Below are positions 1 through 64,000 of a DNA stretch of 64,000 nt, piece after piece. The stretch comes from Octopus vulgaris (Eukaryota), in contig OX597828.1 in the NCBI GenBank assembly GCA_951406725.2, positions 31,248,001 to 31,312,000 of the forward strand, in the 5' to 3' direction. The position numbers were made by a program, and so were the translations under genes. How positions within the stretch are numbered: the first letter of the stretch is position 1; every line of letters starts with the position of its first letter. The notes under the pieces were generated by a model, which saw only the letters and a list, made by a program, of their open reading frames with translations, was not told where the DNA came from and ran no database searches.

Positions 1-146
1 CTATCTCCGTTTAGCAGCTGTCGCCTGTGTATGTGTTTGCTTTCAGAATCTATTTTGTAATTAATACTCAATTATTACATTTCTACTCAGCAAAATAACC
101 GTAAACACGATTCTTTTTCCTCTGATTATTAGTTTTCTCCATAATG

Positions 147-211
<65 letters not shown>

Positions 212-263
212 AATAATGATAATAATAACAATAAAAATTATAATATTTCTTTTATGTATTCTA

Positions 264-445
264 AATCTCGAGAAATAGGTGGAACAAATAGGGGCTGCAA
301 TAAGAGTGGAGCACTTGCAGCACTGCTTGGAATAGCTCGAATACTCCGGGAGGTGCTCGAAAAATGAGGCGTCTTACCTTAGTTAACTGGTAGTGAACAG
401 GTGACACTTTAGTACATCTACAGTGTTACAAGCTGTGCAAAGGCA
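264..445 (+). mobile_element. R4/Dong-like RLE non-LTR retrotransposon, 5'-truncated 3' end (family A, copy 1)
   Basis: Translates to ...EQIGAAIRVEHL..ALLGIARILREVLEK*, then a short 3'UTR ending in (TAA)n; near-identical to 622-882 and 1110-1367. Confidence 0.8.
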
Positions 446-512
446 ATAATAATAATGATGACGATGATAATAATAATAATATTATAATAATAATAGTAAT
501 AATAATAATAAC

Positions 513-601
<89 letters not shown>

Positions 602-621
602 TAATAATAATAATAATATAA

Positions 622-882
622 AAAGCTTGGGAGGTTAAGCAGTTTTGGACGATGAAAAAGGTGTTAGAAGTACTAATAATTGCCAGAGCCCTAGGAACAG
701 TGAGTAAAATATTGAGTAAAAGTACATGGACGAATAGGGGCTTGCAATACGGGTGGAGTACTTGCAGAAAACAGCACTGCTTGGAACCGCTCGAATACTC
801 CGGATGGTGCTCGAAAAATAAGGGGTGTTGCCTGTTCACTGTTAGTGAACGGATGACACCGTAGTACTTATCCAGCGTTAGA
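622..882 (+). mobile_element. R4/Dong-like RLE retrotransposon 3' end (family A, copy 2)
   Basis: ..RALGTVSK..EYLQKTALLGTARILRMVLEK* with frameshifts; preceded by (TAA)n. Confidence 0.8.
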
Positions 883-1367
883 GGTGGGGACTTGACAGAG
901 TAAAAATTGTTACGACCGTAAACCTGAAGGCATCATAGAAAATGATAATGCAATCATCTTGTGGAATTTTATGATTCAGTGCGTCCATGTCATAGAGAAT
1001 AGGAAACCAGACATAGTCTTGAGAATGAAAGCAAACTATGCTAAATCATATATTGCATGCCCAGCTGACAACAAGGTATGCGATAAGGAAGAAAGAAAAG
1101 TCGAGAGCTTAGGAGGTTAAGCAGTTGTGGTCGATGATACAAGTGGTATTGGTACCAGTAATTGTCGGAACCCTAGGAACCGTGAGGAAAATTCTTGAGA
1201 AGTACATGCAACAAATAGGGGCTGCCATAAGTGTGGAGCACTTGTAGAAAACAGCACTGCTTGGAACAGGTCATATACTCCGGAAGGTGCTCGATAGATA
1301 TAGGGTGTTACCTTAGTTCAGCTGACACCATAGTACATATCCAGCGTTAGAAGCTCTGCAAAGGCAA
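883..1367 (+). mobile_element. R4/Dong-like RLE retrotransposon 3' end (family A, copy 3, includes RLE motif)
   Basis: ENDNAIILWNFMIQCVHVIENRKPDIV..IACPADNKVCDKEERK..VPVIVGTLGTV..TALLGTGHILRKVL; RKPD/PD-(D/E)xK type endonuclease; ends in (TAA)n. Confidence 0.85.
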
Positions 1368-1369
1368 TG

Positions 1370-1466
<97 letters not shown>

Positions 1467-1481
1467 CAACAACAACAACAA

Positions 1482-1956
1482 ACATCGTGTCTCCTCGTTG
1501 ATATGATTATCCGAATCGATATAAACATATCTCACAATACCTACCAAAAACTGAGCAAGTATAAAGATCTTGAAATAAAAATTAGCAAAACCTGAAGATT
1601 AAACAATACCTGTTGACATAGGTGCCCTGGGAATGATAGCAAAAGAGACTGATTGCTACCTAGTTCAGATACCAAGAAACCCCAAAATGACGGAAATTCA
1701 AAAGATAGTGCTCATGGGAACTGCCCATATCTTACGCAAAATACTATCTATGTAATCTCAAATTTTAAAACAAACATAATTTTCTTATGGTTTCTTAAAC
1801 ATGCTCTAGAACGACAAAACCAAATGTACAAAACCAAATCTATGGTACCCTAGGCATAACGTCAACACGAACTTCCAACTTGTCTCTTGGGGTCTCTAGG
1901 TGGGATTTTGATCCAAGTTGTTCAAACGTAAAGCAAAAGTTAAACATGAAATGTGA

Positions 1957-1960
<4 letters not shown>
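1482..1960 (+). mobile_element. R4/Dong-like RLE retrotransposon 3' end (family B)
   Basis: YQKLSKYKDLEIKISK..TIPVDIGALGMIAK..EIQKIVLMGTAHILRKILSM*, then a ~200 bp 3'UTR different from family A; flanked by (TAA)n on both sides. Confidence 0.8.
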
Positions 1961-1995
<35 letters not shown>

Positions 1996-2010
1996 GAAGA
2001 AGAAGAAGAA

Positions 2011-2076
<66 letters not shown>

Positions 2077-2108
2077 GAAGAAGAAGAAGAAGAAGAATGA
2101 TAATAATA

Positions 2109-2188
<80 letters not shown>

Positions 2189-3577
2189 TCTATTACTGTC
2201 ATTATTATAAAGAGTATCATGGTCATCATCATCATCATCATCATCGTTATATTTATACTTCTTCTTTTATATATACTTAAATTTTTCTTGCTAAATCTTA
2301 TATTGTCGTGTACGTGTTCGTCATTGATACTAAAGTTTCTACTCTATTTAAAATTTAATCTTATACATATAAAATGTAAATATAAATGTAAATTATCTGA
2401 CTATATTGATTATAATTTCATTGTTTTTCAAATTGATTTTCTATGTAGATACTCTGCTTATCAAATTATGTTTGCTTTTATAGACTTATTTTTCTAGTTC
2501 TATCAAACGTTTTCTTTATTAATACTATTAAAAAATTGTTTATGTGGGAATTGTCAATCTACTCTACGAAAAAATGTTTATTATCTAGGTATATTGAATT
2601 ATGACTATCAATAAACAATATAGTATTATTTAGCAATATTATATTGTATATCTTTGTTTTCTTTGTCAATTGTTTAAAGCCATTCTATATTTCTATATTC
2701 TACCGAAGATTGTCATATTTAAATGGCTTAATATTTGTATTTATTAGCGGCTGTAATGAATGAAGTCGATATTTCATAATGACTAAAAGTTTGAGGATGC
2801 ATTCTTCTCTTCAAATAAGACAGTGGAATATAGACATCTATTGTGCGTTTTTGTCAAATGTCTGGGGGATATCAGTGAATGAAACAAAAGACAAAGTTAC
2901 GCAGCTGTCATATTAACGATGTTCTTAGTTTTATGACCTCCAAATGAACATTAGTTATACACAAACGTCAGACATCATTGACCCACAGTGGTATACCATT
3001 CGCTTCGCATCCATCAAATGGAAGTTTCAGTCTTGTATATTATATATATGAGGCCTTACTTTAAGTGTATATAACACATGGAATGATCGATGGATAAAGA
3101 GCCCCGTCTGAACATTGCTCATATTCTGAAACAGCTTTGCTACTTCATTTCTCACGAGCACACTCTGTCTCACTCTTCCTCTCACTCACAGTGTATGTGT
3201 ATGTGGGTGTTGAGGTATGTGTTCAAGCATCTGAGTCTATATGGTTGCATGTGTACATGTATGTATGTAGAATGACATTGTATTCAAGTAGGAAGGAGTA
3301 TCTGGAAAGAAAACACTTCGGACAATAGGTAATGTTATGTAATATATACCCGTTGGACATTGGAAACAACTTTACCAACCAACGACTTTTTCCAGCCAAC
3401 AATTTTTACACAGGTGATTAAAGAATGGTAAACAACATTTTTTTAATTTCGTAAAGAAGTTGTGTTGTACCTATTATCTTATCGGAATTTTCAGTCTAAT
3501 CAACGGAGATGTCTGGACAGGTGTCATATTACAGTCACTCTCCTGACTTGTTCTTTACACAATTAATACATAAATAT

Positions 3578-3803
3578 GAGGCACGTAGCTTAGTGGTTAG
3601 GGTGTCAGCATCATGATCGTAATATTGTGGTTTCAATTTGAGCAAAACACTTCATTTCACGTTGCTCCAGTCCACTCAGCTGGCAAAACTGAGTAACGTT
3701 GCGATGGACTGGCGTCCCGTCCAGCTGGGAAACACATACGCCATAGAAACCGGGAAACCGGGCCCATGAGCCTGGCTAGGCTTTAAAAGGACGCATCTTT
3801 TAT
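3578..3803 (+). mobile_element. tRNA-derived SINE (family 1)
   Basis: A-box TAGCTTAGTGG, degenerate B-box, central TTGAGCAAAACACTTCATTTCACGTTGCTCCAGTCCACTCAGCTG and GCGATGGACTGGCGTCCCGTCCAG motifs typical of SINE middle bodies. Confidence 0.7.
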
Positions 3804-3963
3804 TGGTAAGGAACTTGCTTACCAACCACATGATTCCGGGTTCAGTCCCACTGCGTGGCACCTTGGTCAAGTGTCTTTTTACTATAGCCTCGGGCCGACC
3901 AAAGCCTTGTGAGTAGATTTGGTAGACAGAAACGGAAAGAAGCCCGTCGTATATATATATATG

Positions 3964-4012
<49 letters not shown>

Positions 4013-4215
4013 CTGTGTTTGTCCTCCCAACATCGTTTGACAACCGATGTTGGTGTCTTTACGTCCCCGTATCTTAGCGGTTCGGCAAAAGTGAGCGATA
4101 GAATAAGTACTGGGCTTACAAAGAATAAATCCCGGGGGTCGATTTCCTCGACTAAAGGCGGTACTCCATCATGGCCGCAGTCAAATGGCTGTAACAAATA
4201 AAAGAGAGAGTACAA
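3804..4215 (+). mobile_element. tRNA-derived SINE with internal (TA)/(TG) microsatellite (family 2; octopus OK/OR-type, exact name unverified)
   Basis: GGTTCAGTCCC B-box-like head, CCTTGGGCAAGTGTCTT-like core, internal (TA)n(TG)n, AAAAGAG tail; many copies in the window. Confidence 0.9.
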
Positions 4216-4526
4216 GAGTATAGAAAGATAGAGATAGACTGTGTTTCTATGCGTGAGAGAGAGAGAGAGAGGAAGCTGAAAGGGTGATAGGTGTTTATAT
4301 ATTGGCTATTTGAAGAACATTTTCACTCTTGCAAATAGAATGTACTTCATTGTAGCGGGATGACTATGTCGCTGAAAGGTGTAATAATTCTGTCAGTATA
4401 TACTAATACATTCCGAATTCACACTAGTTTCCAAATTTCAATTTTCTATAACTTAGGACATTTTTATTGATTGAAATATGATATATCTCCCTTCACAATT
4501 AGTCTTTCGATTCTAAACAGTGCAAG

Positions 4527-4639
<113 letters not shown>

Positions 4640-5148
4640 TATATATTGTTATGAAGGAAAAATATTCTGATAAATATGATTTTAAACAGTCGTAACAAAA
4701 TCGAAATATTGTTCTCTTGTTCTAGAAAAGAAAAACCAATGATGCATCAATAATTTATTCTAATGAGAAATAATGTTCATTGATCACGTGACTGATTTAA
4801 AGTATGTTGCATGTCTTCTTTTTGCGCACTTATACTCTGAGGTGGACTATATACAGCATTGAGCGAACGCATGGAAGATAGCTTTCGCGATGTGAACGGT
4901 TAATGTGAAGTCATGCGACCTGAATGTACAGTTAGTGAAAAGTTGGCAACGAAGATAGTCGGAGAATATATGCGGTATGACCAGTCGAAGAGAACCGAGC
5001 GTCGAAGAACTACATTACATAACATATCGAGCCGGGTACGACTATTTCGTCCACTCTCTGCAATTTGGCTTGCTGGGCTGGCCTGCGCTTTCCCAGCTCT
5101 GATGTGGCTGTTAGAGCTATTTTGCTGTCAGGAGGCCGCGTTTCGTGA

Positions 5149-5219
<71 letters not shown>

Positions 5220-5289
5220 TGTGTGTGTGTGTATGTATGTATGTATGTATGTATGTATTTATGTAGGAGTTTGAAAAGGAACACACGAA

Positions 5290-6441
<1,152 letters not shown>

Positions 6442-6607
6442 TTGTTATCGCCATATTAATATGGCAGTCTTATAGTTATAAGACTAAAAGCTGTCGCTGA
6501 TTAGCTCCATGAGGATATCGCCTTAAGATAGCTATTTGACACACAAACTGTGTCCATTATAACCTTCGAACTAGGGAGGTCAGCCGCTTCACACTGCCAG
6601 TCCGACA

Positions 6608-6649
6608 GCTACAGACGCGTTTCGGGGTATTGCCCCTTGTCAATGTAGC
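6608..6649 (-). ncRNA. Minimal type-I hammerhead ribozyme motif (decayed core) in a PLE-like fragment
   Basis: Minus strand GCTACA-TTGACAA-GGGG caata CCCC-GAAA-CGCG-TC-TGTAGC: 6-bp stem I, 4-bp stem II, palindromic stem III; core differs from CTGANGA at 2 positions. Confidence 0.65.
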
Positions 6650-6743
6650 GCAGTCAGACCCCGCAGGTGTCGCCACTGACGTCTCTGTTCGAAGGCTTAT
6701 ATTTACCTAGTTTCAGTGGAATACATCCACTTGTTTTCAATAA

Positions 6744-6840
6744 TAGAAATATTAAAATTACTAAGTCTCTATAAAAGAGATTACGACAGCGTTTAATGTC
6801 GTAATCTCTTTTATAGAGACTTAGTAATTTTAAAATTTCT

Positions 6841-6841
<1 letters not shown>
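6744..6841. repeat. Near-perfect hairpin, ~45-bp arms, 8-nt loop
   Basis: TTAAAATTACTAAGTCTCTATAAAAGAGATTACGACA / TGTCGTAATCTCTTTTATAGAGACTTAGTAATTTTAA; abuts (TA)n. Confidence 0.9.
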
Positions 6842-6877
<36 letters not shown>

Positions 6878-7170
6878 GTAGTGTCAATTTGTCTTGCCTG
6901 ATCCTCATCTAAATCATCACTTTTGTAATTCGCATTGTAAAGCTTATATTAAGGCTACTGGCTCTAACCACAGTATTGTGTAGAGATCCCTTTAATATCA
7001 CTGGAAGTTGTACGGATCTATTTCTGAATTTGGAATAATATGCTTGCTGCTAATGGAACAATAACAAGAATTGTTATAACACTCTCACTCTCTCTCGCAT
7101 CTCTCTCTTATTATATATAATATATATATATAACAATAACAGCAACCCTATGATGGAATATATATGCAAT

Positions 7171-7303
7171 ACCGCTACACGCGTTTCCACAAATCGCATG
7201 TTCGTGACAGCGGAATTAGTGTCCTCGGGATTAGCACACTATAGTCCATATTATCCGTGGCTTTCCGAGTGATCATCATCATTGATTCATTTCATCAGGC
7301 GAT
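7171..7303 (-). ncRNA. Hammerhead-like motif with ~90-nt insertion in stem II
   Basis: Minus strand ATCGC-CTGATGA-..ATGAATC...GATTTGTG-GAAA-CGCGTG-TA-GCGGT; intact core, stem I pairing. Confidence 0.5.
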
Positions 7304-7433
7304 AGTGCACTAGTGGATGTATCACAATATCCAACCTCAAAAAACTGAATTACTAGACAGCATCATTACACGGTAACCGGCATAGCTTTATTTGCACACC
7401 CGTAAAGTTACAATTAACGAATTTTAAAATTAT

Positions 7434-7840
7434 AGTGGCTGTGTGGTAAGTAGCTTGTTTACCAACCACATGGTTCCGGGTTCAGTCCCAGTGCGTGGCA
7501 CCTTGGGCAAGTGTCTTCTACTATAGCCTCGGGCCGACCAAAGCCTTGTGAGTGGATTTGGTAGACGGAAACTGAAAGAAGCCCGTCGTATATATGTATA
7601 TATATATATATATGCGTGTGTGTGTTTGTGTGTCTGTGTTTGTTCCCCTTGCATTGCTTGACAACCAATGCTGGTGTGTCTATGTCCCCGTAACTTAGCG
7701 GTTCGGCAAAAGAGACCGATATAATAAGTACTGGGCTTACAAAAGAATAAGTTCCGGGGTCGAGTTGCTCGATTAAAGTCGGTGCTCCAGCATGGCCGGA
7801 GTCAAATGACTGAAACAAGTAAAAGAGAAAAGAGAAAGAG
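7434..7840 (+). mobile_element. SINE family 2 copy
   Basis: Near-full-length match to 3804-4215 and 41894-42308. Confidence 0.92.
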
Positions 7841-7849
7841 ATATATATA

Positions 7850-8750
7850 CTAGCAAACGCACCCGTCGTTTGGACGGTTGAAGTTTCTTTGTTGACATGT
7901 TTTTCACCAAATAATTAAACTACCGACAAGGCTTATGAGTAGCATGGCAATCTATGTTTCCGATTAACCTAGGAATGGAAAATGAAAATGAGGGCTTGTT
8001 ATTGCGGGTGTCGCTGCACTTTAATGATCATATAAGTTGGCAAGCGATGCAAAGTAGAGCTACTGAAGTGTATTGGGAGTAGATTACGGATAATGACAAC
8101 AAAATATATTTCTTTTATAAAAAAGCGAAATTTCTTGTCAGAAACAGCCATTTAAATGGTGTAAGGAAATTGAAGGAAGACTTTGAAACCTCTCCCCTGC
8201 GAGTTTATTTCATTGAAAGACAAATGGAGCTTGTTTCGGTGAGATACGCCAACAAAAGCCCCTTTATTCTGCCTTCCCACATAGCCTGCACATAAAATAA
8301 CAGCGAATGTCGCATAAAGTTAAGTTGGTATGGAGTTTTCGGAAAGATGCGTAAAGCTTTTGGTAATGGAAGGAAAACTGTTATGTTGATTCTTTGGGAT
8401 AATGTGATTGTTTAAAAAGCCCTGCAACTACAATGGTAAAACGTTTTTTGAAAAAATGGACAACAGTTAAAATATCATAATGGACGGGTAAATAAGCATC
8501 CGTAAAGTGAAACAACGGTACCAAATGTAAACATATGAATCACCGAGATTAGATCCAGTAGACTTAGTGGAAACCCTGCAGAGTGATAATTTAAATGAGG
8601 TAAGGAGAAGTCAAACTGACATTACAATCGCGTCCGCAAATAGGGTGACGATCGTGTTTTTGAATCATGACATCGGAAGTGAATGGAAAATAGCAAGATT
8701 ATTACATTTGTTCACGCATTATGTCATGTATTCCATAACATTATATAAGA
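7850..8750 (-). mobile_element. Non-autonomous Helitron
   Basis: On the minus strand it starts A|TCTTATATAAT and ends with hairpin CCGTCCAAACGACGG about 10 nt before CTAG|T; no TSD. Confidence 0.65.
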
Positions 8751-9067
8751 TATGAAAACACCTGTAAGTTAGTTTACAAAAACAACACTACGAAATAATT
8801 ATAGATCATACGTGTGACGCAATGAAACAGGTTGTGCGCAAGTGTAATGGTAGCATTCTTGTCGCGAAAACAAAAAGGTAGGTTCGACTCTTATGGAAAA
8901 AACATATTCTTCCGTCGAGGGCTTTAGTTATTGCACTGTGATAGGTTAAAAATGATATGCAGAAAATAATTTACTACAGTGACCTTTGCCGGTAAGAGAA
9001 CGTATTGGCCACAGTCAAATGACTGAAACAAGTAAAAGAACAAAAGAATAAAAGAATATATATATAT

Positions 9068-9250
9068 AATATTAGGGAATATATCCAAACTTACAGGGAA
9101 AAATTAGATTTAGGATTAAATTTTATATTTAATATTTATATATATATATTATATATTATATTAATTATATTTTTTTTGTTTTTTATGTTTTGGTTTATGT
9201 CTATCACTGTTTGAGTTGCCTAATAGTGGTTTTATCTCTAATTTAATTCA
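9068..9250. mobile_element. PLE-like tail fragment with inverted piece (same family as 23808-24040)
   Basis: 9068-9122 is the reverse complement of ~23975-24030; AATAGTGGTTTT.TCTCTAAT is shared in direct orientation. Confidence 0.55.
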
Positions 9251-9450
9251 TATATATATATTAAACTCTGTTGGACTTTTGGATTTTGCTCAACGGATAT
9301 TGGAATATTACACATATATACCATTATGCCAATTATACGGATTTATGAACTCATTAACCATACAAATCTTACATTTATATTCTTTCGTCCACCTCACTCT
9401 CTATTTGTATCACATCGAAAATAACTATTACTTAACCATCCTCTCACATT

Positions 9451-9505
9451 GTCTCCGATGAAGGGATATTATTATTAATTAATATTCGAGAAACAGCTGT
9501 AAGAC
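9451..9505 (+). ncRNA. Minimal type-I hammerhead motif in a pLTR-like segment (~9260-9730)
   Basis: GTCT-CCGATGA-AGGGATATT..AATATTCGA-GAAA-CAGCTG-TA-AGAC; stem I GTCT/AGAC, palindromic stem III ACAGCTGT. Confidence 0.6.
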
Positions 9506-9727
9506 CTATCTATAAATGCTCTAATATCTATACAGCCTTGTTTTTTTTATCTCATTACGCAAAAGATTCATATATACACACGCTGACATAGAACCAACGT
9601 TGACTCTTTATTCGCAATATTACAGAATCTGGAACTTATCTATGGTCTGTCTATAGCACTTATTCAGCATTACCTGATACTTTTGGGTATCAATGACACC
9701 ATTATCTCTTATAACCTCAACTTCTCA

Positions 9728-9796
<69 letters not shown>

Positions 9797-10485
9797 CCTT
9801 GTTCGTCCGCGACTAAATTTCAAGTTATACAACCAAAGTAAGACGTAGTCGAACTGAAGCCGGGACCATGTGGGAAGCAATCTCTTTGCCACAAAGTCTC
9901 GCCCAAGACGTCTACTTTGAAGTTTTGATAACTATGCAATCGGGCTATTAACATTTTAGCATAAGAAACTGACAAACATTACAGGAATGGCTATGTCTTG
10001 TAGATTTTGTGGATTGTTGGCGCAAAATGTACGTGTGTAGGGTGAATTGAAAACCATGTTGAGTCTAATAATGATTACTTAGAAAAAATGAATTATCATA
10101 TCGGATGATCCGTTGGAACCCCTCTGTTGAACTAATGACGCAGCGATATTTGATGGCGACACATGTATTCTACTAGAAAAAAGATAGACGTGGGATTTCT
10201 CCACAGGTGTCGATATATATACAAAGTGACTAGTCTTGTGCGAACTTTTCATATCCTCTCCGAGCTGATTCTGATTCCTAACCCGTTGAATTCATTTGAG
10301 ATTCATCTCAAAGTATTGGTTAAGATTAAATCCAAAGAAAATTGATAGTTTAGCTTATGTCATCGTTGTCCGCTGTGGAAACAAAGGATAATAAAAGCAA
10401 GTATACTACGATTACCGCGGTGATTTTAACAACCAATAGAAACTATTTAGCCTTTCCACGGACGGTTAGATATAAGTCACATCTG

Positions 10486-10553
<68 letters not shown>

Positions 10554-11595
10554 CATAAATATACATAAACACACATACACACATGTACGCGCACACAAAC
10601 GCACATATGTGAAGTAATACTTTCAACGAGGGGACGAGACGTTGTTAAAGATATGGTTGTTGAAGAAGAACTGACAGAGTAACCTCAACTGTTATATCTA
10701 TCAATATAAAACATCATCTGCCGTGCTTCTACCAGCATATGCTGAACGATTCGAAGCAGCATCATTTGAATTTAAAAGTTGCTATCACATTAATTTATTT
10801 AAATTAAATCACGTCAAGATTTACTGAAAGTATATTATGTACATCGTCTAAAAGGAATTAATCTGACAAAATCTGTAAAACGTCAGGGTAAATGTTTAAC
10901 TATATTTATTGTTAACATTTTCGGAATAGGATCGTATACTTCAGAGACTAATTTGTCTTTCATCTCACTGGTATCGATAAAATGTTATGGATACGTCATC
11001 CTAAGAAATGTTTATTAGCATAATATCTTTATGTGTTACATATCAACGGAGAAAAAGAAAACTTGATGTTTTAGAATAAACATAGTATCAGATTAAATAC
11101 ACCGAACGTTTATCATACATGAATTTATTAACATTAAAATATTCTAAATAATTTTTCAGTCTTCCTCTTAAATACGAATGATCTTAGAGCAAACAGACAA
11201 GGAAGATAGTTATGAATACGGTTACGTAGTTATGACAAATTGCCTCTCAAACTTGTGTTTAAAGGTTCGACTCCCATTTACGAATCGTAAAGATGACCGA
11301 AAAAAACAAAAAAAAAACAATGTAACTGTAGTTTTCTAACCAGAAACTCATTCTGCTGAACAAGTATTAGAGAAACAAAACAATGGTTAAAGAGTTCGTT
11401 GGTCCAATGCTGCACTATTTCCTCAAGTTCAGCCTAACCGTACAAGATCGGTGACAGAATGGCCTAAGTGGCTCTAAAAAATATGTGGTGCAAGGAAACA
11501 TTTCAGGAGTGTGGTCCAGCATCAGATATTCAGTCCCAGAATTCTATGAGGTAATATATTGAAACAAGTAAAACAATAAATGAAAAATATGCTCA

Positions 11596-12016
11596 TTTAC
11601 TCTTTTACTTGCTTCAGTCCTTTGACTGTGGCCATACTGGAGCACCCCCTTTAGTCGTCGAGCAAATCGACTTTAGGACTTATTCTTTGTAAGTCTAGTA
11701 CATATTCTATCGGTATCTTTTGCCGTGCCGCTAAGTTACGGGGACGTAAATACACTAGCATCGATTGTCAAACGATGTTTGGGAGACAAACACAGACACA
11801 CAAACATTTACACAAACACACACACACATACATACATACGCATATAAATTTATATATGACGGGCTTCTTTCAGTTTTCGTCTGCTAAATCCACTCACAAG
11901 GCTTTGGTTGGCCTGAGGCTATAGCAGAAGACACTCGCCCACGGTGTCACGCAGTGGGACTGAAACCGACAGCATCTGGTTCGTAAGCAAACTACTTACC
12001 ACAGAGCCACTCCTAC
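11596..12016 (-). mobile_element. SINE family 2 copy
   Basis: Reverse complement of the family 2 consensus, with internal (CA)n. Confidence 0.9.
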
Positions 12017-12279
12017 ACATCTGCTGTGCTCTTTACACTCATTGAATTGTATCCAAGATAGATAATTAATGTTGTAGGACATATTGACTATTGCATTCAC
12101 CTTGGATTCCAGAGACAAGTGGATGCCAGGGGCGCCGATACTTAGACAAGTATAAAACATACACGCACATTCCGACATTCAAACGAACACATCCCAAAAT
12201 TCAAAAATTCATATAGGTGTGTCATTGTTGGTGCGTTGTTCTGTGTGTGTAGTTGTGTGTGTGAGCATATATATGGATA

Positions 12280-12316
<37 letters not shown>

Positions 12317-12408
12317 GTATATGTGTATATGTATATATGTATATGTAGATACACACACACACACATATATATATGTGCGTGTGTGTGTGTGTGTGTATTT
12401 ATTTATAT

Positions 12409-12455
<47 letters not shown>

Positions 12456-12536
12456 GTCTTTCTCTTTATCGATCTCTCTTTCTTTCACTCTCTCTAACTA
12501 TCTCTCTCTATATATGTATATATGTATGCATATATG

Positions 12537-12582
<46 letters not shown>

Positions 12583-12912
12583 CACTCACACACATACACG
12601 CACCTGTTTATACACATATATACATATATTTTTATGGATATATAATGAACCAGAGGAATTACATCGTCAACTTCATTTGCTAAGAGCTATTTCCACTCTG
12701 AGAAGCAGTGGCGTTTCTGGCATTTTATAGCTTCTTCGCTGTCATTAAATCGAAAGCTATATTTATTTCGAAAAGCATTTAAACGAATAGAAAAAAAATT
12801 ACCAGTGGAATGATACACGCACCTACATACACATTCGCACGCACACAGACAGACACGGACACACAGACAGATACAGACACACAAGCATACGCGCACACAC
12901 ACATGTATATAA

Positions 12913-12947
<35 letters not shown>

Positions 12948-13109
12948 ATACATACATACCCACATACACACACAAACGTACACGCAGGCAAACGTACACA
13001 CGCATATACTCTTTAGCTAGCTTTAGTTTTAAAATTGTGGTCATACTGGGCCACCGCATTAATATATAATGAAATAAGTAGATTTGCATGAACATGTGTA
13101 TTTACGCAG

Positions 13110-13173
<64 letters not shown>

Positions 13174-13989
13174 GTCTTCGATATTAGCTTGAAACTTCGA
13201 TGGTTATTATGGATTTCCAGCAAGACATGTGCAATGATAATTCAGTCTACTTTTCATACTGGCCCCGGCCTGCGCGAAGTGTTCATTAGCGGACTGCAGT
13301 TTAAGTTTATCTGCGAACTCAAGCATTCAGTGATTTTAATTTGGCAAGCATTTTCAGATATCCATACAAGCACTTATGCTTCTTTCTCTGTTTCTGTATT
13401 CATATTCAATGCATGCTCTGTTAACTACTTTGCATTATTTCATCTCATAGCTCATCGCTTTAAATTTTATATTTTCCACTGTTGCATGCTTTGCCAGTGT
13501 TCTACTGAGAATTGTTATTTTATTGCTTGGCATAACTTCATATGTGTGCCCCTCCGAATTTCTGTCCTGATAAGTTCCAGAAAACATGGATGAATTTTTT
13601 ACTGAAATTTCTTACAAATACGCTCCAGGTGGTATTGTTTCCGGTTATATCAGAATTTATAGTGAAAGCATATTACGTAGGTGGCGAGAAGAGCTTCGGA
13701 AAATAAACATCAGCCGCACTTGTTTCCTTGTAATTCTCAGAAAAAATAAATATATTTTCCATGAAATTTTATACAAAATTTCCCTGTGTTTACAGATTAC
13801 GGTTAATCATTTCCAGGCCAAGATATATACATTAACCCAGATTAAGGTTATATCGGAAATAGATATGAATATGACATAGGTGGGCTGGTACAGAAATTGG
13901 CTGACTCACATCACATATATCTTCAAAGTGAAACTTAAAATCTCAAAAAAATTGTGATGCGTGCTATTGCCTATGTTTGGCTACGTCTG

Positions 13990-14555
13990 CATATATGTGG
14001 TCGTATGCTCGTCGCTTTAACATAAGTAATACCAGGATTACATATCTATTAAGTATCTACACATCGGTTTCCTTCAAGTCACTTTCATTTTGCATGTAAC
14101 AATCTTTGATTACATAACTGCATACTATATAAAAACAATTCTCCATTTGTCTTTTCACATCAAATACCGATATAATAAAATGTACACATTCTAGAAAGTA
14201 TTTGCAGTAAAATTTCACTTAAAAATACGCATTTCTCCGAATGTTGAGAAGAAACAAAGTAGACTGGGATAAATTTTCGGAAAATGACTCCTCAGCTACC
14301 TCTGCGTCTTTTCTTCGCAATCAAAATCTACACCAAACGTATTTGTAATTTAAATTAACAAAATATCCATTTTTCTGGACCTTAATTCGTTGGGGGCATA
14401 TACGTGGTCGTATGCTCGTCGCTTTAACATAAGTAATAGCAGATTTACATATCTATTAAGTATCTACATAAATGTCTCCTTCAAGTCACTTTCATTTTGT
14501 ATGTAACAATATTTGATTACCTAACTGCATATTAATATTATATATAAACAATTCT
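13990..14555 (+). repeat. Diverged ~155-bp direct repeat (13990-14145 / 14397-14555)
   Basis: GTGGTCGTATGCTCGTCGCTTTAACATAAGTAATA...CTTCAAGTCACTTTCATTTTG occurs twice, ~408 bp apart. Confidence 0.9.
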
Positions 14556-14656
14556 CTTCTTTCGTTTGGATTGTGCCAAAAGGGTGAGAATATGCTGTGT
14601 TATACTCTAGAAAGACAGAATAAATTAAACAGCAGAAAAAGACATGTGCAACGGAG

Positions 14657-14696
14657 AGACACTAAAGAGGCCACAGGACGTGTGCCGAAAATGTCT
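14657..14696 (+). ncRNA. Degenerate hammerhead remnant
   Basis: AGACA-CTAAAGA-GGC..GCC-GAAA-A-TGTCT; stem I perfect, core G5 mutated, stem III lost. Confidence 0.4.
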
Positions 14697-14805
14697 ACAC
14701 AAAGGATATAAAATAAAAACAAAAATAAAGCTGAAGTTTAGAAGGAATATATAGTGCGTGTGTTTATTTGCAACTTCCCCACGAAAAATTACCATCCCGA
14801 AATAT

Positions 14806-14884
<79 letters not shown>

Positions 14885-16047
14885 TGTGTTTGTGTGTGTG
14901 TGTATGTATGTGTGTGTGTGTATGACATACCCAAACTCTGCCCCAGTGTGTTCCCAAACACACCAATAGTTAGGACCATAGATACCTTAAGATCTATACA
15001 TTGGAATTGAATTATTACCCCGTATTAAGGAAGCAGATTGCTGAACAAAATACATTGCGTAAATCTTGATTAGTGAATGTTTAATCATAATTAAAATTCA
15101 CAACATTCAAAACGCTTAATAAATAGTATACGTGTAAATTTAAATAAGCTTTCAGTACAGCATATTCTGAGAGATATCTACCTATCTGAAACCAAATAAT
15201 ATGCCTCCCTACATACAGTTAAAATTTCCGGAGCACATTCTTTTTATGACCTATTCACAAATATAAGAACACGCCATAACAATGCTCATGCCTTCGATTA
15301 CTGCCAGGAGGAATGGCGAAGGTCTATCCTAATTTCTATGTGTATACAGTGTATGAATTATGTACTGAGGATATCAATAATGCAGTGTCATTTTACAACA
15401 TATCACCCTTGAGAAACAACTAATCATCTAATTTCCACCGCTGCTTTAATCGCTAATTGACTTTTTCGATGAGTCATCTTGGTATACTGTACGTTAGACA
15501 CTGATTGTTATTGCTTCCATATTAGCAGCCTCAAGAGAATATTCGAGATAAGAATCGAAATGAACAAAAGATTTCGTATACAAGATTGTAAGATATGGAA
15601 AAAAAACGCACTACATATTAAAACATATACTAACAAATTGGCATGTTCACACACACAAGTACACATACACGCATATGTAGTTGTATATGCGTGTGTGTGC
15701 GTGTGTCTGTTGAAGTAGAAGGAGAGAGAGAGAGAGTGATAGAGACAGAGACGGACAGAACTACAGGCAGCATATATGTAAAATTATACATATCTCGATA
15801 AAACAATCCCTCATCGTGAGTTGTTTAATCTTGCGGGAATTCCCATAAATGGAGATTGAAATGACTCCTATAATAAATATTTAAACAGCTCCATATTAAT
15901 TCGCATGTATGTATGGAATAAAAAACAGACACGCAGAAACACACACTCACAAACGCGCGTACGCACACATATTAAATAAGTTTTGAAGTGTAAAGGTGAT
16001 TTTCTTAAAAAATATTACATTGCAAAAAGATGTTATGAAAACGTTTA

Positions 16048-16120
<73 letters not shown>

Positions 16121-16699
16121 ACGTCAAAGGCATATAATAGGAAGAGAAGGGTTAAAGGGATAACAAGTATGGAACATGATCATGTGGGCAGTCATCGTAA
16201 TTGTTATATATGTATGTATATATATATATCAAAACAAGCAACATAATATTAAGACGTGATGCAGTACGACTGTTTCAAGCGGTCCCATTTAATTGAGCAA
16301 TGCAATCATTACATCAATTCAAATGCAGTGCAACCAGCAGCACAAAAAAATAGAATTTCAATCAGTCGGACACATTAATATGATTTTACTCAAATGCTCC
16401 AACAGAGCAAGAAGATGGAAGAAGTCCATGTTATCGGTATTGTAGCTAAGAATACACTGCTCTTCCAAGAAAAGCATGAGGTTTACTGGGGTCATAGCCT
16501 TTAAAGGAGTGTGGTTCATTTCTAATTTATTTGTCTTTTATCAACTACTAAATCTAAGACTAGAGGACTGTGTCTGCTTGGAATGAAGGGCAAGAGTTAG
16601 TTGACAGCTCATGGCTAGTTATGGTCATAAATGTTGCCAAAATATTAGGAGTAGTTTATTGGGTATAAAGGAGGCTCTGTAGGCGAAGACCATAAATCA

Positions 16700-17035
16700 A
16701 AATGTTAATTACCATTTAAACGGGCAAGACGTTAATAAAATCTGGGATGTCAATACAGAGGAAAATTTATCATGGTATACTATGGCCGATTGTCTATAAA
16801 CAATATTGTTATGTTGTATAAAGATAAAATTTAAGATTAAGATATCAAAAGTGATATCATAACGAAAATAGGTAAAATGTGTATGTATATCAATTTTCAA
16901 CATTAAAACGGAAAGATTACATAGAATAAGTTTAATATTCATTCATGTACTTACTTGTTTACTTAATAGGTGGTTTCTATAAAGACTGCTCTGAGCATTT
17001 ACTTATGGAATACTGAAAAGATAAACAGACTCTCT
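16700..17035 (-). pseudogene. Highly decayed Penelope-like reverse transcriptase fragment
   Basis: ORF ..FDILILNFIFIQHNNIVYRQ..YHDKFSSVLTSQILL resembles the PLE RT segment ILxxNYFxFNxxxYxQxxGxAMGxxxAPxxANIF. Confidence 0.4.
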
Positions 17036-17123
17036 ATATACTAATTATAAGCCAAGAATCAGAAAAAATAAAGATGTGTACAGATACGCATACATATTTA
17101 TCTTTGTGCACGCATGCACTTAC

Positions 17124-17415
<292 letters not shown>

Positions 17416-17990
17416 ACAAGGGGGAAATTGTACAAAAGGTATACATAGATAGTGAGTAAAGCACCAGCAAAGTTTCGATTACCTGTTGTTATACGTAGAT
17501 TTATTGCGGGAACTTTGTAGTGGCTGTTGGGTGTAACAGTATTAATATAATAGGAGATGGAATGTGTAATAGACTTTATTGGACTTTGACCCGTTCTTGA
17601 TCTCTTCAGGTATATCAATAAAATGTTATGCTATATGTCCATCAAATTCGAGAATGAGTAAAATCAGAGAAAGATTAACAAAACGCTAAACATTCAAATA
17701 TGAAAGTGGAAAGTATACGTTTTAGTTTCGAGAAAACGATGTAATGAGCTTTCGCTGTTGTTAAGTGAAAGAAAAGGAAGTGGAAGTTGAAAGGAAGATA
17801 ATAATTACACGAAAATATATTTCTTTGTTCTTAGACGCATATACACACACTCACGCACACAAATAAACAACACACACACACATATATATATATGTATGCA
17901 CATATACATACGCGTTCACACTCGCACATCCAAGAACATGGCCATATATATACAATTAGATACACGGGCATACGCATACGCATAGACAAA

Positions 17991-18068
<78 letters not shown>

Positions 18069-18090
18069 AATTCATATACGCAAGCACACA

Positions 18091-18129
<39 letters not shown>

Positions 18130-19012
18130 GTAAATATGCATACATAGCATTGATGAATCTATGACTAGATTCATATGTAATCCATGATACAGACGTCTGT
18201 GCAAAGCTTGGCCCGCACACACGTGATAATACACTCGCGTATACACATAAGTAAATATATATACACATACATATATATATATATTTATACATACATACAT
18301 ATATATGTATATATATGCACATATTTATGTGTGTTTATGCGTGCACATGCATACGTTTATACATGCGTCGGTATGTATATATATGTGTGTGTTTATGCGT
18401 ACAAATGCATGCGTATCTATGTGTTAACGAGCCTCTATACACATTACTGTGTTTGTATATATGTGTGTGTGTGCATCTGTGTGTGTGTGTGTTTATGATA
18501 GAAACACTCAACTTAATATATGCGGAAATTTACATAGTGAGTGATTTGTGTGTTATATCTCTATATGTATGCTCGAGTGTCTTATATACGATGAAAAAAC
18601 AAACGAACAAAAAACAAAAACATCGAGACCGTCGAAAAGAAGAACAATGGTTCGTTGTACATGCTATTCATATTTTATCATATGCTCTAATGTTTACCAA
18701 CTGAATATAATCGGAAATATGTCAGCGATTGAAAAGCTTTAGATCTTTGCATTAAACCGGTTAAATTACTGCTGCAGTATTTGTAGGTTCATTGTATTTT
18801 AAACATATTAAATAGTGAAAAGAGATAAAACATTTTAGCATTGTACTACTAATTATCGGTAAATGGTTTCCAAACTTATATAACGTATAACCTCAATTGA
18901 ATACAGATGAAGATTGTACTTCATAATTAATTTAAGTTATAAAACAAACTGTAGGAAAATATATAGAAACAAAATACTCACAGAACGCTTCTAATCACAT
19001 AATCTGTGTGTG

Positions 19013-19054
<42 letters not shown>

Positions 19055-19570
19055 CGTGTTTATGTATTTTTGTGTCTGTGCCAGTGTTAGCATGCCTCAG
19101 TTTTCGCAAGTCTGTATATATGTGGGAAATTCTACATATGAATGGATGCATTCTATTCAAATCTATTACTAAACAGAATAAAAAAAGCAAAAAAAAAAAG
19201 GAAACAGCAGACATTAAACTAACATATTATCTTCCAAATCAGCCACATATTTCAAAGTAAATAAATGAAATATTTCTATGGCATGAAAGAAACCTGCAAG
19301 CTAAAAGGAAACAAGAAGTAGGTAGCTTATCACATATGATAAATTATAAGACATATTATCCTACATTCGCATACATCTACACTAGTAAAAGCTGCACTTC
19401 TGGTACAGCCGAGAGCACACTTAGATATTGCGTTCTTTGTATCATTTAGAAGCACAGAATACAAAGTAGACTGTTTTCTTTTATTAAACAAACATTCCAG
19501 TTGAGTATATAGAAAACATGACTATATATTAAATAAAATATTTTCATAGAAATATATGCGCATGCTATTT

Positions 19571-19785
19571 AGGCGCAGGAGTGGCTGTGTGGTAAGAAGC
19601 TGGCTTCCCAACCAAGTGGTTCCAGGCTCAAACCCATTGCATGACATTTATGGCAAGTGTCTTCTACTATAGCCGCGAGCCCACCAAAGTCTTCTGAGTG
19701 GATTTGGTAGACAGAAGCTGAGAGAATCCTGCCATTTGTGGAACCAGATCGAAATGACTGAAACAAGTAAAAGAATACAAGAATG
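19571..19785 (+). mobile_element. SINE family 2 copy with internal deletion
   Basis: Head AGGCGCAGGAGTGGCTGTGTGGTAAG and tail GAAATGACTGAAACAAGTAAAAGAA. Confidence 0.8.
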
Positions 19786-20072
19786 AAAGGAGTGCCGAGA
19801 TGATCTGTAAAGTGGGCCGAGATAGCATGGTCGAAGCACTTAATTTTGATTTGATCCTGCTACGAAATAGGCGAGACTTCTGGAACTTGATTGAGGAAAG
19901 AAAACCACGAATAACCCGTCTTTTTTTTTTTTGCCTGTCCTTATTATTGATGTTTCTCTTGTCCACCTTTGTATCGTCTATCTGTCCGAATGTTTTAATA
20001 TTCTCTCTCTCTATATATATGTGTTTATGTGTGTGTGCGCGTGTGTGTGCGTGCGTGTGTGCTTATACACAA

Positions 20073-20137
<65 letters not shown>

Positions 20138-20184
20138 TATGTATATATGTATATATGTATATATGTATGTATGGATGGATGTAG

Positions 20185-20390
20185 TTGCGTCTGTGTTTGT
20201 TCCCTACCATCGCTTGACCACCGATGTTGGTCTGTTTCCATCCCCATAAATTTGCGGTTCGGCAAAAGAGACCGACAGGATAAGTACAAGGCTTACAAAA
20301 AATAAAACCTGATTTTGATTTGTTAGACTAAAGGAAGTGCTTCAGCATGACCGCAGTGAAATGACTAAAACAAGTAAAAGAATAAAAAAG
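20185..20390 (+). mobile_element. SINE family 2, 3' half
   Basis: GTCTGTGTTTGTTCCC...GCGGTTCGGCAAAAGAGACCGA...AAACAAGTAAAAGAA after a microsatellite. Confidence 0.8.
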
Positions 20391-21589
20391 AGTGCTAAGA
20401 TGACCATTATTGTGGACCGAGATAGCATTGTCGAGGCTCTTAACTTTGATGTGATCATTCTGCAAGAACAGACTGTTGTAGTGGGTAGCGATTCTAATTT
20501 CGTAATCAGATTAAATAGACATCATTATAGTTTCGTATTCTTAATTTTCTCTCAGAATCGGTTATAATGATTCTGTTTTCCACCCTTTTGGGTTCGATAA
20601 ATAAATGCCAGTTGATCTCTGGTTTCAACGTAATCGATTTAATCCCTGCTCTGGAATTACTGACCTTGTGCTAAAATTTGAAACTAATATGTGCAGGTTT
20701 ATTTTCTGCGTCAGAAATTTATGCCGAGGAGCATAGTGTTATATCATATAGCTGTGTATCAAATAAGGACTTGACGTATTAGGCTTGAAGAGATAACTAA
20801 ATTTCACGCAAAATACACTTCTTTCGAAGTTTTTATAGGGATTTAACGTAAAAATAACTTACCATTGACAGTGAATCGACAATGATATTTATTGCTTGAA
20901 TGCGTTTTATTATAAAATGTAGAAAAAAAATCGACGAAATTTAATTTAATATTGTTTTCGCTCTTCTGAAATTTGAATTTACTGATAGTCTGCACCCCCG
21001 TACACACACGCACACATACACACGCTTATACGTGCATACGCACACGGGCACAGGTGCACGCATAGACACACGCATACACATGCGTATTCGTTCGTATGTA
21101 CATATGTATATTTGCATATATGCACACATGCATATCAGTGTGCGCCCATGTACAGATGCGCACGCACACATGCACGCAAAACCATATGAGCGAGTCTACA
21201 CACCCACATATAGAACTATATATTTGCACAAGCCACCCGTTCCTACCCTCCCCCCCCAACAATCTGACTGACTTCCTAACCGCCATGTGATCTATTTCCT
21301 GTCCTCCACGTGATCAATTTCATGTTTACCATGTGTTATTTTCCAACTAACAGTTACACATATACCAACATCTAACCACGGCACAACATGAAATTTCTCA
21401 ACCAATCGCAGTCCACCTGATGGTAATAAAAATCAATTTCTGTCACCAAATTCAAGATGGCTGACGACTAGCAATACTCTTGAAATACCAAAATACCAAA
21501 ATGTTATCTAAGAAAGTGAGTGAGTGTGCATACGTATGCATACGTTTAAGCTTTTAAAATTCTTCCTATGTTTTTCTGTTGCGATATTC

Positions 21590-22130
21590 ACTGCAATAAC
21601 TCATGGAAGATTCATTTCTGTGCACTGTTTTCAAGAAGAATCTTAATGGAATAGAAAGTTTCAGAGCAAATCTTCTTTGTAAGTTATACAGCAAGGAAAA
21701 TTTGAAAGAAAATTCAAAATTTGCTTTTCGGAATATCGAGTAATTTCGACAGTTTGGGTATGATCAAACATTTCTTGAGAGGGATATATATTGCTTTCTA
21801 CATAAATATCCTCCAAGAAAATGCTAATGGATTTTCCAGTTGTTACGCATATGGAGGCAGAGTTTAAAACATAAATAGACCAAAATTGTTTCTGTTCCAA
21901 ACATACAAATATGACGTAACTGTTTAAGACTATAATGTGTAATGTAGCGTGTAATAATTTTTATCAAATCCATTTCAACTTCATGCTCCACGATCTTAGA
22001 CACTGTCCTCTCACTTCTATTTCAAAAACACAAGGACACGGACTTTATTTCGTGCCGTATATCCAGCTGAAAATGATGTTTCCTGGGGGTAAATAACAGA
22101 CACATTCGTCCCATCATGGGGCTGCCACAT
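21590..22130 (-). mobile_element. Possible decayed hAT (SPIN/GTF2IRD2-like) transposase C-terminus
   Basis: ..QFWS...KSISIFLEDIYVES..ILNFLSNF loosely resembles the hAT dimerisation region FW..A..L.S.F.STY.CE..FS. Confidence 0.3.
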
Positions 22131-22329
22131 AACATTGAGAAAAAGTCATTTATTTATGGTGCTATTACTGTATATCTCTCTTTGAGAGAATTAAAAATAG
22201 TACTTCTATTTCATATATGTGTGCATGAGTGTGCGCGTGTGTGTGTGTATATGTATGTATATATATGGATATATTTTTAACTACATATGTACACAGATAT
22301 ATATGTATGCATATATAACTTTGACATCT

Positions 22330-22790
22330 TTGCCAGGCCTTGTCTAAGCTTAATAGCACAACCTGATGAAGCCTTTCAGTCATTTATGATTTACCATGGC
22401 CCACCGTACCAAAGAGTTATTATTGTTGGAGACATACACGAGTGTAGGAGATTAGTTCGGAATTTTTTTGAAGAAATTTTTCCAGTGAACTATTGAAGTT
22501 TATGGTAACCGTTTTCGTTTTGACGTATTTTGGTATGGTATTAAGGAGGGCTGGACCGGTTGAGGTAATGTAGTTGCGATGCAATGTTATGTGTCCTGGG
22601 TTCGATTTTTGTAGGTGGGGTCAGGCAATAGTATAGTAGAGAAGGATGATGGTATGGGCATCTCTAGACTGCAAAGTTCTCCGAATCCAGGAGCACATAT
22701 TGTGGGCCAAGTCAACCTTGCTGTGTAAGTGGGAACTCCAGCTTAGACTGTTATCAACAATTGCTCCAACGTCTCTGGTGTTGTTGGATT
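22330..22790 (-). mobile_element. CR1/L2-like LINE ORF2 C-terminal remnant
   Basis: Minus translation TRDVGAIVDNSLSWSSHLHSKVDLAHNMCSWIRRTLQSRDAHTIILLYYTIA*PHL matches the RDLGV.VD..LSW..H..RPHLEY region. Confidence 0.75.
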
Positions 22791-23718
22791 GCATTTATAT
22801 GTATGTATACACACAGACCTATAGTGAGAGAGAGAGAGAGAGAGAGAGAGAGGGAAGACAGGCAGACAAACAGGCAGAGATAGATGTAGATGCATATGAG
22901 TATAAATATATACTTAGATATAGATTCCCTAAAGAGTACGTTGTCTGTGTGATTATATTGTGTACTTAGATCTATGTATATACATTTAAATTCATTTGTA
23001 AGGAGATTAATTTAAATAAGCATCGAATTGTCTTCCATAATTATTAGACTGTCATAATTACATATCTCTTGAATAAATCGATAGAGATGTTATTCTTCCA
23101 TTTATACGATGAATTTGCAAGCAACAATCAAGTATTTTAACTATAAGTGTGTCTCACGCTTTTCACTTCATTAGTAACAACATAATGTACACAATGAAGT
23201 TCGGAAGTTGACATCAATTCTATAATATAAATTAAGTGATTCACTTCATTTAAATTAGATTGTTCAAGGAGAAGATATTTTATTGGGTTAAGTAAGTAGT
23301 TGGGGACAGCATGACAATAAGAGTTAAATATCATATATACATTTGGGTACATTAAATAAATATTGACATCTTAATACTTTTGAGATTTGTATATTGCGTT
23401 TTATAAATATGGAGCAAATATGATACTGTAGGTACACCGCCGAAAAAAACCCGCACATAAATCAATATAATTATACACACACACATACGCACACACACAC
23501 ACATACACACACACGCACATACATACACACATACACACACGCACACTTATATATACAGATGATGAACAGGTATTATATATTAGAAGATATTAGAAGAATC
23601 TGCAGACACCACTAGAATAGACGCAAGCGCTAACATATGATATATAAAAACGTGTGACATATCAATAAATATCTGTAAATACAAAACCATCCATGTTTCT
23701 GAGTACCTTATTTCTTCT

Positions 23719-23807
<89 letters not shown>

Positions 23808-23811
<4 letters not shown>

Positions 23812-24040
23812 CAAAACACTAACAAGAAAGACTTAATCAATACATAAAATTTTAATAAAAAGAAATTTTATTATTATTAAAATTTTATGTATTGATTAAG
23901 TCTTTCCTTGTTTGTTTTGCAAAATAGTGGTTTTGTCTCTAATAATATTATATAATATTTTACTATAAAATTGGATTTAATTCTAAATCTGATTTTTTCC
24001 CTGTAAATTTGGATTTATTCCCTAATATTTATTATTATAT
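23808..24040 (+). mobile_element. Fold-back PLE-like tail fragment inserted in (TA)n
   Basis: Hairpin 23808-23923 (AAAGACTTAATCAATACATAAAATTTTAATAA / TTATTAAAATTTTATGTATTGATTAAGTCTTT), then a tail shared with 9068-9250. Confidence 0.6.
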
Positions 24041-24060
24041 ATATATATATATATAATATA

Positions 24061-25216
24061 TCTTATTATAAAAGGCAGATTTTATCTGCCTCCCTTTGTA
24101 ACTTATAGAAATCTACAATATAGGATTTTTTCAATTACAATTTACCTAGCATTTTTAAGAGTAGAATGCATCGGGTCATGCCAGGTCCAGTTTTTTAAAT
24201 TTAAACTCCAATTAAGCAACATTTACAGAAAACTCACATGCTGGTGTGTATGTCAAATGCTTTTCTTAGTCTGGTTTACAGCACACGCAAACGCACACAC
24301 ACAGTGTGCAACGAATAAAGTGAAACTAGATGTAATATTTGTTTCTGTCTATCACGCTGATAGATACATGAGTAAAATGTATGGCAAGCTAACAGATAAG
24401 AGTGAGTGAAAATGTTCTTGGAAGAGAGACAGAGAGTGATTTGAGGAAGACTAAACTGAAAGTATGAAACAGTGTTTATGTATAAACAGACGACACTTAT
24501 ATAAACCCTTTCGTTACCAAACCGCCAGAATTAACCTACTCATATTCAAATGAGAATATCAGAGTAAATCTTTTTAGTACATTCGTGAAAATACGTATTA
24601 TACTTCGTAAACACTTCAAATACAGTTTTGTACAAAAATCGAAGTGTAATTTTAATTCCGTGAATTATGGGAGATTTTTTTCCGAAATTTGTTCCTATTG
24701 TGTTTTCAAAATTTGTAATTCTAACAAAAAATGGATACGAATTTCATTATATCAAGCAGCGAGTCAGAATTCGAAGGATTTTCTACTGAAGACCTTCATA
24801 AATCTAACTCTATGACTGAAAAAAAAAGCATCTTTATATAAGAGTGAAGTTGTGTGTCTGTCTCCTACGATTTAGATTCGTAACTACTCCCACATTTTGC
24901 GGTGCAGTTTAACCAAAAGCGGATATCTTATAGTCGTGATTCATATCGAGCCCTTCTGGGTATTAGCGCGCGTCTACGATGAGTCTACGATTTAAAAAAA
25001 ATTTACCATCATATTTTTCCATTTTAATGCATTTTTTTCGCTTTTATATAAGGGAAGTAACTCTCTAAAAATATCTACGATGTGTCAACGATTTAAAAAA
25101 AAATTTACCTTAATTTTTTTTCAATTTTTAATGCATATTTTTTGGGCTATAACTCTCTAAAAATGCTTATATAGTTATTTCCCTTACAACCCGAGCAACG
25201 CCGGGCGATACTGCTA

Positions 25217-25217
<1 letters not shown>
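24061..25217 (+). mobile_element. Non-autonomous Helitron (composite, second 5' end at 24831)
   Basis: A|TCTTATTATAAAAGG start; 3' hairpin CCCGAGCAACGCCGGG followed by CGATACTGCTAG|T; internal A|TCTTTATATAAGAGTG start. Confidence 0.8.
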
Positions 25218-25310
<93 letters not shown>

Positions 25311-26436
25311 ATATATAGATATAAATAATATGTGTGTGGGGGGGGTGGGGTGGCGTGGCTTGTGCATCTTCCAGCGTTCACTATTTTCCTCTCGTCTAAT
25401 GACCTTCCATGTTACTTTTCGCTCCACTATCCTGTTTTTTTTTTCCAAATTATTTCGGAATTTATGGGACCAACTGTCTTCTTAGACCCATATTGTCGTT
25501 AAATGCTCGAAATGAGGAGAAGATAGACATCTGACAACTGATGAAGTGTCGTTTTCTATGTTACTCATCCATTTTTCCCATTTTTCCTCTCGTTGTTTGC
25601 GTAATTAATTTGTGTGATTTCGCACTCCATGTTGTTTACACTGTTGGTGACGTTCTATACCCATATATTCATATATATAATATAAATTTAGGGAGTGGAG
25701 TAGGTAAAATCCAGGCTATACCTTCATTATACCATCTACGGAATGCTCGATGCCTACTAACCTCCGAGACCTGGATCCTTCGATCATATCTTTATATCGT
25801 CCATCATTATATTTATTCCCTTTCGTATGTTCCCTTCTGTAATGCTTTTTATACAAGAATTGCTTGCTCTCGGCCCTATATTTGCTTCGACTCTCGCAAG
25901 CACTGCCAGTATGGGAAGCCTCTCAGTCTTATTAATGGGGCGAAACTGAGTAATAATATATGGTTGGTATCCGATGAAAAATTAAGGACCTCTTCCGTCC
26001 GTTTGTCCACTCAGTATACGTTATACGCTTTCTACCTGTCGATTATTTCTTTACACCACCTTATTTCATTTATTAAGTAAGAGAACACGACGCACCACGG
26101 CTTTTATTTAGAGTAAGTTTTATATGTATGTATGTGTGTGTTTGCGTGTGTACGCGTGTGTGGGTATATGTATGTATATGTGTGTATGTGTACATGCATA
26201 TATTTATATGAAGTAATATTCGTAGCCTCATTAACACGGCTATATATATATATAGTGAACATTCGAAATTGAAACAAATTACACCTTTACTTCCGGAAGG
26301 ATTGTCGTTTACCTTTCTGATCTAAACCTACTAACGGACATTACCTAAAGATTTATTATTTATACGATGGATGGCGGTTCTACCAAACGCATGATTATTT
26401 TACTCTGATCCTACCCCCATTTTTAAGAAACTGGAA

Positions 26437-26760
26437 TCTGTATATATAAATATGAGAATGTATGTGTGTCTGCCTGTCTGTCTGTGTGTTTGTGTGTGTG
26501 TGTGTGTGTGTATGAATCCCTAAAACATGAGAACTACACAACCAATTTCATTCAAATTTTACACATGCTTTACTTAGGTTCCATGTAGTGTCATAGGCAC
26601 CAAAACTTTATACAGGGAGGCCAGATTGCGTAGTGCAATATCATATCTTCAGTATAACGTGTCATAAGTGAAACAATAACATAACTCTATTGTAATGTCA
26701 GATATTTCCACTTTAATAGTTCACTTTAATACTGAAGCTATTAAAGTGAAACTATTATCT
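26437..26760 (+). mobile_element. Helitron-type 5' fragment (Lep1/DINE-like architecture)
   Basis: TCTGTATATATAAATATGAGAATG + (GTCT)n/(GT)n + CAACCAATTTCATTCAAATTTTACACA; 3' end not found. Confidence 0.55.
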
Positions 26761-26811
26761 CACATATGTACAGACATACATACACATATACATACATATA
26801 ATATATATATT

Positions 26812-26861
<50 letters not shown>

Positions 26862-26886
26862 ATACATCTGCCCAAATGTATATATA

Positions 26887-26925
<39 letters not shown>

Positions 26926-27102
26926 ATATAGATATATATATGTATACATACCTACATACACACATACAACCGCGCACAGATAAATTGAGCTAAATTTTTC
27001 TAGACGAGTTCACCCAGAACTCATATACTTATATGTATGCACAAACACAGACGCGGACAAGTACGATTACATGTATGCATGTATGCATACATAAATACAT
27101 AC

Positions 27103-27146
<44 letters not shown>

Positions 27147-27151
<5 letters not shown>

Positions 27152-27245
27152 GAAATGAAGAAAATGCTGACAAATAGTTGAAGTAATTTAAGTAAATTAC
27201 TTAAATTACTTCAACTATTTGTCAGCATTTTCTTCATTTCCTTTT
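27147..27245. repeat. Perfect ~49-bp-arm palindrome with 1-nt spacer within (TA)n
   Basis: AAAAGGAAATGAAGAAAATGCTGACAAATAGTTGAAGTAATTTAAGTAA-A-TTACTTAAATTACTTCAACTATTTGTCAGCATTTTCTTCATTTCCTTTT. Confidence 0.95.
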
Positions 27246-27280
27246 TATATATCACCACTCGTGTTCGACATCTCCTTTTT

Positions 27281-27353
<73 letters not shown>

Positions 27354-28528
27354 CGAATTCCACCACATAGGACACTGTTAAGTTCAGTGGTGATAAGAAA
27401 CCCGTGTGGCTGATATATTTAGAAAAGTCTTGTCTTGCCACTTATCAATATGTGTGCATATGAGTGTGCTAAACTTAGTATATCTGGTTGTAGCACAGAC
27501 GGATGAGCAATGTTTTAAGCGTGCTTCGGGTTGTGATTGTGGCTGTTACAAATGTCCTTTCCTATTAGAACCTATAAGCGAACATTTGTACCTAACTGAA
27601 TCAGTGTAGTATGAGTAATACACATTTGTCTAACTACATTTTTTTTTACAGATTACAATCCTAATATTTCACAACATACAAATGATAATAGAAAGTACTG
27701 AACGCACACTCCATTATTATCGGGAAAAGAAAATGCAATTGTTAAATTTTCTGTGCATGAATTAAGAGAACTATCTGAGTTGCTATAATGAAATACAAAT
27801 GTATCTTCGTATCATTTGTATGGACTTCCTACAGAAAGCCATTATTACAATTTTTGCATCAGTATTTAAATAATAGGTTACAAATTGTTTTGTTTTGAAT
27901 GATTTTCGAAATATATATTCCTAGATGTACTTCGTCATTTGGCTATATACTACAAGATATTTTTAACACAATGGGTTTTTATTGAGTATCCGCTTATAAC
28001 ATGTGTTAAAATAAAACATGTTTGGATTCCGTGTATGGAATATTGCCTGAGAAAAAGAAAACAGAAATCCAATACATAACGAAACAATGAGCGATTGTGG
28101 ACACCAAATAGCAACAGAAGTAAATGTGTGTTAATCAATATAAAAACAATAACATGGAAGCCATATAAATTGATGCAAATAAATGATTCTGTTAGTTGAA
28201 CAAAACACATAACCTTAAGATATTCTGTTTCCATTCTTATCTATTTCATTATTTCATTTAGAGACTATTTCCCGTCCATCGTTTACAACTATTTGAAAAG
28301 TGCAAATGTGAATCGATTCTCTCGTAACGCTAAACTACAAACCGGTTTAAGTGTTCGCAATACACCCATTAACTTGTTCTTCAACGTTATAGTAGGATTT
28401 CTTTTAATTTGTCTGTTTAAGGAACAATTACTTGGAATATAGATTCTTCCATTCGTGAACAACTTGCTTTTGCGACAGAAATTTAATTACCTCATTCCCA
28501 GGATACCGTATAAGTTAAATCTACTATA

Positions 28529-29757
28529 TCATCGTTTTGGAGTGGTGACTAAAACACTTGAATATCAAATTAATTCCGAATGCTTTTCCGTGTTTCTTTT
28601 TTAATGCCTCCTCCTCGTCTCGAACATTGTGAATATCTAAACTTTCTCTATGGAAGCAAACATAATAACCAATTTCGAAACGAAATTAAGAAGCCAGTAC
28701 ACGAAATATGAACCAATTTGTTGAATAGCATGTGTAATAGAGAAACACAAAATAGATGGCAATGCTATATTACGAAAGATATATTTTACTATTACTTGCA
28801 TCTAAACTGATATTTCAGGATTAAGAAAATGCAGAAAATTTCGCTACGATGTTGCCCGAGTAAGAGGATGGATAATGTTCAAAACGTTTTACCTGCAAAT
28901 TTTAGTGGGAACGGTTTCTAAAATAGATTTGTAAGTATTATCTGAATATCATGCTCAATAAATATTCCTTCCTACTATAGCTATACGCCTGATATGTTGG
29001 AGGGGAAAGCTTATCGATAGCGTTGACTCCAGTGTTTAACTGGTAATTATGTTTTCGACCGGGAAAGTAATATGAATTGAAAACGTCACGGCGGAGAAAA
29101 TGCTGTCCTGCTTTTTATCAGGCGTGCTAACAGTTCTGACTACACGTCATCGTTTTGGAGTGGTGACTAAAACACTTGAATATCAAATTAATTCCGAATG
29201 CTTTTCTGTGTTTCTTTCTTAATGCCTTCTTCTCTTCTCGAACATTGTGAATATCTAAACTTTCTCTATGGAAGCAAACATAATAACCAATTTCGAAACA
29301 AATAGAAGAGTACACGAAATATGAACCAATTTGTTGAATAGCATGTGTATATAGAGAAACACAAAATAGATGGCAATGCATATTACGAAAGATATATTTT
29401 ACTATATACTTGCATCTAAACTGATATTTCAGGATTAAGAAAATGGCAGAAAATTTCGCTACGATGTTGGCCGAGTAAGAGGATGGATAATGTTCAAAAC
29501 GTTTTACCTGCAAATTTTAGTGGGAACGGTTTCTAAAATAGATTTGTAAGTATTATCTGAATATCATGCTCAATAAATATTCCTTCCTACTATACGCCTG
29601 ATATGTTGGAGGGGAAAGCTTATCGATAGCGTTGACTCCAGTGTTTAACTGGTAATTATGTTTTCGACCGGGAAAGTAATATGAATTGAAAACGTCACGG
29701 CGGAGAAAATGCTGTCCTGCTTTTTATCAGGCGTGCTAACAGTTCTGACTACACGTC
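28529..29757 (+). repeat. Tandem duplication of ~615 bp
   Basis: TCATCGTTTTGGAGTGGTGACTAAAACAC at 28529 and ~29148; both units end CTAACAGTTCTGACTACACGTC; each contains a decayed minus-strand family 3 SINE. Confidence 0.95.
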
Positions 29758-29979
29758 GCCCTTAATGTTCAAGAAATATTGAAATGCATATAAAATTATA
29801 ACCATATGGCTAAACGCTAGCGGGTAGAATATGTATAGATAAGAAGAAGGAAAGGCGAGAGAGTCAGAAGGAGCACTCCTTATCTCTCCTTTGCTGTCTC
29901 TCTTTCTCTTCTTATTCCTCCTCTTAAATTGACTCCCTATAGACATATATAGAAACACACACACATATATACATATACA

Positions 29980-30031
<52 letters not shown>

Positions 30032-30080
30032 CACAAACAAACAAACACACACACACACATATATATATATATGTGTGTGT

Positions 30081-30347
30081 GGAGGCGCAATGACCCAGTG
30101 GTTATGGCAGCGGACTCGCGGTTGTAGGAGTGTTTATTGAACGAAAACACCTAAAGCTATTCGAGCTCCGGCAGGTGGTGGTGGCGATCCCTGTCGTACT
30201 CTTTCGCCACAACTTTCTCTCATTCTTTCTTCTGTTGGCCTGCTCGCTTAGCCAGCGGGGTGGCATCCTTCGAAGGCTAAAACAATGCGAAGCGCATTGT
30301 GACCAGCGATGTGTAGCAATATATGCTAGCCTGGTCGGTCACGGTGA
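30081..30347 (+). mobile_element. tRNA(Arg)-like SINE (family 4; possibly octopus OR-type)
   Basis: GGAGGCGCAATGACCCAGTGGTTATGGCAGCGGACTCGCGG head (A-box, TCG anticodon-like loop), B-box region deleted, GC-rich body. Confidence 0.65.
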
Positions 30348-30900
30348 ATATCAAGATGAATATATATATATACTGAACCTTCAGATCTTAGTATGCTAGA
30401 CCACTGGTTTTAAATTGATGTTAAACAAATTAATATCCAATTTTAACCCTCATTTTAAGTTTATATATATACACGCACGATATGCTATAGTGAACCAAGT
30501 TCATAAAGAAGACATCTATTGCCGCGTGGCTGTAGTGTTGTTTAGTGGAACTCATCCCGAAATTACTGGTTATAACGGAAGGTTTGCAACCAGACAGCAT
30601 TGCTTCTATCACTGCTCATGTATGAACGTTCTAACGAGTATTTGTTATATGTACGTATACTTTGCATGTGTATCATCTTTTTACTTATGATATTGACATC
30701 AATTGTAATGAGGTATTCATCAGGATCACCAGTTCAGAATATATATATATCCTAAATTTTCACGGCAGTGAGAAATATATATCCTTGGATTAGAAATTCA
30801 ACTAATACATGCAAAATAGTTACAGACCAGAATGAAATCTAGTGAAGAGTGTGATAATACCCTCTACAGGATCGTTCATAAACCTCCGATGTTTACTATT

Positions 30901-30948
<48 letters not shown>

Positions 30949-31431
30949 CATGCATGTAAGTGGGTATGAATGTGTGTATGTGTGCATGTGTGTATGTATG
31001 CTTATATGTATGTATGTATGCATGTAAAGATGTATGTATGTATGTATTGATATGTCCTACAGATTTCCAACGGTTAGTATGGAGATAAAATCTTAACCTT
31101 TGTTCTGATAATGCACAATATCATTCTAATAGATTTGCATCTCTACACACAACTATCTTCGGCTTTTTTTTAAAAATGATTTCGTTATATTTAAACTCTG
31201 GTTCTATTGTCTTACTTACAATGTTATACTGTTTACTATTCTGGAAATAAATATTTATTTATTAGTTGCGGCAATTTCATTTAAAATATTAAAATATTCT
31301 GAATAAAAAAATAAAAGTTTTCTAAACCTGTTGGGGGAAATTAATGCATGACAATAGAACATCATTTGAATTCTTAGCAGATAATTAAATTGAAATAATT
31401 CTACCGGGAAACGTGATCATATACTTCTGTG

Positions 31432-31530
<99 letters not shown>

Positions 31531-33045
31531 TGTATATGTATATGTATATTATATTATTTTTGAATAGATTTGATATGCATAGCAAAAGAATTCTGTAAGG
31601 CGCGTGAACAAGAATAATACGTATCATTATACTTTGATTATATACTAGAATCACACGAAAATATGCAAAATTCTGATACAAATTTGTATGTAGGTGAGAT
31701 GCTTACTTATATATATATATAAATATATAGTAAGTTACAAAATGTAAGAGATGCTAAAGTGAGTGAAAAAAAAAAGAGATAAAATTCAATCTACAATCGA
31801 TATGCACTAGTAATATACATGTTTTCCAGTTTAACAATAGAGAAAAATCTATTAAATGATAAATGGAAATATATGATGTATACAAACCAGGAAATATTAC
31901 AAGAGTATTTAAATAGCATTCATTGTTTCCCTGTATAGTTCAATGTTATTTATCTATGTGTTATTTGCTCTTTTAATTTTTAATACCTGTCAATATATGA
32001 GCATACATATGCACACAAGCACGCGCTGATATATTTACAAAGGCCACCATATATACATATATATGTGTGTGAACGTGTGTGTGCGTGCATGCGTGTTTGT
32101 GCATGTGTGTGTGTGTGTGTGTGTAAGTATGAACTTACATTAAATTCTCCATGGGTGAACACAGGTAGTAATTATAGTATCCTATATTAGACATGATGTT
32201 CTGTTTTTGTTGACATTACATCTGTAACATTATCTCGTAATTCCTAAAATCTATTCATGTAAGTATAGGTGTTCAGAAAAATCAGTTCGTTATATCTGCA
32301 GATTTAAGAAAAGATATATAAGTACATGTAAATTTGCGGTTGCCAACATGTTTCAGTAGATCAAAATATGTGTTCGTGAACATAAGTTCACGAGTCGAAG
32401 CATGTTTGTCATGGAGATTTTACAATAATCCTGGATCATCCCAAGCTGTCTGGAGTTAAATTGGGTGGAGGGAAACTATGTAGAAACTAATGAGATTAAC
32501 TGAACATTTAATTCAAATATTTAGACATGTCTCGAGTGCCATGCCATGTGGATTGAACACAAAAAATACACTATGGCTACTCCACATGTCTATGTAATGA
32601 ACGTAACCTCAGACGTTTACTTAACGAATAGTGGTTTCTCTGAATGAAACAATTGAATGCTCCTCCTTGAAGCGATGGAGGAGCCATCACTGATGTTTCA
32701 GAGAAGTCATATCTGTATGATGAATATCAAATAATTCAAGAGAATATAAAGGTATAGGTTACAGTAAACGGATCTATTTTAAGTCTGTAAGAGCAAATGA
32801 GTCTTCTGTTGCCAAAAATGTCATCTATCGATACCTTCAATGAACCATAGTGTGTAATCAACCCAAATATCTTTGGGGGAACAGTCAAATACATTAGAAT
32901 CTTATGATGCATATCATGTGAAAAAATACAAATGTAATTAGAAGATTATAATACAAAACCGAAATCGAAGTGCATCTCGCGGAGGTTATGGATATAAATA
33001 TCAACTCGAACCGTGTTCCTGCCATTCGTAATTTACGCATCAAGT

Positions 33046-33880
33046 ATGACCCGATTGTCAGCAGCGCAGAGACATCAAGCTTTCGGCCGATTGCAAGCAG
33101 GGGAGCATGCCCTGGTAGTTGCGAAATATTATAATATCAATGTCGGCACCATCTATCACCTGCAATAGCAATGCAACAACACTCGTGCTCGTTGAGGGCG
33201 CCCGGTAAACCACGCCCAGGTAGGACCGCATAATCCACCTGCGGCACCTGTGTGATTACTTCAGACGGGCGGACATGACAACTCGCGAGAACATTGGCAC
33301 TGGGCATTGACTCATCAGCGATATCGACTGATCGCCAACAACCTGCACTTCCGTTGTGCTGCTCGAGGGCATGTCCTCACCACCCACTACTGTCAGGGAC
33401 GCTACACAGTGCGCTACACAGCAGCGATATTGGAGGCATCAACAGTGGAGGTCGATAGTGTTCTATGACGAGAGCCGGTACTACGTTTGCAGCTAGGATG
33501 GGAGAGTGAGGTTGTGGCATAGGAGGGGTAAACGCTACACAGACGTATGTGTCACGAAGAGAGATCCGTGTGGTGGCCAAAGCATCATGGATTGGGGTAC
33601 AATAGGCCTTAATCGGAGAAATGGACCCCATTTGTTCCTAAAAGTTGGTGCAGGCAGATGGAATGGTCTCACAGTGCAGCACAACATCAGAAACATGTGG
33701 TCGGTTCTCAGCCCGGATTTGAACCCAATTGAACACCAGCGGGATGAAATCCAGAGACATCTTAACCAGGTGTTCCGAAGGCCAACAACACCTGTGGAAC
33801 TGGAGGAAGCTTTCCTCGGGGCATGGGTATAGGTGCCAATGGTTTTTGTGAATCGCCTCATACACTCCATATAATCTACG
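33046..33880 (+). mobile_element. Tc1-like transposase pseudogene
   Basis: MTRLSAAQRHQAFGRLQAGE.. HTH start, VFYDESR, GGQSIMDWG and SPDLNPIEH motifs; stops, frameshifts and an internal deletion. Confidence 0.9.
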
Positions 33881-34084
33881 GTGTATGTTTTGAACCGACC
33901 ACATGTTTCTGGTGTTGTGCTGCACTGTGAGACCATTCCATCTGCCTGCACCAACTTTTAGGAACAAATGGGGTCCAATTCTCCGATTAAGGCCTATTGC
34001 ACCCCAATCCATGATGCTTTGGCCACCACACGGATCTCTCTTCGTGACACATACGTCTGTGTAGCGTTTACCCCTCCTATGCCA
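33515..34084. repeat. 193-bp inverted duplication (33515-33707 / 33892-34084)
   Basis: Arms differ at only about 3-4 positions. Confidence 0.95.
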
Positions 34085-34929
34085 TTATTATTTTCCCAAC
34101 CATGCTCTTCGATCTTCTGTGATGTGATATTTTCAGTGTAGGGTTGCGCATTGTCCTGATGGAACATCACTCCTTTTCGATTCACTAAAGTGGGTCTTTT
34201 TCTTCAAAGTTTGGTTCAAACTCTCTAATTGCTGAGAGTAGACTTGAGTATTGATTGTTACATTAGGTGATAACAATTCAAAATGAATTATTCCTTTGCA
34301 ATCCCACTAGATAGAGAGAAGAACCTTTTTCCTATGATGTTCCTTTTTCGGTTGTGGTTGAGCTTTTAAACTTTTACCAAGCCACTGTTTACGACGTTTA
34401 ACATTTCGATAGAAGATCCATATCTCGTTATCAGTTACAAGTCTATCCAAAAAGGGTGAAATGAGTTCGCGAGAATGGAGAGAAGAGCAGATGTCAACTC
34501 GAGACTTGCGGTTGCTTTCGGACAATATATGAGGTACCCATTTTCTAAGTTGTTGAAAATGACAATGAACAGTTGTATTGTTTGAACTCAGTTTTATTGC
34601 CAATTCTTCAACTGATAAAGCAGGATTCTCTTTAGGTAATGCCTCAAAGAGCATATCATCAAACTCAACTGGACGTCCTGTTCGATCTTCATCTTCAAGG
34701 CTGAAATTTCCAATTCTGGATTTTGCAAACCATCTTCTGTAAGCTCTTTCATTCAAGCATTCTCTCCCATAAACTGATTCAGTTCGGCTGCAGAGTTTCC
34801 TTTTTTCTAATCATAAAGCATTATATGCCTCAAATGTTCTTTGGATACTTCCATGTTAGAAAGGGTTTTATTCAAAGTAATTTGAATTCTATTATCGTGT
34901 AAAATAATAATTAGTTTGAATGTACATAG

Positions 34930-35294
<365 letters not shown>

Positions 35295-35299
35295 AGTAT

Positions 35300-35351
35300 T
35301 GGTTAAGAGTGTGGGCTAATAACTCCCAGATTCTGAGTTCGATTCCAGGGA

Positions 35352-35445
<94 letters not shown>

Positions 35446-35612
35446 TAATAATAATAATAACAATAACAACAACAACAACAGCATCGAAAAACTCAGGTTC
35501 GAAAATTTCCCCAAGATACCTGATGAAGCCTGGAGGGTATGTCAGCCGAAACGTTGTGATAACAAACAAGATGAGGACAAATATCCGTCAATTGTAAATA
35601 ATGTAAATAATG
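35300..35612 (+). mobile_element. Hammerhead-SINE copy, head-to-head with the previous copy
   Basis: TGGTTAAGAGT..GAGTTCGATTCC head, (TAA)n(CAA)n, tail. Confidence 0.85.
35515..35560 (+). ncRNA. Minimal type-I hammerhead ribozyme motif
   Basis: GATAC-CTGATGA-AGCCTG gagggtatgt CAGCC-GAAA-CG-TT-GTGAT; consensus across copies gives stem I GACAC/GTGTT, stem II GGCTG/CAGCC, palindromic ACGT stem III. Confidence 0.75.
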
Positions 35613-36282
35613 TTTAAATGTACACAAATGCATAAACATAATTTTTAATTCCATTAGACTTTCCAAAATATTATTAAATTTCATTCAATTTTAAAATATG
35701 TAAGATCGGACAGAACTTATTGGATGACCTGATAAGAAGAAAGAACAACCAAACGCAAAATGAAGAGTCCTCCATCGATGAAAACAATGTTTCACGAGTA
35801 CAGACTTAAAATATCATTCAGTTGTATTCATAGTCGTTCACTCAGTAATATTTGCAGAAAATCTAATTTTCCTTCCATCCTAAGAGATATATTGCCAATC
35901 GAAATAGGGAATATACAAATATAAGCAAACAAAACAAGAATGAACCAGCTTAATTTGCAGAAATGTAAGATACACCCAAGTACAACGCATACAAATCATA
36001 TATACTGAATACAAACTGATTACAAGTTCAACAAAAGTCAGTAATGTTGAATAAGTGACAGAAGAGGCATATTCAGTAAACACTGTTCGTCAACAAACTA
36101 AGTAACATAATGAAGTTCAATGCCGTCAATATTAGAGCCCACGACGGGTCTTAATTAATAAGGGCAATGAGCTACTAATTAATTGCAGACTCTGTTTGAT
36201 TCAGAGTAATCTGCACATTCGTAACATCATTCCCCACACATTATCCCCACACTAACCTTTGTATCCAGGAAAGTATTTACTA

Positions 36283-36786
36283 TTAGGTTGGCAACTAAGT
36301 TCCCGCCGTCTCTCCAATTTTAAATTTTTAAAAGGTTTAATAAAAAATAGCAACTAATTTATTATACCTAGAACACCGACAATCACTGGTATTGTAAGCA
36401 CCATGAGAATCCACATTTTCTCAATTTGAATGAGCAACCCTTGTTGTTTACAACTTCTTCACAACGTTCAACAAGATTTTCAATAACTCGTTGGTAGAAA
36501 TCATCCGATTTTGACTCGAAAAACTGATCCAACCAAGCTCTCGATTCTGCATCAGTACTGAAGGACACTCTGCGCACAGCATTTGAAAGAGATCTAAGGA
36601 GGTGGAAATCCATTAATGCCAAATCAAGAGAGTAGGGCAGATGTGGCACCACTTCCCAGTCATGCGTTTGAATGGCTTCCTTGGTCATATTGGCGATATG
36701 AGGGCGGGTGTTGTCGTGCAGCGGAAGAACTCCATGCTGCCGATTAGGTCTTTTCTCTTGAAGAGCCGTGTTGGGTCGTTCCATCC
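36283..36786 (-). mobile_element. mariner 3' fragment with TIR
   Basis: LHDNTRPH and HLPYSLDLALMDFHL (YSPDLAP-like) motifs; TA|TTAGGTTGGCAACTAAGTTCCC TIR at 36281. Confidence 0.9.
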
Positions 36787-37450
36787 TTTTGTACTTCTAA
36801 TGCGGATAGTAAGCAAATGATCATTGTCAATTTGTTTTTTTCTGTTTTCATTATACCTAGAACACCGACAATCACTGGTATTGCAAGCACCATGAGAATC
36901 CACATTTTCTCAATTTGAATGAGCAAATTTTTATACCTTCTCAAATTCTTTTGCTGAGATATTATGACCATAAGGTCTACACTTGTCGAACAATAAACAG
37001 ACAGTATTGCTTTGGTATTTCACAACGATAACGGGTTTATTAGCTTTGATAGTTTTGAGTGTATGTCATGGAAAGTCCAAAAGAATCGTTACATTTCCTC
37101 CCTCAGTTACAGCCTCAGGATGGTGATTATCCGGCTTGTTGGCAGCTTTGATTTTATAATACCGACATATTAACCAGCTTAGCCATATTTGCCATGTCTT
37201 GATTTATATTCCACTGGTGCTAAAACTTTATATCCAGAGATAAGATGACCCACTCTTTCATTCACATAATAGGAGAAACGGAATTTTGAATCTACTCCAT
37301 TTTTCATCAAGATGGCGTGGTCCCAGTTCAATAAGCTTTGACCTTCAGCAGCTAAAATGAAGTTTTCACTCTCTGTCCTCAGCCTTGAACTCCCTTACCA
37401 TTAATTTCCGATTTCTTTGCAAGGACAGTTGCCGCACTTTCCTGTACGCT
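36787..37450 (-). mobile_element. R4/Dong-like RLE retrotransposon remnant
   Basis: HLISGYKVLAPVEYKSRH (CCHC region), KTIKANKPVIV, ISAKEFEK..YKNLLIQIEKMW..IPVIVGVLG. Confidence 0.8.
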
Positions 37451-39314
37451 AATATACACGTCAGGTACATTATCGACTACATTCGATTGATGTAGTGTCT
37501 ACCACTGTGGAGAAAATAATGATAAAGAATTTAGAATGGCTAGGTGTACGTATTAATATATAGCTTAACGAATTAGATATTCAGAGACGTTCACACGATG
37601 TAATAAAGATCTATAATGTGTATTCCTTTGGTGTATTATCTTAAAGGTTTATGAATTCATAAATGTACACGATTTATTTGAAAATTAAAGTTTTCCTCTC
37701 TATAAAATATAATATTTCCATATACCACAAACATATGGTACTAATAAGATAAATTTGAGTATATTGTAATATAAGATCAAAATGAAATTTCAATAAAATT
37801 TGATTTATTATAAATCTGCAAATACATCGCATATTAATGAAGTAATATTCAGCAAGTTTAAAGAGATATCTAATAATTTGAATCTCAATTAATACTTTGA
37901 TTTCAATTAATTAACATTAGTCATAAATGTGTTACTGTAATTTATCTCATCATTGATAGGAAAATAAATTGAATAACCATATGATTTCATATTTATTGCC
38001 AACCAAACGAAGATATTTCACCAGTAAACACAACGTTATGCTCATCGTTATGAATTTTCAAACGATTGCTCTATGGTAAGTAAATAAGTTATCGAGGCGC
38101 GCAGAATTAGGATGTAGACAGTGAAATATAACCACATATGTATTCGTTTGTGTGCGTATGTGTGTGTGTACGTCTATGTACGCATGTACGTATATGGACA
38201 GATGGATGCATATATATGTATGTATATACGTATGAATTCCTTATACAGTTGTTGAAATAATATTGAAAATGAGATCAGCTGCTTCACCAGTCATATTCAG
38301 ATGAGATATATCAGTCACTGTGTCAGGACTTTTGTCAGTCATGCTCCATCAAAGTGGCAAATTCGAGGGATGGCTGTATGACATTATAAGTGGATGTTGC
38401 CGATGCAATTTCCCAAAACAGTAAATCCAGGAGCTCTGTAGGGAAGAATTAACTCTTAATAACAGGTCTATAGCAGAAAAAAAAAATCATTATAAGTAGA
38501 GTCAATATCAATAGTAATTAAGAATCACGAATGAATTTACGATCTGCACTGGATTTTGTTAAATTCATATTAGCAATATTTGGAAAAAAAAAAAATGAAA
38601 ACCTAACGTGATTTCAATTTGCTGCTTCGTTTAAAATATAATGTTTGTATACCACTTAGCAGTCATTTCATATATTCTGAAAACACACTTAACGAAACGC
38701 AGCTCCGGGTGAGAATAGAATATCAATAATTTCAGCACGTTTCTGGTTTGCGGTGACATTGATTAAATGCTATTCAAATGTTTTGGTACCGAAGGTCGAG
38801 CGCTCATATTTTGAGGATGCACATAACATTTGTGCGTGTGTGTGGTTGTGTGTTTGTGTCTGTATGTCTGTCTGTTTCTGTCATAGGAAATTTAAAGATG
38901 TATATTGATACCTGGGATCTTAAGATACAATCTGGTTTTATAACTAAGTAATGTTTAGCAACAGTAGTTAATGAATCGTAATGTTATATTAAACTTGCTT
39001 TTTTGTTCTTCCGCTTCAAAAGAATTTTGAAGAATCCTCGTTTACATTTATTGTATTGTTTGACAGAGCAGCAAAAGCAAATTTATTGTATTAGGCATTT
39101 CAGTATTGTTTCAAATGTAAATCCACGACTGAATGATGCAGTTCAGTCACAAGTCCAAGACTGTTTTCACGAGGTGTTTCACCTTATATTTTGGTGGGGA
39201 TCAATGAAGAAACTACCAGTTAAAGCAGTGGAATCTATATAACTGACAACGCACTCCACTGAAGTGACTGGCCTTGTGCCAAAATTTGAAATCATCATCA
39301 TCATTATTATGATT

Positions 39315-39530
39315 AAGGCGGTGAGCTGGAAGAATCGTTAGCACGCCGGGCAAAATACATAGTGGTATTTTCTCTGTAGTTACGTTATGAGCTCAAATTC
39401 CGCCGAGGTTGACTTTGCTTTTCATCGTTTCGGAGTCGATAAATTCAGTACCAGATACGCACAGGGGTCCATGGAATCAACTTAATCCCTTCCCCTAAAT
39501 TTGAGGCCTTGTGCATCCAGTAGACCGGAT
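39315..39530 (+). mobile_element. tRNA-derived SINE (family 3) with (ATT)n tail
   Basis: GGCGGTGAGCTGGAAGAATCGTTAGCACGCCGGG..GAGCTCAAATTCCGCC..CTTTTCATCGTTTCGGAGTCGATAAATTCAGTACC. Confidence 0.75.
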
Positions 39531-39550
39531 TATTATTATTGTTGTTGTTG

Positions 39551-39645
<95 letters not shown>

Positions 39646-39647
39646 AT

Positions 39648-39848
39648 TAAGGTTTGATAACTAAGTAATGTTTAGCAGCAATATATCGTCTGTCTTTACG
39701 TTCTGAGTTCAAATTCTGCATTTGAGGCGGACTTTGCCTTACATCCTTTCGAAGTCTAAAAAACAAGTAACGTATGAATTCTTGGGTCGATGTCATTGGT
39801 TCAGCCTTCTCCCCCAAATTTTCTAATCTTGTACCAAAAGATGAAAAC
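39648..39848 (+). mobile_element. SINE family 3, diverged tandem copy
   Basis: CTTTACGTTCTGAGTTCAAATTCTGC..GACTTTGCCTTACATCCTTTCG. Confidence 0.65.
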
Positions 39849-40262
39849 AATTATATTACTGCTTATTTCGAACATTATAATATACACCAATGTTTAGTAG
39901 GAGACAATACATACCAGTAATATTGTGTTCACTTTTCATGTGACTATATCACCTGCAAGCAATTATAATATCTAATTCTAAGAAATTTTCACAACATTCG
40001 TTTTCAGTTAGTGTTTAAAATTATTTTCTTTTAAAAAAAGTTTGTTCGCCAAATGATGTAATCAATATTTGTTATTGTCTATGTTCACACGAGATATAAC
40101 AACTCAATTATCTTCTGTTCTTTTTTTTACTTTTTTAAACGTCGATTGCGATTATTTTACATTCTGTCTAAGTGTTGGCTGTCGAAATCTTGGAAGTTAT
40201 CTAGTTGTGAAGTATGTTCTTGATAGTTTTCCAGTTAGAATTTATTTCTTTTCCTTTAAATG

Positions 40263-40264
<2 letters not shown>

Positions 40265-40351
<87 letters not shown>

Positions 40352-40480
40352 ACTACTGCTACTACTACTACTACTACCACCACCACCACTACTACCACTA
40401 CTACTACTACTTCTACCACCACCACCACCACGACCCCCCACTACTACTACTATTGTTGCTACTGCTGCTAGTGCTGCTGC
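40265..40480. repeat. Compound (TAC)n(TGC)n(CAC)n microsatellite
   Basis: Directly visible; a second (TAC)n run lies at 41069-41204. Confidence 0.95.
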
Positions 40481-40503
40481 CGAAACTCATAATGATGATA
40501 ATA

Positions 40504-40906
<403 letters not shown>

Positions 40907-41077
40907 TATGATAACAATGATGATGATGATGAGGAGGTGGAGGATGAAGCCTCCGTTACTGCTACTACTACTGCTCTTTTACGTATTGTAGATGGACTAT
41001 TAAAACCGCTTACACAACACCTCCCGAGTACCATACTACTATTAATAAACTAGAGATCACCGTCACCATTACTACAA

Positions 41078-41207
<130 letters not shown>

Positions 41208-41579
41208 CAATAAAAGTACCAAAGCTGATATCATTTTGATAGTCATTTCAGCTGTAGACAAGATCTGAATGTTAGTGAGGAGGTAGTTAGTCAATTGGAC
41301 TGACCCAAATGTTTAATCCGTACTTAAAACATCGACAAAGAAAGCAGGAGCAGTAAAATTGATCTCAGTGACATTTGAAATGATACTAATATTAACAAAA
41401 CGGAACGAAAGACGTTGTTTCTACGTTGCTCCTTAGACTGCAAATATTGCAAATATCACATAGAAATTGTTCATTCCTTACTGAATAAGCTTCTCATGGA
41501 GTGTATTAGGGAAATAGGCTGTATAGGTTTAGTGGTTTCTTGATTAGCGCCTGACCGACGTGCAACATAGCAGTTAAAA

Positions 41580-41800
41580 TAATCTGTTATAGATCTTGCG
41601 GGGATGGTCAGCTAGCGATCATTCTCAAGAAATTTTCATTTCTTTCTTTGATTATTCCTAGCGCACCGACAATCATTGGTATCGTAAGCGCCATGAGATG
41701 CCATATTTTCTAAATTTGAATGAGTAGATCTTTATGCTGCCTGAGCTTCTCAAATTCTTTTGCCGAGATATAAAGATCATGAGGTATATTCATGTCGATA
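41580..41800 (-). mobile_element. R4/Dong-like RLE 3' remnant
   Basis: Homologous to 36850-36990: ISAKEFEKLRQHKDLLIQI*KIWHLMALTIPMIVGALGIIK. Confidence 0.75.
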
Positions 41801-41893
41801 GCATTAGGTATGTGGTATATTATCAATACCAATAGGTATTTAAAATGATCGACCTCTTTCATATAACATGTGTTTCATTACAAATTACAAATA

Positions 41894-42308
41894 GGCGCAG
41901 GAGTGGCTGTGTGGTAAGTAGCTTGCTAACCAACCACATGGTTCCGGGTTCAGTCCCACTGCGTGGCATCTTGGGCAAGTGTCTTCTGCTATAGCCCCGG
42001 GCCGACCAATGCCTTGTGAGTGGATTTGGTAGACGGAAACTGAAAGAAGCCCGTCGTATATATGTATATATATATGTGTGTGTGTGTGCATGTTTGTGTG
42101 TCTGTGTTTGTCCCCCTAGCATTGCTTTACAACCGATGCTGGTGTGTTTACGTCCCCGTCACTTAGCGGTTCGGCAAAAGAGACCGATATAATAAGTACT
42201 GGGCTTCCAAAGAATAAGTCCCGGGGTCGATTTGCTCGACTAAAGGCGGTGCTCCAGCAAGGCCGCAGTCAACTGACTGAAACAAGTAAAAGAGTAAAGA
42301 GTAAGAGT
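41894..42308 (+). mobile_element. SINE family 2, full-length copy
   Basis: GGCGCAGGAGTGGCTGTGTGGTAAG head through AAAAGAGT-repeat tail. Confidence 0.93.
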
Positions 42309-44663
42309 AAATTAAGGAGGTCTTGAATTGGTTACATTCAACGAGTAGACGATGGATTACTATCAAAATCTTCTTTTTTTTTGTACAGAACTAGGGAACT
42401 GACAACAAGATGAAGGGAACGAGTCCTAAATATCAAGTTGAGAGGCTTACAGAAACGAAGTGTTACACTCTGCAATATCACACCAGAAGAATCATAAACT
42501 ACTGTAGAAATTAGGGAGGAGCATTATATGACCCTCCGTTGTTTAGCTGCAATCTCTTTCAGAGTGTTATAAAACGCAATGTATAACAGAGGCGCAAAAG
42601 AAATCACAAAGACAGTTACCATCGCTAAGAATCTAGAAACACATTTAAGAAGGCCAGATAAAGGTAAGTGAAGTAGGTGCGATTTCTCAGACCGACGAGG
42701 ATCGACGGAGAAGAAGGTGAGGGCGTTAAAAATGTGTTTACTTGTGTTTAGCAATAGCTTATATTTCCCTTAATTTTGTATTTAATTGTTTGCGTTAAAT
42801 TTTGTTTGATATTCTTAAAGCTATAATATTATATATATATTTTCGAGATATTTTGTTAGAGATATATGATGAGGGTGGCTATATCATAATGTATTCCCAT
42901 TTGGATTTAGAGGCTCTCTTGAGTGCTACATTTTATATGCGCCTCTGTAACAATTTTTACCGATGTATGGATTGAAGTATTTGTTGTGGTTGATTAATGG
43001 AATCTTTATAACATCGAGCAAACGCTGTATGTTATTCGTTTCCTCATTTTGCCCTTTGAGTTCAAATTCTACCGGGGATCAAAGTGATGTTTGGCACAAA
43101 TGTCGGGCGATATATACCCATTATAAACAAATGTAATACCTATGCAATATTGCTGAATATACACGTTTATTGCTAATGTTCTGTGCAACTTACTCGTCCC
43201 TGTGAGGAACCAGTAAGCTCATTAGTGCGGCTTATAAGACGTTCGGGAACGACAGTGTCCGAAATGTCAGCGTTGTACATAAAAATTCTCGTTGTAAAAT
43301 ATATCATTGGACTATCATTTATTGGAAGCAACAATATAGTAATTCTGTTTGTCTAGTTATGAGTTCATTTAACAAAGTGCATTTTAGTCAATTTTAAGAT
43401 CAGCAAAAATTACTTTTTATTTGAACTGACGTACATTATTTGACCGACATTTCTGTGTTTTTCATCATCTGGACGATGTATATGTATACATACATATATG
43501 TATATAATAATCAGTGATGCGCTTTCTATTGTAAATTGTATTTACGCCATTCAACAATTTCACTGTAATCGCAATGGAGCACTGCACCGACGGGTTTCTT
43601 TCATCAAATCAGTCCCAGTAATTATTTTCTGTTAGTAAAGTTATTAATACGTTTGAAGATTGGTTAACCAACCGAGAGATAACAAGTATCTAACTTCGGT
43701 TGTGAAGATATGGTGATGTAAAATGCTTCAACGCGAACAGTATATGGCGCGTTTCTACATGGTTTCACTCTACGAAATTGAACCACAATGCATTGACCCG
43801 CACGGACTTCTGTAGCAGAATATATGAACAAAGAAAATGACAAAGACGTAGTGGCAATTCCTGCTTCCCATTCAGAGAGCCATGAATTTTACAACTTCGC
43901 GAATTATCTGATGGGATATATTATAGCAGATCATTGACCAGAATACTTACCAAATTTTGATTCAGTCTACGTGTTGTAGACAGGTCGCCACATAAGAAGG
44001 TTTTGAAAGAACGCCAGAGATTCTGTCGCTGTTGTGTAATTTGTTAGTAAGCGGAATGTATTATTGATAAAAAGCAGACGTTATTTACAAAGACTATACA
44101 TAAGATGTTCCTATACGTTGATACGAACATATATGCATAAAATATACACATAAACATATATGTGTGTATGTGTGTGTATGTGTGTGTGTGTGAGTGCATT
44201 CTTCTTGCTCTGTGTGTGCGTGCATATATATTCATACACACACACACACACACACACGCACACATGTAATCACATATACATGAACACACTTATATACAGG
44301 TATACAAACATATCTTTTTACTCCCATAATACACACAAAGATGTGTGCGTGTGTATGGAAAAGTGAGACTTCCATTCTTATATATGTATATTTATATACG
44401 TATACATGCATATGTATATACAAATATAAATAGACATGTATATATATATATATTTATATATATACATACATAGATATATATGCGTGTATACACACACATA
44501 CATGTATGTATATATATATATATATATATAAATATATATATATTCATATATATATATATAGATATATATATACATATATAGATATATATGCGTATATACA
44601 TACACACACAAGTATGTATATGTACATAATAGATATATGTGTATATATATATACATACATACA

Positions 44664-44713
<50 letters not shown>

Positions 44714-44868
44714 TGTTTGTATGCATATCATACAATGACATATAGATGAACATACATTTATATACAGTTACACAAACATATTTATTCACATCCATAGTAT
44801 ACATACAGAGATATGTGTATATGTGTCTTTGGTGAACTTGCATCCATATATGTGTGTGTGTGTATATA

Positions 44869-44923
<55 letters not shown>

Positions 44924-45458
44924 ATGTGAGTATGTATCTATGTTCGTACACACATACAATTTGTATACTCTGGAGAGGCTTATTGAAATATTTTTTTGCC
45001 CGACGTGTTAACGATGACAAGTATTTAAGATGATAAGTCTTCATGATATTTCAATTGCTATTTTTGTTGCCATCATAAACGCCATTAGCTGGGTGTCTTT
45101 TTTTCTTCGTTCGAGCTAAACGCAACAATGAACAAATAACTGTGGAAAACGTATCATATCTCAAAGAATTCTAATAACACATAAATCACGAAAGTTATGC
45201 GCATCACAAATTTAGTCAATAAAAAGCATCATCCATTTTCATTAGCAATCTTACCAGTTAGTTGCCGCCTAACTTACGTTACATATGGAAGATATACATT
45301 TTGACGTTAGTTCTCTCCTAATATTATTGTCGCAGCTCAACAAGGAATTAATTTAGTAACAATGCTCTATTCGTCTAGATTATATATGAATATATATGTC
45401 TATGCATGTATACATTTATATATATGCACACACATACACAAACACACGCACATACATT

Positions 45459-45508
<50 letters not shown>

Positions 45509-45534
45509 TGTATGTATGTGCGTGTGTGTGTATT

Positions 45535-45585
<51 letters not shown>

Positions 45586-45710
45586 CTGTATATTTATGTA
45601 TATGTGTGTGTGTGTTCGTGTGTGTCTGTGTGTGACTGTGTGGGTGCATATATATATATGCCTGTGCATGTGTGAGTTTCTGTGTGTGACAACATATATG
45701 TATAAATATA

Positions 45711-45941
45711 TTCCTTTTCTTTTATTCTTTTAACTGTTTCATTCATTTGACTGCGGCCATGCTGGAGTACCGTCTTTAGTCGAACAAATCGATCCACGGA
45801 CTTCTTCTTTATAAGCCTATTACTTATTCTATTGGTCTCATTTGTCGAACCGCAAGGTTACTCGGACGGAAGCGCACCAGCATCGGGTGTCAAGCGATGG
45901 TGCGAGGACAAACAGAGACAAGAAGCACACACACACATACG

Positions 45942-45979
<38 letters not shown>

Positions 45980-46135
45980 AACATATATGCGACAGGCTTC
46001 TTTTTGTTTCCGTCTATCAAATCCACTCATAGGGCTTTAGTCGGCCGGGGGCTATAGTAGAAGACACATGTCCAAGGTGCGAAGGAATCATGTGGTTGTT
46101 AATCAAGCTTCTTACCACACAACGCCTCCTACCCT
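45711..46135 (-). mobile_element. SINE family 2, diverged copy
   Basis: Reverse complement of the family, small deletion in the head. Confidence 0.85.
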
Positions 46136-47486
46136 ACTTTCTAGAAAAATACATTAAATTCTGTCAATATACCTCATTATGTAGATGAGATGTTTCTGAA
46201 ATTATAACTTTTTTTCATAGTCACTACTACCACAAATTATGATCTCATCCTGATTGTTAGTAACTTATATGTTACCACAGTATGTGTCAAATAGCAGAAA
46301 GATATTCCCGTTGCTATCATACAAAGTGTGCGAGACGTGACACTCCAACACGTTAAATAAAATTACCCTCTTTATGGACAAACTGTGATCTTACTTCAGC
46401 TGTACTCCTTCCCTATGAGTAAAATTGTATCTGTCCCTGCAGGTTTCGCTTGCGAATGCAGGAACCCCAACTAGCATGCAGCAAAAAGAAAAGAAAATCG
46501 ACGGAAAGTGATAGTGAGTCACTACCACACAGTTTGCATATCTTGTAAGTAAATGACAAAATTTCAAATATTTTTATGAGAGTTTCTGATTACCGAGACC
46601 TGAGAAGAAGCATAGAATATGAAGAAGATATATATCTCTGCCTGTGTGTGTCTCTCTCTCTATCCGTATATATGTGTGTGTAAATGTGCCTGCGTGCGTG
46701 TATGTGTGTGTTTGTATGTATGTAAATATATGTCTATACATACATGTATATATATATATATGAGTGTGTGTGTGTATGTTCATGTTTGTGTGCATATTTG
46801 TGTGTACACGAGCGTGTGCAAACAAATGTAAATGAATATTTATCTTGTACTTTGGTGGGGGAGCATAAAACGCAGTGTAGCTACCGAAGACGTTACATTA
46901 AAAGAGAGTCTGTTTTTGAATGAATACATCTGCAGCAAGATAACATATATCCTAATTTATCCGTTCAACATCTAAAACATCTTGTCAAAGAAAAGTTGTC
47001 AGTCGCCGGCTGATATTATATGTGTCAACTTTCATATGATTCATATGTATGATCATAGCGACAGATCTGTTTTTTGAACAAATAACTTTTGTTTCTGACA
47101 TACTATATTCAATTTGGCTTGCTTCTGTTAATGTGGAGAGAGAGCATCTTTCTGTTGACAATATTCTGCTTTTTGATTTATCCTGTCTGTGATGGTAGCA
47201 TTATCAACTCGGCAAAATTTCACGGCAGTAGTTATATTTTATACTTTGATGTAAACCTGGATTATTTTACAAGGGTTTATGGATGAATATGCCTGCTTAT
47301 GAATGTTTCTGTGTTGTAAACATTTACTAACAAATACAAGGATTTCACGATTTGGAACAAGGCCAGCACGTTCGGGTGTTTTTTCAGCTCTTCTATTTAC
47401 ATTTCTGTATATATATAAATGTATATATGCAAAGATGCACGTATATTCATATAAATGTATAGCTGCACTAACATATGCAGTATATA

Positions 47487-48420
47487 CGATAGTGTGCCCA
47501 AAATAAACCAGAATTTGTTCAATATTATTTTATTTAGTTTTACATGTTCACACTGTTATCGACTTCAAATTATTCTCCATTTGGAGCAATGCATCGCCCG
47601 AGACACGTTTCCCACTGTTCGAAGCTGCCCTGGATCTCTTGCGAAGTGATGCCTTTAACGTCCCCGTCGTTTTGTTATTCTTAACCTCTCCCACATTTGC
47701 AAATGTTGCACCAGCTTTTGTCACCAGTGATGTCCTTCGAGGAAGGATCCGGATCAACATCCAACTCTTTTGTCAGTTCATGACACGCATTCTGTTGTGA
47801 CTGCTTTTTAAGTTCCATGAGCAAGCGAGGCACAAGTTTCGCTGGAAGTCATTTCATTTGCAATTCGTTGCCCGAAATTTGTTAGCAGGGGCTGCAAGAC
47901 ACATCAGTCGTATCAACAAGTTCGTGAATTTTCTGGCCACAGCACTGCACCGTCAGTTCGTGAATTTCCATGATGTTTTTATTCGTTCGGGAGGTCGATG
48001 TTCGTCTTCAATGAGGTTGGTCTTCAAGTGACTGGTGACCATTCCCACAGTATAAAAGCCACTGGTAAACTTGTGTTTTGCTCATGACAGCGTCCTTGTA
48101 AGCTGTTGGAAGCATGAGAATTATTTCGGCTGCTGTTTTCCGCAGAAGGACAAAATTTCACGGAAGTACATTGTTCCTTCACTTCAGGCATCGGGAAATC
48201 GCTGAAACAGGGGAGAAGAACTGGAAAACAAAGACACAGCAAGTGTGGCAGAACGATTCCACCGGGTGACGCCCGCCGGCTACCTGAGTGTCGTATGAAT
48301 TGGCTTCTAGCAGCGGAAGACCGGACTACAAAGGGTTTGTCCCAGTTATCAGTCAAGGTAATTGTATCGAAATCACTGTCTTGCGCAGCTATCATCGTTA
48401 GCACGATAGACGAGTCAAAG
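47487..48420 (-). mobile_element. mariner transposase pseudogene, internally deleted
   Basis: MPEVKEQCTSVKFC.., KLVPRLL, DITGDKSW motifs; TA|CGATAGTGTGCCCAAAATAAACC TIR-like end. Confidence 0.8.
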
Positions 48421-48619
48421 ATAATAGGACGCGGAATACCCTCACAACATAATAGTGGTGACAAGAATATTACAGAACCGACAATAACATACAACTGGAC
48501 GGGGATCCACATTATAACACATATTTATACACAAATACACACATATACACAAATAAAGATACCCTTCATATATTTAATTTATTCGGATCAATAAAGTGTA
48601 TGTTTATATAAAAAAAAAA

Positions 48620-48735
48620 ACAAATACAAGAAAAACACAACAACGAAAGAACGTGGCACATGCAAAGTATTACCATATGCTCAGGGAAAGAAAAAAGGTG
48701 GTTTTACGTTTCGATCAAAATGTTTTCTTGTCGCT
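48620..48735 (-). mobile_element. Decayed pLTR-like fragment (family of 52880-53090)
   Basis: AAAACACAAC..GCTCAGG..TTTTACGTTTCGA shared with the 52.9 kb and 54.7 kb copies. Confidence 0.5.
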
Positions 48736-49779
48736 ATAAAATGGCTACTCTGTAAGAACAATGTTACTATATTTTAACGACAGGAAAACGTATTTTTTAA
48801 GATGGTCAACGACGCACAAGCTGTGTCCGATATTCTGTGAGTAAGGGAGCAAATCACTCCCCACAAGGTTGCCAAGACCAGTAGACCATAGTTTCTGGGT
48901 CTTTACTCTTAATTGGTACTGGATATCTGCCTGATAGAGATGGCCGTCAATCGTCCCTACTCGCAATATATAAACGGAGAAGAAGCAGACAGGCACTTGA
49001 AAAATTGAAATTTGATTGTAAAGAATTCAAATCTGATGGCAAAGAATCCAAATTGGATCGAAAACATCTATATTCTGCCAGTTTGCCGCCCTTTTCTGTC
49101 TACTAATATTTAAACAATGCATTTTTCAGCACACGATCAGTTTATATAGAATCAATCTTTCAGTTTATATAGAATTTTACAAGAAACAGTTAAAAAAATA
49201 TCCGAGAATATGTCTACATTTGATAACAAATGTACATTCCTTTTATTTTGAAATTCAGTGGATATTATGTCTGATTTAGACACATGTTTACTTAAATCGG
49301 ATTATCGTTTAAAGTTCTGTACTTTGAAATCCATAAACAGTAATTTTGATGCCTTTGATCACACTGATGGATGTTATGACGATATTGTGAGCAATTCCAT
49401 TTAATATATTTATCATTACCTACATGTAAGTGCTTGTAGTTATAAAATATATACATATGTTTGTCTAATGACACAGAAACAGCATAAATTGTTGCAGCGC
49501 TAGTCAGCGAAGCATCAATAGACTTATTTGTTAAACAAAGACAAAGATAAATTGCTAAATAGCAATAAAGTAATAAATCATAATTCCTAAAACATGTTTA
49601 AACGTCTAATCGCTATTACCAACGTAGCTTGACGTGCCAGAAATGAAGCAGCACATTTATTTCTTTTATGTTTTTCATTCTTTTGCTTTGAAAGAATATA
49701 TATAATCCAGAAATTGATATTTCCAATTATGAAATATAATTTTTATTGACACATTTATGTGAAAAGAGAATAATATGTG

Positions 49780-49828
<49 letters not shown>

Positions 49829-49887
49829 ATGTATATATGAATATATATATATTTGTATTTATACATATACATATACATGTATATATG

Positions 49888-49925
<38 letters not shown>

Positions 49926-51169
49926 TTTATATATATATACATATATATATAAATATATGTTTGTGTATGAGTACGTTAATATGGATATTATTTAGATTTA
50001 GTGGTAATTTACGACACGGGTAAATTCATTTGTTGTTGTGTTTTCGGTATTATTATGTTTGTATCTCATATTTTAAGTTTTCACATTTATCAATATGCAT
50101 GGAAGAATGCCTACGTATCTGTGACTTCTGGGACAATCACTACTTTCGCTGTCCATTAGGAAAAAAGTTATCTGTTTTGCTGCCGTGTATTTGATCTCGT
50201 ATAAAACGTGCTTTCCGTGCTAAGTGAATTTCTGCCTTTGAATATCTTTTCCATATAAACTTGATATTGGTTTCACATTTTGGCACAAAGCCAATTTATA
50301 CTTTATATGGCAATTGGTTTCCTTTTCTCTGAGCATTTTAAAATGTCTATAAGTATGTATGTATATGCGATTCTCGGAACTTATTGATATGAGAAAAACA
50401 GCAAACTTCTTGCAAAAAAACCGTTCTATGTTTTATTTTTTGGGCTTTCCAAACGATCCTTTTGAAGTACCGTCTTTGTTTTTACTCGTAAAATAAAGAG
50501 TCGGGGATTGCGCTACACTGAAATGTTACCCTAATATTATAACAACATACGAAATAATTTTTAGAGGAGCAGGAACTTGATATTTTCTTTAACCACCCCT
50601 TCTCTGCACTTCGTCTGATATTCGATTAGTTAATTAGTATTTTTGTCAAAGTGAAGTCTTAGAGAAATTGTTTATGTCTCTTCAAATATTGGTTTTTGTG
50701 TTTCAGAACTGGCAAGTTTCTCGAGAGCAAGTGACATATAGATTTGCTTGTTTATAACCTAGTGTTTTAATAACATATGAAACACTTTTTTTTTTCTAAT
50801 AACAATATAATACAAACCGAAAATGTGTATCTTATAACCTTTGTATCTAATAATCTGTAAACATATGGTCAAGTAGTATGTAGGGTAGAGATATATTAAC
50901 AAACGAAATGTATAGTGGCAGCAAGATTGATTAAACTTCGAAGTAACAAAGGGCATATAGTATAATAGAATTATACAAGCTGTTACATTCGATGGCAGAA
51001 ATGTTTTGAGAATGAGAATAACATTGGTGTTTTCTATTGGTGTTGACACTCTTGAACAACTTGAATTGAATGAATTGTACAATACATGAGATTCTGTTAA
51101 AAAAATATGTTTCTATTTGGTTGGCCTCAATATTATATATGTGCGTGTATAATATGCATGTCTCTAAAA

Positions 51170-51445
51170 CCCCCTTTGATGGGGCCGAAGAGGTGAGAGT
51201 CTGAAGGCGCTAAATTATTCCAGTGAAAAGGAATGGAAAACTGTAGTGAAGAAGTAGCTCAAAGAACAGTTAGAATTTTACGGGGCAGGGATACATGTTC
51301 TCACTCGAAGGTAGAACATTTCTTTTCAGAGTAACGTTGACTATGTTGAGAAGTAGGGATGTGATCCACAAAGGACCAGTTTCATCTTGCTGTATGATAC
51401 ACTTTCGTGTTGGTAATTATACCTATCCTAAACAAAATGGCATTA
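51170..51445 (+). mobile_element. mariner 3'-end fragment
   Basis: ..LKEQLEFYGAGIHVLTRR*NISFQSNVDYVEK* matches the mariner C-terminus (FY..GI..L..RW...GDYVEK). Confidence 0.75.
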
Positions 51446-51523
51446 CTTTTTGACTCAACCTCGTATCTATCTATCCATCAATCTATCTATCCATATATCT
51501 ATCTATCTATCTATCTATCTATA

Positions 51524-51580
<57 letters not shown>

Positions 51581-51584
51581 CTCC

Positions 51585-51617
<33 letters not shown>

Positions 51618-52236
51618 GCAACAATATATATGGAAAGAAGGGAAAAGGGTACAGTGATCTTGCAATGAGGAGTGGAGTAACCACGGTTTGGATGCATTCC
51701 TTCGTCAGGGGGCAGAATAAAAGAAAAGAAAAAGAGGAAAAGCCAGAGTTTACACCCTCCTAGTTTATACTACTTAAATCTTTATTTAGTTCATTTTTAT
51801 CCAGTCTATTCGTTAACGGCTTATAAAGAAAGGAAATGTATAAAAATGTTTATTTCTGCAATAAAAATTCCACCTCAACTCATTGATTCAAGAATAAATT
51901 CCATTTGTAAAACTGACTTCATTTTCTCGAATTCAAATCCTGTTTCTTAGTAAAACAAATTCTACGCGTTTCTGTTGTTAATGGTTCCTTGTCTTTGATG
52001 ATAATCGTTTTTCTTGTAACTTTGCTTTGGAACAAACAGGTCCGATGAGAACGAGAATATCAAAAGAATCATACGATTCTATACATATTGCTGACATATA
52101 CACTTCCTCACGGGAAGCTTTTATGTGCACTAAAGACACACACACACACATTTGTGTGTGTGTATGTGTTTATATTCTGCTAATTAAAATTTTATTCCAG
52201 TGGTGACAAATCTTTTGCTTTTCATTTTTATTTTAA

Positions 52237-52273
<37 letters not shown>

Positions 52274-52356
52274 ATATATATCTATCTATCTATCTATCTA
52301 TCTATCCATCTATCTATTTATCTATCTATCTATCTATCAATATATATATAATACAT

Positions 52357-52409
52357 TTCTATATTTAAAAGATGAGGAATTGTCCTCATCTTGTTTATTG
52401 TTAACACAA

Positions 52410-52445
<36 letters not shown>

Positions 52446-52499
52446 CAACAACAACAACAACAACAACAATAATAATAAAAATAATAATAATAATAATAA

Positions 52500-52583
<84 letters not shown>

Positions 52584-52781
52584 CATAATTAAAAAATAAT
52601 AATAACAACAACATCGAAAAATGCCTTACGAATGAGAATGCAGGTTCGAAATTACCCCCAAGACACCTTATGAGTGCTGTAGGGTATATCAGCCGAAACG
52701 TTAACACTAAACAAGATGAGGACAAATATCCGTCAAATGTAAATAGTGTAAACAATGTAAATAATGTAAATAATGTAAATA

Positions 52782-52786
<5 letters not shown>
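52357..52786 (+). mobile_element. Hammerhead-SINE copy preceded by inverted tail piece
   Basis: Minus tail 52357-52410, then CTGAATAAT.. microsatellite and tail with HHR-like 52662-52702; flanked by (TA)n. Confidence 0.85.
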
Positions 52787-52843
<57 letters not shown>

Positions 52844-52988
52844 TGTCAACATAACGTGACAGTCCCGTAAGGGAATTACATCACCGCTGTTTAAACCAAA
52901 CATGAAAGCACAAAGAGAAAACACAACGCGAGGACGAGGAAAAACTATAGTGTTATTGGACGCTCAGGAATGGAAAGAGAGAAGGAGG

Positions 52989-53023
52989 ATTTAACGTTTC
53001 GAGCGGAGCTCTTCGTCAGGAAC
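52989..53023 (-). ncRNA. Minimal hammerhead motif in a pLTR-like fragment (52880-53090)
   Basis: Minus strand GTTC-CTGACGA-AGAGC tcc GCTC-GAAA-CG-TT-AAAT; intact core, stem II and palindromic ACGT. Confidence 0.65.
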
Positions 53024-53239
53024 ATAGGAAAAGGAAAGATCCAAGGAAGGGAAGACGGAGGAAAACATCGCCAACGGTACACACGCGGTCGTGTGTGTGT
53101 GTATATAATTATATGCAACTATGTAAGTGTTTATGTACATTTCAATGTACGTTTCAATTATTATAGATCTTCTACCGAGGAGGGAACCTATTTCCCTCAA
53201 AGATACAAGTCCCGATCTTTGAGATGTAGTTAACATAGA

Positions 53240-53690
53240 ATTTACATTTGGAATTAGAGAAACATCTTGCACATTTTTATTCTTCCACTCCCAGATTGGG
53301 TTTGGAATGTAAGAGTAAGCCGGTCGATTTTTCTTTCTGAAAATCACAGTTTATCCAGATTCTCCTTTAAATATTTACTAAGAAAACGTAGTGCTCCAAT
53401 TATTATTGGTATGAATATGAGTTCATAGCATGGATATAGACGATGGAGGTTTTGAAGCAGTTGTCCATAGATATTGATTTTCAAAGAGATATTTGCATCT
53501 CCACGGCAGCAGACCTGTTTCATGTTACATGATGTTTCCCATGAGTCCCAAACAACAATATCCGGCCAGTATTGTATACATCTGACAGAAATTTTGATGG
53601 GAATATTCCACCATTACTCCTTGAGTTGGTGTTTATGAATGTATTCCATAACAGAGAAATTTTCTAAGTTTATTTCAGGACTGACATTTT
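53240..53690 (-). mobile_element. RLE-type non-LTR retrotransposon 3' remnant (further family)
   Basis: WNIPIKISVRCIQYWPDIVVWD..IYGQLLQNLHRLYPCYELIFIPIIIGALRFLSKYLKENLDK. Confidence 0.7.
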
Positions 53691-53819
53691 TGCGAATGGT
53701 ATTGTAAATTGTACGTATGTATGTATGTATGTATGTATGTATGTATGTATGTATGTATGTATGTATGTATGTATGTATATGTGTTTATGTATGTATATAT
53801 ATATATATATACGTATGTG

Positions 53820-53855
<36 letters not shown>

Positions 53856-54783
53856 TGTATGTATGTATGTATGTATGTATGTGTGTATATGTGTGTATGC
53901 ATGTATATATATACGTATGTGTGTATATATGTATGTATGTATGAATGTATGTATGTGTATATGTAAATAGTAAATAGTCTTTCTCCGATAATGCTAAACG
54001 ACTTAACAGCGCAGCGGAAATAACTGGAAAAAAAACAAAGCAAAACATATTTCTCAGAAAAATAAAACCAAGTCAATAATAAATGTAAGTATCTATTGCA
54101 AAATATGATCATGTTTTGTATTATTTATGCATAATAAAATGTAATTTTATAGATTATATAATCAGGAGTAACTTAATGAACACCGCCTTCTGAAATGAAA
54201 CTAAGTTGATCATAAAATGCTGGAAAGGCAAATGATTGTACATAAGCATGCATATGTCTGTGCAATCGGGTGTGTGTTTCTGCCCATAAGATCTAGAGAC
54301 GTAGATATCCATATACATAGACGCTTATATAGAAGTGTGGGGGGGGAGGTGCACGTGTTTGCGTTTGTGTGTGGTTATGCTTATTACTTTCAACTATATA
54401 GGTGTACGTGTCTGAATATGATGGGTAGGTGTGAAGTGTTTACATTAATGTATCTTTGCAAGTAATTAATTCAAATCGGAGGTAGAAACTGAGAGCTTCA
54501 AGAAAAGTGTGAGTGAGTGAGAGATTAATTGCAGAATAAAAGATGTTAAGTGCCGACCTTTACTTTATCCTTATACACCTACATTTAATCAGATATTTTC
54601 TATCTTATATTAAATCTGGATCTATTACAATTAGTGTATTCACCTACACTTCAACATATAAGGACATACGCACCTATATGTATATATAACGGGAGAGTTT
54701 ACGAAAAAAAAAGCAAAAGACGAAGGCAGGTGGTGTACAAAACAAACAGATGTATTAGAATAACGCTCAGGAATAGAAAAAGA

Positions 54784-54819
54784 CTTTTACGTTTCGAGCC
54801 TACGCTCTTCTACAGAAAG
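54784..54819 (-). ncRNA. Hammerhead-like variant in an inverted pLTR-like fragment (54695-54850)
   Basis: Minus strand CTTT-CTGTAGA-AGAGC gtag GCTC-GAAA-CG-TA-AAAG; perfect stems I and II, A6 substituted. Confidence 0.55.
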
Positions 54820-56621
54820 CGACACAGAAAAAACAAGGAGAGAAAAAAAAACATATGTATATCTCCAAAGTTAATTAAATCTATAGAAATGACCGTTTTC
54901 AAATTGATAATCATTATGATATACAGCACACCTGATATCGGAAGTATTGAAATCACCAACATGAAGATGTTCATTCTGCACGTGGGTCACCCTCAAGCTA
55001 CTGAACTTTTGATCCCAAATTTTCATTAAATGCAAGTCTCAGATTAAGTTGCTGTTACTGAAACAGAGAAGAACATGAAACACATCTCTGGTAAGTACAT
55101 AATTACCCAGCTTAACTTACTCCACCAAAATAACCATATTAACCATTATTTTTCTTTCTCACTGAACTAAGGGAGACAACCCATTCCTATCTTCACACCA
55201 AGCTTTACTTGTTTCCTTTTTTATTATACACTTTGCACTTCCTTATCGCTCTTCGTTATTTCTCTAAGAGCAGCTATATTGTAGATCACATTTGTGTCTC
55301 GTGAATATTTAATATATTCTTTCATTTGATCGAGTATTTGTTTTCTATACTACTATTAATTGAATTGTTTGTATGTAGTGTATATATGTGTGAGACCAAG
55401 AGTGAGAGAGAGAATGAGAGAGATAGAGAGGGAGAAAGAGATAGATAAAGAGAGAGAAAAAAGAAATAGAGAAATAGAGAGAGAGAATGAGAGAAAGAGA
55501 GAGGATCCAAAACTCATGCTGTTGAAAGTTTTCTATATGGCTGTGTGTGCTCAAAGATGCTCCCACATGCATCCGTTTAGAGCGCACTACCTATAGAACT
55601 GACAGCGTTTTCATGACTAAAACTCTAATGGTGCTTACACACGTACAGCATACATTCCCACCTTTGAGTTGCCGTTGGAGCAAACTTTGACAAGATTATT
55701 TGCAAGGCTTACTTTCAAATATCTAAGCAATATCACGTTTTGGTAGTCTTCTGAAATTCTGTCAAACCTGTTGTAAGTTTGTCTTCCATATAAAAGTTGG
55801 TGACATGGAAATACCTCTTGGCAACCGGTTAATATATTCCCTATTGTGAAGCTTACTAAAGAATATAATTTTACAATTTAGCTTCAAAACGTTTCTTGGG
55901 GTAGCAGTTGAAATTTAGTCTAAGTGTTAATTAACGACTCATTATATTTAATGCATATGGTTTGAGTGTTCCTTTCTCTTCATCCGATACATTATTTATG
56001 ATTAATAATAACCTATTGAACGCCAGTTATCACTTATACAACGCAGATTAAATTAGATGTAAGCGTTTGCAGTAGGTAATAAATGTACATCCAAGGGTTA
56101 AAATCTATTGTCATGGTGAATGAAAATGTTTTCTTTCAAGCATCGTGTGATTCAAAAGAGATTCGGGAACGGCCGGTCGAATGTGTATATTTCATTGTTT
56201 ACAATAAATCATATATGACTACAACTTATCGTTCATATTCGAATAAGTATAATAAACATTTAGCATTACAGGAAATAGATTCATCATCATTATAACCTGA
56301 GATTATTCGACTACTCCGTCTGATATGATATCAATACCTCCCTGTAATGTAATATGAAACAGAGCGCGTTTTGAAATAAACCTACTACATTTGTTGAAAT
56401 ATAACATTTGATGATGTAATATTAGCCATATTTTATTGTTCATAGAAAGTTATATTTAAAGGACTCTAGTGGAAAATACTTTTTGTAATAAACATGCAGG
56501 CCTACTAGGCACTTATACATACGCATTGCAATACACACACATACGCGCGCGTACAGGCACATGTACACATAAACACATACACATATACAGACTCATATAC
56601 ATACAGACACGCATGTATATG

Positions 56622-56683
<62 letters not shown>

Positions 56684-57102
56684 TATACATATATATGTAT
56701 ATATTTATATTGGTGATATTACCGTTTTATAGAATGAATTGAAATGCATCTGCTTCAGTAATTAGACATTCTTTTCTTCCCCAATTGCTCAAATCCTCAC
56801 TTGTAGCGTTACAGGTCCACTTCCGTTTGAGAAAGGTCAAACTGTACATTACGAAGCAATACACGTTCCAGAGAAGCTCTTTAATAACATAAGTAAGACG
56901 ATTGAACTAAAAGCGTTATCTTCCAATACAACATTTTACAGCACAAATTCACTGACACATGAATACATATATATATAGGTGTGTACATGGTTATATGCAT
57001 ACCTCTATATAAATAGGTATATGTTATATATATATATAGAGAGAGAGATAGGATATATACATATACATATATATACGTACACACGCACATACAAATACAT
57101 AT

Positions 57103-57154
<52 letters not shown>

Positions 57155-57848
57155 GGAGTGACAATGAAAGGAGAACAGCATGTGCTCGTGGCATTTCTTT
57201 GACCTTCGAGACACAGGTGGAAAACTTATAATTGATATTCAACTCGAAGTTCGACAGACAGATGCATATAAAACAGCATATAGCTGGTGAAGGTTTATAA
57301 ATTATGCTGCCTTTCTTCCCTTGATATATAGAATCTTATATGTAGAGGAGTTATTAAGGAACTTAAGAAACCATTTCATGATGCAAATATGCCTTTTCTG
57401 AAATCTCTTCCAGCTCACAGCATTTTCGTGCGTTGACTTATATATATTGAAAATGTCCGATAGAAATAACACTCAGCCTGTTCATGTTGAATGCTAGTCT
57501 CGAGTTGCAAGTTAATAAGCAGTGCTTTTCAGTGCTGTGGCTTTTGATGCTGTTGAATAAAATTACGTGGAATGTATACACTCTAACTTAAATGATGGCT
57601 CTACCCATGAAAATAAAATGTATCAGAAATAAATCTTGAGTTGCATGGGGAGATCTTGTAACCGAACTGAAACGAGGACGAAATGCCAATACCTTGTGCA
57701 TAGAATTATGTGTTTAGAAGAAAGAAACGTAGCAATAGTGTATAAAAAGTATAAGGAGATATCCTAAAAATACAGAACATTATATAAACACAAATTTATA
57801 TATATATACATACATACATACATACATATATACATACATGTATATATA

Positions 57849-58366
<518 letters not shown>

Positions 58367-58923
58367 ATATATACATATATACATAGCAATAATAAATCTC
58401 TGAACGAGATGTAAACAGTAACCGCTCGACAACGTAAAGTATAATAGCCATATCAATATGGCTAACCATATATATATATATATATATATATATGCGCACA
58501 TGTATGTATGTATATATATGTATGTATAGAAAATGCATCTTCTGTCATTTTAATGCCCACTACGATCCGCAAGCAACTGGACATTTCTGACGACGGTAAC
58601 TCGAAACGTTCAGTGACATCTTGTGCAAATCGTCTTTGTTCTGGAAGTTTTTCAATTGCGAGAGATATTTGTTTCTTGAAAATGTTGAGATCGTTTCTCG
58701 CGTATCTGATATCGTGAAAACAGTAACTGCGGAATATAATTGAGGAAATAATTGGTAAGATATAAGATTTGTTTATATTGTACTTATATAACACGAACAA
58801 AAAAGGTTAAACAAATCATGGTAAACAAAAATGACAATGTGCAAAGAAGACATTCTCTATGTAGACAACTGTAGATATTATTGCGTATTATGGTTGAGTG
58901 ATCAATATTTTTTTAAAGTGATG

Positions 58924-58995
58924 TGGAAATTTTGGTTAAATACATGGAATTAGTGATGGAAATTTTGGTTAAATACATGGAATTAGTGATGGAAA
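58924..58995 (+). repeat. 33-bp perfect tandem duplication
   Basis: TGGAAATTTTGGTTAAATACATGGAATTAGTGA x2 followed by TGGAAA. Confidence 0.95.
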
Positions 58996-61537
58996 GTGCA
59001 GCTTTGTTTACTGTGGGAAGCACATGCTATATATTATATCCGTGAAAAAATTACCGATCTCCTATGATGTTAGAACAGATAATTTTAAATGCTAAAGTTG
59101 TATAAAAACTGAGCCCTTCAAACTAGCCAGCGGTTGAGAAGGATACCCATGGATTTAAACTAATAATCTCATGTGATTGATAACGAAAACACTTCAGTTG
59201 CTTCTTTATGATTTTATGAGTGTGTCGGGACGCGAAAAGCGAATAGCCATAACTCTACGTTCACAGACATATACACATGTCTGAATATATGCATATATGC
59301 ATTATTTTGTACACAAATGTACTTATGAATATATAATTATAGCTCAGAGCACATCTCAAACTGTGATGAATTATAACTAAACAGTCCGACCAGAGCTTAA
59401 TTTGGCTGAAACATAGATGCCACTGTCAACAACATTCAAGAATAATACATTTTTACTCTACAAATATATGATGCAAACCGTCAAATAAATATGATAAATA
59501 AGCACAAAACAATATATTAATATATATATGTGTGTGTGTGTGTGTGCATGTGTGTGTGTATGAAATTGTATTATTACCTTCTACAAGAAACAAACCCGCC
59601 AGCTGTTATTAAACGTCGGATGTTTAATACAAACTGCAACTTCATATAAAATCTCGACAATTATATACTTTACGAATTAATTATAATTTTACGAAATGCA
59701 TACTGAACTATCACCTTCTTGTCGCCGGCTGATCATTCATGTAGACGGAAATGCTATTGAAGCAGTGGATATTACCGAACAGAAATACTATTACATAGCT
59801 AATGAAAGGATGGAACATGTATTATAATAGTTAAGTTATATTATACGTTCAATGCTTTTAAAAGTAATTTAAGTATATAATTATCAGTACATAATTGTGT
59901 GATTTTGAATAAGTTAATATCAGTAGGTTCCTAATATTTATAACCATCATTATATAATTATTTATTCTTAGCCTGTGCAATGCCCTCGGTATCGTATAAT
60001 GATTTGGCATTACGTTTATATTAGTCATTTGTTCGGGTGATAAATTAGATTTATTAATGAGGTTATATAATATTCTGCTCTTAACATGTATTTTATTTGA
60101 CGTTAAAACTTTTATACAAGTGAAATTCACAAACATCGCAATATTAATCTAGTGAAACGAAAAAATTAACACAATCTCACGTGTCAATATTCTTTCACCT
60201 TCATAAAATGTAGCAAGGAAAAATGAGAGGTGGGGCTCTATCTTCTATGCCTAAAGCTTTCTAAAATGTAATAAAATCTATTGATATATTGCAAAACTGA
60301 AGACTGGAAGTGTAGGTAACGAAACCTCGAAATACCGTTCATATCTGTTGCCCCGAGACGTTGAAATTTCGAGTATTCTATATTTCCTGCATTATTGGAG
60401 ATAATTAAAATATTGTGCATTTTAAATCTTTAATTAATATGTTTGTTGTTCCTATTAGATCGCAGGAATATCTTGAATGGTTTAGTTATCAACGTAGCCG
60501 TATCATGCAACATAATCTATCGATTTTTGTGACTAAATTCTTAGCTGTTTAAGCTATAGTGATGTAACAAACACTCTTTGTAAAGAATTAAAGCGGAACA
60601 GTCAAAAAGCCACGCTGAGAGAGGGAAACAAAGATATACATAAGTGTGTGTGTTGTGCATTTGTGTTTGTGTGCTTGTGTATGTGCATGTGCGTTCATGT
60701 ATGTGTATGCATGTGTTCATGTATGGGCGCGTGTGTATAGCAGCATTTCGCGAACATTCCCTCATCTTTATTCAGTAACAAATTGCAGAGATTTGTCCAA
60801 AGATATGCGGATTTGAATTGAATACGATGTTAAAAACTCGGTAAAGTACTTCCTAAACAGCACAAACTTGCATGTTCTTATATACATTCTTGCAAGCATG
60901 TCCATGCCTGCTCTTATTTTCATGCCTGCTTCAAAATTAACTTACCCACGGATTTTGTTGTGGGAAATAATTCTATTCATGCTTAATAATTTAAAACACA
61001 TTTGAAAACTTCACTGAAAATGGAGTTATTGTATGCTTATCTAAAATGAAATGGGAACGTTTTTGTTTTCTTTCTGCGATTTAAACCATAAATTATATAC
61101 CTACTTCATGTGATAATATCTTACACCTAATCATACCGCACCGCTTTCGGAAATCATAAATAATCATGTTAAAAATCCACCCGATCGTTATTGGATGTTT
61201 GAGCTATCAGTTAAATTGCAAGTTTCTGCAGTGCATTGTATTCAGAAGATCCGCCATGCTTTCGAGAAATGCATGATACCTTTGTCAACGTAATAGTCTA
61301 TAGCTTAACTGAAGAAAAATCTAATGAATTATAAATATTGTAAAATCTTGTTAATATTTTTAACATAACATCCAGATGGACAATGAATTTATGAAATGTA
61401 AAATAACCTATAAATGGTAAGTAATTTCCGGGAGATATGTTTAATTTATGCGCGCTTTATTCAAATTTATTTCAACTTAACCAGGGATGCTATTTAAGTA
61501 TTGCTTACTGAATGTTAAATGGACATTAAATAATATC

Positions 61538-61721
61538 CATTATTTACATTACCTTAGGAATGAGAATCCAGGTTCGAAATTTCCGCAAGTCACCTGAAAA
61601 AGGCTGGAGCGTATATCAGCCGAAAATTTGTGGTAACAACAAAGACGATGAGGGCAAATATCCGTCGAATGTAAATAATGTAACTAATGTACAAAATTCC
61701 TCATCTCTTAAATATAGAAGT
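61538..61721 (+). mobile_element. Hammerhead-SINE tail with short inverted piece
   Basis: CATTATTTACATT (inverted), then ACCTTAGGAATGAGAATCCAGGTTCGAAATTT..CTGAAAAAGGCTG..CAGCCGAAAA..CCTCATCTCTTAAATATAGAAG. Confidence 0.8.
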
Positions 61722-63390
61722 GTATTAAATACGATGTCAGTCTTGATAGTGGAGCGAAGTACTTGCAATAACTACAGTGAAGCATGAGTTTTATTCTATA
61801 GCCACATTCTTAAAATTGATCACGTTGGAACAATGAAATTTGAATTTATATTTAGGACTACTTTGCACTTTTATTCCTTAAAATGTTACCATTAAGAAAA
61901 ACGATAATACCAAAATATTTTATTAATTCCTGTATTATTAAATTTTTGATACTACCTAATTTTAAATGCAATCAAACTTGGAAAATAGCAATGTAGTTTT
62001 TTTTAATTATTACATAAAATTGCATTATATTTAAAACTCATATTTCATCACTGAATAATCTGCTGCTGCTGCTTTTATATTGTGAGATTGTATATTACAT
62101 TTTAGCCAAATTGAAATGTGGTGTAAGGTATTATTAAGAAAAATATATAGAATATGTTTCTAAATTCTCATTAGTAATCACCACCTGTTTCTTCTTCAAA
62201 TCGAGTAAAATATTCTACGTTCTTGAGTATATATAATTAATTCGCAACTTTTAACAATGTGTGCTGGAAAAAAAACTTTTCCTCTCTATATTTCTTTCAA
62301 CAGGCTCCATTGATCAGATCAAGGAAATTAATCATATTCTCAATGAAACATCTTTTGAAACAAAAAATTCTCGAAACGCAAAAACTAAGAACATAAAAGT
62401 AATGTTTTCAAATTAACTTCGGAAGAATATTGAATTGTCGACTGATCGTGAAAGCATTGTGGTTTGAATTGGGATTAACTTCTTAGATAATTCTATTTAA
62501 TATAATGATATGAATTATAAGAAAATCTCGAGAAAGGCACCTACATACAAGTTAGAGCTGTCAAAAATATTTGCCAAATTCAGACACACGGCACAGTAAG
62601 AGTCGGAAACAATTTAAATTAAACAATTATTTGATGGAAACCGACTAAACTTTACAAGACAGTAAAAATAATTTATGATAGGAGACAATGCAACATTTTT
62701 TAAGTGTTATGTCAAGCCTCGTCAGATTATTAAACGAAATATTCCGTATTTGCTTTACCTCTCAACTTGATAAGTTCTAGCCATTGCTTTAGAATTTATT
62801 ATTAACATCAATTATTTAGGAACATGCATATAATATTATATGCAAGGGTAGCATAAATATTATCATGTAAATGAATGTTTCGGCATTATACAATTTATGA
62901 GATTGATTTATGTCGTTTGCGTAGCATTTTATATTGTTCCCTGTTTAGGTTCAATGTGAATATATTGGAAATTATACTCAGTGCTAGCGATATCTACATC
63001 TGTTTCTACATCGAGTTTCTCATTGGCATACAATATTATTCAGTCCACATAAAATAATAACGTACTTTGACTAATTCGATTGCATTGACTCAACATTTCC
63101 TCACTCATATATTTTAATCGTAATCAAATTGTTTTTACTTGAGATGGAGTACCTTAAAGTGAAGAAGCTAGCTTTTAGAGGAACCACTACACGAGATGCA
63201 TCCAGTTCAACGAAACCTCCAATGACTTTGATTTGTTATATGGAATTAGAATTTGCATTATAAACTCCCCTTACAATTGATAAGATATCTTAATTAGACT
63301 TGTTCTATTGTACTCAGTGGTTTTTAAATTTTTTGATCACATTTAATCACACAAGCCTTTTTTTAATGAACCCCTAAGAAATAGTTTTTT

Positions 63391-63977
63391 CCTCAAGAGA
63401 AAGCACAATGTGTATCATGGTTTATTGAGATAAAATCGGATACGCACACTCAACGAAACTACAGAGCAAAGTATAGAAAAGAACCACCATCGCTTCCGTT
63501 AATTCATGCATGGCATAAGAGATTTATGAAGATACGGACAGTGTTACATAGAAAGAAGAGTGGGCTACTAAGAACATCTGAGGAAAACATTGATCACGTG
63601 AGAGAAACCTTTTCTTGCTCACCCACAAAGTTTATCCATACTGCTGTCAGACAAATAGAGCTACCACGTTCAACAGTTCAGACGTTCCTACACACGAAAC
63701 TTCTATTGCTCGCTTACAAAGTGCAACTCTTACGGGCAATCGAGCCAAATGATAAACCAAGTAGAAAATAGTTTGCAGTTTAAATGTTGCGACTAATTTC
63801 TGAAGATGAAGCATTCCTCAGGCGAGTTTGTTTTAGTAATGAGGCAACCTTTTACGTTTCAGTGAAACTGAACAAGTAGAACGTGAGAATCTGGGGGATC
63901 AGAAGAACCCCAGTTATCTTATCAATTGTCTTTGAAATGAATTTTATAAATTATGGAAAGACTTTATGGACATCCTG
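63391..63977 (+). mobile_element. Tc1/mariner-superfamily (DUF4817/rosa-like) transposase pseudogene
   Basis: PQEKAQCVSWFIE..RKEPPS..FSCSPTK..AYKVQLLRAIEPND..VCFSNEATFYVS..NVRIWGSEEP; ends in TIR AAAGACTTTATGGACATCCTG|TA. Confidence 0.88.
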
Positions 63978-64000
63978 TATTTCTGACGCCTCAAATATAT

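What the first reader, a model, noticed from the sequence alone, without database searches (positions are those of the whole stretch)
35515..35560. Minimal, probably dimer-cleaving type-I hammerhead in the SINE tail
The consensus from several copies folds as stem I GACAC/GTGTT, core CUGAUGA with an extra A, stem II GGCUG/CAGCC, GAAA, loopless palindromic stem III ACGU and cleavage triplet GUU. A palindromic, loopless stem III is the known signature of PLE-associated hammerheads that cleave as dimers. Most copies here carry core or stem mutations, so activity is inferred for the consensus only.
Basis: partly seen in the sequence, partly recalled or inferred. Interest (0 to 1): 0.8.

Follow-up and report, generated by a model that had tools for sequence, protein, structure and literature searches.

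The report
Octopus SINE with Penelope hammerhead tail
The motif is a decayed copy of a known small self-cutting RNA fold, and it sits in an abundant octopus short repeat whose tail comes from a Penelope-type jumping gene, which suggests the repeat is copied by Penelope's enzyme rather than by the usual LINE partner.

Summary
The motif is real. The family majority (7 window copies; about 20,000 contigs in each of three DNA runs) meets the published consensus for minimal hammerheads of Penelope-like elements (PLEs). The copy at 35515-35560 keeps the core but has broken stems I and II.

The context matters more than the ribozyme. The 165-nt tail is the hammerhead-bearing start of a PLE reading frame. 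A profile of its open frame matches the N-terminus of a full-length RT plus GIY-YIG protein (P0099; 0 of 2000 shuffles as high). The element is tRNA-like head + (AAT/AAC/AAG)n + PLE end. All window copies lie in head-to-head units with a 23-32-nt extension on one arm only, a PLE hallmark, and one unit has a probable target-site duplication.

Best reading: an Octopus SINE mobilised by a PLE protein, carrying an inherited hammerhead. Cleavage, dimer formation and covariation among copies are not shown. The partner element was not found in this genome. Ten literature searches found no tRNA-headed SINE with a PLE partner; Repbase and Dfam could not be checked.

The parts
35515..35560 (+). Minimal type I hammerhead, copy A: core intact, stems I and II mutated; predicted cut after 35555
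   Evidence: consensus in PMC4209133 Fig. S3
35295..35353 (+). Copy A tRNA-like head, 5' end lost at the inversion junction; B box present
35354..35479 (+). Copy A (AAT)n(AAC)n middle
35480..35611 (+). Copy A PLE-derived tail, short arm (no 3' extension)
35225..35294 (-). Copy B tRNA-like head, head-to-head with copy A
35096..35224 (-). Copy B (AAT)n(AAG)n middle
34931..35095 (-). Copy B tail, long arm with 3' extension; hammerhead at 35002-35047 has lost 3 nt of the palindrome and triplet
34914..34930 (+). Probable target-site duplication, left copy
   Evidence: 12 of 13 identical to the right copy (14 of 17 if extended)
35612..35628 (+). Probable target-site duplication, right copy (also resembles the element's own 9-nt end repeat)
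40503..40851 (-). Copy C: half head + microsatellite + short-arm tail; hammerhead 40558-40603, U4 and G10.2 mutated
40850..40905 (+). Inverted long-arm stub joined to copy C
52410..52785 (+). Copy D: 4-5 nt head remnant + microsatellite + short-arm tail
52352..52410 (-). Inverted long-arm stub joined to copy D; begins within 1-3 nt of the predicted cut site; internal deletion leaves a perfect end hairpin
57850..58230 (-). Copy E: full head + microsatellite + short-arm tail
58243..58367 (+). Copy F: inverted long arm joined to copy E, starting at stem I of the hammerhead
61538..61718 (+). Copy G: 5'-truncated long arm preceded by a 13-nt inverted short-arm stub

Best explanation
A high-copy Octopus SINE built as tRNA-like Pol III head + (AAT/AAC/AAG)n + the 3' end of a Penelope/Poseidon-type PLE. 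That end is the pseudo-LTR part that overlaps the first ~50 codons of the PLE ORF and holds the minimal hammerhead. Mechanism: (1) Pol III transcribes the unit (inferred from A/B boxes and no sense-strand T4 run). (2) A PLE RT-GIY-YIG protein binds the tail in trans (inferred from homology). (3) It nicks both strands of AT-rich DNA and primes reverse transcription at two internal start sites of the tail, giving head-to-head units with a short and a long arm (architecture seen; chemistry inferred from the Anolis PLE). (4) The hammerhead is inherited cargo. It could cut weakly, probably only in a protein-assisted or two-RNA complex, but head-bearing copies must come from uncut RNA, because a cut at GUU separates the head from the priming end (inferred). 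Genomic copies then decay without visible selection.
For: Tail frame: open for 50 codons in copy C. A profile of 16 family-1 translations aligns to residues 15-48 of P0099 at 22.7 bits, E 3.5e-9 for one comparison, and 0 of 2000 N-terminal shuffles reach it. P0099 has RVT_1 (E 5.7e-11), a C-terminal GIY-YIG look-alike (0.96, 212 of 256 features; PF01541 on 15-24% of members) and KGLNF, DKG and YVDD motifs. In a sister family the same frame runs on into the PLE N-terminus in 4 of the 95 protein hits (P0055, P0059, P0078, P0086). Architecture: 4 of 4 clear inverted pairs (A/B, C, D, E/F) have the extension on one arm only, and G fits with a 13-nt stub. This matches Craig et al. 2021 and Arkhipova et al. 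2013. The distance from stem II to the long end is 104, 110 and 119 nt in B, F, G, against RT starts 111-118 nt after stem II in the Anolis PLE. A/B has a probable TSD (7 of at most 2000 random flank pairs share as long a word) inside a mariner 5' region. Of the 5 arms that reach past the microsatellite, 3 carry a full or nearly full head, 1 a half head and 1 a remnant, all in the same orientation and at the same junction. In the runs, loose ends at the tail's 5' edge are the microsatellite (118-152 contigs per place in each DNA run). No T4 run on the sense strand in 6 of 7 copies, against 7.2 runs per kb in the window. In one search the only non-CpG site of the C3-A9 core listed as varying by 3% or more is the free position N7 (U to A, 12-18%). 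The sister family has N7 = A and a C-G in place of the U-A pair of stem II (read from translations).
Against: No autonomous PLE with this exact tail was found. P0099 and the sister family come from unnamed records whose organism is not known to me, and P0099 matches only over 34 residues with compositional bias (7.1 bits). Head-tail linkage was seen only in the window (no genome held); one search shows the microsatellite, not the head. One full head (5509-5580) and one 8-nt head remnant (before 1961) have the microsatellite but no tail. PLEs favour (AAT)n/(AAC)n as targets. The extension (23-32 nt) is at the low end of the published 30-40. The right TSD copy resembles the element's own end repeat, and TSDs at the other four units are ambiguous in low-complexity flanks. 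There is no excess core conservation (p 0.56 in the window; p 0.41 on the truncated 30-row table). The stem II change between families could come from two CpG decays. ARAGORN finds no tRNA cloverleaf in the heads.
Confidence: 0.78

Rival explanations
1. There is no composite family. Stubs of a PLE end insert again and again into the (AAT)n of an ordinary tRNA-headed SINE, which only looks like a head-tail unit.
For: PLE endonuclease prefers ATT and N-rich repeats are attractive targets. Tail-less head + microsatellite at 5509-5830 and a remnant at 1950-2190. An earlier unchecked note (e1-7811937, another genome) reached this verdict for a similar-looking case.
Against: In all 5 arms that include it (A-E), the tail starts at the same point and in the same orientation as the head, whereas PLE stubs are variably 5'-truncated. 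The inversion junctions lie in or before the head (A/B, C, D, E/F), so head and microsatellite were inside the copied unit. The A/B TSD encloses both heads. AAT-type arrays belonging to other repeats (143, 498, 1366, 39529) have no tail.
Confidence: 0.1
2. The hammerhead is a working part of the SINE cycle. Two RNAs, or tandem copies, form a double hammerhead, cut, and give unit or circular RNAs that are then copied, as for non-LTR retrozymes or the Schistosoma SINE.
For: The family majority keeps all core letters and folds stems I and II with pair probabilities above 0.9. Variation falls on N7 and loop II. The sister family forms head-to-tail repeats of the hammerhead unit (P0054-P0057). One inverted stub starts within 3 nt of the cut site and another at stem I. 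Several of the 15 joints shown (of 53) lie 1-11 nt 3' of the cut site.
Against: No head-to-tail tandem of this family in the window; the pairs are on opposite strands. The double hammerhead is not favoured in silico. A cut would remove the head from the priming end. Published minimal hammerheads show no monomer and low dimer activity, and in Anolis cleavage is not needed for insertion. The joints are single contigs, several with letters in between.
Confidence: 0.07
3. A LINE-mobilised SINE that once picked up a piece of PLE as a passenger; the hammerhead and tail play no part in copying.
For: Octopus has many RTE, CR1 and Dong-R4 LINEs. SINE modules shuffle between partners in molluscs.
Against: The element ends exactly where PLE insertions end, with the short/long pair, and every unit has 3' ends facing outward on both sides. 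That pattern is described as not observed for non-LTR TPRT. There is no LINE-like tail beyond the PLE part.
Confidence: 0.04
4. The motif is a chance resemblance.
For: No Rfam hit. The bare core pattern occurs 3 times in the window against 1.4 expected.
Against: 0 of 20,000 shuffles pass the descriptor. The motif lies at the PLE ORF start, where hammerheads are known. Rfam holds no model that fits the loopless form.
Confidence: 0.01

Closest known systems
Minimal type I hammerheads (min-HHR) of metazoan PLEs (Cervera and de la Pena 2014, PMC4209133; Lunse et al., PMC5785218, not held, known from its title and a review)
   Same: Core CUGANGA plus one extra nucleotide, G10.1-C11.1, 5-6 bp helix II, 4-5 bp helix I, palindromic 15.2/16.2 with no loop, NUH with H = U (15 of 56 published rows end in CGUU).
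   Different: No cephalopod is among the 40 species of that alignment. Here the motif sits in a tRNA-headed non-autonomous element, not in a PLE or a bare stub.
Poseidon from Anolis carolinensis (PAc; Frangieh et al. 2024, PMC11167929) and Penelope insertions in Adineta vaga (Arkhipova et al. 2013, PMC3846280)
   Same: Hammerhead at the ORF start; element end about 110 nt after stem II; two end points giving an optional extension; inverted 5'-truncated partner; occasional TSD; AT-rich target; mobilisation of other sequence in trans by the pseudo-LTR.
   Different: Those are autonomous or one-off captures with a promoter in the pseudo-LTR. This is a fixed, high-copy short family with a tRNA-type head and no ORF.
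Schistosoma Sm-alpha / Sj-alpha SINE-like elements (as summarised in PMC6765202)
   Same: Pol III promoter followed by a type I hammerhead in one short repeat.
   Different: Those carry a canonical, active hammerhead, occur in head-to-tail tandems and use cleavage to release units; the passages I read name no PLE partner. Here the motif is minimal, the units are inverted, and the tail is traceable to a PLE ORF start.
Non-LTR retrozymes (PMC7229834; bioRxiv 10.64898/2026.07.22.740005) and non-autonomous Chlamys elements such as MRC1 (Craig et al. 2021)
   Same: Short non-coding elements related to PLE ends and thought to depend on PLE proteins.
   Different: Retrozymes are tandem 170-400 nt repeats that make circular RNAs; neither group is described with a tRNA-derived head in the passages read.
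Octopus tRNA-derived SINEs OK, OR1, OR2 (Ohshima and Okada 1994; title seen in reference lists only; the names OK and OR1 are recalled) and the ~900 unclassified SINE families of O. vulgaris (PMC13282606)
   Same: tRNA-like head, same genus, very high copy number.
   Different: I could not compare sequences, so this family may already be catalogued under one of those names. No hammerhead or PLE partner is mentioned in what I could read.

Membership tests
PLE-type minimal hammerhead | Core CUGANGA and GAAA, NUH triplet | tested here: met
   Intact in copy A and in the family majority
PLE-type minimal hammerhead | Extra nucleotide between A9 and 10.1; G10.1-C11.1 pair | tested here: met
   features listed
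PLE-type minimal hammerhead | Palindromic 15.2/16.2, no loop III | tested here: met
   CG in the majority; 7-17% CpG decay at each base
PLE-type minimal hammerhead | Helices I and II form | tested here: met
   Met for the family majority (pair probabilities 0.92-1.0); not met for copy A itself
PLE-type minimal hammerhead | Covariation or excess conservation among copies | tested here: inconclusive
   No signal in 7 copies, as expected for dead copies; N7 and one stem II pair differ between families but CpG decay confounds the pair
PLE-type minimal hammerhead | Self-cleavage as a dimer or with protein | not testable with these tools
   Only contigs were available; the energy model does not favour the dimer
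EN+ PLE insertion (Penelope/Poseidon type) | 3' end is a pseudo-LTR overlapping the ORF start | tested here: met
   Protein-level homology to the P0099 N-terminus; not tested at DNA level
EN+ PLE insertion (Penelope/Poseidon type) | Inverted 5'-truncated partner; extension on one end only | tested here: met
   4 of 4 clear pairs, plus G with a 13-nt stub
EN+ PLE insertion (Penelope/Poseidon type) | Encodes RT and GIY-YIG endonuclease | tested here: not met
   No such ORF in the elements, so this is non-autonomous and not itself a PLE
EN+ PLE insertion (Penelope/Poseidon type) | Autonomous partner with the same end in the same genome | not testable with these tools
   No genome held; three protein searches and one exhaustive search found relatives only
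tRNA-derived SINE | Head with A and B boxes | tested here: met
   Both boxes in the head at 5509; B box in A and B; A box in E. No cloverleaf
tRNA-derived SINE | Short, non-coding, dispersed, high copy | tested here: met
   320-380 nt; 7 tails in 64 kb; 19,862-22,251 contigs laid per DNA run
tRNA-derived SINE | Pol III transcription | not testable with these tools
   No sense T4 run in 6 of 7 copies is compatible; no raw RNA reads on hand
tRNA-derived SINE | 3' tail shared with a LINE partner | tested here: not met
   The tail matches a PLE ORF start instead; it works like a SINE but with a non-LINE partner
Non-LTR retrozyme | Head-to-tail tandem units, each with a hammerhead | tested here: not met
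   None in the window; present in the sister family

The most novel reading that the evidence does not exclude
One of the major Octopus SINE families, possibly of the order of 100,000 copies, is a tRNA-promoter SINE driven by a Penelope-like element instead of a LINE. This would be a new partner class for SINEs. The retained hammerhead may be under selection in the source copies as the folded site that the PLE protein binds or chaperones, and may cut a share of the RNA in protein-assisted two-RNA complexes, limiting the SINE's own spread.
Probability: 0.55. Interest if true: 0.72.

Novelty: new variant of a known kind. Interest (0 to 1): 0.57.

Why it matters
The hammerhead alone is one more member of a family known since 2014. 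The pairing is what matters. SINEs are described as depending on LINEs, and PLE-dependent short elements are known only without small-RNA heads. A tRNA-headed, PLE-tailed family in very high copy would extend the list of SINE partners and could account for part of the octopus-specific SINE expansion (SINEs are 11.6% of the O. vulgaris genome and mostly unclassified). It also makes open PLE questions testable. The 165-nt tail defines a minimal cis signal for PLE mobilisation in trans. Tens of thousands of insertions would give statistics on end points, inversion junctions and target sites. And because a cut at GUU destroys the SINE's head, the family is a natural test of why PLE hammerheads are kept.

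Tried and rejected
No whole genome is held, so no genome-wide census was possible. Rfam: nothing at gathering score, only chance hits at E up to 10. ARAGORN: no tRNA. DNA pattern scans of viral contigs and GTDB genomes found nothing. The one metagenome hit, L001, is a chance match without the motif. The search for related loci found no relative in viral contigs and could not use the alignment for genome contigs. A single-sequence search for longer proteins found none. The structure search of P0099 gave only weak RT matches. P0035 (a leucine-rich-repeat-like protein by eye) and P0034 are treated as spurious low-complexity hits. No RNA holder was listed; run X21 is only guessed to be RNA and is contigs, so it says nothing on expression or ends. 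Idea rejected: a subfamily with the palindrome-preserving change CG to UA at 15.2/16.2. The matched frequencies suggested it, but none of the 47 motif matches counted in the translations shows the Tyr codon it would give; His (10) and Cys (5), the single CpG decays, appear instead. Covariation test on 7 copies: negative. The 3' hairpin closed by the extension forms in G and in the D stub but not in the mutated B and F copies, so it is a lead only. Clustering of junctions at the cut site: too few cases to claim. Lunse et al. could not be read. Supplement file 1 of PMC4209133 and the bioRxiv supplements were not seen; Repbase, Dfam and SINEBase were not available and may already hold this family.

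Full report
Setting. The window is AT-rich animal DNA dense in microsatellites; no genome is held. The repeat studied is an Octopus repeat: its open frame matches an O. bimaculoides UniRef entry at 76% (P0002) and the start of an O. sinensis gene model at 78% (P0062). The species of the window is not determined.

Observation. This copy (A) has a C-C mismatch in stem II and a 3-bp stem I, and it folds otherwise. BLAST finds 7 tails and 2 stubs in the window. Their majority passes a full minimal-hammerhead descriptor; 0 of 20,000 shuffles of it do, and 200 shuffled windows give no hit. None of the 7 copies passes. Laying four public runs on copy C (40488-40652, 80% likeness) placed 21,797, 19,862, 22,251 and 2,693 contigs. 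Summed depth reaches millions against about 40-60 for single contigs. That hints at the order of 100,000 copies, but the tool warns that it is no copy number. The variant table was cut at 30 rows, and depth falls over the core because C's own mutations reduce matching.

Comparison with the published motif. Cervera and de la Pena 2014 (PMC4209133; main text parts 1-2 of 4, supplement file 2 parts 1-2 of 3) define the PLE minimal hammerhead by an extra base after A9, G10.1-C11.1, a palindromic 15.2/16.2, a short helix I and a long helix II. All are met. The CGUU ending occurs in 15 of their 56 rows by my count; no cephalopod is listed. They saw no monomer activity and low dimer activity.

Selection and dimer. 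Among the 7 copies, covariation does not exceed shuffles (217 of 500), and the core is not better kept than the flanks (10 of 90 against 46 of 505, p 0.56). In the runs, G12 and C11.1 decay at their CpG (G12 to A 3-11%, C11.1 to U 6-15%), so many copies are dead. The only non-CpG site of C3-A9 listed at 3% or more is the free position N7 (U to A, 12-18%). The count of variable sites, core against flank, is not significant (p 0.41). A sister family, seen only through translations, has N7 = A and C-G for U-A in stem II; two CpG decays could also give that pair change. The majority monomer forms stems I and II. The double hammerhead (-18.1 kcal/mol) is less stable than two monomers (2 x -11.3) or another duplex (-26.6), though the energy model ignores the tertiary core. 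Dimer cleavage is therefore plausible by family, not shown.

What the element is. Each full unit is a ~70-nt head with A- and B-box matches (no cloverleaf), an (AAT/AAC/AAG)n stretch and a ~165-nt tail. Six of 7 copies have no T4 run on the sense strand. The tail has one open frame. An exhaustive search gave 51 hits, and a profile search for longer proteins gave 44. Most are spurious gene calls over this family or the sister family. In 4 of the 95, the sister frame runs on into a further domain. Searching with one of them (P0086, residues 44-296) returned 3 proteins. P0099 (847 aa) has RVT_1, a C-terminal GIY-YIG look-alike and the KGLNF, DKG and YVDD motifs (that these mark PLEs is partly recalled, DKG is named). 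This is the domain order of Penelope/Poseidon-type PLEs. Its residues 15-48 align with a profile of 16 family-1 translations (16 of the 29 rows of A2) at 22.7 bits; 0 of 2000 shuffles of its N-terminus reach that (pairwise E 6e-4). The long end of the tail falls just before the next conserved motif of the ORF. So the tail is the hammerhead-bearing ORF start that forms the 3' end of PLE insertions. P0099 is a relative from an unnamed record, not the proven partner.

Insertion architecture. A and B lie head to head. A ends short and B has an extension. The unit interrupts the 5' region of a mariner element and is flanked by a 13-nt word with one mismatch (17 with three); 7 of at most 2000 random flank pairs share as much. 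The right copy also resembles the element's own end repeat. C, D and E are short arms, each joined to an inverted long arm, and G is a long arm with a 13-nt inverted stub. So 4 of 4 clear pairs carry the extension on one arm only. It is 23 nt from the last 9-nt end repeat, 32 from the one before. Craig et al. 2021 (passages) and Arkhipova et al. 2013 (passages) describe this pattern for PLEs: an inverted 5'-truncated partner, a 30-40 bp tail on one end, sometimes a TSD, and mobilisation in trans by the pseudo-LTR. Frangieh et al. 2024 (parts 1-2 of 4) explain it for the Anolis PLE: both strands are nicked at ATT, and reverse transcription starts at two internal sites 111-118 nt into an ORF that begins at stem II. 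Here stem II to the long end is 104, 110 and 119 nt. In that system the hammerhead cut only with protein and was not needed for insertion.

Mechanism. Shown: motif, composite structure in the window, homology to a PLE ORF start, paired short/long ends. Inferred: Pol III transcription, binding by a PLE protein in trans, two-strand priming, and copying from uncut RNA, since a cut at GUU parts the head from the priming end. Confidence 0.78. For the motif alone, I put it at about 0.9 that it descends from a true PLE hammerhead, and about 0.5 that the family-majority RNA cuts detectably as a dimer or with protein. The main rival is repeated insertion of PLE stubs into a SINE's microsatellite (0.10). 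In its favour are two tail-less units and the PLE preference for such repeats. Against it are the fixed junction in 5 of 5 arms, inversion points in or before the head, and a TSD around both heads.

Novelty. The hammerhead is a new member of a known kind. Precedents for parts of the whole are the Schistosoma SINE with a canonical hammerhead (review passages), retrozymes as probable PLE dependants (passages; part 1 of 5 and passages) and non-autonomous Chlamys elements. Ten full-text searches (seen as listings with abstract starts) and passages of octopus, squid and mollusc repeat papers showed no tRNA-headed SINE with a PLE-derived tail and no octopus report of this motif. The library lacks most subscription papers, Repbase and Dfam; Lunse et al. 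and Ohshima and Okada 1994 were seen as titles only. Earlier notes of this scan hold no look-alike sequence; word matches concern other genomes. Verdict: new variant of a known kind, interest 0.57.

Noticed in passing
window 52993-53019 (-), with a degenerate relative at 54763-54818 (-): A second, unrelated repeat with a minimal-hammerhead core (N7 = C, extra A, 4-bp stem II, palindromic CG, GUU); stem I does not form in this copy.
   Followed up: partly
window 34307-34860 (-) and 35612-35734 (-): Mariner element (Pfam Transposase_1) whose 5' region is split by the A/B unit; its 3' part is interrupted by a fold-back transposon fragment at 33515-34084.
   Followed up: partly
window 5509-5830 (+) and 1950-2190 (+): Same head (full, or an 8-nt remnant) plus microsatellite with no tail; the first lies in one arm of a palindromic element (arms 5798-5977 and 5981-6160). 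Either a tail-less parent SINE or tail loss.
   Followed up: partly
P0062, P0105, P0107 (O. sinensis LOC115224785 models): The isoform X2 model of a cysteine-rich, TNF-receptor-like gene begins with the SINE tail's open frame: possible exonisation or a gene-model artefact.
   Followed up: no
P0054-P0057, P0003, P0008, P0014: A sister family forms head-to-tail repeats of a ~41-codon hammerhead unit, with the same short and long end points (38 long, 20 short or other): a better candidate for dimer cleavage in cis.
   Followed up: partly
window 61640-61705 (+) and 52360-52392 (-): The 3' extension pairs with a purine-rich stretch upstream to close a hairpin at the element's end; a candidate for the stem-loop where reverse transcription starts.
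   Followed up: partly
window 35490-35510 (+) and the same place in other copies: A second B-box-like word lies in the tail just upstream of the hammerhead.
   Followed up: no
window 3801-4130, 7430-7640, 11657-12014, 41899-42300, 45720-45920: Another abundant tRNA-headed SINE family, weakly similar in the head only.
   Followed up: no
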